Shown here: in pieces, positions 1 through 64,000 of the stretch
How the letters are laid out: each line of letters begins with the position of its first letter
Position numbering within the stretch: position 1 is the stretch's first letter
Source of the DNA: Escherichia phage BP32
Reading direction: 5' to 3' (one strand)
Length of the DNA: 64,000 nucleotides
Sequence record: OR906198.1
Made by a program: the position numbers and the translations under genes
Notes under the pieces: generated by a model
The model's database searches: none
Told to the model about the DNA's origin: nothing
What the model saw: only the letters and a program-made list of their open reading frames with translations

Positions 1-171
1 GCCGAGTGGTTTAGTAATTCAGGCGAACAGCAATTTAATGAAGCGTGGAACATGGGTGATATTAGTGGAATTTATCCTACAACAGAAATTTCTGTTCAGG
101 GATATGGCATTCATGAACCTATTCGTTTAGTTGAATATGATTTATGTACTGGTGAGGAAGTCAAATATGAT
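1..171 (+). CDS. hypothetical protein, 5-prime truncated at window edge
   Basis: frame 1 open from window start to TGA 169-171; stop overlaps next start (ATGA). Confidence 0.4.
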
Positions 172-433
172 TGAAGACATTAAGGGTTATAAGCCACATA
201 CTGAAGAGAAAATCGGTAAAGTGAATGCTATCAAAGACGCTGAAGTTCGTTTAGGACTTATCTTTGATGCTTTATATGATGAATTCTGGGAAGCACTAGA
301 TAATTGTGAAGACTGCGAACTCACAAAGAATTATGCTGAAAGCCTCGATCAGTTAACTATTGCTAAAACGAAACTCAAAGAAGCCAGTATGTGGGCTTGT
401 CGTGCTGTGTTCCAACCAGAGGAAAAATATTAA
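167..433 (+). CDS. vs.4: small early protein, candidate cyclic-oligonucleotide sponge (Acb2 / T4 Vs.4-like), 88 aa
   Basis: GAGGAAG RBS 8 nt upstream of ATG 167; position two ORFs upstream of regB as recalled for T4 vs.4; Tyr8 and Lys23 match my unverified recollection of Acb2 ligand-binding residues. Confidence 0.5.
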
Positions 434-711
434 TGGCTCAATTAAGCGCAGGGTTTGGTTATGAGTATTATACTGCCCCTCGTCGTGTATCTGTCGCTCC
501 TAAGAAAATTCAAAGTCTTGATGACTTCCAAGAAGTAGTCCGTAAAGCTTTCCAGGACTACGCACGTTATCTTAAAGAAGATTCACAGGACTGTCTCGAA
601 GAAGATGAAATTGCTTACTATGAGCAGCGTCTTGAACAGCTTAAAAACCTACATGAGGTTCGTGCAGAAGTTTCAAAGTCTATGAATAAATTGATTAGAT
701 TTAAAGAATAA
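433..711 (+). CDS. hypothetical early protein (vs.3 position), 92 aa
   Basis: ATG overlaps upstream stop (TAATG); GAGGAAAAA RBS; acidic protein. Confidence 0.55.
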
Positions 712-713
712 CT

Positions 714-743
714 GTTTACTTTTCCTCTTGACTGTGGTATAAT
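714..743 (+). promoter_or_regulatory. T4-type early promoter (GTTTAC, 17 bp, TATAAT)
   Basis: gtttacttttcctcttgactgtggtataat immediately upstream of regB. Confidence 0.7.
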
Positions 744-770
744 TTTTCTATCAGTTAAGAGGAGAATAAC

Positions 771-1232
771 ATGACTATCAACACAGAAGTTTTTATCCGT
801 CGAAATAAGCTCCGTCGTCACTTTGAGTCGGAGTTTCGTCAAATTAACAATGAGATTCGTGAGGCATCAAAAGCAGCAGGGGTCTCATCGTTTCATCTAA
901 AATATTCTCAGCATCTTCTTGATCGTGCAATTCAACGGGAGATTGATGAGACATATGTTTTTGAATTATTCCATAAAATAAAAGACCATGTTTTAGAAGT
1001 TAATGAATTTCTGAGTATGCCTCCGCGTCCTGACATTGATGAGGATTTTATTGATGGGGTTGAATATCGTCCTGGACGTTTAGAAATCACAGATGGAAAT
1101 CTTTGGCTTGGATTTACAGTTTGTAAACCTAATGAGAAGTTCAAAGACCCGTCACTTCAGTGCAGGATGGCAATCATCAACAGTCGTCGTTTACCAGGAA
1201 AGGCTTCTAAAGCAGTAATTAAAACTCAATGA
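771..1232 (+). CDS. regB: RegB sequence-specific endoribonuclease
   Basis: 153 aa as in T4 RegB; protein sequence recognised; AGAGGAGA RBS; own early promoter. Confidence 0.85.
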   Translation: MTINTEVFIRRNKLRRHFESEFRQINNEIREASKAAGVSSFHLKYSQHLLDRAIQREIDETYVFELFHKIKDHVLEVNEFLSMPPRPDIDEDFIDGVEYRPGRLEITDGNLWLGFTVCKPNEKFKDPSLQCRMAIINSRRLPGKASKAVIKTQ

Positions 1233-1239
1233 GGTAAGC

Positions 1240-1785
1240 ATGAGAAAAGCACTACTCGCTGGTCTATTGGCCATTTCTATGATGGCACATAGCTCCGAGC
1301 ATACTTTCAGTAATGTCCAACTCGATAACATGCGTTACGCGTATCAATTCGGGGAACAATTTTCTAAGGATGGAAAATATAAAACACACAAAAATATCCA
1401 CAAGAGCGGATTGGGTCATATAATGGCTGCTATTTTATGGCAAGAAAGCTCTGCCGGAGTTAATTTAAAATCTAAACCAAAGCATCATGCCTATGGAATG
1501 TTCCAAAATTATTTGCCTACTATGCGAGCAAGAGTTAAGGAACTTGGTTATAATATGACCGATGCTGAAATAAAAAGAATGTTGAATAAACGGTCCAATT
1601 CAGCTTCCTGGGCGTACATTGAACTTTCTTATTGGTTAAATATACATAAGGGCGATATAAGAAAGGCGATATCCTCTTATAATTCGGGATGGAATGTTAA
1701 AGCAGGTTCTAAATATGCTTCTGAAGTCCTAGAAAAGGCTAATTACCTTAAAAATAATAAACTTTTGGAAATAGTAAATGACTAA
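1240..1785 (+). CDS. secreted lytic-transglycosylase-like protein (SLT/lysozyme-like fold), vs.1 position
   Basis: N-terminal signal peptide; WQESSAG motif resembling the catalytic E-S motif of soluble lytic transglycosylases. Confidence 0.6.
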   Translation: MRKALLAGLLAISMMAHSSEHTFSNVQLDNMRYAYQFGEQFSKDGKYKTHKNIHKSGLGHIMAAILWQESSAGVNLKSKPKHHAYGMFQNYLPTMRARVKELGYNMTDAEIKRMLNKRSNSASWAYIELSYWLNIHKGDIRKAISSYNSGWNVKAGSKYASEVLEKANYLKNNKLLEIVND

Positions 1786-2119
1786 AATTTTGGTTTTATG
1801 TATAGGATTAATTTCATTTTCTGCGTTAGCAAATACATCATACACTGAAATTAGAGAGTATGTAAACCGTACTGCCGCGGATTATTGTGGGAAAAATAAA
1901 GCATGTCAAGCCGAATTTGCGCAGAAATTAATATATGCATATAAAGATGGAGAAAGAGATAAATCAAGTAGATACAAAAATGATACATTGTTAAAACGAT
2001 ATGCTAAAAAGTGGAATACCTTAGAATGTTCAGTTGCGGAGGAGAAAGATAAAGCCGCCTGTCATTCAATGGTTGACCGTTTGGTAGATTCTTATAATCG
2101 AGGATTGAGTACTAGATGA
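1778..2119 (+). CDS. hypothetical secreted protein (vs position)
   Basis: 113 aa ORF with N-terminal hydrophobic signal-like segment; ATG overlaps upstream stop. Confidence 0.5.
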   Translation: MTKILVLCIGLISFSALANTSYTEIREYVNRTAADYCGKNKACQAEFAQKLIYAYKDGERDKSSRYKNDTLLKRYAKKWNTLECSVAEEKDKAACHSMVDRLVDSYNRGLSTR

Positions 2120-2595
2120 TTGTAAAATATATCAAGGGCGATATTGTCGCCCTATTTCTTCAAGGTAATATTATTGCGCACGGGTGCAATTGTTTTCATA
2201 CAATGGGCTCTGGCGTAGCAGGTCAATTAGCAAGAGCCTATCCCAAAATTTTAGAAATAGATAAAACCACTACTGAGTACGGTTCTCGTGATAAATTAGG
2301 CGATATGTCTATTGTTTTTAAACATAATCCTACGGGATTTGGTATATGCTATAACTTGTATACGCAATACGAACCGGGTCCTAATCTTGATTATGGTGCT
2401 TTAGTAAACTGCATGATAGAATTAAATCTACAGGCAGAGACCCTTTTGTTTAAACCAGTAATTTATATTCCACGCATAGGTTGTGGTATTGCTGGTGGTG
2501 ATTGGGATAAGGTTTCTAAATTAATCGACATGTTTACTCCTGATATTGATTTAATAGTGGTGGATTATGAAAGTACATTACCCGCATCCGTTTGA
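2116..2595 (+). CDS. macrodomain protein (ADP-ribose binding/processing fold)
   Basis: GDI..(10)..IIAHGCNCFHTMGSGVAGQL and later IGCGIAGGDWDKV align by eye to the macrodomain NAAN...GGGV and G-x-G-x-G motifs. Confidence 0.6.
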   Translation: MIVKYIKGDIVALFLQGNIIAHGCNCFHTMGSGVAGQLARAYPKILEIDKTTTEYGSRDKLGDMSIVFKHNPTGFGICYNLYTQYEPGPNLDYGALVNCMIELNLQAETLLFKPVIYIPRIGCGIAGGDWDKVSKLIDMFTPDIDLIVVDYESTLPASV

Positions 2596-2779
2596 TCCTA
2601 AAAACAAAGTGGAAATTATTCGTCAATGGGAACGCATTTGCCGTACTAAATGTCCAATTAATAGTCCTCATGATGTAGATAAAGACTATATAGGAACATT
2701 CGTTGAATATACCTTTATTGATAAGAAAGGTCGTAAACAGCACGTAGAAGAATATTGCTTAAAGGTTACATGGTTATGA
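2567..2779 (+). CDS. hypothetical protein
   Basis: 70 aa ORF overlapping upstream gene end; no recognisable motif. Confidence 0.45.
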   Translation: MKVHYPHPFDPKNKVEIIRQWERICRTKCPINSPHDVDKDYIGTFVEYTFIDKKGRKQHVEEYCLKVTWL

Positions 2780-2982
2780 GCCAAACTAGTATTCTTAAAA
2801 ATGCTCATTGTGAAAAGTGTAAATGGCCGGTTGTTTTTGCTTTATGTAATGATGAAATGGCTTGTGATTTCGATTATTGGTGCTATTGTTCTAATAAAGG
2901 ATGCATCAATCATAAAGGTGAAGGATTTTATTCAGGATTTTATCCTTATCCTGATTTCGTTAAAGAAGGTAAACCAAAATGA
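2770..2982 (+). CDS. small Cys-rich protein, possible metal-binding
   Basis: AAGG RBS 7 nt upstream of ATG 2770; CxxC plus several further Cys in 70 aa. Confidence 0.5.
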   Translation: MVMSQTSILKNAHCEKCKWPVVFALCNDEMACDFDYWCYCSNKGCINHKGEGFYSGFYPYPDFVKEGKPK

Positions 2983-3155
2983 ATGATGATTTAAAATATC
3001 AATTATTACGTGAACTTGATGTTTTGATTGAACTTTCTGCACAAAAAGGATTTATAATTGGATCGGGTCAAAAAGACCCCAACGGTCATTCAATCGTAGC
3101 GGTTATGAATCAGAAACGAGTCATTTTAAAACTTTTGGGGATTGACATACTGTGA
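2979..3155 (+). CDS. hypothetical small protein (58 aa)
   Basis: ATGA start/stop overlap with upstream ORF; below the 60 aa cutoff of the ORF track. Confidence 0.4.
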   Translation: MNDDLKYQLLRELDVLIELSAQKGFIIGSGQKDPNGHSIVAVMNQKRVILKLLGIDIL

Positions 3156-3337
3156 GCCTAAGCAAAGAACAAAAAGATAAATTGTTTGAGCTTATCCATG
3201 AACTTCTAGATGAGCATACAGAAGCAAACACCTTTTATGATGAATACGGCCCGCTATCTCCCGAACAGCAGGAAGAATTTGCTGATCGGTTTGATAAGAA
3301 AGAAAATGAATTAATAGCTTATGTGAATACGCTTTAA
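3152..3337 (+). CDS. hypothetical acidic protein (61 aa), possible GTG start
   Basis: GTGA overlap with upstream stop; highly acidic. Confidence 0.4.
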   Translation: MSLSKEQKDKLFELIHELLDEHTEANTFYDEYGPLSPEQQEEFADRFDKKENELIAYVNTL

Positions 3338-3346
3338 GAAGGTGAT

Positions 3347-3928
3347 ATGGCGAGTTTAATTTTTACTTATGCAGCAATGAATGCTGGAAAATCTGCTTCT
3401 CTTTTGACTGCTGCGCATAATTATAAAGAACGTGGAATGAGTGTATTAGTTCTTAAGCCTGCTATTGATACTCGCGATTCTGTCTGTGAAGTCGTTTCTC
3501 GCATTGGAATTAAGCAGGAAGCGAATATTATTACGGATGATATGGATATTTTTGAGTTTTATAAATGGGCTGAAGCACAAAAAGATATTCATTGCGTATT
3601 TGTAGATGAAGCTCAGTTTTTAAAAACTGAACAGGTGCATCAATTAAGCCGAATTGTCGATACATATAATGTTCCTGTTATGGCTTATGGACTAAGGACT
3701 GATTTCGCTGGAAAATTATTTGAAGGTTCTAAAGAACTTTTGGCGATTGCAGATAAACTTATTGAACTAAAGGCAGTTTGTCATTGTGGTAAAAAAGCGA
3801 TTATGACAGCTCGATTAATGGAAGATGGAACACCAGTTAAAGAAGGTAATCAAATTTGTATTGGTGATGAAATTTATGTTTCTTTGTGTAGAAAACATTG
3901 GAATGAATTAACTAAAAAGCTCGGTTAG
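3347..3928 (+). CDS. tk: thymidine kinase
   Basis: 193 aa; P-loop NAGKSAS; C-terminal Cys cluster; sequence recognised as T4 Tk; AAGGTGA RBS. Confidence 0.97.
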   Translation: MASLIFTYAAMNAGKSASLLTAAHNYKERGMSVLVLKPAIDTRDSVCEVVSRIGIKQEANIITDDMDIFEFYKWAEAQKDIHCVFVDEAQFLKTEQVHQLSRIVDTYNVPVMAYGLRTDFAGKLFEGSKELLAIADKLIELKAVCHCGKKAIMTARLMEDGTPVKEGNQICIGDEIYVSLCRKHWNELTKKLG

Positions 3929-3937
3929 TGCAAAAGT

Positions 3938-3945
3938 TATAAATA
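3938..3945 (+). promoter_or_regulatory. T4 late-promoter consensus TATAAATA
   Basis: exact TATAAATA about 25 nt upstream of ATG 3971. Confidence 0.4.
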
Positions 3946-3970
3946 GGTTTATCTAACTAAAGGGGTATAT

Positions 3971-4183
3971 ATGCTACAATTAACTGAAAAGCAACTTCGC
4001 AATCTTACTGTTCTTCAATTAGATGAAATTCGTAGGGAAGTTGGAAATATCATTTCAGCTTTGCGTCGAGAAGTATCACTCAACCAATCTCCGGCAGACT
4101 ATACTAGATTGCGAAATTTTGAAAAATACCTTGATAAAGTTAAGGCCGTGCATCGGCATAAAGTAAATACAGGACAAAAATGA
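3971..4183 (+). CDS. hypothetical protein
   Basis: 70 aa; AAGGGG RBS. Confidence 0.55.
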
Positions 4184-4195
4184 TAGGAGGCCTTT

Positions 4196-4489
4196 ATGGC
4201 CTTAAAAGCAACGGCACTATTTGCCATGCTAGGATTAGCGTTTGCTTTATCTCCACCAATTGAAGCGAATGTCGATCCTCATTTTGATAAATTTATGGAA
4301 TCTGGTATTAGACATGTTTATATGCTTTTTGAAAATAAAAGCGTAGAATCATCTGAACAGTTCTATAGTTTTATGCGAACGACCTATAAAAATGACCCGT
4401 GCTCTTCCGATTTTGAATGTATAGAACGAGGCGCGGAGATGGCACAATCATACGCTAGAATTATGAACATTAAATTGGAGACTGAATGA
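4196..4489 (+). CDS. hypothetical secreted protein
   Basis: 97 aa with cleavable-looking signal peptide; GGAGG RBS. Confidence 0.6.
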   Translation: MALKATALFAMLGLAFALSPPIEANVDPHFDKFMESGIRHVYMLFENKSVESSEQFYSFMRTTYKNDPCSSDFECIERGAEMAQSYARIMNIKLETE

Positions 4490-4872
4490 AATTCAGCGAC
4501 TTTTCACAAAGTGGAAAACCTTCAAAGGCAGATGAATATTTAGGTTTATTAATGGCTGCGCAAGCTTATTTTCATTCTGCGCATTTTGAAACTAAAAGTT
4601 ATGCTAGACACAAAGCATACGATTTTATTTTCTCTGAGTTGCCAGATTTGATTGACAAATTTGGTGAGCAGTATTTGGGGTATTCTGGTAGAAAATACAC
4701 ACCTTCAATTCCAGATGCTAGTAAACTTCCTACCGACACAATTAAAATGATTGATCGTATACTAGACCAATCTAACAGCATTTATAAAGAAATGCCTCCA
4801 GCCATTCAAAGCACGATAGATGATATTACTGGGATGTTTTACCAGAGTAAATATCTTCTTTCCCTCGAATAA
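4486..4872 (+). CDS. hypothetical protein
   Basis: 128 aa; GGAG RBS; start overlaps upstream stop. Confidence 0.6.
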
Positions 4873-4876
4873 CATT

Positions 4877-4899
4877 AGTCTCCTTCGGGAGACTTTTTT
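4877..4899 (+). terminator. rho-independent terminator hairpin (TTCG loop)
   Basis: agtctcc-ttcg-ggagact followed by T6. Confidence 0.75.
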
Positions 4900-4909
4900 C
4901 ATTTTACCG

Positions 4910-4939
4910 GTTTACTTTCCATTTGAGCTGTGATACTAT
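4910..4939 (+). promoter_or_regulatory. T4-type early promoter
   Basis: gtttac...17-18 bp...tactat directly after the terminator. Confidence 0.6.
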
Positions 4940-4967
4940 ACAACCATCGGATAAAGAGGAGAACATC

Positions 4968-5156
4968 ATGAAAATTGAAGCACTCAATCAAGAAGGAAAT
5001 ATCTACGTCATCATTAATGGTGATTTTTTCGTCGACATGGATGAAGTTACTAGTGAAGAACTTGTAGAACTTCTTAAGAAACGTTATGATATGTGTGATG
5101 AAGCTGCAACTCACATGGCGTGTGCAATATTCTCTCTTTCATATGTGGTGGAATAA
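4968..5156 (+). CDS. hypothetical acidic protein (62 aa)
   Basis: AGAGGAGA RBS before ATG 4968. Confidence 0.6.
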
Positions 5157-5359
5157 TGATTAGTATTGAACAAGCAGATAAAATTAAAGAATTGGTAGCT
5201 TTAATTCGCAAAGCAGATGAGGAACTTAGTGACTTTGCTTGGTTTTCGTCAGGCATTGCAAATAAAGGTATTGAAGAATTTGAAGCTAAAGTTGATAATG
5301 CTGTAGAAGCTTTAGATATGTTTCTTGATGAAATTATCGATCACAATACGAGAGTTTAA
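5156..5359 (+). CDS. hypothetical protein (67 aa)
   Basis: TAATG overlap with upstream stop. Confidence 0.55.
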   Translation: MISIEQADKIKELVALIRKADEELSDFAWFSSGIANKGIEEFEAKVDNAVEALDMFLDEIIDHNTRV

Positions 5360-5361
5360 GT

Positions 5362-5556
5362 ATGCTGACACACGAACAGTTTGAAAAAATCATTAAATTA
5401 GCACGTGATGTTGAAATAGATTCATATCAATTAGCAGTTGAGCACTGTGAAGGATATTCATACGAAGGTATAGCAGCAGCTAAAAAGGATTTGGATAAAT
5501 CTAAAGCTAAGTTAGTTCAATATCTTGAAATGATTAGGTGGAATAATGAAAACTGA
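5362..5556 (+). CDS. hypothetical protein (64 aa)
   Basis: ORF track; compact spacing. Confidence 0.55.
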   Translation: MLTHEQFEKIIKLARDVEIDSYQLAVEHCEGYSYEGIAAAKKDLDKSKAKLVQYLEMIRWNNEN

Positions 5557-5719
5557 AAAGCAGATGTTTTTAATGAAGCTAATTGAAGAATATGCTAATG
5601 CAGTTTCTGACTATGAGTATTCTGCTCGGGAAAGAGGTACAGCTTTCGCAAAGGAAGAAATGAAAATCATGGTTGATGCTCACACAAAACTCCAGAATTT
5701 TATTGAAAACGTCATTTAA
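5546..5719 (+). CDS. hypothetical small protein (57 aa)
   Basis: AGGTGG RBS; overlaps upstream gene end in another frame. Confidence 0.45.
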   Translation: MKTEKQMFLMKLIEEYANAVSDYEYSARERGTAFAKEEMKIMVDAHTKLQNFIENVI

Positions 5720-5721
5720 TG

Positions 5722-5751
5722 GTTTACAAGTTGGCAAGGTTATGGTATAGT
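5722..5751 (+). promoter_or_regulatory. T4-type early promoter
   Basis: gtttacaagttggcaaggttatggtatagt. Confidence 0.65.
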
Positions 5752-5779
5752 AATCTTGTCAACTGTCAAGGAGAAGAGA

Positions 5780-5884
5780 ATGAAAGTTTTGTTTGTTGTG
5801 TATGTGATGATTCAATATAATTACCCAATGTTTACTTATAATCTGGTGAACAACATTATTGATATTATTCAAAGGAGTATGTAA
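5780..5884 (+). CDS. tiny hydrophobic peptide (34 aa)
   Basis: strong AAGGAGA RBS right after the early promoter. Confidence 0.35.
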   Translation: MKVLFVVYVMIQYNYPMFTYNLVNNIIDIIQRSM

Positions 5885-5886
5885 TT

Positions 5887-6441
5887 GTGAGTGAGTCGAA
5901 GAGAATCAATATGAAACGATTAGTATTAGAAGTTAGTCCGCTTTTTGGTGAATTGGCTATAGAAAAAGTAAATAACATGTATCGTTTGACGCAAGAAGAC
6001 GATATGCTATATTTTACGCCTAGTGAAATCATTCATTTAACCCAAATTGAATATCCTTATACCGATAAAATAGTAAGCATCAATGATGAGCATAAAATTC
6101 ATTTTTGTTCTTTATGCTCGGGATTTAGTATTAAAAGTGAGTCAATATGCTTATCAATTGATAATTGGGATAATTTTATAACTAAGATTAAATATTTTTA
6201 TTATTCTAATGAAAGGAAACATAGTTTAAAATGGTTTAAAAAATGTAATGCTATTATTACTAACACTTGCAATCAGAACGGTGAAACTATTTTAAACGTA
6301 TCAAAATGTTATGAAGATGGAGATGTCTTAACTATTCGTCAATCGGTAAATGATGTTAATGTTGTTGTATTAAACAAAGAAGAAGCTGTTTTATTAAAGA
6401 CTTATCTTGATTCTGTCATTCCAACTATGATTTCAAAGTGA
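5887..6441 (+). CDS. hypothetical protein, paralog A
   Basis: 184 aa; C-terminal segment similar to the next ORF; start uncertain (GTG 5887 or ATG 5911). Confidence 0.55.
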   Translation: MSESKRINMKRLVLEVSPLFGELAIEKVNNMYRLTQEDDMLYFTPSEIIHLTQIEYPYTDKIVSINDEHKIHFCSLCSGFSIKSESICLSIDNWDNFITKIKYFYYSNERKHSLKWFKKCNAIITNTCNQNGETILNVSKCYEDGDVLTIRQSVNDVNVVVLNKEEAVLLKTYLDSVIPTMISK

Positions 6442-6447
6442 GGAAAT

Positions 6448-6969
6448 ATGTTTATTTCAAGTGGAAGTGGTTTAATTCGTGTTGAATTTAAAAATGACAT
6501 CTTCCTTATTCAAGGAGATGATATTATTAAAATGAGTTATGACGAAATCAAGAAAATTTGTCACGCTCTTGAAAGTCATGGAAAGGAAAATGCTACTATC
6601 GATATAGGTGATTTATGGGTAACGCTTTATGAAGTATCCGAAGGATTTAACATTGAAGATGAAAATAACATTTTAGCTATTGATAAAAGGACCGATTTGT
6701 TTGATGTGTTAAAAGTTTATGAACAGTCAAACGGTGGAAGAAAAGCCGTATTGATTTATCAAAAACCGCATTCATGTGGAACTGCTTCAATCATTTCAAA
6801 TATTGAAGATGAAACTGATACCTATATGTGTGTTTTGAAAGCTGGTGGTGACCGTCATCCGGATTTTATTTCTATTCGTCAAAACAATGGAGAAATTTCA
6901 TTATCAAAATCAGAAGCTGAAGCTATGATTAAGTATTTAACAACTGTTACACCTTCAATGAAAGGATAA
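6448..6969 (+). CDS. hypothetical protein, paralog B
   Basis: 173 aa; C-terminus resembles that of the preceding ORF. Confidence 0.55.
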   Translation: MFISSGSGLIRVEFKNDIFLIQGDDIIKMSYDEIKKICHALESHGKENATIDIGDLWVTLYEVSEGFNIEDENNILAIDKRTDLFDVLKVYEQSNGGRKAVLIYQKPHSCGTASIISNIEDETDTYMCVLKAGGDRHPDFISIRQNNGEISLSKSEAEAMIKYLTTVTPSMKG

Positions 6970-6971
6970 TT

Positions 6972-7418
6972 ATGATTATTAATGAAAACTCTTGGCACGT
7001 TCGTATGCATGATTTCTTTTACTGGCAGCGTCCGAATTCTTTGTGTAAATATTTCTGGAAAATGGCGTGGACGTTCTTAGTTATCGGTGTTATTTGCACA
7101 TCGGGGCTATTAGGTAGTTGGGTGGTAGGACAAGCTATTTTAAGTCAATTTGGTGTTACAGGATTCTGGCTTCTACATGCAGGCGGAACCGTATTTGGTG
7201 TACTGATATTTGCTACGATTGTCATTATTGCAGTAGGTATAGCATATATTGTAGCTAAGATTTCAGGTTTATGGGAAGGAGTCAGGTATGATAGAGCGTG
7301 GAAGCGTCAACAAGACGAAGAAAACGGTATTGAACATCCTAAGAGTGTAATCGTTGAATACCTTAAAGCTAGTAAATCTAAAATCTGCCCTATGATAGAA
7401 TTTAAGGATGTTAAATGA
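6972..7418 (+). CDS. membrane protein (2-3 predicted TM helices)
   Basis: long hydrophobic stretches. Confidence 0.6.
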   Translation: MIINENSWHVRMHDFFYWQRPNSLCKYFWKMAWTFLVIGVICTSGLLGSWVVGQAILSQFGVTGFWLLHAGGTVFGVLIFATIVIIAVGIAYIVAKISGLWEGVRYDRAWKRQQDEENGIEHPKSVIVEYLKASKSKICPMIEFKDVK

Positions 7419-8425
7419 AAACAGTAATGAAAAGCTATTTTGGTAGTCATCTTTATGGAACTTCTACTCCAGAATCTGATGTAGATTTCAAAGAAATCTT
7501 TGTTCCTCCTGCTCGCGACATTCTTATCGGAAATGTTAAAGAGCATATGAGTAAAAACACTAACAACACATCATCTAAAAACACTAAAGATGATATTGAC
7601 CATGAACTATACAGTCTTAAGTATTTCTTTAAATTAGCAGCAGATGGTGAAACTGTAGCATTGGATATGCTCCATACTCCACCTGAACTGGTAGTTAAAT
7701 CTGATTTGCCTGATGTATGGAAGTTTATTCAAGACAATCGTTCTCGTTTTTATACGACTAACATGAAATCCTATTTAGGATATGTCCGCAAGCAAGCTTC
7801 TAAATACGGTGTCAAGGGTTCTCGTTTGGCTGCATTGCGTGATGTATTGAAAGTAGTTAATCAAATCCCTGATCAGTGGGTTGATTATCAAGAAGACGGT
7901 TCCATTAAGCAACGTCGTACTAAAGTTGAAGATATTAAGCATCGTCTTCCAGAGAACGAGTTCTGTGAATGGGTGTTCCATAATCACGAGAAAACAGGCC
8001 CGCAAACGTTCTATACTGTGTTGGGTCGTAAATATCAGACAACGCTTTCTCTTATTGAGCTTAAGCAGTCACTGAACAAATTAGATGCTGAATACGGCGA
8101 ACGTGCTCGTAAGGCTGAAGCGAATGAGGGCATTGACTGGAAAGCTCTTAGTCATGCTTGCCGTGGTGGACTCCAACTATTGGAAATTTACAAAACTGGT
8201 GATTTGGTTTATCCACTCCAAGATGCTCCATTTATTCTCGACGTGAAGTTGGGTAAACATCCATTTAAAACTGTTCAAGAGTTTTTGGAAGATGTGGTCG
8301 ATCAAGTAGAAGCAGCATCCATTGAAGCTTCTAAGAACGGTATGCAGCAAAAAGTAGACATGAGTTTCTGGGATGACTTCCTTGAGAGGGTTTATCTTGA
8401 AAACCACCGAAGTTATTATAAATGA
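7415..8425 (+). CDS. nucleotidyltransferase-fold protein (Pol-beta superfamily motif)
   Basis: N-terminal FGSHLYGTSTPESDVDF fits the hG[GS]x(9-13)DxD signature; 336 aa. Confidence 0.55.
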   Translation: MKTVMKSYFGSHLYGTSTPESDVDFKEIFVPPARDILIGNVKEHMSKNTNNTSSKNTKDDIDHELYSLKYFFKLAADGETVALDMLHTPPELVVKSDLPDVWKFIQDNRSRFYTTNMKSYLGYVRKQASKYGVKGSRLAALRDVLKVVNQIPDQWVDYQEDGSIKQRRTKVEDIKHRLPENEFCEWVFHNHEKTGPQTFYTVLGRKYQTTLSLIELKQSLNKLDAEYGERARKAEANEGIDWKALSHACRGGLQLLEIYKTGDLVYPLQDAPFILDVKLGKHPFKTVQEFLEDVVDQVEAASIEASKNGMQQKVDMSFWDDFLERVYLENHRSYYK

Positions 8426-8428
8426 TAA

Positions 8429-8452
8429 GGGAGCCTTCGGGCTCCCTTTTTT
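8429..8452 (+). terminator. rho-independent terminator (TTCG loop)
   Basis: gggagcc-ttcg-ggctccc followed by T6. Confidence 0.8.
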
Positions 8453-8476
8453 ATTTCAAAAATTTTTCATAAAACT

Positions 8477-8506
8477 GTTTACAAGCATAAAGCTTTATGG
8501 TACTAT
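8477..8506 (+). promoter_or_regulatory. T4-type early promoter with conserved leader
   Basis: gtttac...17 bp...tactat; leader to ATG 8541 nearly identical to the one at 35241-35291. Confidence 0.65.
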
Positions 8507-8540
8507 ACAACTATCAACTGATACGGATTTGGAGAATAAA

Positions 8541-9509
8541 ATGAAAACTGTAACTATCAATAAAGGTATCTACTTCGGTAAAGAAATCTCTGGAACTTTT
8601 GAGCTCTTAGGCGAATGGTTCCCAGATAATGCTCCGGTAGATGCACAAGGAGATGGTAAAGTTTTTGTTGAAATTGACGGTAAACGTCGCGGTGTTTGGG
8701 TTTACAAATCAGATATTTCATATGATGGTGTAAAAGTTGAAGAAGTTAAAGAATCATATGAAGATATGAAAACCCGCATTAATAAAAGATTTAATGTTAT
8801 GGGAATGATGACGAATGGTATTATTAATGGAAATATTCGTTCATTAATTATCTCTGGCGCAGCAGGTATTGGTAAAACGTATTCTTTAGATAAAGCTTTA
8901 AATAAAGCAAATGATATTGGATACATTGAATATAAAAGCATTAATGGTAAAATCTCTGGTATTGGTCTTTATGAGCAGCTTTGGAATAATCGTGAAGAGA
9001 ACTCTGTCCTTTTGATTGATGATGTGGATGTTTTCTCTGATATGGACATTCTTAATCTTCTGAAAGCTGCTCTGGACACTGGAGAGACCCGTAAAGTCTG
9101 CTGGAGCACTGCATCTTCTTACTTAGAAGAAAAAGGCATTGACCGTGAGTTTGAATTTAAAGGAACGATTGTTTTTATCACAAACGTTGATATTGACCGC
9201 GAATTAGACCGTGGTACTAAACTTGCCCCACACTTACAAGCATTAGTGTCCCGCTCAGTTTATTTAGATTTGGGTGTTCACACTAATGAAGAAATTATGG
9301 TCAGGGTTGAAGATGTTATTCTTTCAACCGACATGATGCAAAAGCGCGGTCTTTCTGATGAAGAAACTTATAAAGCATTATCATGGATGAAAGTTAATGT
9401 TAATCGTTTACGCAATGTTTCACTGCGTACTGCTCTTTATCTTGCTGACTTTATTATGACCGACAAAAACGGTTGGGAAGAAATTGCTGAGGTTACTCTT
9501 CTGAAATAA
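8541..9509 (+). CDS. AAA+ ATPase (Walker A/B)
   Basis: Walker A GAAGIGKTY, Walker B LLIDDVD; GGAGA RBS; the listed start at 8373 was rejected because it reads through the terminator and promoter. Confidence 0.7.
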   Translation: MKTVTINKGIYFGKEISGTFELLGEWFPDNAPVDAQGDGKVFVEIDGKRRGVWVYKSDISYDGVKVEEVKESYEDMKTRINKRFNVMGMMTNGIINGNIRSLIISGAAGIGKTYSLDKALNKANDIGYIEYKSINGKISGIGLYEQLWNNREENSVLLIDDVDVFSDMDILNLLKAALDTGETRKVCWSTASSYLEEKGIDREFEFKGTIVFITNVDIDRELDRGTKLAPHLQALVSRSVYLDLGVHTNEEIMVRVEDVILSTDMMQKRGLSDEETYKALSWMKVNVNRLRNVSLRTALYLADFIMTDKNGWEEIAEVTLLK

Positions 9510-9610
9510 TTCATAAGAGGACTTCTATGACAAAAAGGCAGTTCAGAAATAGATTATATGGACTGCCATTAAAAAGATGACTAGAATTAAACTGGTGAAT
9601 GGAGGTAGTG

Positions 9611-9913
9611 ATGTTATACTCAAAGGCTCGTGAAATTTACGAAACTAAAATTAAAGAAGCAGTATTTCAATTCGCAACGACAATGCGATGGACAAATGAC
9701 TGGGAGTATTCAAAAAATCATAAGAAGCCCATGGTGACAAGAAAGGCTCATATGTTAGTGTTAATAGACCGTGAGCAGATTAAAGCCCGAGAAGCCCTCC
9801 AGAATCATAAAAAGGCTGCCTTTGAATGGTTTATGGATAATACTGCTCCTGAGACTAAGAAAGCGGTAAGTGCATGGTTCAGTGGAAAAAATTGTGAAAG
9901 AAGTTTCTTTTAG
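9611..9913 (+). CDS. hypothetical protein (100 aa)
   Basis: GGAGG RBS 5 nt upstream of ATG 9611. Confidence 0.55.
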   Translation: MLYSKAREIYETKIKEAVFQFATTMRWTNDWEYSKNHKKPMVTRKAHMLVLIDREQIKAREALQNHKKAAFEWFMDNTAPETKKAVSAWFSGKNCERSFF

Positions 9914-9915
9914 TT

Positions 9916-9945
9916 GTTTACAAGACTGTTCCTCTGTGGTACTAT
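9916..9945 (+). promoter_or_regulatory. T4-type early promoter with conserved leader
   Basis: near-identical copy of 63098-63157. Confidence 0.65.
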
Positions 9946-9973
9946 ACAACTATCAACTACGGAGGAACAGAAA

Positions 9974-10501
9974 ATGAACGCTAAAGATATTTTCAACTTG
10001 GTAAATTACAACGATGGTAAATTTAAATCTGAAGCACAAAGCAAGTTCTTTAACGACATCTCAATCGGAGGTGAAATCACTGTTGATGGAGGACAAATTT
10101 ACAAATCCCGTTGGAATTGGATCGTTATTATTGATGAGATCGGTATTGTAGAAATTTACAAGAATACGAATAAAAATAGTACATTACACTGGTCTCGTGA
10201 TACTAACGAACAGTACAAAAAGGATAAAGCATCTAAATTATCTCGTGTAACTCAAGAAGATATTGAGTTCATCAAGAAAGATATTTTAATGTATGATAAC
10301 TTAATTGCTGAAGAGCAAGCTGTTATTGATAAATTTGACGAGATTAAAGCTTCTCGTGAAATTCCTGATTTTATGAAAGAATCAGTAAATGAACGATACA
10401 CTCTCATTTCAGAGCGTATTGAAACTTACAAAAAGCAAAGAGCTGAACGCCAAAATACTCTTCGGAAGTTTGAAGAACGGTTAAAGACGGTACTCGCATA
10501 A
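9974..10501 (+). CDS. hypothetical protein with C-terminal coiled coil
   Basis: GGAGG RBS; 175 aa. Confidence 0.6.
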   Translation: MNAKDIFNLVNYNDGKFKSEAQSKFFNDISIGGEITVDGGQIYKSRWNWIVIIDEIGIVEIYKNTNKNSTLHWSRDTNEQYKKDKASKLSRVTQEDIEFIKKDILMYDNLIAEEQAVIDKFDEIKASREIPDFMKESVNERYTLISERIETYKKQRAERQNTLRKFEERLKTVLA

Positions 10502-10556
10502 CCGCTTTATACCAAGGATGGTATAATGGTTCTAAGCCCTTTTAATTGAGATTATT

Positions 10557-10964
10557 ATGAAACAGCTGATAATTAAAAGATTGAATTTATTGATATGTTG
10601 TTTATGTGTAGTAGTTGCATATGGTTATTACGCAATTAATGATTATATGCATTATAAAGATTATGATGTTACTGTAGTTAATACCATTACAGGAACACAA
10701 GGAAAAGGGTCTAGTTTATCGTTTATTGCCGTATATGAACTCAAAGACGGTTATAGATTTAGTGAATATATTTCACCAGAGATGTATTCGTCAATAGAAA
10801 AAGGTGATAATATTACTGTAAGTTTACGTCCTTTCGACGTAAAACAGACATTGTTTGATAATATTGTTTGGTTCTTTGGAATGGTATTAGTTCAATCTGT
10901 GTGTGGTGCTTATATAGTCTTTTCCATCATATTCTGTGTATTTAGTAAAATTGAAATTGAGTGA
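10557..10964 (+). CDS. membrane protein (N- and C-terminal TM helices)
   Basis: hydrophobic segments flanking a soluble domain. Confidence 0.55.
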   Translation: MKQLIIKRLNLLICCLCVVVAYGYYAINDYMHYKDYDVTVVNTITGTQGKGSSLSFIAVYELKDGYRFSEYISPEMYSSIEKGDNITVSLRPFDVKQTLFDNIVWFFGMVLVQSVCGAYIVFSIIFCVFSKIEIE

Positions 10965-10971
10965 GGAAAAT

Positions 10972-11859
10972 ATGTCAGTCGTAATTAATAATGTCAATGC
11001 AGTAATTAAATCTTTAGTTAATAAAAAATCAAATGAATGGACTGTACTTCAACACGACGAGTCAGATAAATTTTTTCATAAATTTAACCCAGTACTAAAT
11101 TTAAATGTTATTGATAAAGATGTTCACGCCGAAATTTTAGATAAGTTTAAAGTTGATATTGGATTTGGATTAGAAAAACATTTACAACGAACAAACGGGT
11201 CTGGAATGCTTTTATCTAATCGCATCATGAAAGCCCTTAATAAAATTGGAGCGTTGTCTCGCATTAACGCGAGTGAAATTCTTCGCAATTATAATAAAGG
11301 ATATGACCTTTATGGTCGACTAATGCCGAAATTATCATTTGACCAAATGATCGCAGATTTGTGGGAAAATCAACGACGATTATTAGCATTAGGCGCTCGA
11401 TTAGCTAAAGGTCTAGATAAACAAATGATTTTTAAAACTAATAATACAGAAGACCTTAAATGCTTTAAATTTAGTACTCGTGGAGATGATTATTACGTCA
11501 GAGCTCGCTCTACAGATTATGTTAATATGGGGCATCATCTCTGTTTAGCTTTTGAAATTTTAAAAGAAGCTGGAACATTAGAATATGTGTCTGGTGCTAA
11601 ATGTCCGATTGGTTCAAGTTGTATTTTAATTTATCGCCCGGATGAATCCAGTTCAACTAAATTGCCTACAAAACCTGTACCAGTTCATAGTAATGAAAAA
11701 CATTCTGAACAAATTGATTATTTTAATAAGCAAATTGAAGAGCTGAATATTTCTATTCAACAATATGACGATGAAATCTTTAGACTATCCGGATTGAGTA
11801 GTAAAGCTAAATCTGAACGTGAAAAATTAATTAAAATTGTTGATTTACTTAAATCTTAA
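10972..11859 (+). CDS. hypothetical protein, paralog family member 1 (C-terminal coiled coil)
   Basis: GAGGAAAA RBS; 295 aa; shares central region and coiled-coil tail with the next three ORFs. Confidence 0.6.
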   Translation: MSVVINNVNAVIKSLVNKKSNEWTVLQHDESDKFFHKFNPVLNLNVIDKDVHAEILDKFKVDIGFGLEKHLQRTNGSGMLLSNRIMKALNKIGALSRINASEILRNYNKGYDLYGRLMPKLSFDQMIADLWENQRRLLALGARLAKGLDKQMIFKTNNTEDLKCFKFSTRGDDYYVRARSTDYVNMGHHLCLAFEILKEAGTLEYVSGAKCPIGSSCILIYRPDESSSTKLPTKPVPVHSNEKHSEQIDYFNKQIEELNISIQQYDDEIFRLSGLSSKAKSEREKLIKIVDLLKS

Positions 11860-11867
11860 GGAACACC

Positions 11868-12896
11868 ATGAAAACTCGTTCTCAAATTGAAGATATGGTT
11901 CGTAATGCCAGTTATACTCGTGATGTTATGACATTTTTGTGTGAAAATAATTTAGACCTTAATAAAGTTAATTGTTCCATTCACGCCTTTAAACATCTGA
12001 ATAGCAGTGAATGGGTGCGTAATTTTAGCGAAGCAGGGTATATTACACAAATGACGGCTCGTGAGCAGCTCACTGATTTCTGTAAAACTATCGATTATAA
12101 AAATCCTCTATTTGTTCAAGGCGTTGGTCAAAGTAAGGTCGATTTATCATCTGGATTTTTTAATCCAAATCATTATCGTATTGAATGGAGATTTATTGCT
12201 CTGTTCCGCAAGCAACTAAAACAAATTTTATCAACTGCGAGTCGATTAAAAGGTTCTGATATTAACTTAAAGAATCTGAAATTTGATGGTTATACTCTTC
12301 AGATGGAAGTAAGACCATTAAAAGAAAATAATAGAACTGCACGAATTAGCTTTAAACCTAATACAAAAAATTCTCTTTCAATTTGTGAATGCCTTAAATC
12401 GCAGTTGACAGAAGCATTTAAGTATATGGATGTTGTTGCTGCTGTCCAGTCTAAGATTTCACAGCGTTTCGAACTATTTAAATTAGACACAACAACATAT
12501 AAACTTGATATGATCGTTTCATTTAAATACGATTTTTTGAGAAAGGACGAAGTCACACAAGAGAAAAAGCAGGAAGTGCAAGATAACTTAAATTTAAATT
12601 TATCCAATTACTCATCAAACGATCCTAAATTTTGGATGTATAGTTCAGGTAATAAAGATGCATGGAAATTCAATAAAGTGAATTTTCTTCCTATTGAAAA
12701 TCCGAGTCTTAAACCTGTTGAAAAATGGCATGCAGATGCGATTGAAAAGTCTATCAAGGCAGTAGATGATGAACTCGTTAAAGCAACTAATGAAGTGTTA
12801 GAAGCTGAAAAGATGCTAGAAAAAGCTCAAGAAAAAGTCAAAAATCTCACGAAGCAACGTTCTAAACTGAACAATGCACTAAATGCACTGAACTAG
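11868..12896 (+). CDS. hypothetical protein, paralog family member 2
   Basis: 342 aa; AAGGA RBS; coiled-coil C-terminus. Confidence 0.6.
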   Translation: MKTRSQIEDMVRNASYTRDVMTFLCENNLDLNKVNCSIHAFKHLNSSEWVRNFSEAGYITQMTAREQLTDFCKTIDYKNPLFVQGVGQSKVDLSSGFFNPNHYRIEWRFIALFRKQLKQILSTASRLKGSDINLKNLKFDGYTLQMEVRPLKENNRTARISFKPNTKNSLSICECLKSQLTEAFKYMDVVAAVQSKISQRFELFKLDTTTYKLDMIVSFKYDFLRKDEVTQEKKQEVQDNLNLNLSNYSSNDPKFWMYSSGNKDAWKFNKVNFLPIENPSLKPVEKWHADAIEKSIKAVDDELVKATNEVLEAEKMLEKAQEKVKNLTKQRSKLNNALNALN

Positions 12897-12925
12897 TTTA
12901 CTTTACCACAGGGATGTGGTATAAT
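12896..12925 (+). promoter_or_regulatory. T4-type early promoter
   Basis: gtttactttaccacagggatgtggtataat; one mismatch from the promoter at 58099. Confidence 0.7.
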
Positions 12926-12953
12926 GTTCTTACTTTCTACTGAGGAGATTAAT

Positions 12954-13955
12954 ATGACTCGTAACGAATATATCAAATCATTCAATAGCGTTATTGATGA
13001 TAAAGCTATACCGATGTTTGGCCAAAATAGCGTTCTTTCTATTATCAATCAATGGCTCAATAGTGTTGATGCAGGTATTGTTTCTTCTACTAAATTTATT
13101 CATGAAATTCGTAAAATTTCTAGTCGTGTAGATAAAGATGTTATCAAGAAAACCTTTAAAGAGTCTCGTCTTCTTTCATATTTGGTTAATCGGGATATTC
13201 TTGGTAATTTTGGGAAAGAAATTAAACGAACCAAAGATGTAGTAGGATATAATTGGTTCGGTGATGTTAATACTTATCATCTTAATACTAAAGAAGACCC
13301 TGAGAATATTTTTACTCGTCGTTGGGTTAGTGAATTTAGGAGTTTTACGAAGCAAATTCTAAAATCAGCTTCTAAATTATGTTATGGCGATTATCGTCAA
13401 ATTCATCCCTTAGCTGATGATATGATTATAGCAGAAGAATATGAGCTTGATAAAAACAAAGTAGCTATTTTTATTAATTACAGATTTTTTACACCAGAAA
13501 CTAACCAAAGGAATATTAATAAATTTTTCTCAATTGCTAGCACTATAACTCGTCAATTAGAGACTGCACTACTTTGTATGGAAACGGTAGAAAATATTCA
13601 TACTTATCCTTTTAAGAATATGTGCGGCTGGGAAGGATATAAAATTGTAGTTAGTCTTCGTGAAGTGAAATGTGCTTATTCACCGACTGATAAAGAAATT
13701 TACCAACAAAAATGCGAAGAAATTGTGAATACTCCTAAAGAAGAAACTACCCTTGAGGAACTAATGGAATGTCTTGATGATTCGCCTGAACCGGTAGAAA
13801 TTCGTCCAGAAGTTATTGCATTAGAAAAAGCTTATAAAGAAGTTTTAGAAATTTCTAATAAAGCGCAGAAAGAATATGAGAAGGCTAAAAGGATTTGGGA
13901 AGAATCTGTTAATCGCTTGGATCGTCTTGAACAAGCTTTACAGTTAATTAAGTAA
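12954..13955 (+). CDS. hypothetical protein, paralog family member 3
   Basis: GAGGAG RBS; 333 aa; FRSFTKQILKSASKL resembles FRKQLKQILSTASRL of member 2. Confidence 0.6.
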   Translation: MTRNEYIKSFNSVIDDKAIPMFGQNSVLSIINQWLNSVDAGIVSSTKFIHEIRKISSRVDKDVIKKTFKESRLLSYLVNRDILGNFGKEIKRTKDVVGYNWFGDVNTYHLNTKEDPENIFTRRWVSEFRSFTKQILKSASKLCYGDYRQIHPLADDMIIAEEYELDKNKVAIFINYRFFTPETNQRNINKFFSIASTITRQLETALLCMETVENIHTYPFKNMCGWEGYKIVVSLREVKCAYSPTDKEIYQQKCEEIVNTPKEETTLEELMECLDDSPEPVEIRPEVIALEKAYKEVLEISNKAQKEYEKAKRIWEESVNRLDRLEQALQLIK

Positions 13956-14007
13956 TTTAAAGCCAAGGATGGCTCGGAGTATAAATCATTAACTAAGTGA
14001 GAAGAAC

Positions 14008-14937
14008 ATGAAAACTCGTAAACATTATATTGATTATTTTGACAGTCTTATTACTAAACATCGTAATTATCAGATCGGGCACAGAGCAGTAATCAATAAT
14101 ATTCTTCGTGATTTCCTTCAATATGTTGGCCAGGAAAATCATATCTGTAAAGATACTCAAAACGCTTATTCTCATTCGTTGGGCAATTTGCTTCAATGGT
14201 TTAAACGTTCTCGTCTGTTATCTTCTACTGTAGCTAGTGATAACATTAAAAACTTTATGAAGCCGAGCTTCATTAAATCTGCGACATCTATAACCGATTT
14301 GGTTGAATTTACTATTGTTAACGATGTTAAAAAGACCCATTTGGCTGATTGGTTATCTACCATTCCTGAAACTAAATTTGCTGATAAATTCGCTTGTCAA
14401 TTCAATGACCAAGTGAATATGCTTTTTAAGCATGCTCGTAAACTATTTACCGCGGGTGATGACCGTACAAATACAGTTCATGTTAAGGACTGGGTTATTG
14501 CTGATGAAGTAACACACAAGCCAGGTGGTTCATCAGTATTAATTAATATCCAGGTTCCTTATTATTACTCACGTAATCTCGGCACCATGACAGCTAGAGA
14601 AATTAATAAGCATAACAAAACTATTCGTTCGTTGTCTTATAAACTCTGCACGATGGTGGAGATGATGGACGTAGTGGAAATGTATGACGAAACCGAAGAT
14701 AATGGTTCAATGTTATACAGTTCACGCATTCTAATTAAACTGAAGAACCCTAATACGTATAAGCCAGTTGTAAAAGAACCTAAAATAGAAAAGGTTGATA
14801 ACTTGAGCGAAGAACGTGAATACCTCAAATCTCGACTAGTTGAAGTTGAAGCTCAGATTGCCGAACACACTAAATTGTTAAAAGCTCTTAATGCAAAAGC
14901 AAATGGTTTACGTAATGCTATTGAGGTATTGAAATGA
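14008..14937 (+). CDS. hypothetical protein, paralog family member 4
   Basis: 309 aa; N-terminus MKTRKHY resembles member 2; coiled-coil C-terminus. Confidence 0.6.
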   Translation: MKTRKHYIDYFDSLITKHRNYQIGHRAVINNILRDFLQYVGQENHICKDTQNAYSHSLGNLLQWFKRSRLLSSTVASDNIKNFMKPSFIKSATSITDLVEFTIVNDVKKTHLADWLSTIPETKFADKFACQFNDQVNMLFKHARKLFTAGDDRTNTVHVKDWVIADEVTHKPGGSSVLINIQVPYYYSRNLGTMTAREINKHNKTIRSLSYKLCTMVEMMDVVEMYDETEDNGSMLYSSRILIKLKNPNTYKPVVKEPKIEKVDNLSEEREYLKSRLVEVEAQIAEHTKLLKALNAKANGLRNAIEVLK

Positions 14938-15251
14938 AAAAGCGTCTATTAGAAGATATTGCAGCTTCAAGTAATTCCAGTCTAATTAAAATTATTATGG
15001 CTGGTGAAGAAGACGATTTAGAAATGCGTGGAAAGATTCATGGTTGTGACGATCTAGACTTTAAACCTCCTGCTTGGGATGCCATTATGGCTATGGTTGA
15101 ACGCCGCGAAAGGGCTTCTAAGAATGTTCCGAACTGCCCAAAATGTGGTACTAAACAGGTCCAATTGGTCAATTGGCATAAACCAGAACTTGAATATAAA
15201 TGTCGTCATTGCAAACACCGATTTAACCGAGAAGAAAATGCCCAAGCGTAA
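14934..15251 (+). CDS. zinc-ribbon protein
   Basis: C-terminal CPKCG...(14)...CRHCKH; 105 aa. Confidence 0.55.
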
Positions 15252-15480
15252 AGAATATATGGAGATTGCTGAAAAAGCAGTCCGTGAATTAGCAATAGCT
15301 TATTATAATGAACACGGTAAATTTCCTGATAGATATAGCGTTCTTAAATCTGCTTTAACTCGTTCATATAAAAATATGCTATCAGAAGTAAGTGATATTA
15401 TATACAAACATAAAGAACAAACGGGCCAAAGTCTTGATTATGACGAGACTTTTAAACAAGTACTAGGAATTAAGGAATAA
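15238..15480 (+). CDS. hypothetical protein; start uncertain
   Basis: in-frame ATGs at 15238 and 15259; weak RBS. Confidence 0.4.
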
Positions 15481-15481
15481 T

Positions 15482-15745
15482 ATGTTTAAAGTATATGGTT
15501 ATGATAGCAACATCCACAAATGTGTGTATTGCGATAATGCAAAACGTCTTTTGACTGTGAAGAAACAGCCGTTTGAATTTATCAACATTATGCCGGAAAA
15601 AGGTGTTTTTGATGATGAGAAAATTGCTGAACTTCTGACTAAACTAGGTCGTGACACTCAAATCGGATTGACGATGCCTCAGGTATTTGCTCCTGATGGA
15701 AGTCATATTGGTGGATTTGACCAATTGCGGGAATACTTTAAATGA
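15482..15745 (+). CDS. nrdC: thioredoxin/glutaredoxin for ribonucleotide reductase
   Basis: 87 aa; CVYC active site; sequence recognised as T4 NrdC. Confidence 0.95.
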   Translation: MFKVYGYDSNIHKCVYCDNAKRLLTVKKQPFEFINIMPEKGVFDDEKIAELLTKLGRDTQIGLTMPQVFAPDGSHIGGFDQLREYFK

Positions 15746-15957
15746 TGCTCGAAGGAACTGATTATATCCATGACTACCGCGGAAGCGCGGTATATGTGGG
15801 TGATGAGGTTGCAGTTTATTATGGGTATGGAACTTTGATGACAGCAAAGGTTATTCAAATTAAAAATGGCCGTGCTAAACTCGAAGTTTATTATTCTAAT
15901 GGTGAAAAGTCTATTTCTAAATGGAAATACGGCGATTGTATGGTCAAATTGGGGTAA
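15742..15957 (+). CDS. hypothetical protein (71 aa)
   Basis: ORF track; start overlaps nrdC stop. Confidence 0.5.
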   Translation: MMLEGTDYIHDYRGSAVYVGDEVAVYYGYGTLMTAKVIQIKNGRAKLEVYYSNGEKSISKWKYGDCMVKLG

Positions 15958-15959
15958 AT

Positions 15960-16130
15960 ATGATTTACGATATTAGTGTATCAAGAACTCCGTCAATGGT
16001 TACTATTCCAGCTGAAGAATTAGATCGTCTTCAGAAAATTGAAGAACTTCTTTGGGAAATTGAATCTGATTTGCCATCAGGATTAGAATCCTGGATTGAT
16101 TATGAAGAACTTAATAAATTGCGAAATTAA
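15960..16130 (+). CDS. hypothetical small protein (56 aa)
   Basis: in-frame ATG with GGGG RBS. Confidence 0.4.
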   Translation: MIYDISVSRTPSMVTIPAEELDRLQKIEELLWEIESDLPSGLESWIDYEELNKLRN

Positions 16131-16140
16131 GTGGTGACAA

Positions 16141-16461
16141 ATGACTATTGAAAATAAATTAGATGTTGATGCAGTTCTGAGTGAAATCATCGAAGACCAT
16201 GATGCATTTTCAGAAAACTATGATTTCGATTTTTCGGATTATCTTAAACCTGTCGAAATAGAAGACTGGGTACAAGATGGCAAATGCCAATATCGGCAGT
16301 GTGTTTATTTTAGCCCAAAACATAATGTACATGTTTCCGTAAATGAATGCCGTTCAGGTTCTTACCATTCTGACTGGTATTATGCAGTTCCGACTGTTGA
16401 ATTAGTCGAGCCCCGTGAACGTGTAGTAACTCAGACAATACGAGAATGGATTACGCTATAA
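16141..16461 (+). CDS. hypothetical acidic protein
   Basis: 106 aa ORF. Confidence 0.5.
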   Translation: MTIENKLDVDAVLSEIIEDHDAFSENYDFDFSDYLKPVEIEDWVQDGKCQYRQCVYFSPKHNVHVSVNECRSGSYHSDWYYAVPTVELVEPRERVVTQTIREWITL

Positions 16462-16584
16462 AACCTTGGTGGGCGGCTAGATGGGAAACAGTAGAGCCAG
16501 AGCCGGAAGAACCGGTTTACACTGATGAAGAAACAGTATATAATGAACCAACGATAAATGACTTAATTGATATGGAGATGGGAC

Positions 16585-17031
16585 ATGATTACAGTAGATA
16601 AGTGGTTTAGAATTAATCGTGCTGATAAAGGGCTGTGTAATTACTGGCCGGAACTTAGTGCAGGTACTGTCTTTAAAGTTCGTGAACTCGCAAAAGAATG
16701 CGAAGATGATATAGAACCTGATACTGGAATTATTGAAATTGAACTTTCTGATGGAAAGATTATTAACATCTATGATAAGCCAATTACGTATTGGTGCTTA
16801 TGGAATACTGAATCAGTAGAAAATGGCGAAATTGAAGAAGTTGTAGAACGAGCTGATCAAGCTCTTCATAAACCTAAAGCTGGATTTCAGGGTGAACGCA
16901 TTTCATATGCATTATCTAAATCGGCGTTGAAAAAAGATATTGATGATTATGAAGGAAATTTGATGCAAGCTGCGGCAGAATATATTGAATGGCTTGAAAC
17001 TCAAATTTCTTTTTCTGACCGAGCGTTTTAA
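16585..17031 (+). CDS. hypothetical protein (148 aa)
   Basis: GGAG RBS before ATG 16585; the listed TTG start at 16567 is less likely. Confidence 0.5.
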   Translation: MITVDKWFRINRADKGLCNYWPELSAGTVFKVRELAKECEDDIEPDTGIIEIELSDGKIINIYDKPITYWCLWNTESVENGEIEEVVERADQALHKPKAGFQGERISYALSKSALKKDIDDYEGNLMQAAAEYIEWLETQISFSDRAF

Positions 17032-17049
17032 TACTTGAAAATAATAAAT

Positions 17050-17077
17050 ACCCTTATCTATTTAAGGTAAGGGTTTT
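17050..17077 (+). promoter_or_regulatory. stem-loop overlapping the gene 49 ribosome-binding region
   Basis: acccttA ... Taagggt inverted repeat followed by TTTT, 3 nt before ATG 17081. Confidence 0.45.
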
Positions 17078-17080
17078 ATT

Positions 17081-17554
17081 ATGTTATTGACTGGCAAATT
17101 ATACAAAGAAGAAAAACAAAAATTTTATAATGCGCAAAATGGTAAATGCTTAATTTGCCAACGAGAACTAAATCCTGATGTTCAAGCTAATCACCTCGAC
17201 CATGACCATGAATTAAATGGACCAAAAGCAGGAAAGGTACGTGGATTGCTCTGTAATCTCTGCAATGCTGCGGAAGGTCAAATGAAGCATAAATTTAATC
17301 GTTCTGGCTTAAAGGGACAAGGTGTTGATTATCTTGAATGGTTAGAAAATTTACTTACTTATTTAAAATCCGATTACACCCAAAATAATATTCACCCTAA
17401 CTTCGTTGGAGATAAATCAAAGGAATTTTCTCGTTTAGGAAAAGAGGAAATGATGGCTGAGATGCTTCAAAGAGGATTTGAATATAATGAATCTGACACT
17501 AAAACACAATTAATAGCTTCATTTAAGAAGCAGCTTAGAAAGAGTTTAAAATGA
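17081..17554 (+). CDS. 49: endonuclease VII (Holliday junction resolvase)
   Basis: 157 aa; sequence recognised; Cys cluster and HLDHDHE motif. Confidence 0.95.
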   Translation: MLLTGKLYKEEKQKFYNAQNGKCLICQRELNPDVQANHLDHDHELNGPKAGKVRGLLCNLCNAAEGQMKHKFNRSGLKGQGVDYLEWLENLLTYLKSDYTQNNIHPNFVGDKSKEFSRLGKEEMMAEMLQRGFEYNESDTKTQLIASFKKQLRKSLK

Positions 17555-19368
17555 CAATTGAAAAAGAAATTGAAGGATTAATTCATAAAACTAATAAAGA
17601 CCTTTTGAACGAGAATGCTAATAAAGATTCTCGTGTTTTTCCAACTCAACGGGACCTTATGGCTGGTATTGTGTCTAAACACATTGCCAAAAATATGGTC
17701 CCGTCTTTTATTATGAAAGCGCATGAAAGCGGAATTATTCATTTCCATGATATTGATTATTCCCCTGCTCTTCCATTTACTAATTGCTGTTTAGTAGATT
17801 TAAAAGGAATGCTTGAGAACGGATTTAAGCTCGGTAATGCACAGATTGAAACTCCTAAATCAATCGGCGTTGCTACTGCAATTATGGCGCAAATTACTGC
17901 ACAGGTTGCTTCCCATCAATATGGTGGAACGACTTTTGCGAATGTAGACAAAGTACTTTCTCCTTATGTTAAACGCACCTATGCAAAACATATTGAAGAT
18001 GCAGAAAAATGGCAAATCGCTGATGCGCTGAATTACGCCCAGTCTAAAACAGAAAAAGACGTATACGATGCATTCCAAGCTTATGAATATGAAGTAAATA
18101 CTCTCTTTAGTTCAAACGGACAAACGCCCTTTGTAACAATTACATTTGGCACGGGAACTGACTGGACTGAACGAATGATTCAGAAAGCAATTCTGAAAAA
18201 TCGTATCAAAGGTCTTGGTCGTGATGGGATAACTCCTATTTTCCCTAAGCTTGTTATGTTCGTTGAAGAGGGTGTTAATCTTTATAAAGACGATCCGAAC
18301 TATGATATTAAGCAGCTTGCTCTAGAGTGTGCAAGTAAAAGAATGTATCCTGACATCATTTCGGCTAAGAACAATAAAGCTATCACAGGTTCATCTATTC
18401 CTGTTTCTCCAATGGGTTGCCGCAGTTTCTTAAGTGTATGGAAAGATTCGACTGGTAATGAAATTCTTGATGGACGTAATAATCTTGGCGTTGTAACACT
18501 GAATCTTCCTCGTATTGCGTTAGATTCTTATATTGGAACACAGTTCAATGAACAGAAATTTGCCGAATTGTTCAATGAACGAATGGATTTATGTTTTGAA
18601 GCTTTGATGTGTAGAATCAGTTCCTTAAAAGGAGTTAAAGCTACTGTTGCTCCTATTCTTTACCAAGAAGGTGCATTCGGGGTTCGTCTTAAACCTGATG
18701 ACGATATAATTGAGTTATTTAAAAACGGTAGAAGTTCAGTGTCCCTAGGATACATTGGTATTCACGAATTGAATATTCTTGTCGGTCGTGATATTGGACA
18801 AGAAATTTTAACTAAAATGAATACTCATCTTAAACAATGGACTGAAAGAACCGGATTTGCTTTTAGTTTATATTCTACTCCTGCTGAAAACCTGTGCTAT
18901 CGCTTCTGTAAACTTGATACCGAAAAATATGGAAGTGTAAAAGATGTTACCGATAAAGGCTGGTACACTAACAGTTTCCACGTTTCAGTAGAAGAAAATA
19001 TTACTCCGTTTGAAAAGATTTCTCGCGAAGCACCGTATCATTTCATTGCGACAGGTGGTCACATTTCTTATGTTGAACTTCCTGATATGAAAAATAACCT
19101 AAAAGGTCTTGAGGCTGTATGGGATTATGCTGCACAACATTTAGATTATTTTGGTGTTAATATGCCAGTAGATAAATGTTTTACATGCGGAAGTACCCAT
19201 GAAATGACTCCTACTGAAAACGGATTTGTTTGTTCTATTTGTGGAGAAACTGATCCTAAAAAGATGAACACAATAAGAAGAACATGTGGCTATTTGGGAA
19301 ATCCGAATGAACGCGGATTTAATCTTGGCAAAAATAAAGAAATCATGCATAGGGTTAAACACCAATGA
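17551..19368 (+). CDS. nrdD: anaerobic ribonucleoside-triphosphate reductase
   Basis: 605 aa contiguous ORF; C-terminal Cys cluster and glycyl-radical-type tail RTCGYLGN. Confidence 0.97.
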   Translation: MTIEKEIEGLIHKTNKDLLNENANKDSRVFPTQRDLMAGIVSKHIAKNMVPSFIMKAHESGIIHFHDIDYSPALPFTNCCLVDLKGMLENGFKLGNAQIETPKSIGVATAIMAQITAQVASHQYGGTTFANVDKVLSPYVKRTYAKHIEDAEKWQIADALNYAQSKTEKDVYDAFQAYEYEVNTLFSSNGQTPFVTITFGTGTDWTERMIQKAILKNRIKGLGRDGITPIFPKLVMFVEEGVNLYKDDPNYDIKQLALECASKRMYPDIISAKNNKAITGSSIPVSPMGCRSFLSVWKDSTGNEILDGRNNLGVVTLNLPRIALDSYIGTQFNEQKFAELFNERMDLCFEALMCRISSLKGVKATVAPILYQEGAFGVRLKPDDDIIELFKNGRSSVSLGYIGIHELNILVGRDIGQEILTKMNTHLKQWTERTGFAFSLYSTPAENLCYRFCKLDTEKYGSVKDVTDKGWYTNSFHVSVEENITPFEKISREAPYHFIATGGHISYVELPDMKNNLKGLEAVWDYAAQHLDYFGVNMPVDKCFTCGSTHEMTPTENGFVCSICGETDPKKMNTIRRTCGYLGNPNERGFNLGKNKEIMHRVKHQ

Positions 19369-19835
19369 ATTATGATAGATTTTATCCTTGCGATTTTGTG
19401 AATGGCCCTGGATGCAGGGTCGTTCTTTTCGTTACAGGTTGTTTGCATAAATGCGAAGGGTGTTATAATAAATCAACGTGGAATGCTAGAAATGGCGTTC
19501 CATTCACTGGTGAAACACTGGAACAATTAATTGAATGTTTGAATAATGATTATATAGAAGGATTAACTATAACTGGAGGAGACCCTCTTTATCCTGATAA
19601 TCGAGATGTTGTTCATTGCATTGTTCAAACAGTAAAAAATCTTTATCCAAATAAAAGCATTTGGTTGTGGACAGGATATAAATTTGAAGATATTAAACAA
19701 CTAGAAATGCTTAAATATGTTGATGTTATTATTGATGGGAAGTATGAGAAAAATCTTCCGACCAAAAAGCTGTGGCGAGGTTCAGATAATCAGCGACTTT
19801 GGTCAAATACCGATGGGGTGTGGAAACATGATTAA
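19365..19835 (+). CDS. nrdG: anaerobic RNR activating protein (radical SAM)
   Basis: 156 aa; Cys-rich N-terminus (CLHKCEGC). Confidence 0.93.
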   Translation: MNYDRFYPCDFVNGPGCRVVLFVTGCLHKCEGCYNKSTWNARNGVPFTGETLEQLIECLNNDYIEGLTITGGDPLYPDNRDVVHCIVQTVKNLYPNKSIWLWTGYKFEDIKQLEMLKYVDVIIDGKYEKNLPTKKLWRGSDNQRLWSNTDGVWKHD

Positions 19836-19949
19836 ATTGAATTATATTATGGACACTATAAATGATATGATTTTTCATTTTGGTCCAGAATTTTATTCGC
19901 AGTATAGTTTAGTACTTATCAATGCTTGGTTAATCAATTAAGGGTAAAT

Positions 19950-20162
19950 ATGTATAAATTTCGTAAAGGTTTAGCTGATTTTCTTACAACCGTAACGTTC
20001 TTTTTGTTTATGGCAGTTGGAGCTATTTTCCTTATTCCTTTTATTGCTATATTTTTCGTGATTAGTTTGATTTCTCCAGAAAAAGGACTATCTTCTAGCG
20101 AATTCAATGAGCGTCTGGATAAAATTACTAACAAGCTGAATGCTGCTCTTAGTAAGGAATAG
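19950..20162 (+). CDS. small membrane protein
   Basis: AAGGG RBS; hydrophobic core. Confidence 0.5.
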   Translation: MYKFRKGLADFLTTVTFFLFMAVGAIFLIPFIAIFFVISLISPEKGLSSSEFNERLDKITNKLNAALSKE

Positions 20163-20164
20163 TT

Positions 20165-20473
20165 GTGAAACAAAACAAGATTGAAGTCTATGGAATTCCA
20201 GATGAAGTAGGTCGTTGTCCTGGATGTCAATCAGTTACAAAACTTCTAAAGGAGCTCAATGCTCCTTTTACTTTCTATAAAGTTCTTACAAATAATGGTA
20301 AGATTGAGTATGATCGTCCACTGATTGTATCTCTTGCTAAACGAGCTGGATTCACATCTCTTAACATTCGTTATCCAGTCATTTTCATCAATGATTCTAG
20401 ACAAAAGAACATTAAACACTTCAAAGAAACTCTCATTTCACTTGGATATGATAGAGATATCATAGAAGATTAA
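20165..20473 (+). CDS. nrdH: glutaredoxin-like redoxin (NrdH-like)
   Basis: CPGC motif in a thioredoxin-fold sized protein (102 aa); GTG start; position next to nrdG. Confidence 0.6.
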   Translation: MKQNKIEVYGIPDEVGRCPGCQSVTKLLKELNAPFTFYKVLTNNGKIEYDRPLIVSLAKRAGFTSLNIRYPVIFINDSRQKNIKHFKETLISLGYDRDIIED

Positions 20474-20477
20474 GATG

Positions 20478-20499
20478 GGCCCTCTGGGCCTTTCTTTCT
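20478..20499 (+). terminator. terminator-like GC hairpin
   Basis: ggccc-tct-gggcc followed by a T-rich run. Confidence 0.45.
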
Positions 20500-20571
20500 C
20501 ACATTCTGTATATTACCATTCTAAGCTATCGTTCCCTTCTTATCATTCCCTAAAATAATTTTCACAAAGTT

Positions 20572-20601
20572 GTTTACAAGAAGTTTAAACTGTGGTATTA
20601 T
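20572..20601 (+). promoter_or_regulatory. T4-type early promoter
   Basis: gtttacaagaagtttaaactgtggtattat. Confidence 0.7.
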
Positions 20602-20631
20602 TAACATATGAATTGCCTTTGAGGATTTGAT

Positions 20632-20814
20632 ATGGTTGTGGTTGATAAAGAAATTAAAAAGGGACAATATTATTTTATTAATGGTAATGTTGTTCGTGTT
20701 ACTTATGTAAACGGTTTTGAAGTTTATTATCTTATACTCAAGTTACATAAACAGATGATTTGTGATCGTGCTGTATTTAGTTCAGTTGCTAAGGAAATTA
20801 AACTCCATGGGTAA
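20632..20814 (+). CDS. hypothetical protein (60 aa)
   Basis: GAGGA RBS. Confidence 0.5.
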   Translation: MVVVDKEIKKGQYYFINGNVVRVTYVNGFEVYYLILKLHKQMICDRAVFSSVAKEIKLHG

Positions 20815-21100
20815 AACGTATCGTCGTAAAGATTTAAAAGTACGTGATTATGACTATTTCGGAAAGCGTAAAGCTCCTGATGGTGTAAGTCATAAAGATA
20901 TGGTTGAAAACATTTTTCGCTCTGATAAATGGCGTAGAATGAAAGGCATTGATTCAGAAGTTAAAGATGAGTTAAATCGTCAATTGCGTGGTGAAGTAAG
21001 AAAGTTGAAAAAATCAGTTTACATTGACGATGATTTTGATTACAATACTTCTCAACGAGTTGCTAAGCGTAAATCAAACGAGTGCTATCGTTACAGCTGA
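20807..21100 (+). CDS. hypothetical basic protein (97 aa)
   Basis: AAGGA RBS before ATG 20807. Confidence 0.55.
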   Translation: MGKTYRRKDLKVRDYDYFGKRKAPDGVSHKDMVENIFRSDKWRRMKGIDSEVKDELNRQLRGEVRKLKKSVYIDDDFDYNTSQRVAKRKSNECYRYS

Positions 21101-21107
21101 GGAAAAT

Positions 21108-21239
21108 ATGAATATCAAACGCATGCTTTTTAAACAAGGATTATACACTTTAAATATTGCTCCAAAAGGCGATACGACCAAGTGGTCAGTAAATGACTGG
21201 ATTAAATTCATTGATGAAAACGGTAACTGGAAAATTTAA
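21108..21239 (+). CDS. hypothetical small protein (43 aa)
   Basis: GAGGAAAA RBS. Confidence 0.4.
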   Translation: MNIKRMLFKQGLYTLNIAPKGDTTKWSVNDWIKFIDENGNWKI

Positions 21240-21440
21240 ATGAATCCTGAATCTAAATTATCACAACGAATTGCCGAAGCTCGTCGTCAGTTCTTTGAAA
21301 ATATGATAGCCCAAGGTATTGATGACGAAGTTTTTCTGAACTGGTTTTGGAATCACAAATATTCAAGCTGTTCAGGGGCAATATTAATATCAGCCGCAAT
21401 GATGTATGAAGGCTGGAAAGGTGCCAAACAGTTTAGCTAA
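21240..21440 (+). CDS. hypothetical protein (66 aa)
   Basis: ORF track. Confidence 0.5.
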   Translation: MNPESKLSQRIAEARRQFFENMIAQGIDDEVFLNWFWNHKYSSCSGAILISAAMMYEGWKGAKQFS

Positions 21441-21457
21441 GGGCTTCGGCCCTTTTT
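21441..21457 (+). terminator. rho-independent terminator (GCTTCGGC hairpin)
   Basis: gggc-ttcg-gccc followed by T5. Confidence 0.75.
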
Positions 21458-21492
21458 GGATAATAAAATTTTAACGCAATTGAGGATAATGT

Positions 21493-21819
21493 ATGACTAT
21501 TCAAATTAAAAACGCCATCAATTCTTATGCATATGATAAAGTAGTTTCTCTGCTAGAAAAAGGCGATATTGTAACTCCTCAAATTTTGGATAAATGGGAA
21601 AAAGAGCTTCATCAGACGATGAAACAGAATGATCAGAAGATTGGACGAAATACTGTCCGTGAATTGATGGTTCAATATATCTTGTCAGAATTTGATGTTA
21701 AAGCTTTTGGTGTAGAATCTAAAGCTTATCAAAAGCATGAAATTTCTGATAAAACTATTCGTCGTATGAAAAATCAACGCAAGAAAAAATTTGCTGATCT
21801 GAAAATTACTAAGGTATGA
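21493..21819 (+). CDS. hypothetical protein (108 aa)
   Basis: GAGGA RBS. Confidence 0.55.
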   Translation: MTIQIKNAINSYAYDKVVSLLEKGDIVTPQILDKWEKELHQTMKQNDQKIGRNTVRELMVQYILSEFDVKAFGVESKAYQKHEISDKTIRRMKNQRKKKFADLKITKV

Positions 21820-21821
21820 AT

Positions 21822-22037
21822 ATGAATGAAGCTCTTATTAACGATTTGCGTCTTGCCGGATATGAAGTAAATACTAATGGCATTGGTTTAACTCAAATTG
21901 AAGGAAACGGATTCATCCTTGAGTATGAATTTAGCCAATGGTGGTTATATGCTAATTATGGCGAATTAATTGAATATGTCGATCAATTTGATTCACTAGA
22001 TGCAGCTCTTGAAGCGGCTAAGTTGATGAATACATGA
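21822..22037 (+). CDS. hypothetical protein (71 aa)
   Basis: AAGG RBS 8 nt upstream. Confidence 0.5.
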   Translation: MNEALINDLRLAGYEVNTNGIGLTQIEGNGFILEYEFSQWWLYANYGELIEYVDQFDSLDAALEAAKLMNT

Positions 22038-22303
22038 AATTTATTAATATTTCTATTACTATTGAAAATTATGGAATTTTCTATGTTGACCAATATATGA
22101 AAATTTCATTTTTCCCAAATAAGACTGGTGTTGGATATTGGGAAAGCCATGTTTCTGAATTAAATGAAAGTGAATATGTTAGCACACATGAAAAGTTTTT
22201 AGACTTTTTATATCATGCTGATTTAACTAGTCATTACATAGATATTCATGAATTTAAAAAGATGATGGAGAAAGTGTTCCAAGCATACTGTTTACTTAGA
22301 TAA
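22034..22303 (+). CDS. hypothetical protein (89 aa)
   Basis: ORF track. Confidence 0.5.
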   Translation: MKFINISITIENYGIFYVDQYMKISFFPNKTGVGYWESHVSELNESEYVSTHEKFLDFLYHADLTSHYIDIHEFKKMMEKVFQAYCLLR

Positions 22304-22381
22304 CTGATATCCTCTATGCTTTAAGATAGATCTTCAAATATTATGATATAATAGATCTATGAATTGAGCTAAGAGGTGAAA

Positions 22382-22939
22382 ATGTCAGAAACTAAGCCTA
22401 AATATAATTACGTAAACAATAAAGAGCTTTTACAAGCTATTATTGATTGGAAAACAGAATTAGCAAATAATAAAGACCCAAATAAAGTAGTTCGTCAGAA
22501 TGATACTATCGGATTAGCCATTATGCTTATTGCAGAAGGCTTATCTAAACGTTTCAACTTTTCAGGATACACCCAGTCTTGGAAACAAGAAATGATTGCA
22601 GATGGTATAGAAGCTTCTATTAAGGGGCTTCATAATTTTGACGAAACGAAATATAAAAACCCACATGCATATATAACTCAAGCTTGTTTTAATGCATTCG
22701 TCCAACGTATTAAAAAAGAACGTAAGGAAGTTGCAAAGAAATATAGTTACTTCGTTCACAATGTCTATGACAGTCGTGACGACGATATGGTTGCGTTAGT
22801 AGATGAAACTTTTATTCAAGACATTTACGATAAAATGACGCATTACGAAGAATCAACCTATAGAACACTAGGGGCTGAAAAGAAAAGTGTTGTAGACGAT
22901 TCTCCTAGTTTGGATTTTTTATATGAGGCTAACGATTAA
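22382..22939 (+). CDS. 55: late transcription sigma factor gp55
   Basis: sequence recognised ([17 protein letters not shown]...); AGAGGTGA RBS. Confidence 0.95.
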
Positions 22940-23141
22940 CCTCTCCGGATTCTTGGAAGAAATACCCGAAGTTGAAGCTATTCCCTATTTACTTAAAATG
23001 TATCTCAGGGAAGTTTTAGCTCTTGACATTGATATTGATCCAGAAAATCCGTATGATACCGCTTTTAAATCTAATGGTGTAGAATTAAACTATCGGTATC
23101 ATTTAACAGATGATGATTTTTATTTTATATTAGAGAAATAA
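22923..23141 (+). CDS. hypothetical protein (72 aa)
   Basis: ORF track; overlaps end of gene 55. Confidence 0.4.
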
Positions 23142-23142
23142 T

Positions 23143-23460
23143 ATGACTGATAAACCCGAAATTAATGATGAAGTGGAAAAGCTTATTTCTTCTATTGAAG
23201 AAAAGAACCGTCTTGAAGCAGAAAGAAAAGCAAATAAGTTATTGTCTAAAAATAAACGCGAACTGAACCGTCTTTATAAACACGCTCAAATTGCAGCTGA
23301 AAACAATAATTTTGCTCAATACGAATATGCTATCAAGAAAAGTCGGGATATTCTAAAACAGCCATATAATGATGAACTCATTAGTATTCTTTGGAAGACT
23401 ACTAGATCACAGATTGAGGATATGATTGATGCTTACACACGTAAAATTCAAGCGTCTTAA
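23143..23460 (+). CDS. hypothetical coiled-coil protein (105 aa)
   Basis: ORF track. Confidence 0.5.
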   Translation: MTDKPEINDEVEKLISSIEEKNRLEAERKANKLLSKNKRELNRLYKHAQIAAENNNFAQYEYAIKKSRDILKQPYNDELISILWKTTRSQIEDMIDAYTRKIQAS

Positions 23461-23632
23461 AATTAATGCAGGATTTACTGAATCTTTGAATGGTCATCTT
23501 TGTGTGAAAATTTCTGAAAAAGAATACCATGATAGTTCAATTAAAGAAGTTAATCCTCCTATTGTAAGAGCAGACCCTAATATGAAAGTGTGGGTTGATT
23601 CTTATCAAGTCAAAAAATGGTGGCAACTGTGA
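23426..23632 (+). CDS. hypothetical protein (68 aa)
   Basis: ORF track; overlaps upstream ORF. Confidence 0.35.
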   Translation: MMLTHVKFKRLKINAGFTESLNGHLCVKISEKEYHDSSIKEVNPPIVRADPNMKVWVDSYQVKKWWQL

Positions 23633-23635
23633 AAG

Positions 23636-23809
23636 ATGAACACCCAGACTTCTGAAATAGATTATAATAAAATTCGTTCCTCTAAAGTAGAAATGATGAG
23701 ACGTTTTAAAGAGTCTCATGATAAAGCTAAAGCAGAAGGAACTATAACATATAAGCGTATAAAATTTAGAAGCTCTAATGAGCCTCTGTATGGCGTATTA
23801 TGTGGATAG
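23636..23809 (+). CDS. hypothetical small protein (57 aa)
   Basis: in-frame ATG after the upstream stop; weak RBS. Confidence 0.3.
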   Translation: MNTQTSEIDYNKIRSSKVEMMRRFKESHDKAKAEGTITYKRIKFRSSNEPLYGVLCG

Positions 23810-23826
23810 GAGCCTCGGCTCCTATA
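23808..23826 (+). terminator. terminator-like hairpin
   Basis: aggagcc-tcg-ggctcct; weak T-run. Confidence 0.35.
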
Positions 23827-23875
23827 TTGCTTTATAAATTTTTGGTAAAATAAACCAAAACAATGAGGATATTAA

Positions 23876-25078
23876 ATGAAAGTATGCATTTTTATGGCTC
23901 GAGGTCTTGAAGGTTGTGGTGTAACTAAATTTTCTCTTGAGCAACGTGATTGGTTTATTAAAAATGGTCATGAAGTAACTTTGGTTTATGCTAAAGATAA
24001 ATCATTTACTCGTAATTGCGCGCATGATTATAAGTCATTTTCAATTCCAGTTTTATTGGCAAAAGAATACGATAAAACACTTAAGCTGGTAAATGATTGT
24101 GATATTCTAATTATCAATTCAGTTCCTGCTACTTCAGTAGAAGAAGACACTATTAATAACTATAAAAAAATTATTGATAACATTAAACCTTCGGTTCGTG
24201 TTGTAGTTTATCAGCATGACCATTCTTCTCTTTCTTTGCGCCGAAATTTGGGATTAGAAGAAACTGTTCGTCGAGCTGATGTTATTTTTAGCCATTCTGA
24301 TAATGGTGATTTTAATAAAGTTCTGATGAAAGAATGGTATCCGGAAACTGTTTCTCTGTTTGATGATATTGAAGAAGCACCGACCGTATATAACTTTCAG
24401 CCTCCTATGGATATTGCGAAGGTTCGATCAACCTACTGGAAAGATGTTTCTGAAATTAACATGAATATCAACCGTTGGATTGGTCGTACTACTACATGGA
24501 AAGGCTTTTATCAGATGTTTGATTTTCACGAAAAACATCTTAAACCTGCAGGACTAAGTACTATTATGGAAGGTCTGGAACGTTCTCCAGCTTTCATTCC
24601 TATTAAAGAAAAAGGAATTCCATACGAGTATTATCGTCTTCATCAAGTAGACCAAATTAAAATTGCTCCTAATTTGCCGACGCAAATTCTCGACCGTTAT
24701 GTAAATAGCGAAATGCTTGAACGCATGAGTAAATCCGGATTTGGTTATCAGCTGAGTAAGTTGGACAAAAAATATCTACAACGTTCTTTAGAATATACTC
24801 ATCTCGAGCTTGGTGCATGTGGAACAATTCCGGTATTTTGGAAATCTACGGGCGAAAATTTAAAATTCCGTGTTGATAACACTCCGTTAATTTCTCATGA
24901 TAGCGGTATCGTTTGGTTTGATGAAAATGACATGGAATCAACATTTGAACGTATTAAAGAACTGTCATCTGACCGAGCTCTTTATGACCGCGAACGTGAA
25001 AAAGCTTATGAATTTTTGTATCAGCATCAAGATTCAAGCTTCTGCTTTAAAGAACAGTTTGACATTATTACAAAATAA
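23876..25078 (+). CDS. a-gt: DNA alpha-glucosyltransferase
   Basis: 400 aa; sequence recognised as T-even alpha-gt. Confidence 0.95.
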   Translation: MKVCIFMARGLEGCGVTKFSLEQRDWFIKNGHEVTLVYAKDKSFTRNCAHDYKSFSIPVLLAKEYDKTLKLVNDCDILIINSVPATSVEEDTINNYKKIIDNIKPSVRVVVYQHDHSSLSLRRNLGLEETVRRADVIFSHSDNGDFNKVLMKEWYPETVSLFDDIEEAPTVYNFQPPMDIAKVRSTYWKDVSEINMNINRWIGRTTTWKGFYQMFDFHEKHLKPAGLSTIMEGLERSPAFIPIKEKGIPYEYYRLHQVDQIKIAPNLPTQILDRYVNSEMLERMSKSGFGYQLSKLDKKYLQRSLEYTHLELGACGTIPVFWKSTGENLKFRVDNTPLISHDSGIVWFDENDMESTFERIKELSSDRALYDREREKAYEFLYQHQDSSFCFKEQFDIITK

Positions 25079-25079
25079 A

Positions 25080-25094
25080 GGGCTTCGGCCCTTT
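25080..25094 (+). terminator. terminator-like GCTTCGGC hairpin
   Basis: gggc-ttcg-gccc with a short T-run. Confidence 0.5.
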
Positions 25095-25254
25095 AGCTTT
25101 ATACGGAGTTTGATATAATGATATTCCTTGGATATGTGATACTTTTTCTAGCGTTTTATCTATTCACTAGAGCATGTTGGATTGGGTTCTTTAGCACCCC
25201 AGATGGATTTATTTCAATAATTTTATTTTGCATTTCAATGACGGTTCTTGATAT

Positions 25255-25878
25255 ATGAAAAAATATATAACTTATTTAACAATATATAGTGGAGATAAAC
25301 TTCCTCCTTTTTATATTGGATCTACATCTTTAGATAGGCATTTAGCCGGATATCATGGATCAGTTTTATCTAAAAAGTATAAGAAAATTTATAATGAAGA
25401 ACTTTCAAATAACCCACATTTATTTGATTCATGCATTTTAGATGAATTTGATACGCGCGAAGAAGCTATTAAATGCGAGCTATATTATCAACGTTTGCAT
25501 GATGCGGTTAAAAATCCATTATTCTTTAATATGTCATATGCTGCTCCAAAAGGTTCATTTGGAAGAGATATTAAAGGACAAAATCATCCATTATATGGTT
25601 CTCATAATTGTAAAGGAAACATACATTCACATGACCCATTAACAGGAAAATCTGCCTTTTTACCGTATATTCCAGAAGGTTATGTAAAAGGAAGGTCAAA
25701 TAAATTTAAAGCTTCATCACATAATAAAGGTAAAAAATGGTATAATAACGGAGTTAAGCAAATGTTATGTCATGAACCTCCTGGTCCTGAATGGACAAAG
25801 GGAAAAATTAAAGAACTAGTTTCAAAAGCAGCTAAATTAGGATGGAAAAGACACCATGAAAATACTAAACTTGGGTGA
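25255..25878 (+). CDS. GIY-YIG family homing-endonuclease-like protein (Seg/I-TevI-like)
   Basis: YLTIY...(8)...FYIGSTS, then R..H, then FDSCILDEF...E aligning by eye with the I-TevI catalytic domain; 207 aa. Confidence 0.7.
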   Translation: MKKYITYLTIYSGDKLPPFYIGSTSLDRHLAGYHGSVLSKKYKKIYNEELSNNPHLFDSCILDEFDTREEAIKCELYYQRLHDAVKNPLFFNMSYAAPKGSFGRDIKGQNHPLYGSHNCKGNIHSHDPLTGKSAFLPYIPEGYVKGRSNKFKASSHNKGKKWYNNGVKQMLCHEPPGPEWTKGKIKELVSKAAKLGWKRHHENTKLG

Positions 25879-26875
25879 TTGGCATTTAGGCGTTAAAGCT
25901 GATGATGAGTGGATTCGCGGTATTCAAATTGATGGAATTAAGCAAGCGATAGAATATTCTAAGAAAAATGGAATTACGGTATGGATTCAATACGGTGATA
26001 TTTTTGATGTACGAAAAGCGATCACGCATAAAACTATGGAGTTTGCTCGTGAAATAGTTCAAATGCTTGATGGCGCTGGAATCACATTACATACTATTGT
26101 AGGAAATCACGATCTCCACTATAAAAATGTAATGCATCCAAACGCTTCTACTGAGCTTTTGGCTAAATATCCTAATGTTAAAGTATATGATAAGCCTACT
26201 ACAGTAGATTTTGACGGATGTTTGATTGATTTAATTCCTTGGATGTGTGAAGAAAATACTGGTGAAATTCTTGAACACATCAAAACTTCATCTGCTTCTT
26301 TTTGTGTTGGTCACTGGGAGCTGAATGGATTTTATTTTTATAAAGGAATGAAATCTCACGGTCTTGAACCTGATTTCCTTAAGACTTATAAAGAGGTTTG
26401 GTCTGGTCACTTCCATACTATCTCTGAGGCTGCTAACGTCAAATATATTGGGACACCATGGACACTAACTGCAGGTGACGAGAATGACCCTCGCGGGTTC
26501 TGGATGTTTGATACAGAAACAGAACGAATGGAATTTATTCCAAACAACACTACCTGGCATCGTCGAATTCAATATCCATTTAAGGGAAAAATTGACTATA
26601 AAGATTTTACAAATCTATCAGTACGTGTTATAGTAACTGAGGTAGACAAAAATCTGACGAAGTTCGAATCTGAACTAGAAAAAGTTGTGCATTCATTACG
26701 AGTTGTGTCAAAGATTGATAACTCTGTTGAGTCAGATGATAGTGAAGAAGTTGAAGTTCAATCTCTTCAGACGTTGATGGAAGAATATATTAATGCAATT
26801 CCAGACATCACTGATTCTGATCGCGAAGCACTTATTCAATATGCAAATCAGTTATATGTAGAGGCAACACAATGA
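25856..26875 (+). CDS. 47: recombination endonuclease subunit (Mre11-like)
   Basis: 339 aa; phosphoesterase motifs GDWHLG, GDIFD, GNHD. Confidence 0.95.
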   Translation: MKILNLGDWHLGVKADDEWIRGIQIDGIKQAIEYSKKNGITVWIQYGDIFDVRKAITHKTMEFAREIVQMLDGAGITLHTIVGNHDLHYKNVMHPNASTELLAKYPNVKVYDKPTTVDFDGCLIDLIPWMCEENTGEILEHIKTSSASFCVGHWELNGFYFYKGMKSHGLEPDFLKTYKEVWSGHFHTISEAANVKYIGTPWTLTAGDENDPRGFWMFDTETERMEFIPNNTTWHRRIQYPFKGKIDYKDFTNLSVRVIVTEVDKNLTKFESELEKVVHSLRVVSKIDNSVESDDSEEVEVQSLQTLMEEYINAIPDITDSDREALIQYANQLYVEATQ

Positions 26876-27135
26876 CTTTTGATGAATTTAAAAATGTTAT
26901 GATGAGTCAGCATTTTGAATGCGAAGTAAAAGATGATATTGGGCATAAAGAAATTATTGAATATTGGTTTGAACCGTTAGAGGTTGAAGATAATTGTATT
27001 AAAAAGGTTACGGTCTGCACTGACTGGGCTGTATCTTTTAACTTCAACATTTTAGATAATGACACACCTAAATCATTACAAGATATGGCTGTATCTTGTA
27101 TTAAGGATGCATACTGTGAAGTTTTCGACATTTGA
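26872..27135 (+). CDS. hypothetical protein (87 aa)
   Basis: ORF track. Confidence 0.5.
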   Translation: MTFDEFKNVMMSQHFECEVKDDIGHKEIIEYWFEPLEVEDNCIKKVTVCTDWAVSFNFNILDNDTPKSLQDMAVSCIKDAYCEVFDI

Positions 27136-27322
27136 CATTAACGATGAATTCATAGCAAATATTGATTACACCGAAGAAGATTCTAGATATGTTGGAATAA
27201 TTTATATCACATCAAAAGCAGCACAAGGTGTTGTTTGCATGGCTGAATTTGATGAATACTTTTTAGATTATGATGATATGATAGAATGGTCTAAAAGATA
27301 CATTAAAAGGAATCTTTTGTGA
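27107..27322 (+). CDS. hypothetical protein; start uncertain (ATG 27107 or GTG 27116)
   Basis: ORF track; AAGGA precedes. Confidence 0.35.
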   Translation: MHTVKFSTFDINDEFIANIDYTEEDSRYVGIIYITSKAAQGVVCMAEFDEYFLDYDDMIEWSKRYIKRNLL

Positions 27323-29001
27323 AGAATTTTAAACTAAACCGAGTTAGGTATCAAAATATAATGTCAGTAGGTGGAAATCCTATTGACATTCAATTAGATA
27401 AGGTTCAAAAAACTCTTATTACTGGACGAAATGGTGGTGGTAAGTCTACTATGTTAGAAGCCATCACATTTGGGCTTTTTGGCAAGCCATTTCGTGATGT
27501 AAAGAAAGGTCAATTAATAAACAGCACAAATAAGAAAGAGCTTTTAGTTGAACTGTGGATGGAATATGATGAGAAAAAGTACTATATCAAAAGAGGACAA
27601 AAACCAAATGTTTTCGAAATCACCGTTAACGGTACACGTCTTAATGAATCTGCCAGCAGTAAAGATTTCCAAGCAGAATTTGAACAGCTTATCGGAATGT
27701 CATACGCCAGTTTCAAACAGATCGTCGTACTCGGCACGGCTGGATATACCCCTTTTATGGGCCTATCCACTCCTGCAAGAAGAAAACTCGTCGAAGACCT
27801 GCTCGAGGTAGGAACATTAGCTGAAATGGATAAGCTTAATAAAGCACTAATACGTGAATTAAATTCACAAAACCAAGTGCTTGATGTTAAAAAAGATAGT
27901 ATTATCCAACAAATTAAAATATATAATGATAATGTTGAACGCCAGAAAAAATTGTCTGGTGACAATCTTACTCGTCTGCAGAATATGTATGATGATTTGG
28001 CAAAGGAAGCTAGAACGCTAAAATCGGAAATAGAAGAAGCTAATGAAAGATTAGTTAATATTGTTTTAGATGAAGACCCGACTGATGCATTTAATAAAAT
28101 CGGTCAAGAAGCATTTTTAATTAAATCAAAAATTGACTCGTATAATAAAGTCATTAATATGTATCACGAAGGTGGATTATGTCCAACCTGTTTGTCACAA
28201 TTAAGTTCCGGTGATAAAGTTGTTTCTAAAATTAAAGATAAAGTTTCTGAATGCACCCATTCGTTTGAACAGCTTTCAACACATCGTGATAATTTAAAAG
28301 TTCTTGTTGATGAATACCGAGATAATATTAAAACCCAGCAGACGTTGGCGAATGATATTCGCAATAAAAAGCAATCCTTAATCACGACAGTAGATAAAGC
28401 TAAAAAGGTTAAAGCGGCTATAGAAAAAGCATCATCCGAGTTTATTGACCATGCTGATGAAATAGCACTGCTTCAAGAAGAACTTGATAAAATTGTTAAG
28501 ACAAAAACTAATTTAGTAATGGAAAAATACCATAGAGGAATTTTGACTGATATGCTCAAAGATTCTGGTATTAAAGGTGCTATTATTAAAAAGTACATTC
28601 CATTATTTAATAAGCAAATTAACCATTATCTTAAAATAATGGAAGCGGATTATGTGTTTACATTAGATGAAGAATTTAATGAGACAATTAAATCCCGTGG
28701 TCGTGAAGATTTTAGTTATGCTTCATTTAGTGAAGGTGAAAAAGCACGAATTGATATTGCTCTTTTATTTACTTGGCGTGATATTGCTTCTATCGTATCT
28801 GGGGTTAGTATTAGTACATTAATTCTTGATGAAGTGTTTGACGGGTCATTTGATGCCGAAGGTATTAAAGGTGTAGCTAATATTATAAATTCAATGAAAA
28901 ATACTAATGTTTTTATAATTTCGCATAAAGACCATGACCCGCAAGAATATGGTCAACATCTTCAAATGAAGAAAGTTGGTCGATTTACTGTAATGGTTTA
29001 A
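27319..29001 (+). CDS. 46: recombination endonuclease subunit (Rad50-like ATPase)
   Basis: 560 aa; Walker A GRNGGGKST; long coiled coil; CxxC hook; GTG start. Confidence 0.95.
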   Translation: MKNFKLNRVRYQNIMSVGGNPIDIQLDKVQKTLITGRNGGGKSTMLEAITFGLFGKPFRDVKKGQLINSTNKKELLVELWMEYDEKKYYIKRGQKPNVFEITVNGTRLNESASSKDFQAEFEQLIGMSYASFKQIVVLGTAGYTPFMGLSTPARRKLVEDLLEVGTLAEMDKLNKALIRELNSQNQVLDVKKDSIIQQIKIYNDNVERQKKLSGDNLTRLQNMYDDLAKEARTLKSEIEEANERLVNIVLDEDPTDAFNKIGQEAFLIKSKIDSYNKVINMYHEGGLCPTCLSQLSSGDKVVSKIKDKVSECTHSFEQLSTHRDNLKVLVDEYRDNIKTQQTLANDIRNKKQSLITTVDKAKKVKAAIEKASSEFIDHADEIALLQEELDKIVKTKTNLVMEKYHRGILTDMLKDSGIKGAIIKKYIPLFNKQINHYLKIMEADYVFTLDEEFNETIKSRGREDFSYASFSEGEKARIDIALLFTWRDIASIVSGVSISTLILDEVFDGSFDAEGIKGVANIINSMKNTNVFIISHKDHDPQEYGQHLQMKKVGRFTVMV

Positions 29002-29056
29002 TTTATAAGAGATTATGCTTTAATTTATTAGAGTATAATCTCTATGGAGGAAAAAC

Positions 29057-29245
29057 ATGGAATATTCAACTGGACAGCATCTATTAACTATTCCTGAAAT
29101 AAAACGATATATTCTGAGAAATAATTTTTCTAATGAAGAGCATATAGTTACTGAATCTATGCTTAAGAATGCATTTAAAGCAGAATATACGAAAATAATG
29201 TCCAACAGAAATGAAGCTTGGACTGTTACTGATTATTATGACTAA
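29057..29245 (+). CDS. hypothetical protein (45.2 position, 62 aa)
   Basis: GGAGGAAAA RBS; size and position between 46 and rpbA. Confidence 0.6.
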   Translation: MEYSTGQHLLTIPEIKRYILRNNFSNEEHIVTESMLKNAFKAEYTKIMSNRNEAWTVTDYYD

Positions 29246-29254
29246 AGGTGTATT

Positions 29255-29644
29255 ATGACTAAAATTACTGTGAATTATACTGTTGATGTAAAAGATATTC
29301 AGCCAAAACACGTGCGTTCTGAATCAAATCCACAAAACCAAAATAAAATTCGTCGAGCATGGGTTTTGTCTCTTTCTGATAACGCGATGGAAGTTATTCA
29401 GAACAAAATTAAATCTGCACCTGCTCGTCATGCGTATTATGAAGCTATCGATCGTGAAGTGAGTGATAAATGGATTGAACTGATGCGCAAACATACGACA
29501 GAATCTCTAAACGCTGGTGCTAAATTTATTATGACTTCATGTGGTGAACGCCTTGAAGATGATTATTGCGGTAATGCAGATGAACGTCTAATTGTTGCTG
29601 CTCAAATTGTTGCGGAAACAATTGCTGCTGATTTTAATCGTTAA
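29255..29644 (+). CDS. rpbA: RNA polymerase binding protein
   Basis: 129 aa immediately upstream of gene 45. Confidence 0.8.
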
Positions 29645-29668
29645 TTGCTTTATTAAATTAGTTATAAA
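29643..29668 (+). promoter_or_regulatory. candidate middle promoter (MotA box TGCTTTA plus -10)
   Basis: aattgcttta then about 11 bp then tataaa upstream of gene 45. Confidence 0.35.
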
Positions 29669-29699
29669 ATTAAATCTCATTTGAATTGAAGGAAATTAC

Positions 29700-30386
29700 A
29701 TGAAACTGTCTAAAGATACTACTGCTCTGCTTAAAAATTTCGCTACTATTAACTCTGGTATTATGCTTAAATCCGGTCAATTTATTATGACTCGCGCGGT
29801 TAATGGTACAACTTATGCGGAAGCAAATATTTCTGACACTATTGATTTTGATGTAGCAATTTACGATTTGAACGGTTTTCTCGGTATTCTGTCTCTAGTT
29901 AATGATGATGCAGAAATTTCCCAGTCAGAAGATGGTAATATTAAAATTGCTGATGCCCGTTCAACAATTTTTTGGCCAGCAGCCGATCCGAGTACAGTAG
30001 TTGCTCCTAATAAACCAATTCCATTCCCGGTAGCATCTGTTGTTACTGAAATTAAAGCTGAAGACCTTCAACAGCTATTGCGTGTATCTCGTGGTCTGCA
30101 GATTGATACAATTGCTATCACAGTAAAAGAAGGTAAAATCGTAATTAACGGTTTTAATAAAGTAGAAGATTCTGCTTTGACTCGTGTTAAATATTCTTTG
30201 ACTCTTGGTGATTATGATGGTGAAAATACATTTAATTTCATTATCAATATGGCAAATATGAAAATGCAACCAGGAAATTATAAACTGCTGCTCTGGGCAA
30301 AAGGTAAACAAGGCGCTGCTAAATTTGAAGGTGAACATGCGAATTATGTAGTAGCTCTTGAAGCTGATTCTACCCACGACTTTTAA
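29700..30386 (+). CDS. 45: sliding clamp
   Basis: 228 aa; sequence recognised. Confidence 0.95.
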   Translation: MKLSKDTTALLKNFATINSGIMLKSGQFIMTRAVNGTTYAEANISDTIDFDVAIYDLNGFLGILSLVNDDAEISQSEDGNIKIADARSTIFWPAADPSTVVAPNKPIPFPVASVVTEIKAEDLQQLLRVSRGLQIDTIAITVKEGKIVINGFNKVEDSALTRVKYSLTLGDYDGENTFNFIINMANMKMQPGNYKLLLWAKGKQGAAKFEGEHANYVVALEADSTHDF

Positions 30387-30387
30387 T

Positions 30388-30406
30388 AAAGGGCTTCGGC
30401 CCTTTA
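30388..30406 (+). terminator. rho-independent terminator (GCTTCGGC hairpin)
   Basis: aaagggc-ttcg-gcccttt. Confidence 0.65.
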
Positions 30407-30437
30407 TAATTTACACTAAAACTTGAATGAGGAAATT

Positions 30438-31397
30438 ATGATTACTGTAAATGAAAAAGAACACATTCTTGAACAGAAATATCGTCCATCTACTATCGAT
30501 GAATGTATTCTTCCCGCCTTTGATAAAGAAACCTTTAAATCTATTACAAGTAAAGGTAAGATTCCACATATTATTCTTCATTCTCCTTCTCCAGGAACAG
30601 GTAAAACAACCGTAGCAAAAGCATTGTGTCATGATGTAAATGCTGATATGATGTTTGTGAATGGCTCAGATTGTAAAATTGATTTCGTTCGCGGTCCTTT
30701 GACCAATTTTGCTAGCGCAGCTTCATTTGATGGTCGTCAAAAAGTAATCGTTATTGATGAATTTGACCGTTCAGGGTTAGCAGAGTCTCAGCGACATCTT
30801 CGTTCCTTTATGGAAGCTTATAGTTCAAACTGTAGTATTATTATTACTGCTAACAATATTGATGGTATTATTAAACCACTTCAGTCACGCTGTCGAGTTA
30901 TTACATTCGGTCAACCGACCGATGAAGATAAAATTGAAATGATGAAGCAGATGATTCGTCGATTGACTGAAATCTGTAAGCATGAAGGAATTGCTATAGC
31001 TGATATGAAAGTTGTAGCAGCTTTGGTTAAAAAGAATTTTCCTGATTTTCGTAAAACTATTGGTGAGCTCGATAGTTATTCATCTAAAGGTGTTTTGGAT
31101 GCTGGTATTTTATCACTGGTTACTAACGATCGTGGTGCTATTGATGATGTTCTTGAATCTCTCAAAAATAAAGATGTTAAACAGCTCAGAGCTTTAGCAC
31201 CAAAATATGCAGCTGATTATTCGTGGTTCGTAGGTAAACTTGCCGAAGAAATCTATACACGTGTAACTCCACAGAGTATTATTCGTATGTATGAAATTGT
31301 TGGTGAAAATAACCAGTATCATGGAATTGCGGCTAATACGGAATTACATTTAGCATATCTTTTCATTCAATTGGCATGCGAAATGCAGTGGAAGTGA
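30438..31397 (+). CDS. 44: clamp loader large subunit
   Basis: 319 aa from ATG 30438 (GAGGAAA RBS); Walker [11 protein letters not shown]. Confidence 0.97.
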
Positions 31398-31398
31398 T

Positions 31399-31962
31399 AT
31401 GAGCTTATTTGAAGATGATATTCAATTAAACGAGCATCAAGTTGCTTGGTATTCAAAAGATTGGACAGCTGTCCAATCTGCTGCTGATTCTTTTAAAGAA
31501 AAAGTTGAAAATGAATTTTTTGAAATAATTGGAGCTATCAATAATAAAATTAAATGCTCTATTGCTCAAAAAGATTATTCAAAATACATGGTTGAGAATG
31601 CATTATCACAATTTCCGGAGTGCATGCCAGCTGTATATGCTATGAATTTAATTGGATCAGGTTTAAGCGATGAAGCCCATTTTAATTATCTGATGGCTGC
31701 TGTTCCTCGGGGTAAAAGATATGGTAAATGGGCAAAACTGGTTGAAGATTCTACCGAAGTATTGATTATTAAGTTACTTGCTAAGCGGTATCAAGTTAAT
31801 ACAAATGATGCAATTAACTATAAATCAATTCTTACTAAAAATGGAAAACTTCCTTTAGTATTAAAAGAACTAAAAGGTTTAGTCACGGATGATTTTTTGA
31901 AAGAAGTGACTAAGAATGTAAAAGAACAGAAACAACTCAAAAAACTAGCATTGGAATGGTAA
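31399..31962 (+). CDS. 62: clamp loader small subunit
   Basis: 187 aa; position between 44 and regA. Confidence 0.9.
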
Positions 31963-31963
31963 A

Positions 31964-32332
31964 ATGATTGAAATTACTCTTAAAAAACCTGAAGATTTTC
32001 TGAAAGTAAAAGAAACCTTGACTCGTATGGGAATTGCTAATAATAAAGATAAAGTTCTGTATCAGTCCTGCCACATTCTTCAGAAAAAAGGACTATACTA
32101 TATCGTTCATTTTAAAGAAATGCTTCGTATGGATGGTCGTCAAGTTGAAATGACAGAAGAAGATGAAGTTCGTCGTGATTCGATTGCATGGCTGTTAGAA
32201 GATTGGGGACTGATTGAAATCGCTCCCGGTCAAAGAACTTTTATGAAAGATTTAACTAATAACTTCCGAGTTATTTCTTTTAAGCAAAAACATGAATGGA
32301 AACTCGTTCCTAAATATACGATTGGTAATTAA
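31964..32332 (+). CDS. regA: translational repressor RegA
   Basis: 122 aa; sequence recognised. Confidence 0.9.
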   Translation: MIEITLKKPEDFLKVKETLTRMGIANNKDKVLYQSCHILQKKGLYYIVHFKEMLRMDGRQVEMTEEDEVRRDSIAWLLEDWGLIEIAPGQRTFMKDLTNNFRVISFKQKHEWKLVPKYTIGN

Positions 32333-32336
32333 GCAA

Positions 32337-32356
32337 GGGGCTTCGGCCCCTTATTT
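32337..32356 (+). terminator. rho-independent terminator (GCTTCGGC hairpin)
   Basis: ggggc-ttcg-gcccc followed by ttattt. Confidence 0.7.
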
Positions 32357-32373
32357 GGAGTATAATATATCAA

Positions 32374-32410
32374 GAGCCTAATAACTCGGGCTATAAACTA
32401 AGGAATATCT
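32374..32410 (+). promoter_or_regulatory. gene 43 translational operator (gp43 autoregulatory RNA hairpin)
   Basis: agagcctaataactcgggctataaactaaggaatatct directly before ATG 32411; matches my recollection of the T4 operator. Confidence 0.6.
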
Positions 32411-35107
32411 ATGAAAGAATTTTATATCTCTATTGAAACAGTCGGAAATAGCATTGTTGAACGTTATATTGATGAAAATGGAAAGGAACGTACTCGTGAA
32501 GTAGAATATCTTCCGACTATGTTTAGGCATTGTAAGGAAGAGTCAAAATACAAAGACATTTATGGTAAAAATTGCGCTCCTCAAAAATTTCCATCAATGA
32601 AAGATGCCCGAGATTGGATGAAACGAATGGAAGACATCGGTCTCGAAGCTCTTGGTATGAACGATTTTAAACTCGCTTATATCAGTGATACATATGGTTC
32701 AGAAATTGTTTATGACCGAAAATTTGTTCGTGTAGCTAACTGTGACATTGAGGTTACTGGTGATAAATTTCCTGACCCAATGAAAGCAGAATATGAAATT
32801 GATGCTATCACACATTATGATTCAATTGACGACCGTTTTTACGTCTTTGATTTGTTGAATTCAATGTACGGTTCAGTATCAAAATGGGATGCAAAGTTAG
32901 CTGCTAAGCTTGACTGTGAAGGTGGTGATGAAGTTCCTCAAGAAATTCTTGACCGAGTAATTTATATGCCATTTGATAATGAGCGTGATATGCTCATGGA
33001 ATATATTAATCTCTGGGAACAGAAACGACCTGCTATTTTTACCGGTTGGAATATTGAGGGATTTGACGTTCCGTATATCATGAATCGTGTTAAAATGGTT
33101 CTCGGTGAACGTAGTATGAAACGCTTCTCTCCAATCGGTCGAGTAAAATCTAAACTAATTCAAAATATGTACGGTAGCAAAGAAATTTATTCTATTGATG
33201 GCGTATCTATTCTTGATTATTTAGATTTGTACAAGAAATTCGCATTTACTAATTTGCCATCGTTCTCTTTGGAATCAGTTGCTCAGCATGAAACCAAAAA
33301 AGGTAAATTACCGTACGATGGTCCTATTAATAAACTTCGTGAGACTAATCATCAACGATACATTAGTTATAACATCATTGACGTAGAATCAGTTCAAGCA
33401 ATTGATAAAATTCGTGGGTTTATCGATCTAGTTTTAAGTATGTCTTATTATGCTAAAATGCCTTTTTCTGGTGTAATGAGTCCTATTAAAACTTGGGATG
33501 CTATTATTTTTAACTCACTGAAAGGTGAACATAAGGTTATTCCTCAACAAGGTTCGCACGTTAAACAAAGTTTTCCAGGTGCATTTGTGTTTGAACCTAA
33601 ACCGATTGCTCGTCGATACATTATGAGTTTTGACTTGACGTCTCTGTATCCTAGCATTATTCGTCAGGTTAACATTAGTCCTGAGACTATTCGTGGACAG
33701 TTTAAAGTTCATCCAATTCATGAATATATCGCAGGAACAGCTCCTAAGCCAAGTGATGAATATTCTTGTTCTCCGAATGGATGGATGTATGATAAGCATC
33801 AAGAAGGTATCATTCCAAAGGAAATCGCTAAAGTATTTTTCCAGCGTAAAGATTGGAAAAAGAAAATGTTCGCTGAAGAAATGAATGCCGAAGCTATTAA
33901 AAAGATTATTATGAAAGGTGCAGGGTCTTGTTCAACTAAACCAGAAGTTGAACGATATGTTAAGTTCAATGATGATTTCTTAAACGAATTATCGAATTAC
34001 ACTGAATCTGTTCTTAATAGTCTGATCGAAGAATGTGAAAAAGCAGCTACACTTGCTAACACAAATCAGCTGAACCGTAAAATTCTTATTAACAGTCTTT
34101 ATGGTGCTCTTGGTAACATTCATTTCCGCTATTATGATTTGCGAAATGCTACTGCTATCACAATTTTTGGTCAAGTTGGTATTCAGTGGATTGCTCGTAA
34201 AATTAATGAATATCTGAATAAAGTATGTGGAACTGATGGTGAAGATTTCATCGCAGCAGGTGATACTGATTCGGTATATGTTTGTGTAGATAAAGTAATT
34301 GAAAAAGTAGGTCTTGACCGCTTTAAAGAACAAAATGATTTAGTTGAATTCATGAATCAGTTCGGTAAGAAAAAGATGGAACCTATGATTGATGTTGCAT
34401 ATCGTGAGTTATGTGATTATATGAATAACCGCGAGCATCTGATGCATATGGACCGTGAAGCTATTTCTTGTCCTCCGCTTGGTTCAAAGGGTGTTGGTGG
34501 ATTTTGGAAAGCGAAAAAGCGTTATGCTCTGAACGTTTATGATATGGAAGATAAGCGATTTGCTGAACCGCATCTAAAAATCATGGGTATGGAAACTCAA
34601 CAGAGCTCAACACCAAAAGCAGTACAAGAAGCTCTCGAAGAAAGTATTCGTCGTATTCTTCAGGAAGGTGAAGAGTCTGTCCAAGAATACTACAAGAACT
34701 TTGAGAAAGAATATCGTCAACTTGACTATAAAGTTATTGCTGAAGTAAAAACTGCGAACGATATAGCGAAATATGATGATAAAGGTTGGCCAGGATTTAA
34801 ATGCCCGTTCCACATTCGTGGGGTGCTAACTTATCGTCGAGCTGTTAATGGTTTAGGTGTAGCTCCAATTTTGGATGGAAATAAGGTAATGGTTCTTCCA
34901 TTACGTGAAGGAAATCCATTTGGTGATAAGTGCATTGCTTGGCCGTCGGGTACGGAACTTCCAAAAGAAATTCGTTCTGATGTACTGTCTTGGATTGACT
35001 ACTCAACTTTGTTCCAAAAATCGTTTGTTAAACCGCTTGCGGGCATGTGTGAATCGGCAGGTATGGACTATGAGGAAAAAGCTTCGTTAGACTTCCTGTT
35101 TGGCTGA
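32411..35107 (+). CDS. 43: DNA polymerase (family B)
   Basis: 898 aa; exonuclease and polymerase motifs (DTDS); sequence recognised. Confidence 0.98.
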   Translation: MKEFYISIETVGNSIVERYIDENGKERTREVEYLPTMFRHCKEESKYKDIYGKNCAPQKFPSMKDARDWMKRMEDIGLEALGMNDFKLAYISDTYGSEIVYDRKFVRVANCDIEVTGDKFPDPMKAEYEIDAITHYDSIDDRFYVFDLLNSMYGSVSKWDAKLAAKLDCEGGDEVPQEILDRVIYMPFDNERDMLMEYINLWEQKRPAIFTGWNIEGFDVPYIMNRVKMVLGERSMKRFSPIGRVKSKLIQNMYGSKEIYSIDGVSILDYLDLYKKFAFTNLPSFSLESVAQHETKKGKLPYDGPINKLRETNHQRYISYNIIDVESVQAIDKIRGFIDLVLSMSYYAKMPFSGVMSPIKTWDAIIFNSLKGEHKVIPQQGSHVKQSFPGAFVFEPKPIARRYIMSFDLTSLYPSIIRQVNISPETIRGQFKVHPIHEYIAGTAPKPSDEYSCSPNGWMYDKHQEGIIPKEIAKVFFQRKDWKKKMFAEEMNAEAIKKIIMKGAGSCSTKPEVERYVKFNDDFLNELSNYTESVLNSLIEECEKAATLANTNQLNRKILINSLYGALGNIHFRYYDLRNATAITIFGQVGIQWIARKINEYLNKVCGTDGEDFIAAGDTDSVYVCVDKVIEKVGLDRFKEQNDLVEFMNQFGKKKMEPMIDVAYRELCDYMNNREHLMHMDREAISCPPLGSKGVGGFWKAKKRYALNVYDMEDKRFAEPHLKIMGMETQQSSTPKAVQEALEESIRRILQEGEESVQEYYKNFEKEYRQLDYKVIAEVKTANDIAKYDDKGWPGFKCPFHIRGVLTYRRAVNGLGVAPILDGNKVMVLPLREGNPFGDKCIAWPSGTELPKEIRSDVLSWIDYSTLFQKSFVKPLAGMCESAGMDYEEKASLDFLFG

Positions 35108-35120
35108 TAGAATAAATCTA

Positions 35121-35141
35121 GGGACCTCCGGGTCCCTTTTT
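35121..35141 (+). terminator. rho-independent terminator
   Basis: gggacc-tccg-ggtccc followed by T5. Confidence 0.8.
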
Positions 35142-35224
35142 CATACAAGTAATATAAATCTATACTTAGGAAAAATAGATGATTCTGGGCCCTTTGAATT
35201 CATTAAAAATTTTTTCACAAAATG

Positions 35225-35254
35225 GTTTACATCCCGGTTCCTTTATGGTACTAT
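35225..35254 (+). promoter_or_regulatory. T4-type early promoter with conserved leader
   Basis: gtttac...17 bp...tactat; leader nearly identical to 8492-8543. Confidence 0.65.
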
Positions 35255-35288
35255 ATAACTATCAACTGATACGGATTTGGAGAATGAA

Positions 35289-35669
35289 ATGAAAATCGCT
35301 ATTTTGGTTATTGCATTGGGTCTTACTGGTTGTGTAGCTCAAGGACCAGTAGTAAATCAGTCTGATGTAGGAAAAATTGTAAACTGTTCAAGCAAATTTT
35401 ATAATCCTAATGTTAAGTGTTATAAAGAAGCTCCAAAACAGACAGTAGAACAAATGCAGGCGAATTTTGACGAAGCTATTCGTCCAGATGAATCTGCCCA
35501 AGCATATCGTAATTCAGATGTAATTACACGCGAAGAAAAAATTGAAAGCTACTGCGCTGAACTTTGGGCTAATTGGGCTAATAATTACCAATGGCGTACT
35601 GGTAAAAATGCTCCGATGGAGTATGTAGTGAATTCTTATAATTCATGTGTAAAAAATTTGACTAAGTGA
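35289..35669 (+). CDS. predicted lipoprotein
   Basis: signal peptide with lipobox LTGC; GGAGA RBS; 126 aa. Confidence 0.6.
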   Translation: MKIAILVIALGLTGCVAQGPVVNQSDVGKIVNCSSKFYNPNVKCYKEAPKQTVEQMQANFDEAIRPDESAQAYRNSDVITREEKIESYCAELWANWANNYQWRTGKNAPMEYVVNSYNSCVKNLTK

Positions 35670-35676
35670 GGAAAAC

Positions 35677-35928
35677 ATGGAAACTTTAGTAGCAGGTTCA
35701 ATTTTTATGGTTTTAGTTTCAGGCGTGTTGGCTATTATTATATACATGCTTCCATGGTTCATCGCCTTGATGCGTGGGTCAAAATCGACAGTAGGAATCT
35801 TTTTTACATCTTTACTGTTTAACTGGTCAATCATTGGTTGGTTTATTACATTTATTTGGTCAATTGCGGGTGAAACCAAAAAGTCTGCACAGCCAAATCA
35901 AGTAATTATCATCAGAGAGAAGGAATGA
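35677..35928 (+). CDS. imm: immunity to superinfection membrane protein
   Basis: 83 aa, two TM helices; position between 43 and 42. Confidence 0.8.
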   Translation: METLVAGSIFMVLVSGVLAIIIYMLPWFIALMRGSKSTVGIFFTSLLFNWSIIGWFITFIWSIAGETKKSAQPNQVIIIREKE

Positions 35929-36074
35929 AAAGCAAAATTATAGCAGTGTTGCTTTTAATCTTGATGATTATAATAAGTATATACTATAGTGTAACGGTTC
36001 CTTGCATGATTCCAACTATTATTTTAGGTTGGGGTTTATTACTGTTACAAGTTAAATATGAATGTATCAATTGA
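35925..36074 (+). CDS. small hydrophobic peptide (49 aa)
   Basis: ATGA overlap with imm stop; below the ORF track cutoff. Confidence 0.4.
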   Translation: MKSKIIAVLLLILMIIISIYYSVTVPCMIPTIILGWGLLLLQVKYECIN

Positions 36075-36081
36075 GGTTTAA

Positions 36082-36822
36082 ATGATTAGTGACTCTATGA
36101 CAGTTGAAGAAATCCGTCTTCATTTGGGGCTTGCATTAAAAGAAAAAGATTTCGTAGTTGATAAAACTGGTGTTAAAACTATTGAAATTATTGGCGCATC
36201 ATTTGTAGCAGATGAACCGTTTATTTTTGGCGCTCTTAATGATGAATACATTCAGCGTGAACTTGAATGGTATAAATCTAAGAGCTTGTTTGTTAAAGAT
36301 ATTCCAGGTGAAACACCAAAGATTTGGCAGCAGGTAGCATCTTCTAAAGGCGAAATTAACTCGAATTATGGTTGGGCTATCTGGTCAGAAGATAACTATG
36401 CTCAGTATGATATGTGTTTAGCTGAACTTGGTCAAAATCCTGATTCTCGGCGTGGTATCATGATTTATACTCGTCCATCCATGCAGTTTGACTACAACAA
36501 AGATGGTATGTCAGATTTCATGTGTACGAATACAGTACAGTATCTGATTCGTGATAAGAAAGTCAATGCAGTAGTTAACATGCGCTCAAATGACGTGGTC
36601 TTCGGATTCCGCAATGATTATGCGTGGCAAAAATACGTACTAGATAAATTAGTATCTGATTTGAATGCAGGTGATTCAACTCGTCAGTATAAAGCAGGTT
36701 CCATTATATGGAATGTCGGAAGCCTTCACGTGTATTCTCGTCATTTTTATTTGGTCGACCATTGGTGGAAAACTGGCGAAACTCATATTGCGAAAAAAGA
36801 TTATAATGGTGAGTGGAAATGA
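36082..36822 (+). CDS. 42: dCMP hydroxymethylase
   Basis: 246 aa; thymidylate-synthase-like fold; sequence recognised. Confidence 0.95.
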   Translation: MISDSMTVEEIRLHLGLALKEKDFVVDKTGVKTIEIIGASFVADEPFIFGALNDEYIQRELEWYKSKSLFVKDIPGETPKIWQQVASSKGEINSNYGWAIWSEDNYAQYDMCLAELGQNPDSRRGIMIYTRPSMQFDYNKDGMSDFMCTNTVQYLIRDKKVNAVVNMRSNDVVFGFRNDYAWQKYVLDKLVSDLNAGDSTRQYKAGSIIWNVGSLHVYSRHFYLVDHWWKTGETHIAKKDYNGEWK

Positions 36823-37661
36823 TTCAATTCGTAATTCCAAGCTATCAACGTGTAGGGGCAGTTTCTGCCCTTGATATGTTTCCATCTGATTATGAACCAC
36901 ATATTGTAGTACGTGAACATGAAGAAAAAGCTTATTATGACGCTTACGGGTCTAGAGCTAAAATTATAACTATTCCTGATGATGTCAATGGAATTGCTGG
37001 TACTCGTAAAGCGATTACTGATATGTATGCAGGTCAGCGAATTTGGATGATTGATGATGATACTACTATTCGTATGAGTTCAATGCGAAAGAAAGATGAT
37101 CGTCGCTGCGTAGATAAAATTAATCAGTTAACTCGTGAACAATTCTATGAATTGATTCAATACGTTGAAGATGCCATGGATTGCGGGTATTATCACGGTC
37201 ATGCTCGTTTACCTATTTTTAAAATTACTTCATCTTGGGGTAATTATCGTGAAAATTCATATGGATTCACGAATACATGGTATGACCTTGGAAAACTTAC
37301 AACAGAACAAATTGGGTATGGAAAAATTGATTTATGCGAAGATATGTATGCATTTCTCAATTTAATTAATCAAGGTTATCCGCATTTGGCCTTGTTCAAA
37401 TATCTGGTTGTATCCGGAAAAGCACAGGCTCCCGGTGGATGCAGCTCAATTCGTAGTAATTCTAAGCATAATAGAGCTCTTGAGCAAATCAATAAAGAGT
37501 TTCCAGAGCAAGCTCGTTGGAAAACTTCTAATATTGAAAAACGAAAATCATTAGGTGAAGAAGACGAGCCATTAAAGGTTCTTCGCATGTGTGTTTCGCG
37601 CAAAGAAAAGTCAGAAGCGTTTCATAAGTTTAATGCTATTCATCCAATAGCAGTTGATTAA
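36819..37661 (+). CDS. GT-A-like glycosyltransferase at the beta-gt locus (not T4 beta-gt; possibly a T2/T6-type beta-glucosyl-HMC-alpha-glucosyltransferase)
   Basis: 280 aa with DDD motif (WMIDDDTT); sits between 42 and uvsX; sequence unlike T4 beta-gt as I recall it. Confidence 0.55.
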   Translation: MIQFVIPSYQRVGAVSALDMFPSDYEPHIVVREHEEKAYYDAYGSRAKIITIPDDVNGIAGTRKAITDMYAGQRIWMIDDDTTIRMSSMRKKDDRRCVDKINQLTREQFYELIQYVEDAMDCGYYHGHARLPIFKITSSWGNYRENSYGFTNTWYDLGKLTTEQIGYGKIDLCEDMYAFLNLINQGYPHLALFKYLVVSGKAQAPGGCSSIRSNSKHNRALEQINKEFPEQARWKTSNIEKRKSLGEEDEPLKVLRMCVSRKEKSEAFHKFNAIHPIAVD

Positions 37662-37738
37662 TGCCTAAATTTATTGTGTTATAATTACCCTATCTTTAAC
37701 CAGTGAGGAAAATATAATGATGCCTATGGAAAAAATGA

Positions 37739-38920
37739 ATGTCTATTGCAGATTTAAAATCCCGTTTGATTAAAGCTTCCACTTCTAAAATGACTGCTGA
37801 ACTGACTACATCTAAATTCTTTAATGAAAAGGATGTAATCCGTACAAAAATTCCAATGCTCAATATCGCTATTTCCGGCGCGATTGATGGTGGTATGCAG
37901 TCTGGTTTAACCATTTTTGCAGGTCCTTCTAAACACTTTAAATCAAATATGTCTTTGACTATGGTTGCGGCGTATTTGAACAAATATCCTGATGCGGTTT
38001 GTCTATTTTATGATAGCGAATTTGGTATTACTCCAGCTTATTTGCGATCCATGGGAGTTGACCCGGAACGAGTAATTCATACACCAATCCAGTCAGTTGA
38101 ACAACTGAAAATTGATATGGTGAATCAGCTTGAAGCTATTGAGCGCGGTGAAAAAGTTATTGTATTCATCGACTCAATCGGTAATATGGCTTCTAAGAAA
38201 GAAACGGAAGATGCCTTGAATGAAAAATCTGTGGCAGATATGACTCGTGCTAAATCACTGAAGTCATTATTCCGTATTGTTACTCCTTATTTTAGTATTA
38301 AAAACATTCCATGTGTTGCGGTTAACCATACAATTGAAACAATTGAAATGTTTAGTAAAACCGTGATGACAGGTGGTACAGGCGTAATGTATTCGGCTGA
38401 TACTGTATTCATTATCGGTAAGCGTCAGATTAAAGATGGTTCTGATCTTCAGGGGTATCAATTTGTTCTAAATGTAGAAAAATCTCGTACCGTCAAAGAA
38501 AAAAGTAAATTCTTTATTGATGTTAAATTTGACGGTGGTATCGATCCTTATTCTGGATTGTTAGATATGGCTCTTGAATTAGGATTTGTAGTAAAACCTA
38601 AAAATGGTTGGTATGCTCGTGAATTTCTTGACGAAGAAACCGGCGAGATGATTCGCGAAGAAAAATCTTGGCGCGCAAAAGATACCAATTGCACTACATT
38701 CTGGGGTCCTTTATTTAAGCATCAACCATTCCGAGATGCTATTAAACGTGCTTATCAGTTAGGTGCTATTGATAGTAATGAAATTGTTGAAGCTGAAGTC
38801 GACGAATTGATTAACTCAAAGGTTGAAAAATTTAAATCTCCAGAAAGTAAAAGTAAATCAGCAGCTGATTTAGAAACTGACCTAGAACAGTTAAGTGGTA
38901 TGGAAGAATTTAATGAATAA
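37739..38920 (+). CDS. uvsX: RecA-like recombinase UvsX
   Basis: 393 aa; Walker A GPSKHFKS; sequence recognised. Confidence 0.97.
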   Translation: MSIADLKSRLIKASTSKMTAELTTSKFFNEKDVIRTKIPMLNIAISGAIDGGMQSGLTIFAGPSKHFKSNMSLTMVAAYLNKYPDAVCLFYDSEFGITPAYLRSMGVDPERVIHTPIQSVEQLKIDMVNQLEAIERGEKVIVFIDSIGNMASKKETEDALNEKSVADMTRAKSLKSLFRIVTPYFSIKNIPCVAVNHTIETIEMFSKTVMTGGTGVMYSADTVFIIGKRQIKDGSDLQGYQFVLNVEKSRTVKEKSKFFIDVKFDGGIDPYSGLLDMALELGFVVKPKNGWYAREFLDEETGEMIREEKSWRAKDTNCTTFWGPLFKHQPFRDAIKRAYQLGAIDSNEIVEAEVDELINSKVEKFKSPESKSKSAADLETDLEQLSGMEEFNE

Positions 38921-39251
38921 AGATGATTTAGATTTAGAAATTATCGATGAATCCCCCTCTTCGGAGGGGGAAGAAGAAAGAAAAGAACGTCTTTTTAATG
39001 AATCTCTTAAGATAATTAAATCTGCCATGGAAAATGTTATCCAGGAGATTGTCATTAAACTAGAAGATGGTTCTACACACATTGTGTATGTGACAAAATT
39101 AGATTGGGTTGATGGAAAAGTCGTAATGGACTTTGCTGTTCTTGACCAAGAAAGAAAAGCTGAGTTAGCTCCTCATGTAGAAAAATGTATTACAATGCAA
39201 CTACAAGATGCATTTAATAAAAGGTCAAAGAAAAAATTTAAATTCTTTTAA
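38913..39251 (+). CDS. 40: gp40 head assembly protein
   Basis: ATG overlaps uvsX stop; position between uvsX and 41. Confidence 0.7.
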   Translation: MNKDDLDLEIIDESPSSEGEEERKERLFNESLKIIKSAMENVIQEIVIKLEDGSTHIVYVTKLDWVDGKVVMDFAVLDQERKAELAPHVEKCITMQLQDAFNKRSKKKFKFF

Positions 39252-39260
39252 GGAGTAAGT

Positions 39261-40688
39261 GTGGTAGAAATTATTCTTTCTCATCTCATATTTGATCAAG
39301 CTTATTTTTCAAAAGTTTGGCCATATATGGATTCAGAATATTTTGAAAGTGGTCCAGCTAAAAATACATTCAAATTAATTAAATCTCATGTTAATGAGTA
39401 CCATAGCGTTCCATCTATTAATGCGTTAAATGTTGCATTAGAAAATAGTTCATTTACTGAAACAGAATATTCTGGTGTAAAAACACTTATTTCAAAACTA
39501 ACCGATTCTCCGGAAGACCACAGCTGGTTAGTAAAAGAAACAGAAAAATATGTTCAGCAAAGGGCGATGTTTAATGCTACGTCTAAAATAATTGAAATTC
39601 AAACTAATGCTGAGCTTCCTCCGGAAAAACGAAATAAGAAAATGCCAGATGTAGGTGCTATTCCTGACATCATGCGCCAAGCATTATCAATTTCATTTGA
39701 TAGCTACGTTGGTCATGATTGGATGGATGACTACGAAGCACGTTGGCTATCTTATATGAATAAAGCTCGTAAGGTTCCATTTAAACTCAAAATTCTAAAT
39801 AAAATTACTAAAGGCGGAGCTGAAACTGGAACACTGAACGTTTTAATGGCTGGTGTTAACGTCGGTAAGTCATTAGGTCTGTGTTCATTAGCAGCAGATT
39901 ATTTGCAGCTCGGACATAATGTTCTTTACATTTCCATGGAAATGGCAGAAGAAGTTTGTGCTAAGCGTATTGATGCTAATATGCTTGATGTTTCTCTTGA
40001 TGACATTGATGATGGGCATATTTCTTACGCTGAATATAAAGGAAAAATGGAAAAATGGCGTGAGAAATCTACTCTTGGACGTTTAATCGTTAAACAGTAT
40101 CCTACTGGTGGAGCAGACGCTAATACATTTCGGTCGCTTTTAAATGAATTAAAGCTCAAGAAGAATTTTGTTCCAACAATCATTATTGTTGACTATCTAG
40201 GTATTTGTAAATCTTGCCGCATCAGAGTTTATTCAGAAAATAGTTACACAACTGTTAAAGCTATCGCAGAAGAATTACGTGCTCTGGCTGTTGAAACCGA
40301 AACTGTTCTTTGGACTGCAGCACAGGTTGGTAAACAAGCTTGGGATTCTTCTGATGTTAACATGAGCGATATTGCAGAATCTGCCGGTCTTCCAGCAACA
40401 GCCGATTTTATGCTTGCGGTCATTGAAACCGAGGAGTTAGCAGCTGCTGAACAACAACTCATTAAGCAAATCAAATCACGATATGGTGATAAGAATAAAT
40501 GGAATAAGTTTTTGATGGGTGTTCAAAAAGGAAATCAGAAATGGGTAGAAATTGAACAAGATTCTACTCCAACTGAAGTGAACGAAGTGGCAGGTTCACA
40601 GCAGATTCAAGCTGAGCAGAATCGCTATCAAAGAAACGAATCCGCTCGAGCTCAGTTAGATGCTTTGGCAAATGAATTAAAATTTTAG
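39261..40688 (+). CDS. 41: replicative DNA helicase (DnaB-like)
   Basis: 475 aa; Walker A GVNVGKS; GTG start; sequence recognised. Confidence 0.97.
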   Translation: MVEIILSHLIFDQAYFSKVWPYMDSEYFESGPAKNTFKLIKSHVNEYHSVPSINALNVALENSSFTETEYSGVKTLISKLTDSPEDHSWLVKETEKYVQQRAMFNATSKIIEIQTNAELPPEKRNKKMPDVGAIPDIMRQALSISFDSYVGHDWMDDYEARWLSYMNKARKVPFKLKILNKITKGGAETGTLNVLMAGVNVGKSLGLCSLAADYLQLGHNVLYISMEMAEEVCAKRIDANMLDVSLDDIDDGHISYAEYKGKMEKWREKSTLGRLIVKQYPTGGADANTFRSLLNELKLKKNFVPTIIIVDYLGICKSCRIRVYSENSYTTVKAIAEELRALAVETETVLWTAAQVGKQAWDSSDVNMSDIAESAGLPATADFMLAVIETEELAAAEQQLIKQIKSRYGDKNKWNKFLMGVQKGNQKWVEIEQDSTPTEVNEVAGSQQIQAEQNRYQRNESARAQLDALANELKF

Positions 40689-40717
40689 TTTACAAGCTGA
40701 CAAGACTATGGTATAGT
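40688..40717 (+). promoter_or_regulatory. T4-type early promoter with inverted repeat around the -10
   Basis: gtttacaagctgacaagactatggtatagtagtcttg; caagact/agtcttg inverted repeat. Confidence 0.65.
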
Positions 40718-40747
40718 AGTCTTGTTGGTTAAATTGGGGAAATTATT

Positions 40748-40939
40748 ATGGAATTAGCAAAGATTGTTTTTATTGGCTGGTTTGAAAATGGTAATATGTT
40801 TACCAAAGAAATCACTATGGATGTGTCTGATAAAGATCAAATTCTATGGGTCACTTCACAACTTGCTGAAGTTAATAAAGCTTTAGTTAAAGCATTTGTT
40901 AATGATAAAAAAGTTTTTGAATCTGATTGGCGAGGGTAA
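40748..40939 (+). CDS. small early protein, Dmd-like by position and size (candidate antitoxin against RnlA/LsoA-type toxins)
   Basis: 63 aa, first ORF downstream of gene 41 with its own early promoter; identity not verified. Confidence 0.4.
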   Translation: MELAKIVFIGWFENGNMFTKEITMDVSDKDQILWVTSQLAEVNKALVKAFVNDKKVFESDWRG

Positions 40940-40940
40940 T

Positions 40941-41183
40941 ATGCATACGGTTTTATTTAAACCTACTCCGTATAATGTTAGGAAAAATACTCAATTCAAA
41001 GCACTTGTTGCAGATACGTGGGAATTGGTGTTAGATATTCCAGCAGAAGAAAGTCCTCCATTTGGTCGAGTGGAATTTATTAAGTTTGCTGTGCGCCCTA
41101 CGAAGCGACAGATTCGTCAATGCAAAAGATACTTTCGTAAAATCGTCAAGTTAGAGAAACAGTTATTGATGCTAGTAAAATAG
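40941..41183 (+). CDS. hypothetical basic protein (80 aa)
   Basis: GAGGGTAA RBS. Confidence 0.5.
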   Translation: MHTVLFKPTPYNVRKNTQFKALVADTWELVLDIPAEESPPFGRVEFIKFAVRPTKRQIRQCKRYFRKIVKLEKQLLMLVK

Positions 41184-41185
41184 TA

Positions 41186-41215
41186 GTTTACAAGCTGATA
41201 GAGTTGTGTTATAGT
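41186..41215 (+). promoter_or_regulatory. T4-type early promoter with 10 bp inverted repeat
   Basis: gtttac...tatagt; agctgataga ... tctatcagct. Confidence 0.65.
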
Positions 41216-41246
41216 AATTCTATCAGCTAATCGCGGAGAAAAGAAA

Positions 41247-41501
41247 ATGATGCTAGTTAATAGAGAATATCAGTTTAAATCAGAAGAAGATTTGGAAAAA
41301 TTCGCAAGTGGTTGTGAACTGAATAGACGCACAGCTAAAGTCATAGGATTAAAACCCTTTACAGTTCTAGATTGTGAAGTTTCTAAATTCCGCAGAGGGT
41401 GTTCTATTAGCGGTCATGCTCTGGTTGATGGGAACACATTTTTCTTTGTTTTTAGCGTCAGAGAACTTTTATTGATTAACGAACTTGAGGAAATAAAATA
41501 G
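41247..41501 (+). CDS. hypothetical protein (84 aa)
   Basis: GGAGAAAA RBS. Confidence 0.55.
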   Translation: MMLVNREYQFKSEEDLEKFASGCELNRRTAKVIGLKPFTVLDCEVSKFRRGCSISGHALVDGNTFFFVFSVRELLLINELEEIK

Positions 41502-41558
41502 TTTACTTTTGTTGGAAATTGAGATACTATATAAACATAAACTACTGAGGAGATTATC

Positions 41559-41852
41559 ATGAAAAAATTTGTTTTTGCTGCAATTTTTGCTTTGGCTTCT
41601 TGTACTGCTCAGCCTGCTATGGCGGGTTATGATAAAGATTTGTGCGAATGGTCTATGACTGCAGATCAGACTGAGGTTGAAACTCAGATTGAAGCAGATA
41701 TTATGAATATCGTTGAGCGTGATCGCCCTGAAATGAAAGCTGAAGTACAAAAACAGCTTAAGTCTGGTGGTGTAATGCAGTATAATTACGTTTTGTATTG
41801 CGATAAAAACTTCAATAATAAAAATATCATCGCTGAAGTGGTAGGTGAATAA
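41559..41852 (+). CDS. sp: periplasmic protein Spackle (inhibits tail lysozyme; superinfection exclusion)
   Basis: 97 aa with signal peptide; sequence and size match my recollection of T4 Sp. Confidence 0.75.
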   Translation: MKKFVFAAIFALASCTAQPAMAGYDKDLCEWSMTADQTEVETQIEADIMNIVERDRPEMKAEVQKQLKSGGVMQYNYVLYCDKNFNNKNIIAEVVGE

Positions 41853-41864
41853 TTAGAGGTTAAT

Positions 41865-42029
41865 ATGAAAACATATAAAGAATTTATCAAAGAAGATATG
41901 GTCGCTGGAGATTCAGGTGGTAATCCTGAAAATATCTCTACTGGAACAACATCAGGTGCTGTAGTAAATAAAGGCCCTGAACAGATTCCTAAAAAGAAAA
42001 AAGAGGAATCTAAAGAAAAAGAAGAGTAA
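41865..42029 (+). CDS. hypothetical small protein (54 aa)
   Basis: AGAGG RBS; Lys/Glu-rich tail. Confidence 0.4.
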   Translation: MKTYKEFIKEDMVAGDSGGNPENISTGTTSGAVVNKGPEQIPKKKKEESKEKEE

Positions 42030-42031
42030 AA

Positions 42032-43060
42032 ATGTCATCAATACCTTGGATTGATAATGAGTTTGCATATCGTGCATTAGCTCATTTACCTAAATTCACA
42101 CAAGTAAATAATAGTTCAACTTTTAAATTACGGTTTAGATGCCCTGTTTGTGGAGATTCAAAAACCGACCAAAATAAAGCCCGTGGATGGTATTACGGTG
42201 ATAATAATGAAGGAAATATTCATTGTTATAACTGCAACTATCATGCACCAATCGGAATATATTTAAAGGAGTTTGAACCCGATTTATATCGTGAGTATAT
42301 CTTTGAAATAAGAAAAGAAAAAGGTAAAAGTCGTCCAGTAGAAAAACCTAAAGAACTTCCTAAACAACCTGAGAAGAAAATAATTAAATCTCTTCCGTCA
42401 TGCATTAGATTAGATAAACTGGCGGAAGACCATCCAATTATAAAATACGTAAAAGCTCGCTGTATTCCAAAGGATAAATGGAAATATCTTTGGTTTACAA
42501 CCGAATGGCCTAAATTAGTTAATAGCATAGCACCAGGAACATACAAAAAGGAAATACCTGAGTCTCGTCTTGTTATTCCAATTTATAATGCTAATGGAAA
42601 AGCCGAGTCTTTTCAAGGACGTGCATTAAAGAAAGATGCTCCTCAAAAATATATCACCATCAAAGCTTATCCTGAGGCAACAAAAATCTATGGAGTTGAA
42701 CGAGTTAAAGATGGTGATGTATATGTTCTAGAAGGACCTATAGATTCACTTTTTATTGAAAATGGTATAGCTATTACAGGTGGTCAATTAGACCTAGAAA
42801 TTGTTCCATTTAAAGATAGACGTGTATGGGTTTTAGATAATGAACCTCGTCACCCTGATACTATTAAACGAATGACTAAATTAGTTGATGCAGGAGAAAG
42901 GGTTATGTTTTGGGATAAATCTCCCTGGAAATCAAAAGATGTTAATGATATGATTAGAAAGGAAGGTGCAACCCCTGAACAAATTATGGAATATATGAAA
43001 AATAATATTGCCCAAGGGTTGATGGCTAAAATGCGGCTATCTAAATATGCTAAGATTTAA
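42032..43060 (+). CDS. 61: DNA primase
   Basis: 342 aa; zinc-binding motif CPVCGDSK; Toprim-like region. Confidence 0.93.
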   Translation: MSSIPWIDNEFAYRALAHLPKFTQVNNSSTFKLRFRCPVCGDSKTDQNKARGWYYGDNNEGNIHCYNCNYHAPIGIYLKEFEPDLYREYIFEIRKEKGKSRPVEKPKELPKQPEKKIIKSLPSCIRLDKLAEDHPIIKYVKARCIPKDKWKYLWFTTEWPKLVNSIAPGTYKKEIPESRLVIPIYNANGKAESFQGRALKKDAPQKYITIKAYPEATKIYGVERVKDGDVYVLEGPIDSLFIENGIAITGGQLDLEIVPFKDRRVWVLDNEPRHPDTIKRMTKLVDAGERVMFWDKSPWKSKDVNDMIRKEGATPEQIMEYMKNNIAQGLMAKMRLSKYAKI

Positions 43061-43257
43061 ATTAACCCAACTAAAGCAAATGCTAAATCTACGAATGTAT
43101 CAAGAGTAATTACTGGAATACTAACGCCATGAGCAATAGCAACTGGCGATAAAACAAAATTCCAAAGTAAAATTCCTATCATAGCAGAAATAGTAAAAGC
43201 TATACGTTTTTTATTACCTTTGATGGCATTAACAAGTGCCATTAATTTTTGTACCAT
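43057..43257 (-). CDS. small membrane protein on the opposite strand (66 aa, 2 TM)
   Basis: only minus-strand ORF lying in an intergenic gap; AAGGAGG RBS 8 nt upstream; ATAAATA late-promoter-like element upstream. Confidence 0.5.
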   Translation of the reverse strand: MVQKLMALVNAIKGNKKRIAFTISAMIGILLWNFVLSPVAIAHGVSIPVITLDTFVDLAFALVGLI

Positions 43258-43306
43258 GCGTCGTCCTCCTTTAAATTAAATATTTATCGCAAATTTTACA
43301 AAATTT

Positions 43307-43336
43307 GTTTACTTTCTCAGCTTGTTGTGGTATTAT
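43307..43336 (+). promoter_or_regulatory. T4-type early promoter
   Basis: gtttactttctcagcttgttgtggtattat. Confidence 0.65.
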
Positions 43337-43361
43337 AAAATAAACTGCTGAGGATAATATA

Positions 43362-44701
<1,340 letters not shown>

Positions 44702-44702
44702 C

Positions 44703-44725
44703 TGCTTATATTCAAATGATATAAT
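44703..44725 (+). promoter_or_regulatory. candidate middle promoter (MotA box TGCTT plus -10 TATAAT)
   Basis: ctgcttata then 12 bp then tataat upstream of gene 56. Confidence 0.4.
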
Positions 44726-44759
44726 TATTTAACTTATTAATGAATTGAAAGGAAAAATA

Positions 44760-45278
44760 ATGGCTTACTTTAATGAATGTTCACAACTGATTGAAGGCGC
44801 TGATAAAGCTCAAAACGAATACTGGGATATTCTCGGTGATGAAAAAGACCCGCTGCAGGTTATGCTTGATATGCAGAAATCTTTACAGGTTCGTTTAGCT
44901 AAAGATAAACCTGAATATAACCGTCATCCTGATGATTTGGCTACTGCTGGTGAAGTTGTTGATTGGCTACGTAATCAGAAAGATTATATTGACGATGAAT
45001 TCCGTGAACTTCTGACATCTCTTGGCGGTATGAGCAATGGCGAAAAAGATGCATCTGCTGTATGGAAGCCTTGGAAAGCTCAACACGGTGAACGCCGCGA
45101 AACTCTAATTACTGATTTGTCTCCACAAGACCAGTTGGAAATTAAATTCGAAATGATTGATATTCTTCATTTCGTTCTGAACATGTTCCAAGGTCTTGGT
45201 CTTACGGCTGAAGAAATCTTTAAACTTTATTATCTGAAAAATGCTGAAAACTTCGCTCGTCAAGACCGAGGTTATTAA
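44760..45278 (+). CDS. 56: dCTP pyrophosphatase (dCTPase/dUTPase)
   Basis: sequence recognised; AAGGAAA RBS before ATG 44760. Confidence 0.93.
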   Translation: MAYFNECSQLIEGADKAQNEYWDILGDEKDPLQVMLDMQKSLQVRLAKDKPEYNRHPDDLATAGEVVDWLRNQKDYIDDEFRELLTSLGGMSNGEKDASAVWKPWKAQHGERRETLITDLSPQDQLEIKFEMIDILHFVLNMFQGLGLTAEEIFKLYYLKNAENFARQDRGY

Positions 45279-45322
45279 TAGCTCGTTTATTTAAACGACG
45301 ACTTAAAAGCCGTGAGAATTAT

Positions 45323-45330
45323 TATAAATA
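45323..45330 (+). promoter_or_regulatory. late promoter TATAAATA
   Basis: exact consensus about 30 nt upstream of soc. Confidence 0.6.
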
Positions 45331-45360
45331 ATCATGTAATTTAAATAAAAGGAGAATTAC

Positions 45361-45606
45361 ATGGCTAGTACTCGCGGTTATGTTAATATCAAAACATTTG
45401 AGCAGAAATTAGATGGAAATAAGAAAATTGAAGGAAAGGAAATTTCAGTAGCTTTCCCTCTTTATTCTGACGTTCACAAAATTTCTGGCGCTCATTACCA
45501 GACATTCCCTTCAGAAAAAGCAGCATATACTACTGTATATGAAGAAAATCAGCGTACTGAATGGATTGCTGCAAACGAAGATTTGTGGAAAGTAACTGGC
45601 GGTTAA
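45361..45606 (+). CDS. soc: small outer capsid protein
   Basis: 81 aa; sequence recognised. Confidence 0.93.
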   Translation: MASTRGYVNIKTFEQKLDGNKKIEGKEISVAFPLYSDVHKISGAHYQTFPSEKAAYTTVYEENQRTEWIAANEDLWKVTGG

Positions 45607-45614
45607 TAATTCAA

Positions 45615-45638
45615 GGACTTCTTCGGGAGTCCTTTTTT
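45615..45638 (+). terminator. rho-independent terminator
   Basis: ggacttc-ttcg-ggagtcc followed by T6. Confidence 0.8.
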
Positions 45639-45648
45639 CATTTAAACG

Positions 45649-45678
45649 GTTTACTTTCCAAAATGAGTATGGTATAAT
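45649..45678 (+). promoter_or_regulatory. T4-type early promoter
   Basis: gtttactttccaaaatgagtatggtataat. Confidence 0.7.
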
Positions 45679-45704
45679 AGAATTATCTTATAGAGGAGAG
45701 CGCT

Positions 45705-45911
45705 ATGTTAAATCGTTGGATTAAACCAAATGAAGATTTAGATATTATCATTTCACGACATGTAATGAAGAAATATGAACTACAGCCATGGTCTACAGAA
45801 GTTGTTGTGCATTCATTTATGATGTACGCAGATGGTTCTGTCGAATTTAACGCAGAGATTCGATATGATTATGGTGAGAAGCAAGTTGAATTCAAGAGAG
45901 GCTTTTTGTAA
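45705..45911 (+). CDS. hypothetical protein (68 aa)
   Basis: AGAGGAGAG RBS. Confidence 0.55.
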   Translation: MLNRWIKPNEDLDIIISRHVMKKYELQPWSTEVVVHSFMMYADGSVEFNAEIRYDYGEKQVEFKRGFL

Positions 45912-46252
45912 TGTTTATCTTTAATTGGTTTAAAAATTTCTTTACAGATTTTTTCTCTACAGCTCCTGGAGAAGGTGTAGTTCCTATTTCAAACGACTAC
46001 CTTCCTTTAACTGTAGTTGAATATGTTTATATGGGAGATGGAACAGTAGAAGCAGTTACTATGACTTATGAAGAAGCCCAAGAATATTATAAAAATCCTT
46101 GGCGCTGGTCAACACCTACTACATCATCTAATACACAGAATACACAGTCTAGTTCTGATTCATATGACACTAATGTTCCTGTTCATGTATGGACGGGCGA
46201 TTCGTGTGGAAGTTCTTGTGATTCTAGTTGTTCATCTACATCTTGTGATTGA
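45911..46252 (+). CDS. hypothetical protein with Cys/Ser/Asp-rich C-terminal tail
   Basis: 113 aa ending [18 protein letters not shown]. Confidence 0.5.
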
Positions 46253-46260
46253 GGAAAATT

Positions 46261-46746
46261 ATGGAAGCGATTTTGTTTGAAATGTATATTAGCAGTAATA
46301 GCATGTCGTTTGCTAAAGATGTTCCAATTACCGTAGCAGTAATGATTGATAAAAGATATGATAATAGCATGTATCTAGTAGAAGATTTTATTTCAATGCC
46401 AGTTCCAGAAGATGTTGAAATAAAACTTAAAAAGATCGGAATTATTGAAACTGTACGAAATTCTCCATTTATGTCAATTCAAGCATTTACTAAATCTAAC
46501 TATATTGATGTTGCTGAAGCATATTATAACAATAAACCGCTGCCATTATATTCATATGATTCAATATATGACTGGAAAATAGATAAGGGAAATAAATTTA
46601 TAATTACGGAAGAAAATGCGCTATCATATTTTATTACTTCTTTATGGAATAATTTAAATCCAAATTTGCTAAAAATTCATAAATTTGATGATGCTCCTAC
46701 TGTTGTTTTAGGTAAAATAAATGAAAGTTCTGAAGAAAATGTTTGA
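46261..46746 (+). CDS. hypothetical protein (161 aa)
   Basis: GAGGAAAA RBS. Confidence 0.55.
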
Positions 46747-46924
46747 ATGGTTCAGTAGACCAAACTCAATGTACATTGATGATGGTTGGGTTGAACAAGC
46801 AAATAAAGAAATGCAGAACGAATCGGAAGAATGGATGAAATCAATGATTAGTGCTGAGAAAGAAAAGAAATTAGAACGCTCAGCTCTTAAATTGATGAGA
46901 GACATCTATGGGGATAAATCATGA
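46721..46924 (+). CDS. hypothetical protein (67 aa)
   Basis: ORF track. Confidence 0.4.
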
Positions 46925-47085
46925 ACAGAGATATGACGTTAGAAGAGGCCAAGGCTAAAGCAAATGAAGCATTGGATTTGCTTCTTAAAATTGGCAGTAA
47001 AATGATGGAAGAAAATGAGAAATATATCCAGGAAAACAAAATTCTTGACGGTCCATTAGTAGGCAAAAGGAAATCACATGATTGA
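46921..47085 (+). CDS. hypothetical small protein (54 aa)
   Basis: ATGA overlap; GGGGA RBS. Confidence 0.4.
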
Positions 47086-47548
47086 AGTAGCAAAACATTA
47101 TTCAATAGAATTTATGTCTAAAGAAGGTAAATCAGTAAATACGCTTGACAAAAAGTGCTCATTAATTATTCCTTTGGCAGAAAATCCGGATATTTTAATT
47201 AAAGATATAAAAGAAAGAAAATATCCAGAAAATGTTATCCTAATTATAAAGCATACTGAAGATATTTTGCAGAATACTGATTCACCATTTTCTTCTTCTG
47301 AGGCTTTAACTATCAAAGGCTATAAAAGAGCTCATGAATATGGTCTTTTTAGCCTGTTTGAAGATGATAAGGTTAAATTAGCGAGTCAACCTTTTAAAAG
47401 TAAAACATTCATTATTGAAGATATTAAAGATATAAATGCATTTGTTAAGATGGTCTGGGCTCATTTTGATGTTGGACTACGCTGGAGAATGTCCGAAGAA
47501 GAAAGAAAGACTATTGAAACTAATCGTTATTTTGGTTTTTATCGCTAG
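47078..47548 (+). CDS. hypothetical protein (156 aa)
   Basis: AAGGAAA RBS. Confidence 0.55.
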
Positions 47549-47556
47549 GAATTAAT

Positions 47557-47739
47557 ATGGATTTATTTGAGATGTTAGAAGATAATCATTCTACGAATAT
47601 CCAGAATGATTCTAGTGATTATAAGAAAGAATACCGTATAGTATTACAGAATTATGGAATTGAAGCCCCAGATGCTCTTCTAGAAGAACTAGCTTCATAC
47701 CATCTTGACCCTCCGCCCTGGGCTCCCTGGGCAAAATAA
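47557..47739 (+). CDS. hypothetical acidic protein (60 aa)
   Basis: AGGA RBS. Confidence 0.5.
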   Translation: MDLFEMLEDNHSTNIQNDSSDYKKEYRIVLQNYGIEAPDALLEELASYHLDPPPWAPWAK

Positions 47740-47750
47740 TTCAAAAAGTT

Positions 47751-47780
47751 GTTTACTTTCCTTTCTAACGATGATATGAT
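47751..47780 (+). promoter_or_regulatory. T4-type early promoter
   Basis: gtttactttcctttctaacgatgatatgat. Confidence 0.55.
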
Positions 47781-47806
47781 AGCTTCTGAAGTATATGGAG
47801 GCTATC

Positions 47807-48430
47807 ATGATTATTAATCTTGCAGATGTTGAACAGTTATCTATAAAAGCTGAAAGCGTTGATTTTCAATATGATATGTATAAAAAGGTCTGTGAAAAAT
47901 TTACTGACTTTGAACAGTCAGTTCTTTGGCAATGTATGGAAGCCAAAAAGAATGAAGCTCTTCACCGGCAATTGAATAAAATCGTTAAAAAGCATTTAAC
48001 TAAATCACCTTATCAGCTATATCGTGGTATATCAAAATCGACAAAAGAGCTCATTAAAGATTTACAAGTCGGAGAAGTGTTTTCAACGAACAGAGTAGAT
48101 TCATTTACTACTAGTTTGCACACAGCATGTGGTTTTTCTTATGTTGAGTATTTCACTGAAATAATATTTCGCTTAAAAACTGATAAAGCTTTTAATTATT
48201 CTGACCATATCAGCGATATTATACTTTCTTCTCCTAATACTGAGTTTAAGTATACATATGAAGATACTGATGGATTAGATTCAGAACGTACTGATAACTT
48301 AATGATGATTGTGCGTGAACAAGAATGGATGATTCCAATTGGAAAGTATAAAATAACTTCTATTTCAAAAGAAAAATTACACGATTCATTTGGAACATTT
48401 AAAGTGTATGATATTGAGGTAGTTGAATGA
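47807..48430 (+). CDS. modB: ADP-ribosyltransferase (R-S-ExE type)
   Basis: 207 aa from ATG 47807 (GGAGG RBS); motifs R (LYRG), STS-like (FTTSLH), ExE (REQEWMIP). Confidence 0.75.
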   Translation: MIINLADVEQLSIKAESVDFQYDMYKKVCEKFTDFEQSVLWQCMEAKKNEALHRQLNKIVKKHLTKSPYQLYRGISKSTKELIKDLQVGEVFSTNRVDSFTTSLHTACGFSYVEYFTEIIFRLKTDKAFNYSDHISDIILSSPNTEFKYTYEDTDGLDSERTDNLMMIVREQEWMIPIGKYKITSISKEKLHDSFGTFKVYDIEVVE

Positions 48431-49029
48431 AATATTCAGCAATGCAATTAAAAGATTTTAAAATCAAATCAATGGATGCATCGGTGCGTGCTTCTATTCG
48501 TGAAGAATTACTTTCTGAAGGATTTAATTTATCTGAAATTGAACTTTTAATTCATTGTATTACTAATAAGCCAGACGATCATTCTTGGTTAAATGAAATA
48601 ATCAAATCTCGTTTGGTTCCAAACGATAAACCTCTTTGGAGAGGTGTTCCAGTTGAGACTAAGCAGGTGTTAAATCAAGGAATTGATATTATTACATTTG
48701 ATAAAGTAGTATCAGCTTCATATGATAAAAATATAGCTCTACATTTTGCTTCTGGATTAGAATACAACACACAAGTTATTTTTGAATTCAAAGCTCCTAT
48801 GGTATTTAATTTCCAGGAGTATGCTATAAAAGCTCTACGTTGTAAAGAATATAGTCCAAGTTTTAAGTTTCCAGATAGCCATCGCTATCGTAATATGGAA
48901 TTAGTTTCAGATGAACAAGAAGTAATGATACCAGCTGGAAGTGTATTTAGAATTGCGGATAGATATGAGTATAAAAAGTATTCAACATACACTATCTATA
49001 CTCTTGACTTTGAAGGATTTAATCTATAA
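48427..49029 (+). CDS. modA: ADP-ribosyltransferase (R-S-ExE type)
   Basis: 200 aa paralog of the preceding gene; motifs LWRG, SASY, DEQEVMIP. Confidence 0.75.
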   Translation: MKYSAMQLKDFKIKSMDASVRASIREELLSEGFNLSEIELLIHCITNKPDDHSWLNEIIKSRLVPNDKPLWRGVPVETKQVLNQGIDIITFDKVVSASYDKNIALHFASGLEYNTQVIFEFKAPMVFNFQEYAIKALRCKEYSPSFKFPDSHRYRNMELVSDEQEVMIPAGSVFRIADRYEYKKYSTYTIYTLDFEGFNL

Positions 49030-49084
49030 TGGAAGGACTTAGATTCATTATACCATGAAAGTTTTAAAGCATTTTCATAAAGTT

Positions 49085-49114
49085 GTTTACAAGCTGAAGT
49101 AAAAATGATATAGT
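49085..49114 (+). promoter_or_regulatory. T4-type early promoter
   Basis: gtttacaagctgaagtaaaaatgatatagt. Confidence 0.65.
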
Positions 49115-49144
49115 ATAAGTAGTTAACCCGTCCGTGAGAAAAAT

Positions 49145-49891
49145 ATGAAACTGACTAATAATCAAATTCGTAAAATTAAACGTCGTCTAGAGCATACTCA
49201 GGCATCTGCTAAAAGACGTTCTAAAGATTTTAACTTAGACTTTAATTACATTAAAAATATTTTAGATCAGAAAGTTTGCGCTTACTCGGGAGAACCTTTT
49301 GATAATCGTATTGAAGGAGAGAAATTATCATTAGAACGTTTTGATAATAACGTTGGATACATTAAAGGGAATGTTATTGCAGTAAAGAAAAAGTATAATA
49401 CATTTCGTTCTGATTATACTTTAGAAGAGTTGATTGAAAAGCGTGATTTATTTGCTTTGCGAATTGGTCGTTCATCTGCGAAAAAAGTTCATAAACTAAA
49501 TTTAGATGAAAAGAAATGGGCTAAAATCAAAAAGACTTATAATCAAATTAAATCTATACAGAAAAAACGTGAAAACCGAATTGAGCACATTTCTCAGCTT
49601 TCTAAATCAAAACAAACTTCTGACGTTAAGCTAACGATTATAGCACTTAAAGCTCGTATTGATGGTTCTCGTATAGCAGAAGGTGCTGAAGTTGTTAAAT
49701 TGAACGTTCTTCTTAAAGGCTCGGATTGGAAAACTGTGAAAAAGTTGTCAGAAGCAGAAATGCAATATGATATGTGTGATAAAATTATTCAAGGTATAGA
49801 GCGGTATCAAAACTTGTCTTTTATTGATAAACTTAAACTGAAAAGAGGATACCCGCTAAATTGTTCAATTTTTAAACTTATCCGAGGATAA
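49145..49891 (+). CDS. hypothetical basic protein (248 aa), Srd position
   Basis: position between modA and dda; identity not verified. Confidence 0.5.
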   Translation: MKLTNNQIRKIKRRLEHTQASAKRRSKDFNLDFNYIKNILDQKVCAYSGEPFDNRIEGEKLSLERFDNNVGYIKGNVIAVKKKYNTFRSDYTLEELIEKRDLFALRIGRSSAKKVHKLNLDEKKWAKIKKTYNQIKSIQKKRENRIEHISQLSKSKQTSDVKLTIIALKARIDGSRIAEGAEVVKLNVLLKGSDWKTVKKLSEAEMQYDMCDKIIQGIERYQNLSFIDKLKLKRGYPLNCSIFKLIRG

Positions 49892-49892
49892 T

Positions 49893-50204
49893 ATGTTTTA
49901 TGTATATGCGATAGTGTATAGAGATAAAGATGGATTTGCGGTGCCTGTTCCTCTTGATGAACATCGCCCTGCTGTATTTTTTGAAAGGGAGATTGCTGAT
50001 AAAGTATTTACAACTCTTAAAGAGCAGTATCAACTAGCTTTAGGTATGGGAATTCCGAGATTAGTTGAGACTCCACGTAAGTTTTGGTTTAATAAAATAG
50101 AAGTTAAACATGTTAAGCCTGATGTAGACACACAAAGATTATATCGGCGAATTTTAGATACTGGGCGTATTGTTAGTATACCAATTGCAGGGAATTTACG
50201 ATGA
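49893..50204 (+). CDS. hypothetical protein (dda.1 position, 103 aa)
   Basis: ORF track; directly upstream of dda. Confidence 0.55.
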   Translation: MFYVYAIVYRDKDGFAVPVPLDEHRPAVFFEREIADKVFTTLKEQYQLALGMGIPRLVETPRKFWFNKIEVKHVKPDVDTQRLYRRILDTGRIVSIPIAGNLR

Positions 50205-51520
50205 CATTTGATGATTTGACCGAAGGCCAGAAAAATGCCTTTAACATTGTTATGAGGGCTATTAAAGAAAAGAAACACCATGTAACTATTAATGGACCTG
50301 CTGGTACTGGTAAGACTACTCTTACTAAGTTCATCATTGAAGCTTTAATATCTACAGGCGAAACTGGAATTATTTTAGCAGCTCCTACACATGCAGCTAA
50401 AAAGATTCTTTCAAAACTATCGGGGAAAGAAGCGAGTACTATTCACAGTATTCTCAAAATTAACCCAGTAACATACGAAGAAAACGTTCTTTTTGAACAA
50501 AAAGAAGTACCGGATTTAGCTAAATGCAGGGTATTAATCTGCGACGAAGTGTCAATGTATGATAGAAAGCTATTTAAAATTCTGCTTTCAACTATCCCGC
50601 CGTGGTGTACTATAATTGGAATAGGCGATAATAAGCAAATTAGACCTGTTGACCCAGGAGAAAACACTGCTTATATCAGTCCGTTCTTTACGCACAAAGA
50701 CTTTTATCAGTGTGAACTCACCGAAGTTAAACGCAGTAATGCTCCTATTATTGATGTAGCTACTGATGTTCGTAACGGTAAGTGGATTTATGATAAAATT
50801 ATTGATGGGCATGGAGTACGTGGATTTACTGGTGATACCGCTTTACGCGATTTTATGGTAAATTATTTTTCAATCGTAAAATCACTAGATGATTTGTTTG
50901 AAAATCGTGTAATGGCATTTACGAATAAATCTGTTGATAAGTTGAATAGCATTATTCGCAAAAAGATTTTTGAAACCGATAAAGATTTTATCGTTGGTGA
51001 AATTATTGTAATGCAGGAACCATTAATTAAAACATATAAAATTGATGGAAAGCCTGTGTCAGAAATTATTTTTAATAACGGACAATTAGTTCGTATTATA
51101 GAAGCAGAGTATACATCAACATTTGTTAAAGCTCGTGGTGTTCCTGGAGAATATCTAATTCGTCATTGGGATTTAACAGTAGAAACTTACGGCGATGATG
51201 AATATTATCGTGAAAAGATTAAAATAATTTCATCTGATGAAGAGCTGTATAAGTTTAACTTATTTTTAGGTAAAACGGCAGAAACTTATAAAAATTGGAA
51301 TAAAGGCGGAAAAGCTCCGTGGAGCGATTTTTGGGATGCTAAATCACAGTTTAGTAAAGTGAAAGCACTTCCTGCGTCAACATTCCATAAAGCTCAGGGC
51401 ATGTCTGTAGATCGTGCTTTCATCTATACACCTTGTATTCATTATGCAGATGCTGAACTAGCACAGCAGCTTCTTTATGTTGGTGTAACACGTGGTCGTT
51501 ATGATGTGTTTTATGTATGA
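50201..51520 (+). CDS. dda: SF1 DNA helicase Dda
   Basis: 439 aa; Walker A GPAGTGKTT; Walker B ICDEVSM. Confidence 0.93.
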   Translation: MTFDDLTEGQKNAFNIVMRAIKEKKHHVTINGPAGTGKTTLTKFIIEALISTGETGIILAAPTHAAKKILSKLSGKEASTIHSILKINPVTYEENVLFEQKEVPDLAKCRVLICDEVSMYDRKLFKILLSTIPPWCTIIGIGDNKQIRPVDPGENTAYISPFFTHKDFYQCELTEVKRSNAPIIDVATDVRNGKWIYDKIIDGHGVRGFTGDTALRDFMVNYFSIVKSLDDLFENRVMAFTNKSVDKLNSIIRKKIFETDKDFIVGEIIVMQEPLIKTYKIDGKPVSEIIFNNGQLVRIIEAEYTSTFVKARGVPGEYLIRHWDLTVETYGDDEYYREKIKIISSDEELYKFNLFLGKTAETYKNWNKGGKAPWSDFWDAKSQFSKVKALPASTFHKAQGMSVDRAFIYTPCIHYADAELAQQLLYVGVTRGRYDVFYV

Positions 51521-51526
51521 TTAAAT

Positions 51527-51787
51527 TTGAGGAAGCTATTCGTGGAAATAACTAAAGACCAGTTTTATCTACTTCAAGATAAAGTGAGCGAAATATATGA
51601 AATAGCTTATAGTAAAAATCGCAAAAACGTGAAAATTGAATCAGGCAAGTTAATGCTTCAATTGGAAGAAATCGAACGAGATTTGATTGCGTTAGAATTC
51701 TTTTGCGGTGAAGTGAAAACTGTCACAATCAGTGATTATGTTTTAGGTGAAATTAGCCATCTTTATAAGGCGATTATTAATGATTGA
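51527..51787 (+). CDS. hypothetical protein (86 aa), paralog of next ORF
   Basis: similar LEEI..D...F motif to the downstream ORF. Confidence 0.5.
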   Translation: MRKLFVEITKDQFYLLQDKVSEIYEIAYSKNRKNVKIESGKLMLQLEEIERDLIALEFFCGEVKTVTISDYVLGEISHLYKAIIND

Positions 51788-52022
51788 ATTAAGTTTACAT
51801 CAGTTTAAATCTCTTATGACAAATGTTAAAGCTGTCATTGAGGAAAATCCAGGACCTGATAATGTTACTATTCGCGAAAAAGCTTCAAAGATAGTATACA
51901 GTCTTGAAGAGATACAAAAAGATATTGAATCTATGGCAAAATTTATTGATGAGCCCATTAATAAAGTTTATATCCAAGATTATACTGTAGGTCAAATTCG
52001 CGATTTAGCAAGGAAAATTTAA
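51780..52022 (+). CDS. hypothetical protein (80 aa), paralog of previous ORF
   Basis: AAGG RBS before ATG 51780. Confidence 0.5.
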   Translation: MIELSLHQFKSLMTNVKAVIEENPGPDNVTIREKASKIVYSLEEIQKDIESMAKFIDEPINKVYIQDYTVGQIRDLARKI

Positions 52023-52705
52023 TGTTTGATTTTATTATAGATTTTGAAACAATGGGAAGTGGTGAAAAGGCAGCTGTTATTGATTTGGCTGTTATTGCCT
52101 TTGACCCTAATCCAGAAGTAGTTGAAACATTCGATGAATTAGTTTCGCGCGGCATTAAAATCAAATTTGATTTAAAAAGTCAAAAAGGACATCGTCTTTT
52201 TACTAAAAGCACTATCGAATGGTGGAAAAATCAGTCTCCTGAAGCTCGAAAAAATATTGCACCGTCAGATGAAGATGTAAGCACTATCGATGGTATTGTA
52301 AAATTTAATGATTACATCAATGCACATAACATCGATCCTTGGAAATCTCAAGGCTGGTGCCGTGGAATGTCGTTTGATTTTCCAATTTTAGTCGATCTCA
52401 TTCGCGATATTCAACGTCTTAATGGCGTTTCTGAGAATGAACTTGACACATTTAAGTTAGAACCGTGTAAATTCTGGAATCAGCGTGATATTCGTACCAG
52501 AATTGAAGCACTTCTCCTTGTTCGTGATATGACCACGTGTCCTCTTCCAAAAGGAACTTTAGATGGATTCGTTGCACATGATTCTATTCATGACTGTGCG
52601 AAAGACATCCTGATGATGAAGTATGCTTTGCGATATGCTATGGGTCTTGAAGATGCTCCGTCAGAGGAAGAGTGCGATCCTCTATCTCTTCCAACAAAAC
52701 GATAA
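52022..52705 (+). CDS. dexA: exonuclease A (DnaQ-like 3-5 exonuclease)
   Basis: 227 aa; DFET motif; sequence recognised. Confidence 0.9.
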   Translation: MFDFIIDFETMGSGEKAAVIDLAVIAFDPNPEVVETFDELVSRGIKIKFDLKSQKGHRLFTKSTIEWWKNQSPEARKNIAPSDEDVSTIDGIVKFNDYINAHNIDPWKSQGWCRGMSFDFPILVDLIRDIQRLNGVSENELDTFKLEPCKFWNQRDIRTRIEALLLVRDMTTCPLPKGTLDGFVAHDSIHDCAKDILMMKYALRYAMGLEDAPSEEECDPLSLPTKR

Positions 52706-52711
52706 AAAGTT

Positions 52712-52741
52712 GTTTACTTCCTCGGTTAGTTGTGGTATTAT
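52712..52741 (+). promoter_or_regulatory. T4-type early promoter
   Basis: gtttacttcctcggttagttgtggtattat. Confidence 0.7.
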
Positions 52742-52768
52742 AACACCATAGCTACTGAGGATAATAAA

Positions 52769-53269
52769 ATGAAAATTTATCGTGTTGAATCATCTTTTAG
52801 TATTCTTAATTGTGAAGATGCTATAACAATACGTCGAAATCTTTGTGTTCAAATAACGCCATACAGGAGTATAATAGATTCATGGAGCGAAGAGTGGTTA
52901 TTACACGTAGGTTATGACAGACCTAATTTTATGCATCATAGCGATGATAATAAAAGAATTCCTTTACCACACGAAGATAAACTATTAGTTAAAAACGCTA
53001 ATATAGTAATTAATACTAAGTTCAAGAAAGATTATGTTGGAGTAGAATATCATATTCCAGGATGGTTTATAGCTCTTTATCATTTTGCTTTCGCTAGTGA
53101 ATATGATATGATGAGATGGTTCACACGAGAAGAGCGGGAAGAATTATCTTCTAAAGGATTTTATCTCGCTGTATACGAAGTTTCTGAAGATGAAGTTATC
53201 ATTGGCGGGCACCAAGTAATGTTCCGCAAATCGCATGCTGAACTCATAGATTTTATTGAAATGAGATAA
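52769..53269 (+). CDS. hypothetical protein (166 aa; motB.2 position)
   Basis: GAGGA RBS. Confidence 0.55.
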   Translation: MKIYRVESSFSILNCEDAITIRRNLCVQITPYRSIIDSWSEEWLLHVGYDRPNFMHHSDDNKRIPLPHEDKLLVKNANIVINTKFKKDYVGVEYHIPGWFIALYHFAFASEYDMMRWFTREEREELSSKGFYLAVYEVSEDEVIIGGHQVMFRKSHAELIDFIEMR

Positions 53270-53271
53270 TT

Positions 53272-53814
53272 ATGAAATTTAATTATAATCCTGAATACAT
53301 ACCAAATCCGGTAGCTAAACTGATTGATTTTGATGTTGTAAGCACTTATGTATGCCCTGTTAAACCACTGGAAATTAAGGAACCTACTATGACTACCGCT
53401 ATTGAAATCGGCAAAACCTACAAACTGGTTGAACCTGAAATTAAAACTAATGCCTTGATTTCCGGCCATAAAACTCTGACTGATGTTTTTGGCGAAGGCG
53501 AATTTACTGTTGAAGACTTTGAAAAAAGTAAATGGTTTACTAAATCTTATATTGTACACGGTCGTCGTTTAGACAATAACAAAATAGAGAAAATCCTGGT
53601 TTATGAAGCAGAGTTCATCCTGTTCCAAGAAGTTGAAGAACAAGACCCTACAGACCTTCTAACTCGTGCGGTAGCTATCAAGACTCCATTTATTTCAGTC
53701 TGTGGTTGGGTAACAGACCAGTGGATTGAAGATGGTGTTGAACTTCTGAACGTTGTTCATGCAGGTGATTTTAGTGTAGTACCTCGTAGTGCGGTGGTAG
53801 CTATTTTGAATTAA
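53272..53814 (+). CDS. MotB-like paralog (180 aa)
   Basis: C-terminal VTDQWIEDGVELLNVV resembles ITDQWVEDGVKLYNVV of the next gene. Confidence 0.55.
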   Translation: MKFNYNPEYIPNPVAKLIDFDVVSTYVCPVKPLEIKEPTMTTAIEIGKTYKLVEPEIKTNALISGHKTLTDVFGEGEFTVEDFEKSKWFTKSYIVHGRRLDNNKIEKILVYEAEFILFQEVEEQDPTDLLTRAVAIKTPFISVCGWVTDQWIEDGVELLNVVHAGDFSVVPRSAVVAILN

Positions 53815-53816
53815 TA

Positions 53817-53846
53817 GTTTACAAACTCTTGGGACCAGAGTATAAT
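53817..53846 (+). promoter_or_regulatory. T4-type early promoter with inverted repeat around the -10
   Basis: gtttac...tataat; ggacc/ggtcc flank the -10. Confidence 0.65.
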
Positions 53847-53890
53847 GGTCCTGTGGAGTATAAAATCTTTTTAACAAGTGAGAGATAACT

Positions 53891-54379
53891 ATGATTATTA
53901 ATATTGGTGAAATTGCTCGTGTATCTGATAAATCCCGTTCTAAAGCAGCAGGAAAATTGGTTGAAATTGTAAGCATTCAGCTTAAACGTGGTGTTAAAGA
54001 CGAAGATTCTGAAGTAAAAGTGCGTATCATTCCTAAAGATGGAAAGTCTAAACCTCAGTTTGGCTATGTTCGTGCGAAATTTCTTGAATCTGCGTTTTTG
54101 AAAGCTGTTCCTGCTAAAGGAATTGAAACGATTGATACTTCGCATGTAGGTGTAGACTTTAAGTGGAAACTCGGTCAGGCTATTAAGTTCATTGCTCCCT
54201 GTGAATTTAAATTTATCAAAGATGATGGTGTGGCTGTTTATACTCGCGCTATGTGCGCATACATTACCGATCAGTGGGTAGAAGACGGTGTTAAGCTGTA
54301 TAATGTGGTATTTTTAGGAACATACAAAGTCATTCCTGAAAGCTGGATTAAACACTATAGCAAAGCTCTCTATGCATAA
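53891..54379 (+). CDS. motB: MotB (modifier of transcription)
   Basis: 162 aa as recalled for T4 MotB; position between dexA and the gene 39 region. Confidence 0.6.
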   Translation: MIINIGEIARVSDKSRSKAAGKLVEIVSIQLKRGVKDEDSEVKVRIIPKDGKSKPQFGYVRAKFLESAFLKAVPAKGIETIDTSHVGVDFKWKLGQAIKFIAPCEFKFIKDDGVAVYTRAMCAYITDQWVEDGVKLYNVVFLGTYKVIPESWIKHYSKALYA

Positions 54380-54404
54380 AGTTTAAAATTTTTTCATAAA
54401 ACTA

Positions 54405-54433
54405 TATACATCAGTAGTTGATTATGGTACTAT
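54405..54433 (+). promoter_or_regulatory. early-promoter-like element inside an 11 bp perfect inverted repeat
   Basis: cagtagttgat-tatggtactatatcaat-atcaactactg; -35 is the variant TATACA. Confidence 0.5.
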
Positions 54434-54476
54434 ATCAATATCAACTACTGATACAGAAAACAACTTGGAGAATAAA

Positions 54477-54746
54477 ATGGAAAACTTAATTATCATCGAA
54501 CAATCTTTCAACGATTATGGTATGGCTTACGGTTATCGTGCGATAATGGAAGATTCTCGTGGATGTGTTATCGATATTGCTGAATGTAAAGATTTACTGC
54601 AGCTTTTGAAGATTGTTCGTAAAAATTGGGATTGTGAAAACATTAAAGTTCGTGTTGTAACGGAAGAAGAAACTGTTTTTCATGATGTAAAATTTGCCAA
54701 AGGTGCTGCTACTATTCTGAAACGCATCGCTCCACTGTTCAATTAA
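54477..54746 (+). CDS. hypothetical protein (89 aa)
   Basis: GGAGA RBS. Confidence 0.55.
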   Translation: MENLIIIEQSFNDYGMAYGYRAIMEDSRGCVIDIAECKDLLQLLKIVRKNWDCENIKVRVVTEEETVFHDVKFAKGAATILKRIAPLFN

Positions 54747-54759
54747 TGAGGAAATTGTA

Positions 54760-54975
54760 ATGAAACGTAAAACTGTTCAGAATTGCACTAATGACGAATT
54801 TGAAGATGTATTATTTGATCCAGATTTGGTAGTGGTTCAAAAGGAACATACTGTTAAGTTTACTCACTTGACTTCGGTTTATGTGTATGAAAAGGTTGGT
54901 GATAAACAACCAATTTACGGTGTATTTCGTGAAATTACTGAAGATGGCACAACTTACTGGAAGGAAATTTATTAA
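54760..54975 (+). CDS. hypothetical protein (71 aa; Cef position)
   Basis: GAGGAAA RBS; size matches my recollection of T4 Cef; not verified. Confidence 0.45.
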
Positions 54976-55394
54976 TGGCTATTAAATTTGAAGTTAATAA
55001 ATGGTATCAATTTAAAAATAAACAAGCTCAAGAAAATTTTATTAAAGACCATACTGATAACGGAATCTATGCACGACGTTTAGGTATAGAACCTTTTAAA
55101 ATTTTAGATGTTGACTATTACGGGCGTCCTACTAAAATTGTGACATCTACTGGCACAATTGGATATTCAACATGTGGTACAGTCATTGACGAAAACTTTA
55201 TCTGGCTCTCTACTAACGAAGCTGAGTTCTTTGATGAAGTTGAAAATCCATACCAGGCTGCTGAAGAACAAGAGCAGGAAGAGCAAGAACAAATAGAAGA
55301 TTTCACAGAATTCCCGGTAATGAAAGTTACTATTGAAAATAATGAACAGGCATGGTCCTTGTATCAGATGTTGAAAGCACACTTTAAGGAATAA
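54975..55394 (+). CDS. hypothetical protein with acidic EQ-repeat (139 aa; GoF position)
   Basis: ATG overlaps upstream stop; [10 protein letters not shown] low-complexity segment. Confidence 0.5.
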
Positions 55395-55396
55395 TT

Positions 55397-55573
55397 ATGC
55401 CAATGTATGATTATAAATGCCAATCCGAAGATTGTGGGCATGAATATGAAAAAATTAAAAAGATTTCTGAACGAGAAAATGATGTTTGCCCTAAATGTCA
55501 TCGTTTGTCTACTCGTCGGCCTTCTGCTCCTAAGCATGTGAATGGTGGATTTTACGACTTACTTAAAGGGTAA
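55397..55573 (+). CDS. small zinc-ribbon protein (58 aa)
   Basis: two CxxC pairs (CQSEDCG ... CPKC); AAGGA RBS. Confidence 0.45.
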   Translation: MPMYDYKCQSEDCGHEYEKIKKISERENDVCPKCHRLSTRRPSAPKHVNGGFYDLLKG

Positions 55574-55575
55574 TT

Positions 55576-55947
55576 ATGTTTAAAATCGGTAAGAAATATC
55601 GTGTTCGCGAAGGTGAAGAAAAGAAATATCTACTTTCTTCTATTTATAGGAATAGTTCTATTAATACTGTAATATCTACAAGCGAATTTATCGTTGAAGA
55701 TATGAAAGGTCATAATGTTACAATGATTAGTACAGCATCTGGAAATGATGGAAAAATTCTTCACAGCTTTCAGAGTAATGTTCTAATTTATGATGAAGAA
55801 TTTGACTTCTTCGAAGAAGTTACAGAAGATTTTGATTTTGGATGCACCATCACTATGAAATCTGGTGACCCTCTTTCATTTACGGTTAAAGATGAAAGAA
55901 GTCGCTTGAGAATTATTAGTCTTCTTCAAGCCATTAAATTTGAGTGA
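55576..55947 (+). CDS. hypothetical protein (123 aa)
   Basis: ORF track. Confidence 0.55.
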   Translation: MFKIGKKYRVREGEEKKYLLSSIYRNSSINTVISTSEFIVEDMKGHNVTMISTASGNDGKILHSFQSNVLIYDEEFDFFEEVTEDFDFGCTITMKSGDPLSFTVKDERSRLRIISLLQAIKFE

Positions 55948-55951
55948 AATT

Positions 55952-56212
55952 ATGAAATATGTTAATCGTTCTATCGCGGCATTAGTATTAGCAGTATCTT
56001 TAGTAGGATGTACTGATGCTGATAATGCAACCAAAGTTTTGTCTTCAAGTGGGTTTACTAATATTGAAATCACTGGATACAATTGGTTTGGTTGCTCTGA
56101 AAATGATTTCCAACACACTGGATTTCGTGCTATTGGACCTACTGGGCAGAAAGTAGAAGGAACCGTGTGTTCTGGTCTATTCTTCAAGGATTCGACTATC
56201 CGTTTTAAATAA
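55952..56212 (+). CDS. predicted lipoprotein (86 aa)
   Basis: signal peptide with lipobox LVGC. Confidence 0.55.
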   Translation: MKYVNRSIAALVLAVSLVGCTDADNATKVLSSSGFTNIEITGYNWFGCSENDFQHTGFRAIGPTGQKVEGTVCSGLFFKDSTIRFK

Positions 56213-56229
56213 AAGGCCTTCGGGCCTTT
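56213..56229 (+). terminator. terminator-like hairpin (GCCTTCGGGC)
   Basis: aaggcc-ttcg-ggcctt followed by ttt. Confidence 0.55.
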
Positions 56230-56281
56230 AGCTTTATGATTACTGGAGTATAATATTCCCGAAACCAAACGAGGATAAGTG

Positions 56282-58099
56282 ATGATTAAGAATGAAATTA
56301 AAATTCTGAGCGATATTGAACATATCAAAAAGCGTAGCGGCATGTACATTGGCTCTTCCGCTAATGAAATGCATGAGCGCTTTCTGTTTGGTAAATGGGA
56401 AAGTGTTCAGTATGTACCTGGTCTTGTTAAGCTTATTGATGAAATTATTGATAACTCAGTAGATGAAGGTATTCGTACTAAGTTTAAATTCGCAAATAAA
56501 ATTAATGTTACTATCAAAAACAATCAAGTAACAGTTGAAGATAACGGTCGTGGTATTCCACAAGCGATGGTTAAAACACCTACTGGTGAAGAAATTCCTG
56601 GTCCAGTTGCTGCCTGGACTATTCCAAAAGCAGGTGGTAACTTTGGTGATGATAAAGAACGCGTCACCGGTGGTATGAATGGTGTTGGTTCTAGTTTAAC
56701 TAACATTTTTTCTGTGATGTTTGTCGGTGAAACCGGCGATGGTCAAAATAATATTGTAGTTCGTTGTTCAAATGGCATGGAAAATAAATCGTGGGAAACT
56801 ATTCCTGGAAAATGGAAAGGAACTCGCGTTACTTTCATTCCCGATTTTATGTCATTTGAAACTAATGAGCTATCTCAGGTTTATCTTGACATTACACTAG
56901 ATCGTCTCCAGACACTTGCGGTAGTTTATCCTGATATTCAATTTACCTTTAACGGTAAAAAGGTTCAGGGTAATTTTAAGAAATATGCACGCCAATATGA
57001 TGAACACGCTATCGTTCAAGAACAAGAAAATTGTTCTATTGCGGTTGGTCGTTCACCTGATGGTTTTCGTCAATTAACATACGTCAATAACATTCATACT
57101 AAGAATGGTGGCCATCACATTGACTGCGTTATGGATGATATTTGTGAAGACCTTATTCCACAAATCAAACGTAAATTCAAAATTGATGTAACTAAAGCAC
57201 GTGTCAAAGAATGTTTGACTATCGTTATGTTTGTTCGTGATATGAAAAACATGCGATTTGATTCTCAAACTAAAGAGCGTCTGACTTCTCCATTTGGTGA
57301 AATCCGTAGTCATATTCAGCTTGATGCTAAAAAGATTTCACGTGCTATTTTGAATAATGAAGCAATTTTAATGCCAATCATTGAAGCTGCCTTGGCTCGT
57401 AAATTGGCGGCAGAAAAAGCAGCAGAAACTAAAGCAGCTAAAAAGGCCTCTAAAGCTAAGGTTCATAAACACATTAAAGCGAATCTTTGCGGTAAAGATG
57501 CTGACACTACTCTTTTCTTGACTGAGGGTGATTCTGCTATCGGATATCTTATTGATGTTCGTGATAAAGAACTTCATGGTGGTTATCCATTACGCGGTAA
57601 AGTTCTTAACAGCTGGGGTATGTCATATGCTGATATGCTTAAAAACAAAGAACTGTTTGATATTTGCGCAATCACTGGATTAGTTCTTGGCGAAAAAGCT
57701 GAAAACTTGAATTATCATAATATTGCTATTATGACCGATGCTGATCATGATGGTCTAGGAAGCATTTATCCTTCTCTGCTCGGATTTTTTAGTAATTGGC
57801 CAGAACTGTTTGAACAAGGAAGAATTCGCTTTGTCAAAACTCCTGTAATCATCGCTCAGGTCGGTAAAAAACAAGAATGGTTTTATACAGTCGCTGAATA
57901 TGAGAGTGCCAAAGATGCTCTACCTAAACATAGCATCCGTTATATTAAGGGGCTTGGCTCTTTGGAAAAATCTGAATATCGCGAGATGATTCAAAACCCA
58001 GTATATGATGTTGTTAAACTTCCTGAGAATTGGAAAGAGCTTTTTGAAATGCTCATGGGAGATAATGCTGACCTTCGTAAAGAATGGATGAGCCAGTAG
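56282..58099 (+). CDS. 39: DNA topoisomerase II large (GyrB-like) subunit, uninterrupted
   Basis: 605 aa; ATPase and Toprim domains (TDADHDG); C-terminal region matches what T4 encodes separately as gp60. Confidence 0.95.
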   Translation: MIKNEIKILSDIEHIKKRSGMYIGSSANEMHERFLFGKWESVQYVPGLVKLIDEIIDNSVDEGIRTKFKFANKINVTIKNNQVTVEDNGRGIPQAMVKTPTGEEIPGPVAAWTIPKAGGNFGDDKERVTGGMNGVGSSLTNIFSVMFVGETGDGQNNIVVRCSNGMENKSWETIPGKWKGTRVTFIPDFMSFETNELSQVYLDITLDRLQTLAVVYPDIQFTFNGKKVQGNFKKYARQYDEHAIVQEQENCSIAVGRSPDGFRQLTYVNNIHTKNGGHHIDCVMDDICEDLIPQIKRKFKIDVTKARVKECLTIVMFVRDMKNMRFDSQTKERLTSPFGEIRSHIQLDAKKISRAILNNEAILMPIIEAALARKLAAEKAAETKAAKKASKAKVHKHIKANLCGKDADTTLFLTEGDSAIGYLIDVRDKELHGGYPLRGKVLNSWGMSYADMLKNKELFDICAITGLVLGEKAENLNYHNIAIMTDADHDGLGSIYPSLLGFFSNWPELFEQGRIRFVKTPVIIAQVGKKQEWFYTVAEYESAKDALPKHSIRYIKGLGSLEKSEYREMIQNPVYDVVKLPENWKELFEMLMGDNADLRKEWMSQ

Positions 58100-58128
58100 T
58101 TTACTTTACCACAAGGATGTGGTATAAT
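58099..58128 (+). promoter_or_regulatory. T4-type early promoter
   Basis: gtttactttaccacaaggatgtggtataat; one mismatch from the copy at 12896. Confidence 0.7.
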
Positions 58129-58153
58129 TAATTGGGCAAATGAGGATATTGAA

Positions 58154-58357
58154 ATGAAATCATATAGAGTAAATTTAGAACTTTTTGATAAAGCAGTTCA
58201 TCGAGAATATAGAATCATTCAACGCTTTTTCGATATGGGAGAAGCCGAAGAGTTTAAAAACCGCTTTAAGGATATTAGAGATAAAATTCAATCTGACACC
58301 GCAACTAAAGATGAACTACTAGAAGTTGCTGAAGTTATTAAACGCAATATGAATTAA
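58154..58357 (+). CDS. hypothetical protein (rIIA.1 position, 67 aa)
   Basis: GAGGA RBS. Confidence 0.55.
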
Positions 58358-58367
58358 TGAGGAAATT

Positions 58368-60545
58368 ATGATTATCACCACTGAAAAAGAAACAATTCTT
58401 GGTAATGGTTCTAAATCAAAAGCATTTAGCATCACAGCATCTCCTAAAGTATTTAAAATTCTATCATCTGATTTGTACACAAACAAGATTCGCGCAGTAG
58501 TCCGTGAATTGATTACCAACATGATTGATGCCCATGCTCTTAATGGAAATCCTGAAAAATTTATCATACAAGTTCCAGGACGATTAGATCCGCGATTTGT
58601 TTGTCGAGATTTTGGTCCGGGTATGAGCGATTTTGATATTCAGGGTGATGATAATTCTCCTGGGTTGTATAATTCATACTTCAGTTCATCTAAGGCTGAA
58701 TCCAACGATTTCATTGGCGGATTTGGTTTAGGTTCTAAATCTCCGTTTAGTTATACTGATACATTTAGTATTACTTCGTACCATAAAGGTGAAATTCGCG
58801 GTTATGTAGCTTACATGGATGGTGACGGTCCGCAAATTAAACCTACATTCGTAAAAGAAATGGGTCCAAATGATAAAACTGGTATTGAAATCGTAGTTCC
58901 AGTTGAAGAAAAAGATTTTAGAAACTTTGCTTATGAAGTTTCTTATATCATGCGACCATTCAAAGATTTAGCTATCATTAACGGTCTTGACCGCGAAATT
59001 GATTATTTTCCGGATTTTGATGACTATTACGGTGTAAATCCAGAAAGATACTGGCCAGATCGTGGTGGATTGTATGCTATCTATGGCGGCATTGTTTATC
59101 CTATCGAAGGTGTTATTAGAGATCGTAACTGGTTAAGCATCCGCAATGAAGTGAATTATATTAAGTTTCCAATGGGTTCACTTGATATTGCTCCATCGCG
59201 TGAGGCTCTTTCACTAGATGATCGTACTCGTAAAAATATTATTGAGCGTGTTAAAGAGCTCAGTGAGAAGGCATTTAATGAAGATGTAAAACGATTTAAA
59301 GAATCTACATCTCCTCGTCATACATACCGTGAATTGATGAAGATGGGATATTCTGCTCGAGATTATATGATTAGCAATTCGGTCAAATTCACGACTAAAA
59401 ATCTGTCATATAAAAAGATGCAAAGCATGTTTGAACCTGACAGTAAGTTATGTAATGCAGGAGTTGTGTATGAAGTAAATCTTGACCCTCGACTGAAACG
59501 CATTAAGCAAAGCCATGAAACTTCAGCCGTTGCATCAAGTTATCGTCTGTTTGGTATTAACACAACAAAAATTAATATCGTTATTGATAATATTAAAAAC
59601 CGCGTTAATATTGTCCGTGGATTAGCACGTGCATTAGATGATAGCGAATTTAATAACACCTTAAATATTCATCACAATGAGCGTCTTCTGTTTATTAATC
59701 CGGAAGTAGAATCACAGATTGATTTACTCCCTGATATTATGGCAATGTTTGAAAGTGATGAAGTTAACATTCATTATTTGTCAGAAATTGAAGCTTTAGT
59801 TAAAAGTTATATTCCAAAGGCAGTAAAAAGTACAGCTCCTCGTCCTAAAACTGCCACTGCATTTAAGTTTGAAATTAAAGACGGGCGTTGGGAAAAAGAG
59901 GAATTGTTTACGCTCACATCAGAAGCAGATGAAATTACTGGTTATGTAGCATACATGCATCGTTCTGATATTTTCTCTATGGATGGTACTACATCGCTTT
60001 GTCATCCATCTACGAATATTTTGATTCGTATGGCTAATCTTATTGGCATTAATGAATTTTATGTTATTCGTCCGCTTTTGCAGAAAAAGGTAAAAGAACT
60101 TGGTCAGTGCCAATGTATTTTTGAAACTTTGCGTGATTTATATGTAGATGCTTTTGATGATGTAGATTATGATAAGTATGTAGGTTATTCAAGTTCAGCT
60201 AAACGATATATTGATAAAATTATTAAGTATCCTGAACTAGATTTTATGATGAAGTACTTCAGTGTAGATGAAGTTTCTGAAGAATATACACGACTCGCTA
60301 ATATGGTTAGTTCATTACAGGGTGTATATTTCAACGGTGGAAAAGATACCATCGGTCATGACATCTGGACAGTAACTAATCTTTTTGATGTATTATCAAA
60401 TAATGCTTCAAAAAACAGTGATAAAATGGTTGCTGAGTTTACCAAGAAATTCCGTATTGTTTCCGACTTCATCGGTTATCGCAACTCTTTAAGTGATGAT
60501 GAAGTTTCCCAAATCGCTAAAACTATGAAGGCCCTTGCGGCCTAA
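58368..60545 (+). CDS. rIIA: rIIA membrane-associated protein
   Basis: 725 aa; GyrB/Hsp90-like ATPase N-terminus; sequence recognised. Confidence 0.95.
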
Positions 60546-60556
60546 TAAGGAAAATT

Positions 60557-61495
60557 ATGTACAATATTAAATGCCTGACCAAAAACGAACAAGCTGAAAT
60601 TGTCAAACTGTATTCAAGTGGTAATTATACCCAGCAGGAATTGGCTGATTGGCAAGGTGTATCGGTTGACACAATCCGTCGTGTTTTGAAAAATGCTGAA
60701 GAAGTTGAGCGCTCCAAAGTTACCATTAGCGGTGACATTACAGTTGAAGTTAAGAGTGATGTAGCTATTGCTCCAGTTGCTAAATCTGACATTATTTGGA
60801 ATGCATCTAAAAAATTCATTTCAATTACTGTTGATGGCGTAACTTATAACGCAACTCCTAATACTCATTCAAACTTCCAGGAAATTCTTAATCTGCTTGT
60901 TGCAGATAAATTGGAAGAAGCGGCACAAAAAATTAATGTTCGTCGCGCTGTTGAAAAATATATTTCCGGTGATGTTCGAATTGAAGGTGGAAGCCTGTTC
61001 TATCAAAATATTGAATTGCGGTCTGGTTTAGTTGATCGTATTCTTGATTCGATGGAAAAAGGTGAAAACTTTGAATTTTATTTTCCGTTCTTGGAAAATC
61101 TGCTGGAAAACCCAAGCCAAAAAGCAGTATCTCGACTCTTTGATTTCTTGGTAGCAAACGATATTGAAATTACAGAAGACGGCTACTTCTATGCTTGGAA
61201 AGTAGTTCGCAGCAATTACTTTGACTGTCACTCAAATACCTTTGATAACAGTCCTGGTAAAGTAGTTAAAATGCCACGTACTCGTGTGAATGACGATGAT
61301 ACACAAACTTGTTCTCGTGGTCTGCATGTGTGTTCTAAATCTTATATTCGTCACTTTGGCAGTTCAACCAGCCGAGTTGTAAAAGTTAAAGTACATCCTC
61401 GCGATGTAGTATCAATTCCAATTGATTACAACGATGCTAAAATGCGTACCTGCCAATACGAAGTAGTTGAAGACGTTACTGAACAATTTAAATAA
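60557..61495 (+). CDS. rIIB: rIIB protein
   Basis: 312 aa immediately downstream of rIIA. Confidence 0.9.
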   Translation: MYNIKCLTKNEQAEIVKLYSSGNYTQQELADWQGVSVDTIRRVLKNAEEVERSKVTISGDITVEVKSDVAIAPVAKSDIIWNASKKFISITVDGVTYNATPNTHSNFQEILNLLVADKLEEAAQKINVRRAVEKYISGDVRIEGGSLFYQNIELRSGLVDRILDSMEKGENFEFYFPFLENLLENPSQKAVSRLFDFLVANDIEITEDGYFYAWKVVRSNYFDCHSNTFDNSPGKVVKMPRTRVNDDDTQTCSRGLHVCSKSYIRHFGSSTSRVVKVKVHPRDVVSIPIDYNDAKMRTCQYEVVEDVTEQFK

Positions 61496-61508
61496 GGGCT
61501 TCGGCCCT
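61496..61508 (+). promoter_or_regulatory. GCTTCGGC hairpin without T-run (RNA stability or processing element)
   Basis: gggc-ttcg-gccc right after the rIIB stop. Confidence 0.35.
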
Positions 61509-61523
61509 TAACTAAGGAAAATT

Positions 61524-61718
61524 ATGTTAGGTTATCAAGCACGAGTAAAAGAAGAATACGATCAATTAATGCTCAAAATTAATGCACTGAGCAAATTTTT
61601 AGAAAGCACAAAGTTTCTAACTATTAATGAAGTTGAACAAGAATTGCTGCTTTCACAGTTTATCTCAATGAAATCTTACGCAGATTGTTTAGAGAAAAGA
61701 ATTGCACAATTCAAATAA
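61524..61718 (+). CDS. hypothetical protein (64 aa)
   Basis: AAGGAAA RBS. Confidence 0.5.
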   Translation: MLGYQARVKEEYDQLMLKINALSKFLESTKFLTINEVEQELLLSQFISMKSYADCLEKRIAQFK

Positions 61719-61720
61719 TT

Positions 61721-61740
61721 AAGGGGCTTCGGCCCTTTTG
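61721..61740 (+). terminator. rho-independent terminator (GCTTCGGC hairpin)
   Basis: ggggc-ttcg-gccc followed by tttt. Confidence 0.65.
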
Positions 61741-61754
61741 TTTTAAGGAAAATT

Positions 61755-62081
61755 ATGATTTATTGTATGAATATCGGTGATTCCGACATAAAAGAAATTT
61801 CTCTACACGGTAATCATCACGCTAATATTGTGTACTGCAATAAATTCGAGTTTGGACATGAAAAACTTGGAGTTCTTTACTGCAATGATGTTATAGTCAT
61901 GGATAAAAAGAATCTCGATGAACTTGATCGTAATTCTTTAGATGAAAATGATCGAATTTATTATGGTACTCTTAAAGTATATAACGCTTATCTTAGTGGT
62001 AAAAAGGAAAGTCTAAATGCAGAAAACGAATCCAGGTTTACAGAGACTATTTCAGATTCCGACATTTACCCTATCGAATAG
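61755..62081 (+). CDS. hypothetical protein (108 aa)
   Basis: AAGGAAA RBS. Confidence 0.55.
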   Translation: MIYCMNIGDSDIKEISLHGNHHANIVYCNKFEFGHEKLGVLYCNDVIVMDKKNLDELDRNSLDENDRIYYGTLKVYNAYLSGKKESLNAENESRFTETISDSDIYPIE

Positions 62082-62574
62082 TGACTTGACTAGTGAAATG
62101 AAGGTCAAAATTGCTGATACAGCAAGATACTCTTTAAAACAAAACCCGAACCAGGATAAAGCAGAAGTTATCGAAAGATGCCGTATCGCTGTGTACGCAG
62201 AGTTTTTTGTAGCAGATTGGCTAAGCGGGTATGTCAACAAAGGCCAAGAGGATGTTAATGATCCGTATACATACGCATGGGATGTATTGGCACATCCAAA
62301 ATACTGCGGGCTTCGTGTAGAAGTTAAGACACATCAAACTGACTCACGTTGGATTTCGGTAACAACAGGATGCAGCGGAGAGTATCCATACGGTTCTGGA
62401 ATAAATCTAGGGCCCATTCTGAATCATCAAGTCGCTGACTGTATAATTATATTCAACACTAAAGAAATTCATCCAGGTGTCATCCAGTACACTCCGAAGT
62501 TCATCGGTGATAGAGAAGACCTTCGTAAGGTTGTAAGAAAAAGCAACTACAACGGATGGTATCTTTCTATTTAA
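62017..62574 (+). CDS. denB: endonuclease IV (cytosine-DNA-specific), assigned by position and size
   Basis: 185 aa as recalled for T4 DenB; located downstream of rIIB; start overlaps upstream ORF by 65 nt. Confidence 0.55.
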   Translation: MQKTNPGLQRLFQIPTFTLSNSDLTSEMKVKIADTARYSLKQNPNQDKAEVIERCRIAVYAEFFVADWLSGYVNKGQEDVNDPYTYAWDVLAHPKYCGLRVEVKTHQTDSRWISVTTGCSGEYPYGSGINLGPILNHQVADCIIIFNTKEIHPGVIQYTPKFIGDREDLRKVVRKSNYNGWYLSI

Positions 62575-62591
62575 AAAATTTTCACAAAACA

Positions 62592-62621
62592 GTTTACATA
62601 CCACAAGGACCGTGGTACTAT
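62592..62621 (+). promoter_or_regulatory. T4-type early promoter with conserved leader
   Basis: gtttacataccacaaggaccgtggtactat. Confidence 0.65.
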
Positions 62622-62648
62622 ACAACTATCAGCTACGGAGGAGTAAAA

Positions 62649-62912
62649 ATGAAATTTAAATTTTATTACGCTAAACATAAAATAACTGATGAGTTTGTGT
62701 CAGTTGAATATTCTAGCGACGATGAAGGTATGATTTATACTCGCTTGGGACTATCGCATTGGGAGTCTGATACGCCTTATTTTTCAACTCCCGAAGAAAT
62801 TACACGCTTAGTTAATGGTCATATGAATGACCACTGGAATGTAATTCTTTCAGATAGTCTTAAAGCGGCTATTAATAGTAATGAAATGAAAATCGCTGAG
62901 ATTGAACTATGA
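62649..62912 (+). CDS. hypothetical protein (87 aa)
   Basis: GGAGGAG RBS. Confidence 0.55.
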   Translation: MKFKFYYAKHKITDEFVSVEYSSDDEGMIYTRLGLSHWESDTPYFSTPEEITRLVNGHMNDHWNVILSDSLKAAINSNEMKIAEIEL

Positions 62913-63097
62913 GTTCATTGTGGTGGTGTTTCGTTTGGTTAATTAGTATTCCATTAATTTGTTTAACATTTACTTTTATGATGAGGTTATTATGAAAATT
63001 TTAAATTCTGTACTTATTGCTTGTGCGTGGTGGGTTGCGCAAGTTTCGGCAGTAGTGATTGGTATTCACATTTATTACGAATATTTTTAAAAAAGTT

Positions 63098-63127
63098 GTT
63101 TACAAGACTGTTCCTCTGTGGTATTAT
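63098..63127 (+). promoter_or_regulatory. T4-type early promoter with conserved leader
   Basis: near-identical copy of 9916-9976. Confidence 0.65.
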
Positions 63128-63154
63128 TACCCTATCAACTACGGAGGAACAGAA

Positions 63155-63268
63155 ATGAAAAAGATTGTTAAAGCTATATGGAATGTAGTTATAATACTAG
63201 TAGTTTTGAGTATATTCCCAATCGTTTTAATGATTGATGTATTAAACGCTTACTTTGGATTTATATGA
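63155..63268 (+). CDS. tiny membrane peptide (37 aa)
   Basis: GGAGG RBS; hydrophobic. Confidence 0.4.
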   Translation: MKKIVKAIWNVVIILVVLSIFPIVLMIDVLNAYFGFI

Positions 63269-63275
63269 GGAAAAT

Positions 63276-63473
63276 ATGAAGCGTAAACGCAGTGCTTTTA
63301 CATTTATTGAATGGTTTTTCGATAATATTTTTCCAGCTTTATTCATTTTCATGCTGATTTTCGCCTTAGGTTCAGTTGTAGTTGGAATCTATTTGATGGC
63401 AGTTGTCGGAATGGATATTCACCAAAATGGTTTGAAATCTGTGGTTGAAACAATTTGGAATGGTGTAAAATGA
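63276..63473 (+). CDS. small membrane protein (65 aa)
   Basis: GAGGAAAA RBS; 2 TM helices. Confidence 0.5.
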   Translation: MKRKRSAFTFIEWFFDNIFPALFIFMLIFALGSVVVGIYLMAVVGMDIHQNGLKSVVETIWNGVK

Positions 63474-63588
63474 TGAATTTGCTGAGCGGTTGGTTTTATA
63501 TTCTCATGTTTTACATTGGCGCAAATTTCCCATATTGGATGGGATGGTCAACAACTGCATTTGGATTTTATACTCCTTGAGGTGAATT

Positions 63589-63804
63589 ATGAAAATTTTT
63601 AAAGATGTAAAAGTTGGTGAAATTTTCTGTTTAGATAATGGTGATCAGTTAATTCGTATTTCGCCTCTTAAGAGCACCAGCGAGAAAATGACAGTTAATG
63701 CTACTTTAGCAAATAACAGTAATGAACGTTTCTGTATTGAAAATGATACTGAAACTTATACTGTAGAAGAGTTTTGGGAATTGAGCGTCGACTGCGACGA
63801 TTAA
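63589..63804 (+). CDS. hypothetical protein (71 aa)
   Basis: GAGGTGA RBS. Confidence 0.55.
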   Translation: MKIFKDVKVGEIFCLDNGDQLIRISPLKSTSEKMTVNATLANNSNERFCIENDTETYTVEEFWELSVDCDD

Positions 63805-63863
63805 TTTATCGGCCGTGTGTATTCATGCGGCCTTGGAGTAGAAAATAATTAGAGGAAATTAAA

Positions 63864-64000
63864 ATGAAATATATGACTGTTACTGATCTGAATAATGCAG
63901 GTGCTACTGTTATTGGTACAATCAAGGGCGGTGAATGGGTTTTTGGAACTCCGCATAAAGACATTTTGTCTAAACCTGGATTTTACTTTTTAGTGAGCAA
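63864..64000 (+). CDS. ndd: nucleoid disruption protein, 3-prime truncated at window edge
   Basis: N-terminus [25 protein letters not shown] recognised; AGAGGAAA RBS. Confidence 0.85.

Follow-up and report, generated by a model that had tools for sequence, protein, structure and literature searches.

The open reading frame at 167–433 (+ strand) of a 64,000-nucleotide stretch of Escherichia phage BP32 (OR906198.1), hereafter the window, is vs.4 of a T4-like phage (Tequatrovirus), the positional orthologue located between vs.5 and vs.3/regB, and it very probably encodes an Acb2 orthologue predicted to be a hexameric sponge that takes up the cyclic dinucleotides of CBASS without enzymatic action. 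The identity of the gene, its synteny and the conservation of every published functional residue were demonstrated by sequence, and this allele would be expected to hexamerise, to bind the ligand and to counter CBASS, given its 97.7% identity to the assayed T4 Vs.4. The gene, its structure, its mechanism and its key residues have already been published for T4 (2023–2025) and vs.4 is ordinary for T-even phages; the allele in the window is new, though conservative. The features of the locus were placed as follows.

1–174 (+): 3′ part of vs.5, which runs off the start of the window, with its TGA at 172–174.
154–158 (+): Shine-Dalgarno-like GAGGA, read from the sequence, 8 nt before the vs.4 ATG and within the 3′ end of vs.5.
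167–433 (+): vs.4/acb2 coding sequence, 88 codons plus TAA, from the ORF listing, its translation and the PDB, Pfam and PHROG matches.
188–199 (+): codons of Tyr8 (188–190) and His11 (197–199), N-terminal cGAMP contacts (roles from PMC10097602), kept in 38/38 homologues.
233–235 (+): codon of Lys23, the salt-bridge residue to a cGAMP phosphate, equivalent to K26 of PaMx33 Acb2.
320–325 (+): codons 52–53, CTC ACA, giving Leu-Thr where T4 Vs.4 has Phe-Ala, the sole differing residues.
386–412 (+): codons of Ser74 (386–388), Ala77, Arg79 (401–403) and Phe82 (410–412), inside an invariant motif, predicted to form the C-terminal half of the cGAMP pocket and of the hexamer interface.
433–711 (+): vs.3, 92 aa, PHROG 2037.
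771–1232: RegB, Pfam REGB_T4 (E 8.1e-69).

The coding sequence starts with the ATG at 167 and ends with the TAA at 431–433, giving on the + strand the 88-aa product that the initial annotation had described. The GAGGA at 154–158 is the same in T4, and in the old T4 record X04567 a ribosome_binding_site is annotated beneath the matching stretch. The vs.5 stop overlaps the vs.4 ATG by 8 nt (ATGATTGA), which makes translational coupling of the two genes probable, and the vs.4 TAA shares one base with the vs.3 ATG (TAATG), an overlap that places vs.3 and vs.4 in one transcription unit. The scan of positions 1–1400 for promoters and terminators revealed no promoter upstream of vs.4 within the window, and the vs.4 promoter presumably lies beyond the window start; the only σ70-like promoter-like site found in this interval was at 715–743, before regB, and the counts of such sites were not above those in shuffled sequences. 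Relative to T4, nine codons of vs.4 differ synonymously (10 nt differences) and two non-synonymously, which fits purifying selection on the gene, and the substitutions separating it from four other close relatives were also mainly synonymous. On the grounds of homology, this synonymous bias and the intact start and stop contexts, both a chance ORF and a pseudogene at 167–433 were rejected. A 'terminator' on the – strand (398–381) and a 45-aa – strand ORF (187–324) were taken as chance occurrences within a conserved gene of the + strand. Searched with Rfam at its gathering thresholds, the whole window gave no match, and hence no hidden RNA element is present at the vs.4 locus.

The best phmmer match among PDB chains was T4 Vs.4 in complex with cGAMP (7UQ2, E 4.9e-56), aligned end to end with 86 of the 88 residues identical (97.7%) and with F52L and A53T as the only differences. 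The next matches were the chains of PaMx33 Acb2 (p26; 8IXZ, 8H2J), at an E-value of about 0.02 (0.017) over residues 4–85, in which the window protein's Y8 and K23 are paired with Y11 and K26 of a chain of 93 residues. Moreover, residues 7–83 matched Pfam PF24729 (Acb2_Tad1_hairpin) over profile positions 1–58 of 58, scoring 71.4 bits where the gathering cut-off is 27, and the PHROGs assignment was phrog_717 (E 3.2e-32), the family from which Jenson et al. 2023 gathered Vs.4 homologues (PMC10097602). The initial annotation had named T4 vs.4 as the anti-CBASS gene acb2 and Tyr8 and Lys23 as its ligand-binding residues, and both statements agree with the literature, in which T4 Vs.4 is Acb2 (Jenson et al. 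2023, PMC10097602; Cao et al. 2023, PMC10312549) and Y8 and K23 contact cGAMP (PMC10097602). The two residues are present in the window protein (codons 188–190 and 233–235), and in the comparison with T4 Vs.4/Acb2 that had been proposed as a check the alignment was highly significant, with the Tyr and the Lys aligned exactly. The word 'candidate' had thus been too cautious for what is, at 86/88 identity, an orthologue and no distant look-alike.

The record of phage Ec_O157kw, which is 97% identical, annotates the gene at this position as 'anti-CBASS protein 2', and the encoded protein is identical to that of the window at 83 of 88 residues; in most deposited relatives the gene is labelled 'hypothetical protein'. 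The exact 88-aa protein had no match in the assembly collection look-up, and tblastn against 50,697 phage records found no allele at 100% identity (best 97.7%), an absence from those collections that simply reflects two conservative substitutions. No model of NCBIfam or PADLOC matched the protein, the PADLOC blank being expected for an anti-defence gene.

The genetic context points to the same gene. In the T4 RefSeq record the transcription order is vs.5, vs.4, vs.3, regB, vs.1, vs, tk.4, tk.3, tk.2, tk.1 and tk, and the gene order of the window is that of T4, including an SLT-domain vs.1, a macro-domain tk.4 and tk at 3347–3928. The reported position two ORFs upstream of regB was borne out, with only vs.3 (433–711) lying between vs.4 and regB (771–1232), and so was its counterpart in T4, where vs.4 occupies the same slot two genes 5′ of regB. 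Positions 11–780 of the window are 97% identical to T4 without indels, and 4 kb of the window are 97–98% identical to many Tequatrovirus genomes. Among 46 related loci, regB was found 3′ of vs.4 in 38 and a vs.5 homologue 5′ of it in 34, but vs.3 followed vs.4 in just 21, which indicates that the vs.4–regB linkage is conserved and that vs.3 is dispensable.

The product of tk.4 (2116–2595, +), a gene placed four genes 3′ of vs.4 in the same early block, is a macro-domain protein (Pfam Macro, 33 bits); macro domains remove ADP-ribose, and a role of tk.4 against ADP-ribosylating defences is therefore conceivable. The vs.5 gene of the window reads '...AEWFSNSGEQQFNEAWNMGD...EEVKYD' in a single open frame, like its close relatives, and in three of the related loci (L002, L004 and L005) the vs.5 open frame has 76 codons, with '...NAFAEWFSNSG...', whereas the T4 RefSeq Vs.5 (58 aa; NC_000866 63381–63557) begins likewise with MAKIIIEGSEDVLNAFA and switches to another reading frame after that. 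Relative to the window phage, T4's reference sequence thus appears frameshifted in vs.5; in an alignment read by eye, six of the eight vs.5 differences between the window and T4 were at third positions in the window's frame.

Other parts of the window also depart from T4. At the site of T4 b-gt/segA, 36813–37661 (+) encodes a 282-aa glycosyltransferase of the TAGT family (Pfam PF20691, 38.7 bits) assigned to PHROG 842, 'beta-glucosyl-HMC-alpha-glucosyltransferase' (E 2e-89), which we take to resemble T2/T6-type, not T4-type, hydroxymethylcytosine glucosylation. The interval from gene 61 to dam contains an ORF of 186 aa that T4 lacks there (43362–43922, +; PHROG 8706). It resembles type II restriction endonucleases weakly, at scores that stay below threshold (Pfam DpnII, E 2e-3, and BanI, E 5e-3; PADLOC REase_II, E 5e-5), and this nuclease-like ORF directly adjoins the gene of the Dam (GATC) methyltransferase. 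A 207-aa homing-endonuclease-like ORF (25255–25878, +; GIY-YIG, E 9e-4, below the cut-off; PHROG 10820, E 2e-93) sits in the interval from a-gt to gene 47, a place at which T4 carries none. The comparison of the sites of T4 insertions (about 18086–18089, 19365–19385, 23860–23885, 45241–45323, 6448–7418 and 56279–58099) showed that the window is without the nrdD intron of T4 with I-TevII, mobC, mobB, segF and mobD, the place of mobD being taken by a y05I-like protein (6448–6969) and a 148-aa membrane-protein-like ORF (6972–7418); Rfam found no group I intron in the window. The mobA/60.1 insertion is absent as well, and consequently the topoisomerase gene 39 is uninterrupted, a single ORF of 606 aa lacking the gene-60 bypass region.

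The roles of individual Vs.4 residues were established in T4 by structure, ITC, mutagenesis and phage knockout (PMC10097602). In that structure, Y8 and F82 stack on the bases of cGAMP, and Y8, H11, K23 and R79 form hydrogen bonds or salt bridges to it, while S74N disturbs ligand contacts, T12I abolishes a helix cap, and the hexamer interface is composed of L29, F33, A66, A73 and A77 (PMC10097602). In PaMx33 Acb2, alanine mutants of Y11 and K26 lost cGAMP binding (PMC10312549). The window protein has Y8, H11, T12, K23, L29, F33, L60, A66, A73, S74, A77, R79 and F82, and so retains, as far as its sequence tells, the six dinucleotide-pocket residues (Y8, H11, K23, S74, R79 and F82) at their T4 positions and all five hexamer-interface residues (L29, F33, A66, A73 and A77).

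The conservation of these residues was assessed in the 46 related IMG/VR loci, which were translated and from which 38 distinct full-length T4-like sequences were aligned. Y8, H11, K23, A66, S74, A77, R79 and F82 were invariant (38/38), T12, L29 and A73 were kept in at least 36 of the 38, residue 33 was Phe in 29 and Leu in the remainder, and L60 was variable. Residues 1–33 and 66–88 are near-constant in T4-like Vs.4, and the segment of about 34–65 (nt 266–361) is hypervariable with indels; within it, Leu occupies position 52 in 14 of the 38 homologues and Phe in 16, and Thr53 was seen solely in the window sequence. This hypervariable middle third covers the equivalents of the PaMx33 trinucleotide-pocket residues, residue 61 being D, A, T, H, Q, S, R or G and residue 68 T, E, Q or D among T4-like homologues, a variability by which T4-like phages may differ in the ligand of a second pocket, if any. 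In three of the loci (L043, L045 and L046), vs.4 (about 1501–1780) is frameshifted or truncated, with products of 26 aa, of 74 aa, or with a C-terminus altered after KEASMW; these lesions could be assembly errors or natural acb2 loss alleles like those selected by Panoptes.

The window protein is predicted to fold as a helical hairpin. Its single-sequence AF2 model (pLDDT 80.8) comprises helices at 13–45 and 50–82 joined by a loop at 46–49, and the best PDB matches of the model were 7UQ2 (E 3e-9, TM 0.57, rmsd 5.2 Å) and then Acb2 8H2J/8H2X. The model is fit for secondary structure; as it superposes only moderately on 7UQ2, it was kept out of fine-grained claims. Residues 52 and 53 fall in the first turn of helix 2, beside the hairpin loop, which would set them at the tip of the hairpin, away from the dinucleotide pocket, whose residues lie at the other end near both termini, a placement that is likewise approximate.

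The ligand range of the T4 protein has been characterized in several studies. T4 Vs.4 binds 3′,3′-cGAMP with a Kd of about 30 nM by ITC, its hexamer holds three cGAMP molecules, each between two protomers, and the titre of T4 without vs.4 is down about 50-fold on a CBASS host with inactive Cap2 (PMC10097602). Another study obtained a Kd of about 84 nM for 3′,3′-cGAMP and found that T4-Acb2 shares its dinucleotide ligands with PaMx33 Acb2 and binds neither cA3 nor cAAG, that D61R gains no cA3 binding, and that this lack of cA3 binding is ascribed to an unkinked helix and to clashes of Y37, A57, L60, D61 and T64 (PMC10312549). These five residues and T68 are all kept in the window protein, which is therefore expected to bind dinucleotides only, like T4. 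It was also demonstrated that T4 Acb2 binds 2′,3′-c-di-AMP with a Kd of about 62 nM, that sequestration of this molecule frees the OptE effector, and that Acb2 is necessary and sufficient to trigger Panoptes, an effect abolished by Y8A and by F82C, the latter being a Panoptes-escape allele of T4 acb2 with poor 2′,3′-c-di-AMP binding (PMC12657218).

By its near-identity to the assayed T4 protein, the window product would be expected to work as follows. The vs.4 gene would probably be transcribed early together with vs.5 and vs.3, and its 88-aa hairpin product would assemble into a hexamer with three pockets, each between two protomers and each taking one cyclic dinucleotide, whose bases would stack on Tyr8 and Phe82 and whose phosphates and riboses would be held by Tyr8, His11, Lys23, Ser74 and Arg79. 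In this way 3′,3′-cGAMP and related dinucleotides would be bound at tens-of-nanomolar affinity without degradation, and CBASS effectors, for instance the phospholipase CapV, would be deprived of the signal of the host CD-NTase, so that the infected cell is proposed to survive until the phage finishes. In hosts carrying Panoptes (OptSE), the sequestration of the decoy 2′,3′-c-di-AMP would also trigger that system.

Compared with known systems, the window protein stands closest to T4 Vs.4, that is, T4 Acb2 (NP_049728; 7UQ2), likewise of 88 aa and in the slot between vs.5 and vs.3/regB; the cGAMP-contact, hexamer-interface and cA3-occluding residues are all identical, and the two substitutions, F52L and A53T, belong to the variable segment at the hairpin tip. 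The Acb2 proteins of the Pseudomonas phages PaMx33 and JBD67 (8H2J, 8H2X, 8IXZ) belong to the same family and would share its fold and hexameric sponge mechanism, but with only about 24% identity, a figure from PMC10312549. PaMx33 Acb2 has a second type of pocket that binds cyclic trinucleotides via R67 and T74 (PMC10312549). The Pseudomonas proteins also take two cyclic trinucleotides, by means of R67/T74 and a kinked helix; of the Arg and Thr that define such a dual-pocket protein at these positions, the Arg is replaced in the window protein by Asp61, and Thr68 stands at T74, as in T4. With this Asp and the T4-type occluding residues, no trinucleotide binding would be expected.

Tad1 (Thoeris anti-defence 1) has the helical-hairpin module in common with the window protein (Pfam Acb2_Tad1_hairpin) and is larger, with an additional domain forming the gcADPR pocket, for which the hairpin model, covering residues 7–83 of 88, leaves no room. 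Tad1 is also a signal-sequestering sponge, reported to bind CBASS nucleotides too (PMC10680739). Acb1 (T4 gene 57B) and Acb4 serve the same purpose as Vs.4, the removal of CBASS cyclic-nucleotide signals, and are described in PMC11722364 as a phosphodiesterase that degrades the signal and as an unrelated sponge family, respectively; the window protein matched neither of them in the PDB, Pfam and PHROG searches.

Other readings of the locus were weighed against that of an intact sponge with T4-like function. If the gene is vs.4 but its F52L/A53T allele has an altered ligand spectrum, it could for example have gained binding of cyclic trinucleotides or of 3′cADPR, or have a weaker affinity for the Panoptes decoy 2′,3′-c-di-AMP. 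L52 and T53 indeed belong to the middle segment (about 34–65) that is hypervariable and carries indels between two near-invariant ends, the residues of the PaMx33 trinucleotide pocket (R67, A70, I71 and T74, equivalent to T4 61–68) fall in or beside that segment, and Thr53 is unique to the window among the 38 homologues. However, the two replacements, F to L and A to T, are conservative, relatives carry Leu52 as often as Phe52, the dinucleotide-pocket residues are all identical to those of T4, and the AF2 model would put 52/53 at the hairpin tip, at the far end from that pocket; as for trinucleotides, the five residues blocking the cA3 pocket are unchanged and even D61R gave T4-Acb2 no cA3 binding. 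An altered spectrum is consequently regarded as highly improbable. The broader idea that the middle third of T4-like Acb2 is an arms-race surface rather than a product of neutral drift, and that the window allele is functionally unlike that of T4, is very unlikely as well; if true, it could mean that the middle third adjusts a second pocket on the three-fold axis to further immune signals or, alternatively, that it helps to evade host systems sensing the sponge or its decoy binding, such as Panoptes-like guards.

A decaying accessory gene, with an intact ORF that is unexpressed or without functional relevance, would accord with the frameshifted or truncated vs.4 of 3 of the 46 related IMG/VR loci, with the laboratory selection of loss-of-function acb2 alleles by Panoptes and with the lack of a promoter-like site directly 5′ of vs.4 in the window. 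Such decay is barely credible, though, for a gene that keeps a full-length frame, its Shine-Dalgarno sequence and T4-like coupled overlaps with both neighbours, which differs from four close relatives mainly by synonymous substitutions and whose functional motifs are intact. Neither an altered spectrum nor a silent or decaying gene has positive support, and the vs.4/acb2 orthologue with the properties of its T4 counterpart is retained as the preferred reading.

Given an intact anti-CBASS sponge, the phage is predicted to be able to infect bacteria whose CBASS signals through cGAMP at moderate output, and to be restricted by those that carry Panoptes. These two predictions may serve host-range prediction or phage-therapy annotation and add no new biology; since relatives mostly label the gene 'hypothetical protein', the practical value of the finding lies in a better annotation of vs.4 in these phages.

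Follow-up and report, generated by a model that had tools for sequence, protein, structure and literature searches.

What does the short open reading frame between vs and tk.3 do for a T4-like phage? We addressed this question in a stretch of 64,000 nucleotides from Escherichia phage BP32 (sequence record OR906198.1; hereafter the window), whose genome is that of a Tequatrovirus. From two glycine-rich motifs, the original prediction had placed a macrodomain protein at 2116-2595 on the plus strand, upstream of tk. The reading frame is there as described, encodes 159 amino acids and contains both motifs, GDI...IIAHGCNCFHTMGSGVAGQL and IGCGIAGGDWDKV, and tk follows at 3347-3928 with a product 99.5% identical to T4 Tk. 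The gene and its candidate expression signals are as follows:

715 to 743, plus strand: candidate sigma-70-type early promoter upstream of regB (TTTACT-17-TATAAT with TG; a consensus match only)
2100 to 2119, plus strand: translation start context, read from the sequence, with GAGGA at 2100-2104 and GAG at 2107-2109 ahead of the ATG at 2116
2116 to 2595, plus strand: tk.4/adfM coding sequence, 159 amino acids, a single macrodomain and no other domain, with an ATG start in the ORF listing

The start codon overlaps the stop codon of vs (ATGA, 2116-2119), and the final 29 nucleotides of the gene overlap the start of tk.3 at 2567. Start and stop are arranged in the same way in the T4 annotation, with vs running to 61386 and tk.4 from 61389. 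Because its ATG overlaps the vs stop, the sequence suggests that tk.4 is translationally coupled to vs in an early polycistronic transcript, and this coupling, together with the location in the early regB-tk cluster, fits a factor needed before replication. The candidate promoter at 715-743 could drive regB-vs.1-vs-tk.4; in a promoter and terminator scan, the region held no more promoter-like sites in total than expected from shuffled sequence, so we treat this site as weak evidence. Two minus-strand reading frames (2534-2743 and 2686-2808) lie opposite the tk.4-tk.3 region, in which tk.3 itself is strongly supported by its family match, and were set aside as spurious.

We found that the product of 2116-2595 is a macrodomain, far beyond chance. 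A profile search against macrodomain families, which the original prediction had proposed as a check, matched the protein to Pfam PF01661 (Macro) with 33.1 bits against a gathering score of 22 bits (E = 5.8e-8; profile positions 2-117 of 118), and PHROG 335 matched as well (E = 1.6e-71). Sequence matches in the PDB were BT1257 (1.6e-10), Poa1p (1.5e-9), SCO6735 (8.5e-8) and the M. tuberculosis DarG macrodomain (4.8e-5). An AlphaFold2 model (pLDDT 94.8, pTM 0.89) has a mixed alpha/beta macrodomain fold, with two glycine-rich strand-to-helix loops lining the predicted ADP-ribose cleft. Foldseek matched this model best to ADP-ribose-bound TARG1 (E = 1.6e-9, TM 0.72-0.83), followed by Poa1p, BT1257 and DarG, with a probability of 1.00 for TARG1, Poa1p and DarG. 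DSSP analysis of the model places the glycine-rich motifs in strand-to-helix loops (residues 25-32 and 119-129), and both motifs align to the loops with which homologues grip the ligand diphosphate. In this confident model the motifs thus lie on the ligand-pocket loops, and neither of the refuting outcomes named in the original prediction was seen.

The gene order regB-vs.1-vs-tk.4-tk.3...tk is the same as in T4, and the flanking proteins are 93-100% identical to those of T4. The macrodomain gene sits between vs and tk.3 and is therefore the positional ortholog of T4 tk.4; the two products are 58% identical (58.1%) over 155 residues (E = 1e-70). In the HIDEN-SEQ preprint, T4 tk.4 was the single transposon-sequencing hit on a DarTG2 host, the only T4 gene required there: insertions were depleted specifically when DarTG2 was present, a clean knockout was DarTG2-sensitive, and the gene was named adfM, for anti-DarT factor Macrodomain (bioRxiv 10.1101/2025.11.20.689424). 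The evidence for T4 Tk.4 is genetic, and its authors grade enzymatic removal of ADP-ribose as 'likely' (10.1101/2025.11.20.689424). One role that had been proposed from the BP32 sequence was reversal of DarT-type DNA ADP-ribosylation. Because the preprint showed that T4 requires tk.4 on a DarTG2 host, this idea was right and already published, and it reaches the window allele by homology.

In our preferred reading, to which we assign a probability of about 0.75, the gene is a T-even tk.4/adfM allele that would encode a stand-alone macrodomain ADP-ribosylglycohydrolase, made early and serving as an 'orphan antitoxin'. At 58% identity, the window allele would have the same substrate and phenotype as T4 Tk.4. 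Besides the slot between vs and tk.3, the two proteins share a single-macrodomain architecture (155 residues in T4, 159 here) and all family-invariant residues, including H22, N25, Q84, G122 and G124. They differ in the second glycine-rich loop (GCGIAGGDW here, GAGIGKGNW in T4) and at the 3' junction, where a 13-nucleotide deletion gives the window allele a short extra tail overlapping tk.3. The body of the window gene also belongs to a distinct, Dhakavirus-like lineage (see below), whereas the anti-DarTG2 phenotype was established with the T4 allele.

Under the preferred reading, host DarTG2 would release DarT2, which would add ADP-ribose to thymidine in TNTC motifs of single-stranded phage DNA and thereby block replication. 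The phage enzyme would hold the ADP-ribose between its two glycine-rich loops and cut the thymine N-glycosidic bond, restoring replicable DNA. For this step we predict SCO6735-type rather than DarG-type chemistry, with no catalytic lysine: invariant Asn25 would fix invariant Gln84, which in turn would orient the distal ribose, and cleavage would start from a water molecule placed by the backbone. The residues concerned lie in three segments, and their invariance was scored in a family alignment of 63 sequences diverged to about 40% identity:

2179 to 2220, plus strand: first active-site loop, residues 22-35, HGCNCFHTMGSGVA, with invariant H22, G23, N25, C26, G33 and A35
2353 to 2367, plus strand: NLYTQ, residues 80-84, with invariant N80, Y82 and Q84
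2470 to 2505, plus strand: second glycine-rich (phosphate-binding) loop, residues 119-130, PRIGCGIAGGDW, with invariant P119, G122, G124 and W130

In the predicted model, the first loop spans strand 19-24 to helix 33-41 and the second spans strand 115-118 to helix 130-140. We aligned the first loop with TARG1, DarG, PhiKZ gp104 and BT1257, and used published mutational data on homologue residues (PMC9411070, PMC13309987). By position, N25 corresponds to SCO6735 Asn27 and PhiKZ AdfM Asn23, and H22 to Poa1p His23 and TARG1 His32. NLYTQ aligns with NFPTK in DarG and PhiKZ AdfM, YLITK in TARG1 and NMIGQ in BT1257, and invariant Q84 occupies the catalytic-lysine position of DarG (K80) and TARG1 (K84), which is that of SCO6735 Gln85. 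This equivalence has been described for SCO6735 itself, in which Q85A is inactive and N27S nearly dead (PMC9411070). In the second loop, G122 and G124 correspond to SCO6735 Gly126 and Gly128 (HMMER alignment to SCO6735 'PRIGCGLAGGTW'), and A126 stands at the TARG1 Asp125 position (HMMER alignment to TARG1 'PRIGCGLDRLQW', with the TARG1 sequence verified against PDB 2lgr). The Gln84 active-site pattern goes beyond the literature found in our search.

Several observations run counter to the preferred reading. Among them, the catalytic lysine of DarG and TARG1 is absent (Q84), with alanine at the TARG1 Asp125 position, and the second-closest solved relative by sequence is Poa1p, an ADP-ribose-1''-phosphate phosphatase. 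Loss of the canonical lysine would suit a protein that binds ADP-ribose without catalysis, as a reader or sponge, or one that inhibits DarT2 by binding, as AdfA and AdfB are thought to act (PMC11481870). We consider such a binder very unlikely. In SCO6735, catalysis depends on a glutamine at this position, which the enzyme cannot do without (PMC9411070), and the full catalytic-site set is invariant across the family down to about 40% identity, as is typical of enzymes. With its 159 residues matching positions 3-144 of the 329-position DarG profile, the protein also has no counterpart of the C-terminal DarT-binding domain of DarG.

The kinship with Poa1p, which extends to its place among the top structural matches, bears on a different alternative: that the substrate is a soluble ADP-ribose derivative instead of a DNA adduct, making the protein an Appr1p phosphatase, an O-acetyl-ADP-ribose deacetylase or a hydrolase of an ADP-ribose-derived immune signal. 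H22 aligns with Poa1p His23 and T29 with Ser30 (a conservative change), both of which are mutated in deposited Poa1p structures, and T4 tk.4 is annotated 'phosphatase; A1pp motif'. Moreover, the comparative-genomics study of Iyer et al. predicted that most phage Macro domains act on soluble, low-molecular-weight ADP-ribose derivatives (PMC9503650). The similarity to yeast Poa1p, the source of the 'phosphatase' annotation, is centred on the N-terminal part (IIAHGCNCFHTMGSGVAGQLA against a 21-residue Poa1p segment that includes His23); it lies mostly in residues 3-79 and is weak in the C-terminal half, and the Poa1p substrate is a soluble tRNA-splicing by-product with no known phage-defence link. 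DarTG2 modifies DNA, and the one phenotype known for the T4 ortholog is specific to this system. In vitro, macrodomains commonly act as Appr1p phosphatases, an activity that need not be their biological role; T4 RNA repair (Pnk/Rnl) is not known to generate Appr1p, and no Tpt1/KptA-type partner was noticed near the gene. These points count against a soluble substrate, which we judge quite unlikely.

The original prediction had named a further possible role, balancing the phage's own ModA and ModB at 47807-49029. The two transferase genes are confirmed by their identity to T4 and by their PHROG assignment:

47807 to 48430: ModB, 96.1% identical to T4 ModB; PHROG 832, 'RNA polymerase ADP-ribosylase'
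48427 to 49029: ModA, 97.5% identical to T4 ModA; PHROG 832, 'RNA polymerase ADP-ribosylase'

With both genes in the same window, the macrodomain might undo or temper the ADP-ribose marks that the phage enzymes Alt, ModA and ModB place on host proteins, and macrodomains can strip protein-linked ADP-ribose, as SCO6735 and TARG1 do on Glu/Asp-linked PARP1 automodification (PMC9411070). The depletion of T4 tk.4 mutants, however, is specific to the DarTG2 host and gives no hint of a housekeeping function, and tk.4 lies about 45 kb from modA/modB and adjoins no transferase. Alt, ModA and ModB attach ADP-ribose to arginine, a linkage cut by enzymes of the ARH/DraG type; TARG1/DarG-class macrodomains are not known to cleave it, and this too counts against such a role. 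Given the DarTG2-specific depletion and the arginine linkage, balancing of ModA and ModB is unsupported, and we regard it as extremely unlikely.

We compared the locus with T4 and with phage dhaeg by sliding-window identity, protein identities and pairwise DNA alignment, and mapped one segment of foreign ancestry:

2155 to 2610: recombinant patch, Dhakavirus-like within a T4-like backbone, with approximate boundaries

In sliding windows, the patch is about 85-100% identical to dhaeg and about 40-80% identical to T4. The Tk.4 protein is 93.1% identical to that of dhaeg (a Dhakavirus) and 58.1% to that of T4, whereas RegB, Vs.1, Vs and Tk are 98-100% identical to T4 and 46-71% to dhaeg. Because Tk.4 is dhaeg-like but its flanks are T4-like, we conclude that genera have exchanged a stretch of about 450 bp here. 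The imported tk.4 allele goes beyond the literature found in our search.

The swapping of strongly diverged alleles between genera at the tk.4 locus, as in an arms-race gene, is also in line with a broader or different nucleic-acid specificity. The targets could then be RNA bases (for example uracil-linked ADP-ribose) or adducts made by other defence ADP-ribosyltransferases such as CmdTAC-like mRNA modifiers, and the allele classes might differ in target. Uracil-linked ADP-ribose on RNA is another modification that TARG1, DarG and SCO6735 undo (PMC13036486), and a defence built on an mRNA ADP-ribosyltransferase targets T-even phages (PMC11618068). The CmdTAC paper names macrodomains only within its references, and we did not retain a link between T-even macrodomains and CmdTAC defence (PMC11618068). 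The active-site residues are identical in both allele classes, which argues against altered chemistry. We therefore view a different or broader nucleic-acid target as unlikely.

A wider proposal joins these threads: the tk.4/adfM slot may be an exchangeable counter-defence cassette, and T-even AdfM may be an independent recruitment of a Gln-type macrodomain, not a captured DarG antitoxin. Taken as a whole, this proposal is tentative and rather unlikely. The one bacterial homolog examined, from Pelagimonas (40% identity), stands alone on the chromosome among unrelated genes; a DarT neighbour, which would be a sign of captured-antitoxin origin, was not found in this single case. If the slot is a cassette, patches of about 450 bp carry alleles of 58% identity from one T-even genus to another, and the alleles may not all neutralise the same DarT2 variants or ADP-ribosylated bases (thymidine in DNA, uridine in RNA, or others). 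If the recruitment was independent, the T-even proteins, which are SCO6735-like with a short mobile loop, would count as a third subgroup, by mechanism, among the enzymes that hydrolyse thymidine-ADP-ribose, separate from the Lys-type AdfM of PhiKZ.

Read as an anti-DarT macrodomain, the gene would be an example of how large lytic phages carry stand-alone, antitoxin-like erasers of the ADP-ribose damage that toxin-antitoxin systems inflict on DNA. The principle is already known from T4 tk.4/adfM (2025 preprint) and PhiKZ gp104 (Cell Rep 2026), so the window adds no new principle. Natural T4-like phages with sharply different tk.4 alleles in near-identical backbones are nevertheless ready-made test pairs. 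Such pairs bear on whether the allele sets host range across DarTG2 strains, and hence on the choice of therapeutic T4-like phages.

Other stand-alone neutralisers of DarT toxins occur in the same phage group, namely AdfN (T4 30.3, a NADAR protein) and AdfA (T4 61.2). A search of the window did not find adfA, and adfN presumably lies outside it, judging from T4 map positions. AdfN resembles the proposed enzyme in neutralising enzymatically as an orphan antitoxin (PMC11825919). Both AdfN and AdfA differ from it in having unrelated folds and in targeting DarTG1 (guanosine-linked ADP-ribose), not DarTG2.

Hydrolysis of thymidine-linked ADP-ribose has been reported for SCO6735, DarG, TARG1 and PhiKZ AdfM. 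Human TARG1/OARD1, the best structural match, shares the PRIGCG loop and the first-loop histidine with the window protein and cleaves thymidine- and uracil-linked ADP-ribose (PMC13036486 for uracil). At about 20% identity, it differs in its Lys84/Asp125 dyad, replaced here by Gln84/Ala126, and in Ser35, replaced by Asn25. The closest solved relative by sequence is BT1257 of Bacteroides thetaiotaomicron, and its subclass includes SCO6735 of Streptomyces coelicolor, which cleaves from DNA the thymidine-linked ADP-ribose added by DarT and protects E. coli against this toxin (PMC9411070). The likeness lies in the glutamine that replaces the catalytic lysine, the supporting asparagine and the GxG of the phosphate loop (Q84, N25, G122 and G124). 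The phage family lacks the mobile loop, longer by five residues and bearing DNA-binding lysines, that is typical of this subclass; the extra IYKDSK segment that follows the glutamine in BT1257 is missing in all phage proteins aligned. The catalytic parallel with SCO6735 is thus only partial. SCO6735 and BT1257, only about 28% identical to the phage protein, are also encoded by bacterial genes that stand alone on the chromosome (DNA damage induces SCO6735) rather than by counter-defence genes of phages.

DarG (from T. aquaticus and M. tuberculosis) and PhiKZ gp104 belong, like the window protein, to the ALC1-like macrodomain class (Foldseek E about 3e-7, TM 0.72-0.77) and would share its proposed job of taking DarT2-made ADP-ribose off thymidine in DNA. 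DarG is the only PADLOC match of the 159-residue protein and its best NCBIfam match, over the macrodomain part: the PADLOC DarG model scores 27.7 bits, against 132.9 bits for PhiKZ gp104, and NCBIfam NF048014 scores 27.8 bits against a cut-off of 250. DarG carries a C-terminal DarT-binding domain and lies next to darT, neither of which applies here, where the neighbours are vs and tk.3. With a score this far below the cut-off, and with no catalytic lysine, C-terminal domain or darT neighbour, we rejected membership in DarG. PhiKZ gp104 is, like the tk.4 product, a stand-alone phage macrodomain; in vitro it frees an oligonucleotide of the ADP-ribose added by DarT2, and it confers protection from DarTG2 (PMC13309987). 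DarG and PhiKZ gp104 have the catalytic lysine of FPTK where the tk.4 family has YTQ. From this difference and the DarG-model scores, the two phage proteins named AdfM are of different lineages, and they probably use different catalytic mechanisms. The name AdfM thus spans a Gln-type lineage in T-even phages and a Lys-type lineage in PhiKZ, a distinction that matters whenever mutants, inhibitors or specificity are extrapolated from one to the other.

Many Tequatrovirus (T4-like) genomes match the window's first 6 kb at 97-98% identity, and the macrodomain gene sits in this part, in the gene order of T4 (regB, vs.1, vs, macrodomain gene, tk.3, tk). T4 carries tk.4 in this slot, and the window gene is the positional ortholog of T4 tk.4/adfM.

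Genes around tk.4 in the window
771-1232, regB
1240-1785, vs.1
1778-2119, vs
2116-2595, + strand, tk.4/adfM macrodomain gene, ATG-initiated ORF of 159 aa with both glycine-rich motifs
2567-2779, tk.3
3347-3928, tk

The tk.4 ATG shares bases with the stop codon of vs, the gene that precedes it (ATGA, 2116-2119), and its final 29 nt are shared with the start of tk.3 at 2567. We detected homologues of tk.4 in 2,777 of 50,697 phage records. The neighboring Vs.1 (181 aa) has a hydrophobic, signal-like segment at its N-terminus and weakly matches lytic tail protein (transglycosylase-like) PHROGs (E=7.8e-5); T4 Vs.1, 99.4% identical, is annotated as hypothetical.

The product of the window gene is a macro domain. 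Pfam Macro (PF01661) matches it at 33.1 bits against a gathering score of 22, covering nearly the whole profile, and PHROG 335 matches at E=1.6e-71. Its sequence also matches the solved structures of BT1257 (E=1.6e-10), yeast Poa1p (E=1.5e-9), SCO6735 (E=8.5e-8), the M. tuberculosis DarG macrodomain (E=4.8e-5) and human TARG1 (E about 1e-2). AlphaFold2, given a 63-sequence alignment, yields a model of very high confidence (pLDDT 94.8, pTM 0.89). In Foldseek searches of the PDB, the best matches of this model are TARG1 with ADP-ribose or ADP-HPD (E=1.6e-9, TM 0.72-0.83), with Poa1p, BT1257 and DarG macrodomains also among them; MacroD-type viral and bacterial macrodomains rank lower. The two glycine-rich motifs form strand-to-helix loops in the model (residues 25-32 and 119-129) and align with the loops that bind the ligand in the homologues. 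The original prediction had read the 159-aa ORF and its motifs as a macrodomain and named a profile search and a predicted ligand pocket as checks; the profile match and the position of the motifs answer both in its favor.

This assignment is correct, but already known. From the T4 genome annotation onward, tk.4 has been credited with an A1pp (macrodomain) motif; the T4 record labels it "phosphatase; contains A1pp phosphatase motif". The macro domain label is now widespread, and among close relatives several GenBank records call the gene "macro domain protein" or "phosphatase". The leading functional hypothesis, reversal of DarT-type DNA ADP-ribosylation, turns out to be the function already published for T4 tk.4. 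In a T4 transposon library grown on DarTG2-expressing E. coli, tk.4 was the sole significant hit, a clean knockout was DarTG2-sensitive, and the gene was renamed adfM, for anti-DarT factor Macrodomain (HIDEN-SEQ preprint, bioRxiv 10.1101/2025.11.20.689424, November 2025). The evidence there is genetic, and its authors call enzymatic removal of ADP-ribose from DNA by Tk.4 "likely" (bioRxiv 10.1101/2025.11.20.689424). PhiKZ gp104, independently named AdfM, strips DarT2-made ADP-ribose off a TNTC oligonucleotide in vitro, with lower activity in an N23A mutant, and protects against DarTG2 in vivo (Cell Reports 2026, PMC13309987). AdfN (T4 30.3), a companion factor with a NADAR fold, plays the corresponding part against DarTG1, a guanosine modifier (PMC11825919).

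Our analysis establishes the fold, family, orthology and active-site pattern of window Tk.4; from these we infer the function of the allele and its catalytic details, and put the probability that it acts against DarT2-made ADP-ribose like T4 tk.4 at roughly 0.75. The protein would probably be expressed early, within the regB-vs.1-vs-tk.4 cluster, for which a consensus match at 715-743 is a candidate promoter; the ATGA overlap suggests translational coupling of tk.4 to vs. Window Tk.4 would then bind the ADP-ribose that DarT2 puts on thymidine of single-stranded phage DNA and hydrolyze the N-glycosidic bond, restoring replication. Thymidine-linked ADP-ribose is hydrolyzed both by the Gln-type relative SCO6735 (PMC9411070) and by the Lys-type relatives DarG, TARG1 and PhiKZ AdfM (PhiKZ: PMC13309987). 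Other nucleic-acid substrates are plausible as an extra activity, since TARG1, DarG and SCO6735 also cleave uracil-linked ADP-ribose on RNA (PMC13036486). The N-terminal half of the window protein is strikingly similar to Poa1p, including Poa1p His23, and phage Macro domains have been argued to act mostly on small molecules (Iyer et al., PMC9503650); a role as an Appr1p phosphatase like Poa1p, or as some other enzyme that processes soluble derivatives of ADP-ribose, is nevertheless quite improbable, as the only known phenotype, that of the T4 ortholog, is DarTG2-specific (bioRxiv 10.1101/2025.11.20.689424).

The window also encodes two ADP-ribosyltransferases of its own, located as predicted at 47807-49029:

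47807-48430, modB, 96% identity to T4 ModB
48427-49029, modA, 97.5% identity to T4 ModA

The two genes overlap by 4 nt, modB being first in transcription order, and their products are paralogues with about 27-30% mutual identity. The further suggestion that the macrodomain balances ModA/ModB is unsupported, as is a balance of the phage's Alt/ModA/ModB set as a whole. TARG1/DarG-class macrodomains are not known to act on arginine-linked ADP-ribose, which counts against such a role. T4 tk.4 mutants were depleted specifically when DarTG2 was present (bioRxiv 10.1101/2025.11.20.689424). A tblastn search of the window with T4 gp61.2, the product of adfA (anti-DarTG1 factor A), gave no match at E<=1. 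At this locus adfA is absent: 61.1 (41865-42026) begins shortly after the end of the sp homolog (41559-41849). About 390 bp of extra sequence separates 61.4 (40941-41168) from sp; the corresponding interval in T4 is about 60 bp.

One point of residual interest is an allele exchange between genera that is confined to tk.4. Despite near-identical neighbors, window Tk.4 is just 58.1% identical to T4 Tk.4, and matches the protein of the Dhakavirus phage dhaeg at 93.1%.

Identity of window proteins to those of T4 and of Dhakavirus phage dhaeg
RegB: T4 100%, dhaeg 58.3%
Vs.1: T4 99.4%, dhaeg 68.0%
Vs: T4 98.2%, dhaeg 46.0%
Tk.4: T4 58.1%, dhaeg 93.1%
Tk.3: T4 92.9%, dhaeg 74.3%
Tk: T4 99.5%, dhaeg 70.9%

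In sliding-window comparisons, identity switches from T4-like to dhaeg-like near 2155 and returns to T4-like near 2610, indicating that a ~450-bp patch, essentially the tk.4 gene body, was exchanged between genera. The dhaeg protein is likewise 159 aa long and has the same C-terminal tail. In the 2555-2595 region, a 13-nt deletion relative to T4 immediately upstream of the tk.3 ATG makes tk.4 extend across the first 29 nt of tk.3 in a different frame, giving this tail (...DYESTLPASV), which is modeled with low confidence (pLDDT 69 in the last block). Just before the divergent patch, in the T4-like start of the gene (tk.4 codons 7-13), a G+C-rich inverted repeat, AGGGCGATATTGTCGCCCT (2135-2153), is followed by a T-rich stretch and is called terminator-like on each strand; it may represent a recombination junction or a structure formed in RNA or DNA. 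The tk.3-tk interval (2755-3337) is also unlike T4: from about 2780, DNA identity is 20-45% to T4 and holds at 65-80% to dhaeg. It contains an extra Cys-rich 75-aa ORF (2755-2982; PHROG 2306, unknown function) without a T4 counterpart at that position and a Tk.2 homolog (3152-3337) just 52% identical to T4 Tk.2, and we detected no Tk.1 homolog in it.

In the phage collection, the window allele class (at least 90% identity) comprises about 312 records and the T4 class about 224. Another 159 records are 80-90% identical to T4 Tk.4, including Mosigvirus AlbertHofmann (84.5%), and another Dhakavirus carries a further variant with 74% identity to the window protein. Such a pattern is to be expected of a counter-defense gene. 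Because the active-site residues are identical in all alleles compared, the pattern alone is no evidence for differing specificities.

The second point of interest is a Gln-type active site that sets T-even AdfM apart from PhiKZ AdfM and DarG. Across the 63-member Tk.4 family alignment (roughly 40-80% identity), G8, H22, G23, N25, C26, G33, A35, D49, N80, Y82, Q84, P119, G122, G124 and W130 are invariant. We aligned this family with TARG1 (sequence identical to PDB 2lgr), two DarG macrodomains, PhiKZ gp104 and BT1257. The family's NLYTQ aligns with NFPTK in DarG and PhiKZ AdfM, YLITK in TARG1 and NMIGQ in BT1257, placing invariant Gln84 at the position of the essential Lys80 of DarG and Lys84 of TARG1. 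The Lys/Asp dyad of TARG1 is thus missing, and Ala126 occupies the position of TARG1 Asp125.

SCO6735 presents the same situation: neither the Lys nor the Asp is present and Gln85 takes the place of the Lys, yet the enzyme cleaves off the ADP-ribose that DarT links to thymidine on DNA and saves E. coli from DarT (PMC9411070). Its Q85A mutant is inactive and N27S, affecting the Asn that locks Gln85, almost so; its authors propose a water-initiated mechanism in which the backbone carbonyl of Val25 places the water (PMC9411070). In our alignment N25 corresponds to Asn27, Q84 to Gln85 and G122/G124 to Gly126/Gly128, and G23 would, judged by register, match Val25. A non-catalytic binder is unlikely given this essential Gln (PMC9411070) and the invariance of the complete catalytic-site constellation. 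The phage proteins lack the five-residue-longer "mobile loop" of the SCO6735/BT1257 subclass, and so are not simply members of it. We consider doubtful the more speculative reading in which specificity varies between the allele classes and T-even AdfM represents a third mechanistic subgroup, recruited independently.

Outside these phages, a stand-alone homolog on the Pelagimonas phthalicica chromosome (locus L003, 6001-6459; 40% identity to the window protein) has unrelated genes of housekeeping type as neighbors, and neither DarT-like nor phage genes lie near this one locus, indicating that Gln-type short-loop macrodomains exist as bacterial orphan genes too. A tblastn match of T4 Tk.4 in a Microbacterium phage of the phage collection (H70) falls under an "ADP-ribosyltransferase" feature and may represent an actinophage Macro-ART fusion or pair. 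Streptomyces phage Moab, which typifies a sirtuin-Macro toxin-antitoxin pair (Iyer et al., PMC9503650), matches the window protein in tblastn with 31.7% identity.

We rejected the window protein as a DarG: it scores far below the cut-off and has no catalytic Lys, C-terminal DarT-binding domain or darT neighbor. In the papers on T4 and PhiKZ AdfM that we consulted, we did not find it stated that the name covers two lineages. With the PADLOC DarG model, PhiKZ gp104 scores 132.9 bits, T4 Tk.4 36.0 and the window protein 27.7, and gp104 is a genuine DarG-type macrodomain with the FPTK lysine, unlike the window protein. These scores and this lysine place T4-type and PhiKZ AdfM in different lineages of the ALC1-like class, probably with different catalytic residues.

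Follow-up and report, generated by a model that had tools for sequence, protein, structure and literature searches.

The gene nrdC.11 of Escherichia phage BP32 (OR906198.1) was found to encode a Pol-beta nucleotidyltransferase (NTase) that falls in the RlaP branch (PF10127) as a divergent member, next to nrdC.10, which encodes an AAA+ ATPase. The two are independent T4 early genes that had already been catalogued, and they were analysed here within a stretch of 64,000 nucleotides of that phage (the window). As an explanation of the whole, RNA-end repair by NrdC.11 together with the T4 enzymes Pnkp and RNA ligase, with NrdC.10 working separately, was given a probability of roughly 0.55. A role in RNA repair is most likely for NrdC.11, and it has been predicted in the literature already. 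Both genes, the domains assigned to them and the hypothesis of RNA repair have already been published, and nothing is new in the finding as it stands; the support added here consists of the residue conservation of NrdC.11, a confident structural model and the RNA-repair neighbourhood of its bacterial homologues.

Gene identity and T4 context

The features considered are collected in Table 1. The identity to the T4 proteins was 98% for ORF 7415-8425 vs NrdC.11 and 99% for ORF 8541-9509 vs NrdC.10. Moreover, the region was collinear with the T4 order tk...nrdC.11-nrdC.10...nrdC-pin-49, in agreement with the tk-nrdC block proposed in a previous sequence-only reading. In particular, T4 NrdC.11 (NP_049709, annotated as 'nucleotidyltransferase') and T4 NrdC.10 (NP_049708) presented the same gene order, orientation and location in the tk-nrdC early region as in the window. 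However, the gene upstream of nrdC.11 was the homing endonuclease mobD in T4 and a 148-aa membrane-protein gene in the window, and NrdC.11 differed from the T4 reference by a few substitutions (e.g. N60 in T4 and D60 in the window). The NTase (COG3541) and AAA assignments of T4 NrdC.11 and NrdC.10 have been in print since 2006 (PMC1524935), and T4 nrdC.11 lies inside a deletable segment, being dispensable on laboratory hosts (PMC9825161).

The stop codon of the membrane-protein gene overlapped the start of nrdC.11 (ATGA), and a homologue of this protein was found upstream of NrdC.11 in 44 out of 78 viral loci. It was considered as a partner of NrdC.11 and dropped, as T4 lacks it at that position and it showed no informative domain. 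Regarding the ATPase gene, the mechanical ORF call started at 8373, within the preceding gene and spanning the terminator. The true start was the ATG at 8541, with GGAG just before it, and the product aligned to T4 NrdC.10 from residue 1; the end at 9509 was the one given in the sequence-only reading.

Table 1. Coordinates of the genes, regulatory elements and motif codons in the window.
Feature	Position	Strand	Description
Membrane-protein gene (context only)	6972..7418	+	148 aa; predicted membrane protein; PHROG 944
nrdC.11 CDS	7415..8425	+	336 aa; orthologue of T4 NrdC.11; RlaP-family (PF10127) Pol-beta nucleotidyltransferase
NTase motif codons F9-F25, FGSHLYGTSTPESDVDF	7439..7489	+	hG[GS] helix cap G10, S11; DxD metal ligands D22, D24
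D60-I61-D62 codons	7592..7600	+	D62 on strand 61-67 (model); aligns with invariant D82 of canonical RlaP
D84 codon	7664..7666	+	In the ALDMLH helix; acidic and conserved, corresponds to the invariant E104 (xEWL) in canonical RlaP
Intrinsic terminator	8427..8454	+	GGGAGCC-UUCG-GGCUCCC hairpin followed by a U-run
T4-type early promoter (predicted)	8478..8506	+	(G)TTTACA-17-TACTAT, TG upstream
nrdC.10 CDS	8541..9509	+	322 aa; orthologue of T4 NrdC.10; AAA+ ATPase
Walker A / P-loop, G106-AAGIGK112-T113	8856..8879	+	G106, G109 and K112 invariant
Walker B, D160-D161 in LLIDDVD	9018..9023	+	Invariant
S237-R238 in ALVSRS, SRC-like arginine-finger motif (putative)	9249..9254	+	Invariant; downstream of sensor 1 (N215)

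NrdC.11 belongs to the RlaP branch of nucleotidyltransferases

The Pfam profile PF10127 (RlaP) matched NrdC.11 with E=3e-11 and 43.9 bits, above the curated gathering cut-off of 23, the match being limited to residues 6-134 (positions 23-142 of the 249 in the profile). Furthermore, PHROG 388 ('nucleotidyltransferase') matched at 1e-136, and the precomputed PF10127 assignment was present on all 120 close homologues listed; the family comprised 3421 clusters at 50% identity. Residues 9-25 were FGSHLYGTSTPESDVDF, as previously read, and hhalign paired them with the canonical RlaP motif ESGSRAWGFPSxDSDYD, with the GS, DxD, D62 and D84 residues mapping onto the invariant G37/S38, D49/D51, D82 and E104, respectively. 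Conservation was assessed in 106 diverse homologues sharing 34-54% identity, among which G10, S11, S21, D22 and D24 were invariant, as were R230, K243, H247 and R250 in the C-terminal part, and D60, D62 and D84 were at least 90% conserved. Thus, the ORF with an hG[GS]...DxD signature proposed from the letters was borne out by PF10127, PHROG 388 and residue conservation, which was found for the three acidic residues alike (D22 and D24 invariant, D62 at least 90%). D62 is probably the third catalytic carboxylate.

The structure prediction proposed as a check returned an NTase-type fold with a pLDDT of 94.9 (AF2). In the model, the NTase core was N-terminal (~1-95) and was followed by helical segments, by a beta-rich insert at ~154-208 and by a helical domain at the C-terminus (~213-335), whose long helices (213-335) gave HEPN/KNTase-like helical matches. 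The best matches among solved structures were Pol-beta-type NTases and not cGAS/DncV-like enzymes, while searches of solved structures by sequence, with either a single sequence or a profile, returned nothing significant. Overall, the gene identity, family, fold and conserved catalytic residues of NrdC.11 were established.

Comparison with canonical RlaP proteins

T4 NrdC.11 has been placed in cluster 5 of RlaP, and the bacterial proteins PfRlaP and PaRlaP have been reported to add 1-2 NMP to the 3'-OH of RNA, preferring Mn2+, neither using DNA nor labelling E. coli proteins, and to increase the aminoacylation of a repaired tRNA missing one nucleotide (bioRxiv 10.64898/2025.12.29.696909). In the crystal structure of PfRlaP, a C-terminal helical domain, fused to the N-terminal NTase domain, forms a substrate cleft. 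The model of NrdC.11 suggested a similar domain plan, and its GS, DxD, third Asp and acidic-helix residues aligned with those of canonical RlaP. However, their alignment was confined to the N-terminal ~90-130 residues, with no profile-level alignment between the C-terminal halves, and NrdC.11 was ~70 residues longer than canonical RlaP (250-270 aa), formed a separate sequence cluster, and had a divergent C-terminal domain and the beta-rich insert (~154-208), which is absent from canonical RlaP. The C-terminal half of NrdC.11 presumably binds the substrate, and the substrate specificity could differ because this half does not align with canonical RlaP and because of the beta insert.

Regarding their distribution, only the NrdC.11 type was found in T4-like phages, whereas canonical RlaP appeared in 80 phage records, none of them T4-like and many of them from jumbo phages (e.g. 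phiKZ). In jumbo phages, the distribution of RlaP parallels that of RNA ligases, and RlaP has been predicted to put back the nucleotides removed by RloC ahead of ligation (PMC7824862).

RNA-repair genes in the neighbourhood of NrdC.11-type genes

NrdC.11-type genes of full length were inspected at 80 loci from bacteria or archaea, over a span of 5 kb. An RNA-repair neighbour (RtcB, Pnkp/Hen1, TROVE/Ro60 or canonical RlaP) was present in 32 of them, while none was found within 5 kb in the other 48, many of which were short contigs. The most frequent neighbour was canonical RlaP (22-25 loci), followed by RtcB (7-10), Hen1 (6-7), Pnkp (6) and TROVE/Ro60 (3-5). The bacterial NrdC.11 type often occurred in tandem with canonical RlaP, which suggests non-redundant roles. 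A search for RNA ligase, Pnkp and RtcB around NrdC.11 in 114 viral loci and in the window gave one match only, an RtcB at 3.4 kb in one viral locus, so that neither RNA ligase nor Pnkp was found near nrdC.11 in the window or in the T4-like loci. A CCA-adding enzyme lay near NrdC.11 in three viral loci.

Proposed role in RNA repair

T4 serves as the classic phage model for tRNA repair. For the NrdC.11 subfamily, we infer an RNA substrate, cooperation with T4 Pnkp/Rnl and a role against ribotoxins. In such a mechanism, the metal centre formed by the G-S, DxD and D62 residues would extend damaged RNA at its 3'-OH by one or a few NMPs, the substrates probably being tRNA halves produced by host anticodon nucleases. 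The T4 repair enzymes acting on 5'-P/3'-OH ends (Pnkp and RNA ligase) would then reseal a tRNA missing a nucleotide, for instance after an RloC-type cut, while NrdC.10 would be a separate AAA+ ATPase expressed from its own early promoter. The restoring of nucleotides has been predicted for RlaP in general (PMC7824862; bioRxiv 10.64898/2025.12.29.696909). More tentatively, and with less confidence than in RNA repair as such, NrdC.11 might be the missing third component of T4 tRNA repair, restoring the nucleotide excised by RloC for Pnkp and Rnl1, with the C-terminal domain and beta insert shifting its substrate preference away from that of the canonical RlaP partner of bacteria. If true, NrdC.11 would let the phage answer a counter-counter-defence of the host, namely the 'smart' anticodon nucleases of the RloC type. 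Moreover, the conserved residues, the confident model and the bacterial RNA-repair neighbourhood of the subfamily ease the design of a focused experiment on NrdC.11.

Other substrates considered for NrdC.11

The nucleotidylation of a protein or small molecule (AMPylation of the KNTase/ANT/LinB or MNT type), possibly with a host takeover factor as the target, was considered unlikely. The combination of an NTase core with a HEPN/KNTase_C-like helical domain does resemble aminoglycoside and lincosamide NTases and MNT-HEPN pairs, and the divergent C-terminal half and beta insert could bind a target other than RNA. However, the bacterial RlaPs tested labelled neither E. coli proteins nor DNA, the MntA equivalog model scored 13.2 bits against a cut-off of 60, Pfam NTP_transf_2 remained under its cut-off at 14 bits, and the RNA-repair neighbourhood was seen for the NrdC.11 subfamily itself. 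Furthermore, no small HEPN gene of the kind expected for an MNT or type VII toxin-antitoxin was adjacent to nrdC.11.

A signalling or oligonucleotide-synthesising NTase (cGAS/DncV-like or HalB-like), which would make or mimic a nucleotide signal and so subvert host immunity, was judged improbable. None of the best 50-60 structural matches of the NrdC.11 model was a CD-NTase, cGAS or DncV, and a CD-NTase identity was rejected after the fold searches. The likeness to HalB held at the fold level only and for the NTase core only: Hailong HalB (PDB 9dbh), the NTase-like protein 3c18 and kanamycin nucleotidyltransferase (1kny/6nlt) showed 9-16% identity and TM-scores of 0.24-0.30 to NrdC.11, with no relationship detected to any of them at the sequence level. 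The substrates of two of these proteins also differ, HalB synthesising DNA oligomers and kanamycin nucleotidyltransferase acting on aminoglycosides. Moreover, no PADLOC match was found for NrdC.11 or NrdC.10 at E<=1, NrdC.11 falls by sequence in RlaP, whose RNA-end extension is of just 1-2 nt, and its bacterial homologues lay in RNA-repair operons and not in defence islands. The structural matches, the PADLOC result, the 13 bits of MntA and the RlaP membership therefore speak against the cGAS/DncV-like signalling or protein tagging raised in the sequence-only reading. Its suggestion of defence evasion stands solely as RNA repair against host ribotoxins.

NrdC.10 and its relationship to NrdC.11

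The ORF of NrdC.10 was intact and contained both motifs noticed in the letters (GAAGIGKTY and LLIDDVD), so that the AAA+ ATPase call proved correct. The protein consisted of an N-terminal beta domain (~1-62), a linker helix, an AAA+ core (~100-245) and a helical lid (~249-320), and it showed the fold, Walker A, Walker B, sensor 1 and a putative arginine-finger motif of the AAA+ superfamily; S237-R238 is presumably this finger, by analogy with clamp-loader-type AAA+ proteins. Regarding a specific AAA+ family (clamp loader, DnaA/Hda, MoxR or STAND), no HMM scored above its cut-off and no clade was clearly best structurally, none of the initiator, clamp-loader or MoxR proteins compared (Cdc6/ORC, DnaA/Hda, RFC, NorQ/CbbQ and the MCM core) standing out. 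All Pfam AAA matches were under their cut-offs, NCBIfam gave sub-threshold matches only (MntA, Hda), and residues 1-62 had no match. We take the T4 clamp loader to be gp44/62, encoded elsewhere in the window, and not NrdC.10.

The adjacency of the two genes would suit a two-gene module in which, for example, NrdC.10 remodels or delivers a target that NrdC.11 nucleotidylates. In T4-like phages, both are early genes, adjacent and co-oriented, and wherever both were found NrdC.10 was always downstream (35 loci, with 112-2290 bp between them). However, this distance was variable, so that other genes insert in between, and NrdC.10 occurred within 10 kb in only 35 of the 78 NrdC.11 loci, being missing in 43. 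Conversely, NrdC.11 was nearby in 9 out of 36 NrdC.10 loci and missing in 27. In particular, no locus with NrdC.11 below 50% identity had NrdC.10 within 10 kb, and neither did three loci at 82%. The two genes were separated by ~60 kb in Vibrio phage nt-1 and by ~40 kb in an IMG/VR contig, and their record counts differed by host genus (55 vs 121 for Vibrio and 286 vs 149 for Klebsiella). Furthermore, no NrdC.10-like ATPase was among the recurrent neighbours of the bacterial NrdC.11 homologues (80 loci), and no conserved partner gene was found for NrdC.10.

The genes are also separated by a strong terminator and a separate promoter, the arrangement described in the sequence-only reading. The terminator hairpin (8427-8448), with a 9-bp stem and a UUCG loop, had a folding energy of -19.3 kcal/mol (z=-4.4), and a terminator is annotated at the corresponding site in the record of phage SP1; it closes the transcription unit holding nrdC.11. 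Adjacency of nrdC.11 and nrdC.10 was confined to the closer T4-like lineages and constitutes lineage synteny, not a functional module; with nothing indicating joint action, a working pair, as the sequence-only reading had supposed, is very improbable. This result averts the false annotation of an 'NTase + ATPase system'. The predicted promoter would drive nrdC.10, and a near-identical copy of it was found at 9917-9945, upstream of the next gene but one.

Organization of the nrdC.11-nrdC.10 locus

The window corresponded to a segment of a Tequatrovirus (T4-like) genome, where a 2.1-kb query showed 97-99% identity to hundreds of T4-like phages, and the T4 early gene order tk ... nrdC.11 - nrdC.10 ... 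nrdC - pin - 49 was collinear with it. The motifs quoted in a previous sequence-only reading were found in both ORFs, the mechanical start of the ATPase ORF (8373) being corrected to an ATG at 8541 behind a GGAG.

Features of the locus in window coordinates
Feature	Position	Strand	Description
MobD.1-like tandem paralogues	5887-6441 and 6448-6969		Pfam T4_y05I_N and T4_y05I_C domains; 'putative transcription factor'
Membrane protein gene	6972-7418		148 aa, predicted; PHROG 944; ATGA overlap with nrdC.11 start
nrdC.11	7415-8425	+	336 aa; 98% identity to T4 NrdC.11 (RefSeq 'nucleotidyltransferase')
Intrinsic terminator	8427-8448		strong; between nrdC.11 and nrdC.10; UUCG loop and U-run; -19.3 kcal/mol, z -4.4
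T4-type early promoter	8478-8506		3' of the terminator, 5' of nrdC.10
nrdC.10	8541-9509	+	322 aa; 99% identity to T4 NrdC.10
Near-identical early-promoter copy	9917-9945		5' of nrdC.8

Two near-identical T4 early promoters (GTTTACAAG ... TGGTACTATACAACTATCAACT; window 8472-8520 and 9911-9958) preceded nrdC.10 and nrdC.8; when translated, they gave mechanical ORFs 8373-9509 and 9914-10501 their similar spurious N-terminal extensions. A homologue of the membrane protein gene preceded NrdC.11 in 44 of 78 viral loci. In T4, this position is occupied by the mobD homing endonuclease instead. Moreover, codon 60 of nrdC.11 (7592-7594) encoded aspartate, as in at least 90% of the family, whereas the T4 reference (NC_000866) has N60, plus an X at residue 101.

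NrdC.11 is a divergent RlaP nucleotidyltransferase

NrdC.11 is a nucleotidyltransferase (NTase) of the RlaP family, matching Pfam PF10127 (RlaP, 'RNA repair pathway DNA polymerase beta family') with 43.9 bits (cut-off of 23) and PHROG 388 'nucleotidyltransferase' with 1e-136. In an exhaustive HMMER search, homologues made up 3421 clusters (50% identity), almost all of full-length proteins (300-350 aa). Among 106 sequences (34-54% identity), residues G10, S11, S21, D22 and D24 were invariant, D60, D62 and D84 were conserved in at least 90%, and a C-terminal set was also conserved (Y227, G228, R230, D241, W242, K243, H247, R250, P267, K278 and G280). The AlphaFold model built from this alignment was confident (pLDDT 94.9, pTM 0.85). 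Thus, the NTase fold proposed for this ORF stands, since neither a non-NTase fold nor unconserved catalytic aspartates were seen.

In a profile-profile comparison with 18 canonical RlaPs, only the N-terminal core of the NrdC.11 family was aligned (4-92 vs. 31-112, E=8.4e-5), with matching GS and SDxD motifs, and with D62 and D84 corresponding to the invariant D82 and E104 of canonical RlaP, respectively. The PF10127 match also ended at residue 134, and the predicted model showed a beta-rich insert at ~154-208, for which canonical RlaPs (250-270 aa, ~70 residues shorter) have no room. NrdC.11 therefore represents a divergent RlaP subfamily. Judging from these alignments, the catalytic chemistry is very likely common to both types, while a shared substrate specificity is less certain. 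T4-like phages had the NrdC.11 type only; the canonical type appeared in 80 phage records, none of them T4-like and many from jumbo phages such as phiKZ.

Association of NrdC.11-type genes with RNA repair

A total of 80 bacterial or archaeal genome loci with full-length NrdC.11-type proteins (32-54% identity) were considered, whose neighbours within 5 kb were clustered, the recurrent clusters being checked with Pfam. A canonical PF10127 RlaP lay directly downstream in 22-25 loci, followed in frequency by RtcB (7-10 loci, diverse phyla), Hen1 (6-7), the kinase-phosphatase-ligase Pnkp (6, four from one genus), HD_4 hydrolases (4-5) and TROVE/Ro60 (3-5). Overall, 32 of the 80 loci had at least one RNA-repair-type neighbour, and therefore the RNA-repair association extends to the NrdC.11 subfamily and is not restricted to canonical RlaP. 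Roughly estimated from gene frequencies, chance alone would place RtcB or Pnkp/Hen1 within 5 kb in well under one of 80 loci, with the common genus of four Pnkp loci as a caveat. Among viral loci, RtcB was found 3.4 kb from the NrdC.11 homologue in one (L079), and three distant phage loci (L059:4725-5762, L069 and L072) had a tRNA nucleotidyltransferase of the CCA-adding type, with a Pfam PolyA_pol head domain, ~5 kb upstream of the homologue.

Given the frequency of the directly downstream canonical gene, the two RlaP subfamilies form a tandem pair, which suggests non-redundant or heteromeric roles. Such same-strand pairs (e.g. L188:8001-8945 and L188:8976-9767, among bacterial loci L123-L194) were often inside RtcB or Pnkp/Hen1 operons.

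According to a December 2025 preprint, two RlaPs from Pseudomonas extended RNA 3'-OH ends by one or two NMPs, preferred Mn2+ and a nicked-tRNA mimic, accepted neither DNA nor protein as a substrate, and raised the aminoacylation of repaired tRNA missing one nucleotide; the crystal structure comprises an NTase domain and a C-terminal helical domain, and RlaP 'cluster 5' includes T4 NrdC.11 (Carruthers, Fatma and Huang, bioRxiv 10.64898/2025.12.29.696909). In jumbo phages, the distribution of RlaP mirrors that of RNA ligases, and RlaP was predicted to replace, ahead of ligation, the nucleotides that RloC-type nucleases excise (Iyer et al. 2021, PMC7824862). Previously, nrdC.11 had been assigned to COG3541 (nucleotidyltransferase) and nrdC.10 to AAA ATPases (Nolan et al. 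2006, PMC1524935). The genes, domains and functional hypothesis were thus already in the literature.

The two-metal NTase centre of NrdC.11 is intact, the protein is a member of RlaP, and its bacterial homologues are encoded in RNA-repair operons. Its activity would be the template-independent addition of 1-2 NMPs to RNA 3'-OH ends, as established for its relatives only. During infection, T4 Pnkp would first take the cyclic phosphate off cleaved tRNA, NrdC.11 could then lengthen the 3'-OH of tRNA 5'-halves missing a nucleotide, and T4 Rnl1, a 5'-P/3'-OH ligase, would reseal the extended tRNA. The end chemistry of Rnl1 fits RlaP products, and the RtcB incompatibility discussed in the RlaP preprint is absent from the Pnkp/Rnl1 route.

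NrdC.10 and its linkage to NrdC.11

NrdC.10 is a genuine AAA+ ATPase, as had been proposed. In 72-74 sequences, Walker A (G106, G109, K112), Walker B (D160, D161), sensor 1 (N215), the SRC-like S237-R238 and R291/R296 were invariant, and the model reached a pLDDT of 90.2. Every match to Pfam AAA families fell below its cut-off, and no recurrent neighbour of distant NrdC.10 genes was found.

Among 78 IMG/VR loci, NrdC.10 appeared within 10 kb of the NrdC.11 homologue in 35, always downstream (gap of 112-2290 bp). It was present in 30 of 37 loci with NrdC.11 identity of at least 60%, in only 5 of 41 below 60%, and in none below 50%. Reciprocally, NrdC.11 was within 10 kb in 9 of 36 NrdC.10 loci, only the nine closest (at least 66% identity). 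A distance of ~60 kb separated the two genes in Vibrio phage nt-1, with NrdC.10 between nrdC/vs.1 and topoisomerase gp52, and genus-level record counts of the two proteins were unequal. The linkage is thus not conserved and, because a terminator and a promoter also separate the genes, the best reading of their adjacency is synteny inherited within one group of T4-like phages. NrdC.10 would act as an independent ATP-driven remodeller or loader.

The sequence-only reading was hence partly right: both folds were correct, while the functional NTase-ATPase pairing was unsupported by this distribution. Nor was its signalling idea supported, with no cGAS/DncV-like enzymes among the top matches of NrdC.11 and no match in a PADLOC search, or its protein-tagging idea, the RlaP relatives not using protein substrates.

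Other observations

In the distant phage loci L059, L060, L061, L063, L066, L073 and L079, the NrdC.11 homologue was followed at 1.8-3.6 kb by a NAPRTase/NAMPT-like gene (532 aa), and loci L069, L072, L073, L075 and L079 had a PRPP-synthetase-like gene (290 aa) at 1.3-6.1 kb from the homologue; these (e.g. L073:11238-12107 and L073:12417-14012) resemble phage genes for NAD+ salvage or reconstitution. Furthermore, two 'bacterial' contigs, L120 (Flagellimonas marina NZ_JBHSCL010000010, 178 kb) and L119 (Bacilli MAG, 43 kb), carried NrdC.11 homologues (52-54% identity) on a par with those from T4-like phages of Acinetobacter and Klebsiella; each may be a phage genome, or a phage contig that binning placed in a bacterial assembly. 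Finally, NrdC.10 and NrdC.11 orthologues were named 'thioredoxin' in many GenBank phage records, with single outliers ('HNH homing endonuclease' for NrdC.11; 'prohead core protein' and 'processivity clamp loader' for NrdC.10), which appear to be names propagated from the nrdC.x gene names or neighbouring genes.

Follow-up and report, generated by a model that had tools for sequence, protein, structure and literature searches.

Three repeated cassettes in the genome of Escherichia phage BP32 (sequence record OR906198.1) have the anatomy of T4-type early promoters (Pe) joined to a short 5' leader, and their activity as promoters is predicted from that anatomy. We put at roughly 85% the probability that these are early promoter-leader units, two of them copies of a single unit, which would offer stretches of homology for the exchange of small genes between related phages, as in the promoter early stem-loop (PeSL) model. 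The window, as the term is used here, is the whole stretch of 64,000 nucleotides that was analysed, and the features described below lie on its + strand. Copy 1 (8455-8543) is located between nrdC.11 and nrdC.10, copy 2 (35203-35291) between gene 43, which encodes DNA polymerase, and imm.1, and copy 3 (54382-54479) between motB and cef. At each of the three, at least one related phage differs in gene content by an insertion or deletion with an endpoint in the cassette; across the window as a whole, however, gene-content differences show no preference for early promoters over other non-coding gaps.

Anatomy of the cassettes

The repeat was initially described in the first-pass annotation as a near-identical pair beginning at 8492. 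An exact search bears out the pair, with the 51 nt at 8493-8543 found again at 35241-35291 with 2 mismatches; the start was off by one, and the coordinates of the second copy were right. No match to this segment was found in 100 dinucleotide-preserving shuffles (0 expected). Copies 1 and 2 are alike well beyond it, with 74 of 89 bases identical between 8455-8543 and 35203-35291, and the differences fall mainly in the spacer between the -35 and -10 hexamers. The related third copy proposed at 54386-54479 is a true relative that extends over 54382-54479, with 77 identical positions in 103 aligned columns against copy 1 and three indels. The cassettes thus defined are 89-98 nt long and end at the 3' side in GGAGAATrAAATG, which comprises the Shine-Dalgarno sequence (SD) and the start codon. 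A repeat finder places all three copies in larger families (D1, D2 and D10) together with other sites, and T4 itself carries the same repeat pair.

In copy 1, an A/T-rich, UP-like upstream tract, TTCAAAAATTTTTCATAAAACTG (8455-8477; found through repeat family D2 and the matrix described below), precedes a core promoter at 8478-8506 that consists of a -35 hexamer TTTACA (8478-8483), a 17-bp spacer with TG at 8498-8499, and a -10 hexamer TACTAT (8501-8506), scoring 50.5 bits. The stem-loop part of this copy is a terminator-like hairpin, AAGGGAGCC-TTCG-GGCTCCCTT followed by a T-run, at 8427-8448, 3' of nrdC.11. The promoter of copy 2 (35203-35254; 53.0 bits) has the same A/T tract, TTTACA at 35226-35231, a 17-bp spacer, TG, and TACTAT at 35249-35254; a terminator-like hairpin after gene 43 (35120-35137) lies 112 nt upstream of its -10. 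Copy 3 (promoter 54382-54433) again has the A/T tract, a 17-bp spacer, TG, and TACTAT at 54428-54433, with a weak -35 hexamer, TATACA, at 54405-54410; it remained below threshold in a generic sigma-70 scan and reaches 38.6 bits with the T4 early-promoter matrix. The generic scan did recover TTTACA-17-TACTAT with TG at copies 1 and 2, as well as the hairpins at 8427-8448 and 35120-35137. The A/T-rich tract AAAAWTTTTTCAYAAAA (family D2) is common to the cassettes, TG precedes the -10 in all three, and the conserved start of the transcript is ACAACTATCAACT. T4 has orthologous promoter sites upstream of nrdC.10 and imm.1. The description of these elements as promoter-plus-leader cassettes therefore stands for all three copies as regards their sequence anatomy. 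A 37-aa ORF at 35179-35292, the equivalent of which is annotated as a gene in F13076, overlaps the copy 2 promoter and is most likely a spurious call across it.

The position matrix was built from 21 + strand sites picked by eye, which score 23-53 bits by construction, and no further early-promoter site reaches 12 bits with it on either strand of the window. All 21 are on the strand that carries the orthologues of the T4 genes annotated in this region. Related family members occur at 9912-9976, upstream of nrdC.8 and with the same -10 and initially transcribed sequence, at 62588-62652, and at 63094-63157, the last being 92% identical to 9912-9973.

The transcribed leader of copy 1 (8507-8543) is made up of ACAACTATCAACT, the subfamily-specific GATACGGATTT, the SD GGAGAATAAAA (8531-8541) and the ATG (8541-8543). 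That of copy 2 (35255-35291), which likewise runs into the ATG, differs at two positions, a C/T difference just after the -10 hexamer and an A/G difference in the SD tail, GGAGAATGAAA. The copy 3 leader (54434-54479) belongs to the same family, with an extra ACT and GAAAAC, and has the SD GGAGAATAAAA at 54467-54477 and its ATG at 54477. In the window, GATACGGATTTGGAG is found only at copies 1 and 2. Over the leader proper (+20 to +42 from the -10), these two copies are 96% identical, which is rank 1 of the 210 pairs that the 21 promoters form; the median of those pairs is 35% and the next best 74%. The -10 with the first 14 transcribed bases is often alike among the 210, three pairs reaching 95%.

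Folding predictions leave the leaders of copies 1 and 2 without structure (z +0.77 and +0.44). For these two copies, structure in the leader and a hairpin spanning the -10 were both considered and rejected, since neither the leaders nor the promoter-plus-leader stretches fold more stably than shuffled sequences (z +0.4 to +1.0). Nothing in the whole window reaches the gathering score of an Rfam family, and the leader therefore corresponds to no described RNA element. The SD deserves separate mention. The consensus for strong RegB/S1 sites is GGAGRAYARAA (Durand et al. 2006, as cited in Uzan and Miller 2010, PMC3014915), and GGAGAATAAAA agrees with it at 11 of 11 positions in copies 1 (8531-8541) and 3 (54467-54477); these two SDs are the only perfect matches in the 64 kb, where 0.38 would be expected. 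The SD of copy 2 (35279-35289) agrees at 10 of 11. More generally, GGAG is found within 60 nt downstream of the -10 in 15 of the 21 promoters. Like strong RegB/S1 sites, the sites seen here are intergenic, in early leaders and unpaired, and their cleavage is predicted from the sequence.

The reading we prefer would then work as follows. Host sigma-70 RNA polymerase would fire from the cassettes straight after infection, recognising the A/T-rich tract, the -35 TTTACA, the 17-bp spacer, the TG and the -10 TACTAT, and would start some 7 nt past the -10, probably near 8513, 35261 and 54440. The unstructured leader of about 30 nt would provide a GGAG Shine-Dalgarno in an A-rich context that matches the strong RegB/S1 site, and the message would be translated early and afterwards cut by RegB. 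Copies 1 and 2, alike beyond the family consensus, would be copies of one promoter-leader unit rather than products of convergence. Together with the adjacent terminator hairpins, the cassettes would supply short stretches of homology at which recombination between related phages could insert, delete or swap small genes.

The genes behind the copies are unrelated, as the first-pass annotation had it. Copy 1 leads into the nrdC.10 homologue (8541-9509, 322 aa), and the designation AAA+ ATPase is weakly supported by P-loop/AAA matches that are all sub-threshold, such as Pfam AAA_14 with 23.1 bits against a cut-off of 27. Copy 2 precedes the imm.1 homologue (35289-35669, 126 aa, DUF5481), called a lipoprotein there, whose N-terminus, MKIAILVIALGLTGC, does contain a lipobox-like LTGC. 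Copy 3 precedes an 89-aa ORF (54477-54746; phrog_3720) between motB and cef.

A second kind of structure is found at copy 3. There, a perfect 13-bp inverted repeat, ATCAGTAGTTGAT / ATCAACTACTGAT, encloses the -10 (54410-54452; -20.2 kcal/mol, z -4.67); copies 1 and 2 have no inverted repeat of this kind. Such repeats, of 7.5-14 pairs, with the 5' arm in the spacer and the 3' arm just past the -10, in some cases over the SD, were seen in 9 of the 21 promoters, the enclosed -10 hexamers starting at 738, 5746, 9940, 40712, 41210, 43331, 52736, 54428 and 63122. In the member at 9912-9976, upstream of nrdC.8, the spacer CTGTTCCTCTGTGG pairs with the SD region CTACGGAGGAACAG (z -6.28); its fold and that of copy 3 (z -4.67) are thus far above shuffled sequences in stability. 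In the eight sequences of the TATAGT class, 13 of 13 pairs are kept in each; at 7 of them both partners have changed, and the sense strand shows several G-U pairs. Such conservation was reached in 0 of 500 shuffles, for what is a small sample and a structure derived from the same sequences. These features suggest that the hairpin enclosing the -10 may be selected in read-through RNA. The PeSLs of RB49/phi1 had earlier been found to include stem-loops that overlap the -10 (PMC2839356).

Gene content around the cassettes in related phages

The window belongs to a Tequatrovirus (T4-like) genome and follows, in reverse complement, the T4 map from about 63.5 to 0 kb (blastn against T4 AF158101), the collinearity being broken by 17 insertions, deletions or replacements. 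Of the 685 phage records that match a 3-kb piece around copy 1, 495 do so at 95-99% identity, and almost all of the records are from Tequatrovirus phages of Escherichia, Shigella or Yersinia; a second piece, at about 35 kb, gives the same pattern, and the window is 95-98% identical to hundreds of Tequatrovirus genomes. The 89-nt cassette is found at 807 places in 490 phage records, and a scan of IMG/VR with the leader gave 3 loci. Gene content was compared with the homologous region of four relatives, T4, UFV-AREG1, vB_SsoM_113 and F13076.

Behind the copy 1 cassette, vB_SsoM_113 has two additional small ORFs (458 nt), flanked on both sides by a 21-nt direct repeat, TTGGrGAATAAAATGAAAACT, that comprises the SD, the ATG and two codons; nrdC.10 there comes behind the insertion, after a second, different promoter. 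In UFV-AREG1 and F13076, an insertion of about 590 nt in all separates the nrdC.11 hairpin from copy 1, with some 9 nt, CCCTTTTTT, on each side; it holds a 486-nt ADP-ribosyltransferase-like gene together with a promoter and a terminator hairpin belonging to that gene. This unit is present in 44 public genomes, including that of T2, and absent from the window and from T4. The gene product of 161 aa is annotated as modB_2 / RNA polymerase ADP-ribosylase (1254-1739 in F13076 (L007), 51718-52203 in UFV-AREG1). At copy 2, UFV-AREG1 has a 78-aa ORF (233 nt) between the leader and imm.1, with the junction repeat ATGAAAAT. At copy 3 it is T4 that differs, by the loss of 200 nt inside the 89-aa ORF, starting 8 nt past the ATG (54485-54684 of the window). 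The remnant of this ORF in T4 is frameshifted (AF158101, about 6550-6557), and the window, UFV-AREG1, vB_SsoM_113 and F13076 all have it intact. The condition under which the first-pass annotation had expected its proposal to fail, breakpoints lying away from the repeats, is thus not what is seen at the copies it named.

The leader itself is found in further company at the denB/ndd locus, where the vB_SsoM_113 promoter orthologous to 62616 (the 62588-62652 member) has a leader of the copy 1 type followed by a 68-aa ORF that is not in the window. One type of leader therefore stands before five different ORFs, nrdC.10, imm.1, the 78-aa ORF (UFV-AREG1), a 49-aa ORF and the 68-aa ORF (both vB_SsoM_113), at the three loci nrdC.11/nrdC.10, 43/imm.1 and denB/ndd. 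Counting public phage records that cover at least 80% of the respective junction query, the leader is joined to nrdC.10 in 333, to imm.1 in 226, to the 78-aa ORF in 290, to the 49-aa ORF in 70 and to the 68-aa ORF in 115, and the ADP-ribosyltransferase-like cassette (T2 included) is present in 44.

The promoters themselves are mosaic. On the imm.1 side, UFV-AREG1 and vB_SsoM_113 combine an exact 19-nt spacer of the nrdC.8 promoter, CAAGACTGTTCCTCTGTGG, with a leader of the copy 1 type; the spacer at this place is different in the window, T4 and F13076. In vB_SsoM_113, past the point that corresponds to the end of the window, there is a promoter with the upstream tract and the -10 region of copy 1, a spacer one base off and a different leader. 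Such mosaics would fit crossovers within the shared TACTATACAACTATCAACT.

An additional early promoter with an 84-aa ORF lies at 41165-41493, between two other early promoters, in the window and in F13076, and is missing from T4, UFV-AREG1 and vB_SsoM_113. Both of its breakpoints are 31-46 nt upstream of a -10. This is one of two events with both ends in promoter upstream regions, the other being the deletion of 52711-53796 in vB_SsoM_113, the junction of which is out of register with only GT in common. Short homology of 2-9 nt is found at several junctions, among them ATGAAAAT, the GT of the 52711-53796 deletion and the GAAAA of the T4 deletion, and this microhomology also fits illegitimate recombination.

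Several other differences from the relatives were seen along the window. The large subunit of topoisomerase II is encoded by a single 605-aa ORF (56282-58099, junction at 57699-57764); T4 has mobA, 60.1 and the beginning of gene 60, including a 50-nt translational bypass, all of which are missing here. Compared with T4, the window also lacks the I-TevII intron in nrdD (18086-18089), mobC, mobB, segA and segF, and mobD is replaced. Between a-gt and gene 47 the window has a segment of 594 nt (25262-25855; 207-aa ORF at 25255-25878) that T4, UFV-AREG1 and F13076 do not have; an ORF is present at its place in vB_SsoM_113.

When all differences between the window and the four relatives are considered, 47 distinct insertion/deletion or replacement events are counted, at least 7 of which are homing-endonuclease or intron differences. 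With an event taken as promoter-associated if a breakpoint falls within -80 to +70 of an early-promoter -10, 12 of the 47 touch an early promoter and 35 do not. Twelve is more than the approximately 4.6 expected for breakpoints anywhere (binomial p=0.0015), and this excess comes mostly from the breakpoints being intergenic. Early-promoter gaps (19 for the 21 promoters, 2 promoters lying outside a called junction) are affected in 10 of 19 cases, compared with 14 of 28 for other gaps of at least 40 nt, so that no excess is seen (one-sided p=0.55); tight gene junctions are affected less often than promoter-bearing gaps, in 20 of 76 cases (p=0.03). The suggestion that the repeats mark the boundaries of exchanged genes thus holds at the three named copies and is only weakly borne out window-wide. 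As judged by this test with four relatives, the cassettes are used as junctions, sometimes with clear repeats on both sides, with no demonstrable preference over other non-coding gaps, and the PeSL model accounts for some of the plasticity in the window and not for most of it.

Alternative explanations

It has to be asked whether strong selection on promoter and ribosome-binding site, acting on each copy independently and with no role in gene exchange, could have produced the likeness of the copies. The early promoters of T4 do have an extended consensus beyond the sigma-70 elements (PMC2988021), the -10 and initially transcribed part is 95% alike in several other promoters too, and a functional RegB/S1 consensus falls on the SD tail. 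Convergence of this kind nevertheless seems to us quite improbable: the central part of the leader, GATACGGATTT, belongs to no consensus and is found only in this subfamily, the leader identity of copies 1 and 2 is far outside the distribution of the family, and one leader, bordered by indel junctions, precedes five different ORFs. That the resemblance is due to chance or to an artefact of assembly can practically be dismissed, given that none of 100 shuffles contains a match and that the same pair is present in independently sequenced genomes, T4 among them. A single ancient duplication or gene conversion within the genome, since inherited vertically and with no continuing role, would explain why T4, UFV-AREG1, vB_SsoM_113 and F13076 carry the two copies at unchanged loci and why the cassette recurs in 490 phage records. 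We regard it as unlikely, since what follows the cassette varies among relatives at both loci and the cassette has a third locus, denB/ndd, in 115 genomes. The ACT indel and a G/A site in GATACRG are, moreover, polymorphic at both loci, which hints at continuing exchange or gene conversion; recurrent slippage or transitions could also produce these shared polymorphisms.

A different proposal, compatible with the main explanation, is that the leader is a shared cis-regulatory operator, for instance a RegB/S1 site or a site for a translational repressor, which co-regulates nrdC.10, imm.1 and the 89-aa ORF, recombination being incidental. Its attraction lies in the RegB matches of 11/11 or 10/11 at all three SDs, with only two perfect ones in 64 kb, in the unstructured state of the leaders, as RegB needs, and in the frequency of GGAG no more than 60 nt past the -10 (15 of 21 promoters). 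A RegB site would, however, leave all but about the last 11 nt unaccounted for, no ligand is known for GATACGGATTT, the window has no Rfam match, and the breakpoints and mosaic promoters would be left unexplained; this role of the leader is possible, and we hold it to be somewhat doubtful. Returning to the promoter-leader units as a source of homology for exchange, one may tentatively go further and suppose that what moves is an expression head, an early promoter and unstructured leader with a strong RegB/S1 site, placed before at least five unrelated small ORFs at three loci, by which a new gene would be turned on at once and then off by RegB. A second class of cassettes, with a hairpin that encloses the -10 and would be under selection at the RNA level (G-U pairs, compensatory changes), may silence or end read-through transcripts; if so, each cassette of this class would be expressed only from its own promoter.

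Relation to PeSLs and other known systems

The early promoters of T4, as reviewed by Hinton (2010, PMC2988021), have the same architecture of UP element, -35, TGn and -10, with extra conserved positions, and no difference at the sequence level was detected between them and the cassettes described here. Small genes with their own expression signals are also known as lambdoid morons, which are not thought to move via their regulatory sequences, and as integron cassettes, which depend on an integrase and attC sites; nothing here points to a dedicated recombinase.

A closer comparison is that with the PeSLs. Each such cassette in RB49/phi1 measures about 100 bp and brings together an early promoter with an A/T-rich region, a stem-loop, an SD and an ATG (Arbiol et al. 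2010, PMC2839356); they adjoin differential ORFs, and inverse PCR revealed circles with crossovers between the -10 and the SD/ATG. The BP32 cassettes are similar in size, in being composed of promoter, stem-loop and SD-ATG, and in flanking small ORFs; the 21-nt junction at copy 1 also falls between -10 and SD/ATG, and the stem-loops over the -10 box in RB49/phi1 have counterparts in copy 3 and 8 other promoters. In contrast, the RB49 promoters have near-perfect TTGACA/TATAAT hexamers and stems made of G-runs and C-runs, and the authors consider the T-even elements to be analogues, not homologues, of the RB49 PeSLs (PMC2839356). Mini-circles have been seen experimentally only for RB49/phi1 (PMC2839356), whereas the evidence from BP32 consists of junction repeats of 8-21 nt in the sequence.

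The likeness to the PeSL modules of T4-type phages that the first-pass annotation had pointed out is best seen in the elements of T4/PST, for which PeSLs with the same promoter consensus, TTTACW-N17-TAYWAT, and with stem-loops just upstream have been published (Comeau, Arbiol and Krisch 2014, PMC4122927). Clade, consensus, A/T-rich upstream region, SD/ATG at the 3' end, upstream stem-loop (at copy 1) and adjoining indels are all alike, and the differences are that the hairpin of copy 2 is 112 nt from the -10 and that copy 3 has no upstream terminator. As to the stem-loop, the copy 1 hairpin lies 53 nt before the -10, copy 2 with its 112 nt is marginal, and the copy 3 repeat encloses the -10; copy 1 thus fits the PeSL description fully, copy 2 fits it except for the distance of the hairpin, and copy 3 fits the subclass in which the stem-loop overlaps the -10. 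Such cassettes and their proposed role as recombination linkers are, then, already known for the T4/PST clade through the published PeSL concept. Our analysis otherwise brings little that is new to that concept, with the caution that breakpoints of gene content in this window are not concentrated in early-promoter gaps relative to other intergenic ones; what it adds are the junction sequences at nrdC.11/nrdC.10, 43/imm.1 and motB/cef and the number of phage records for each arrangement.
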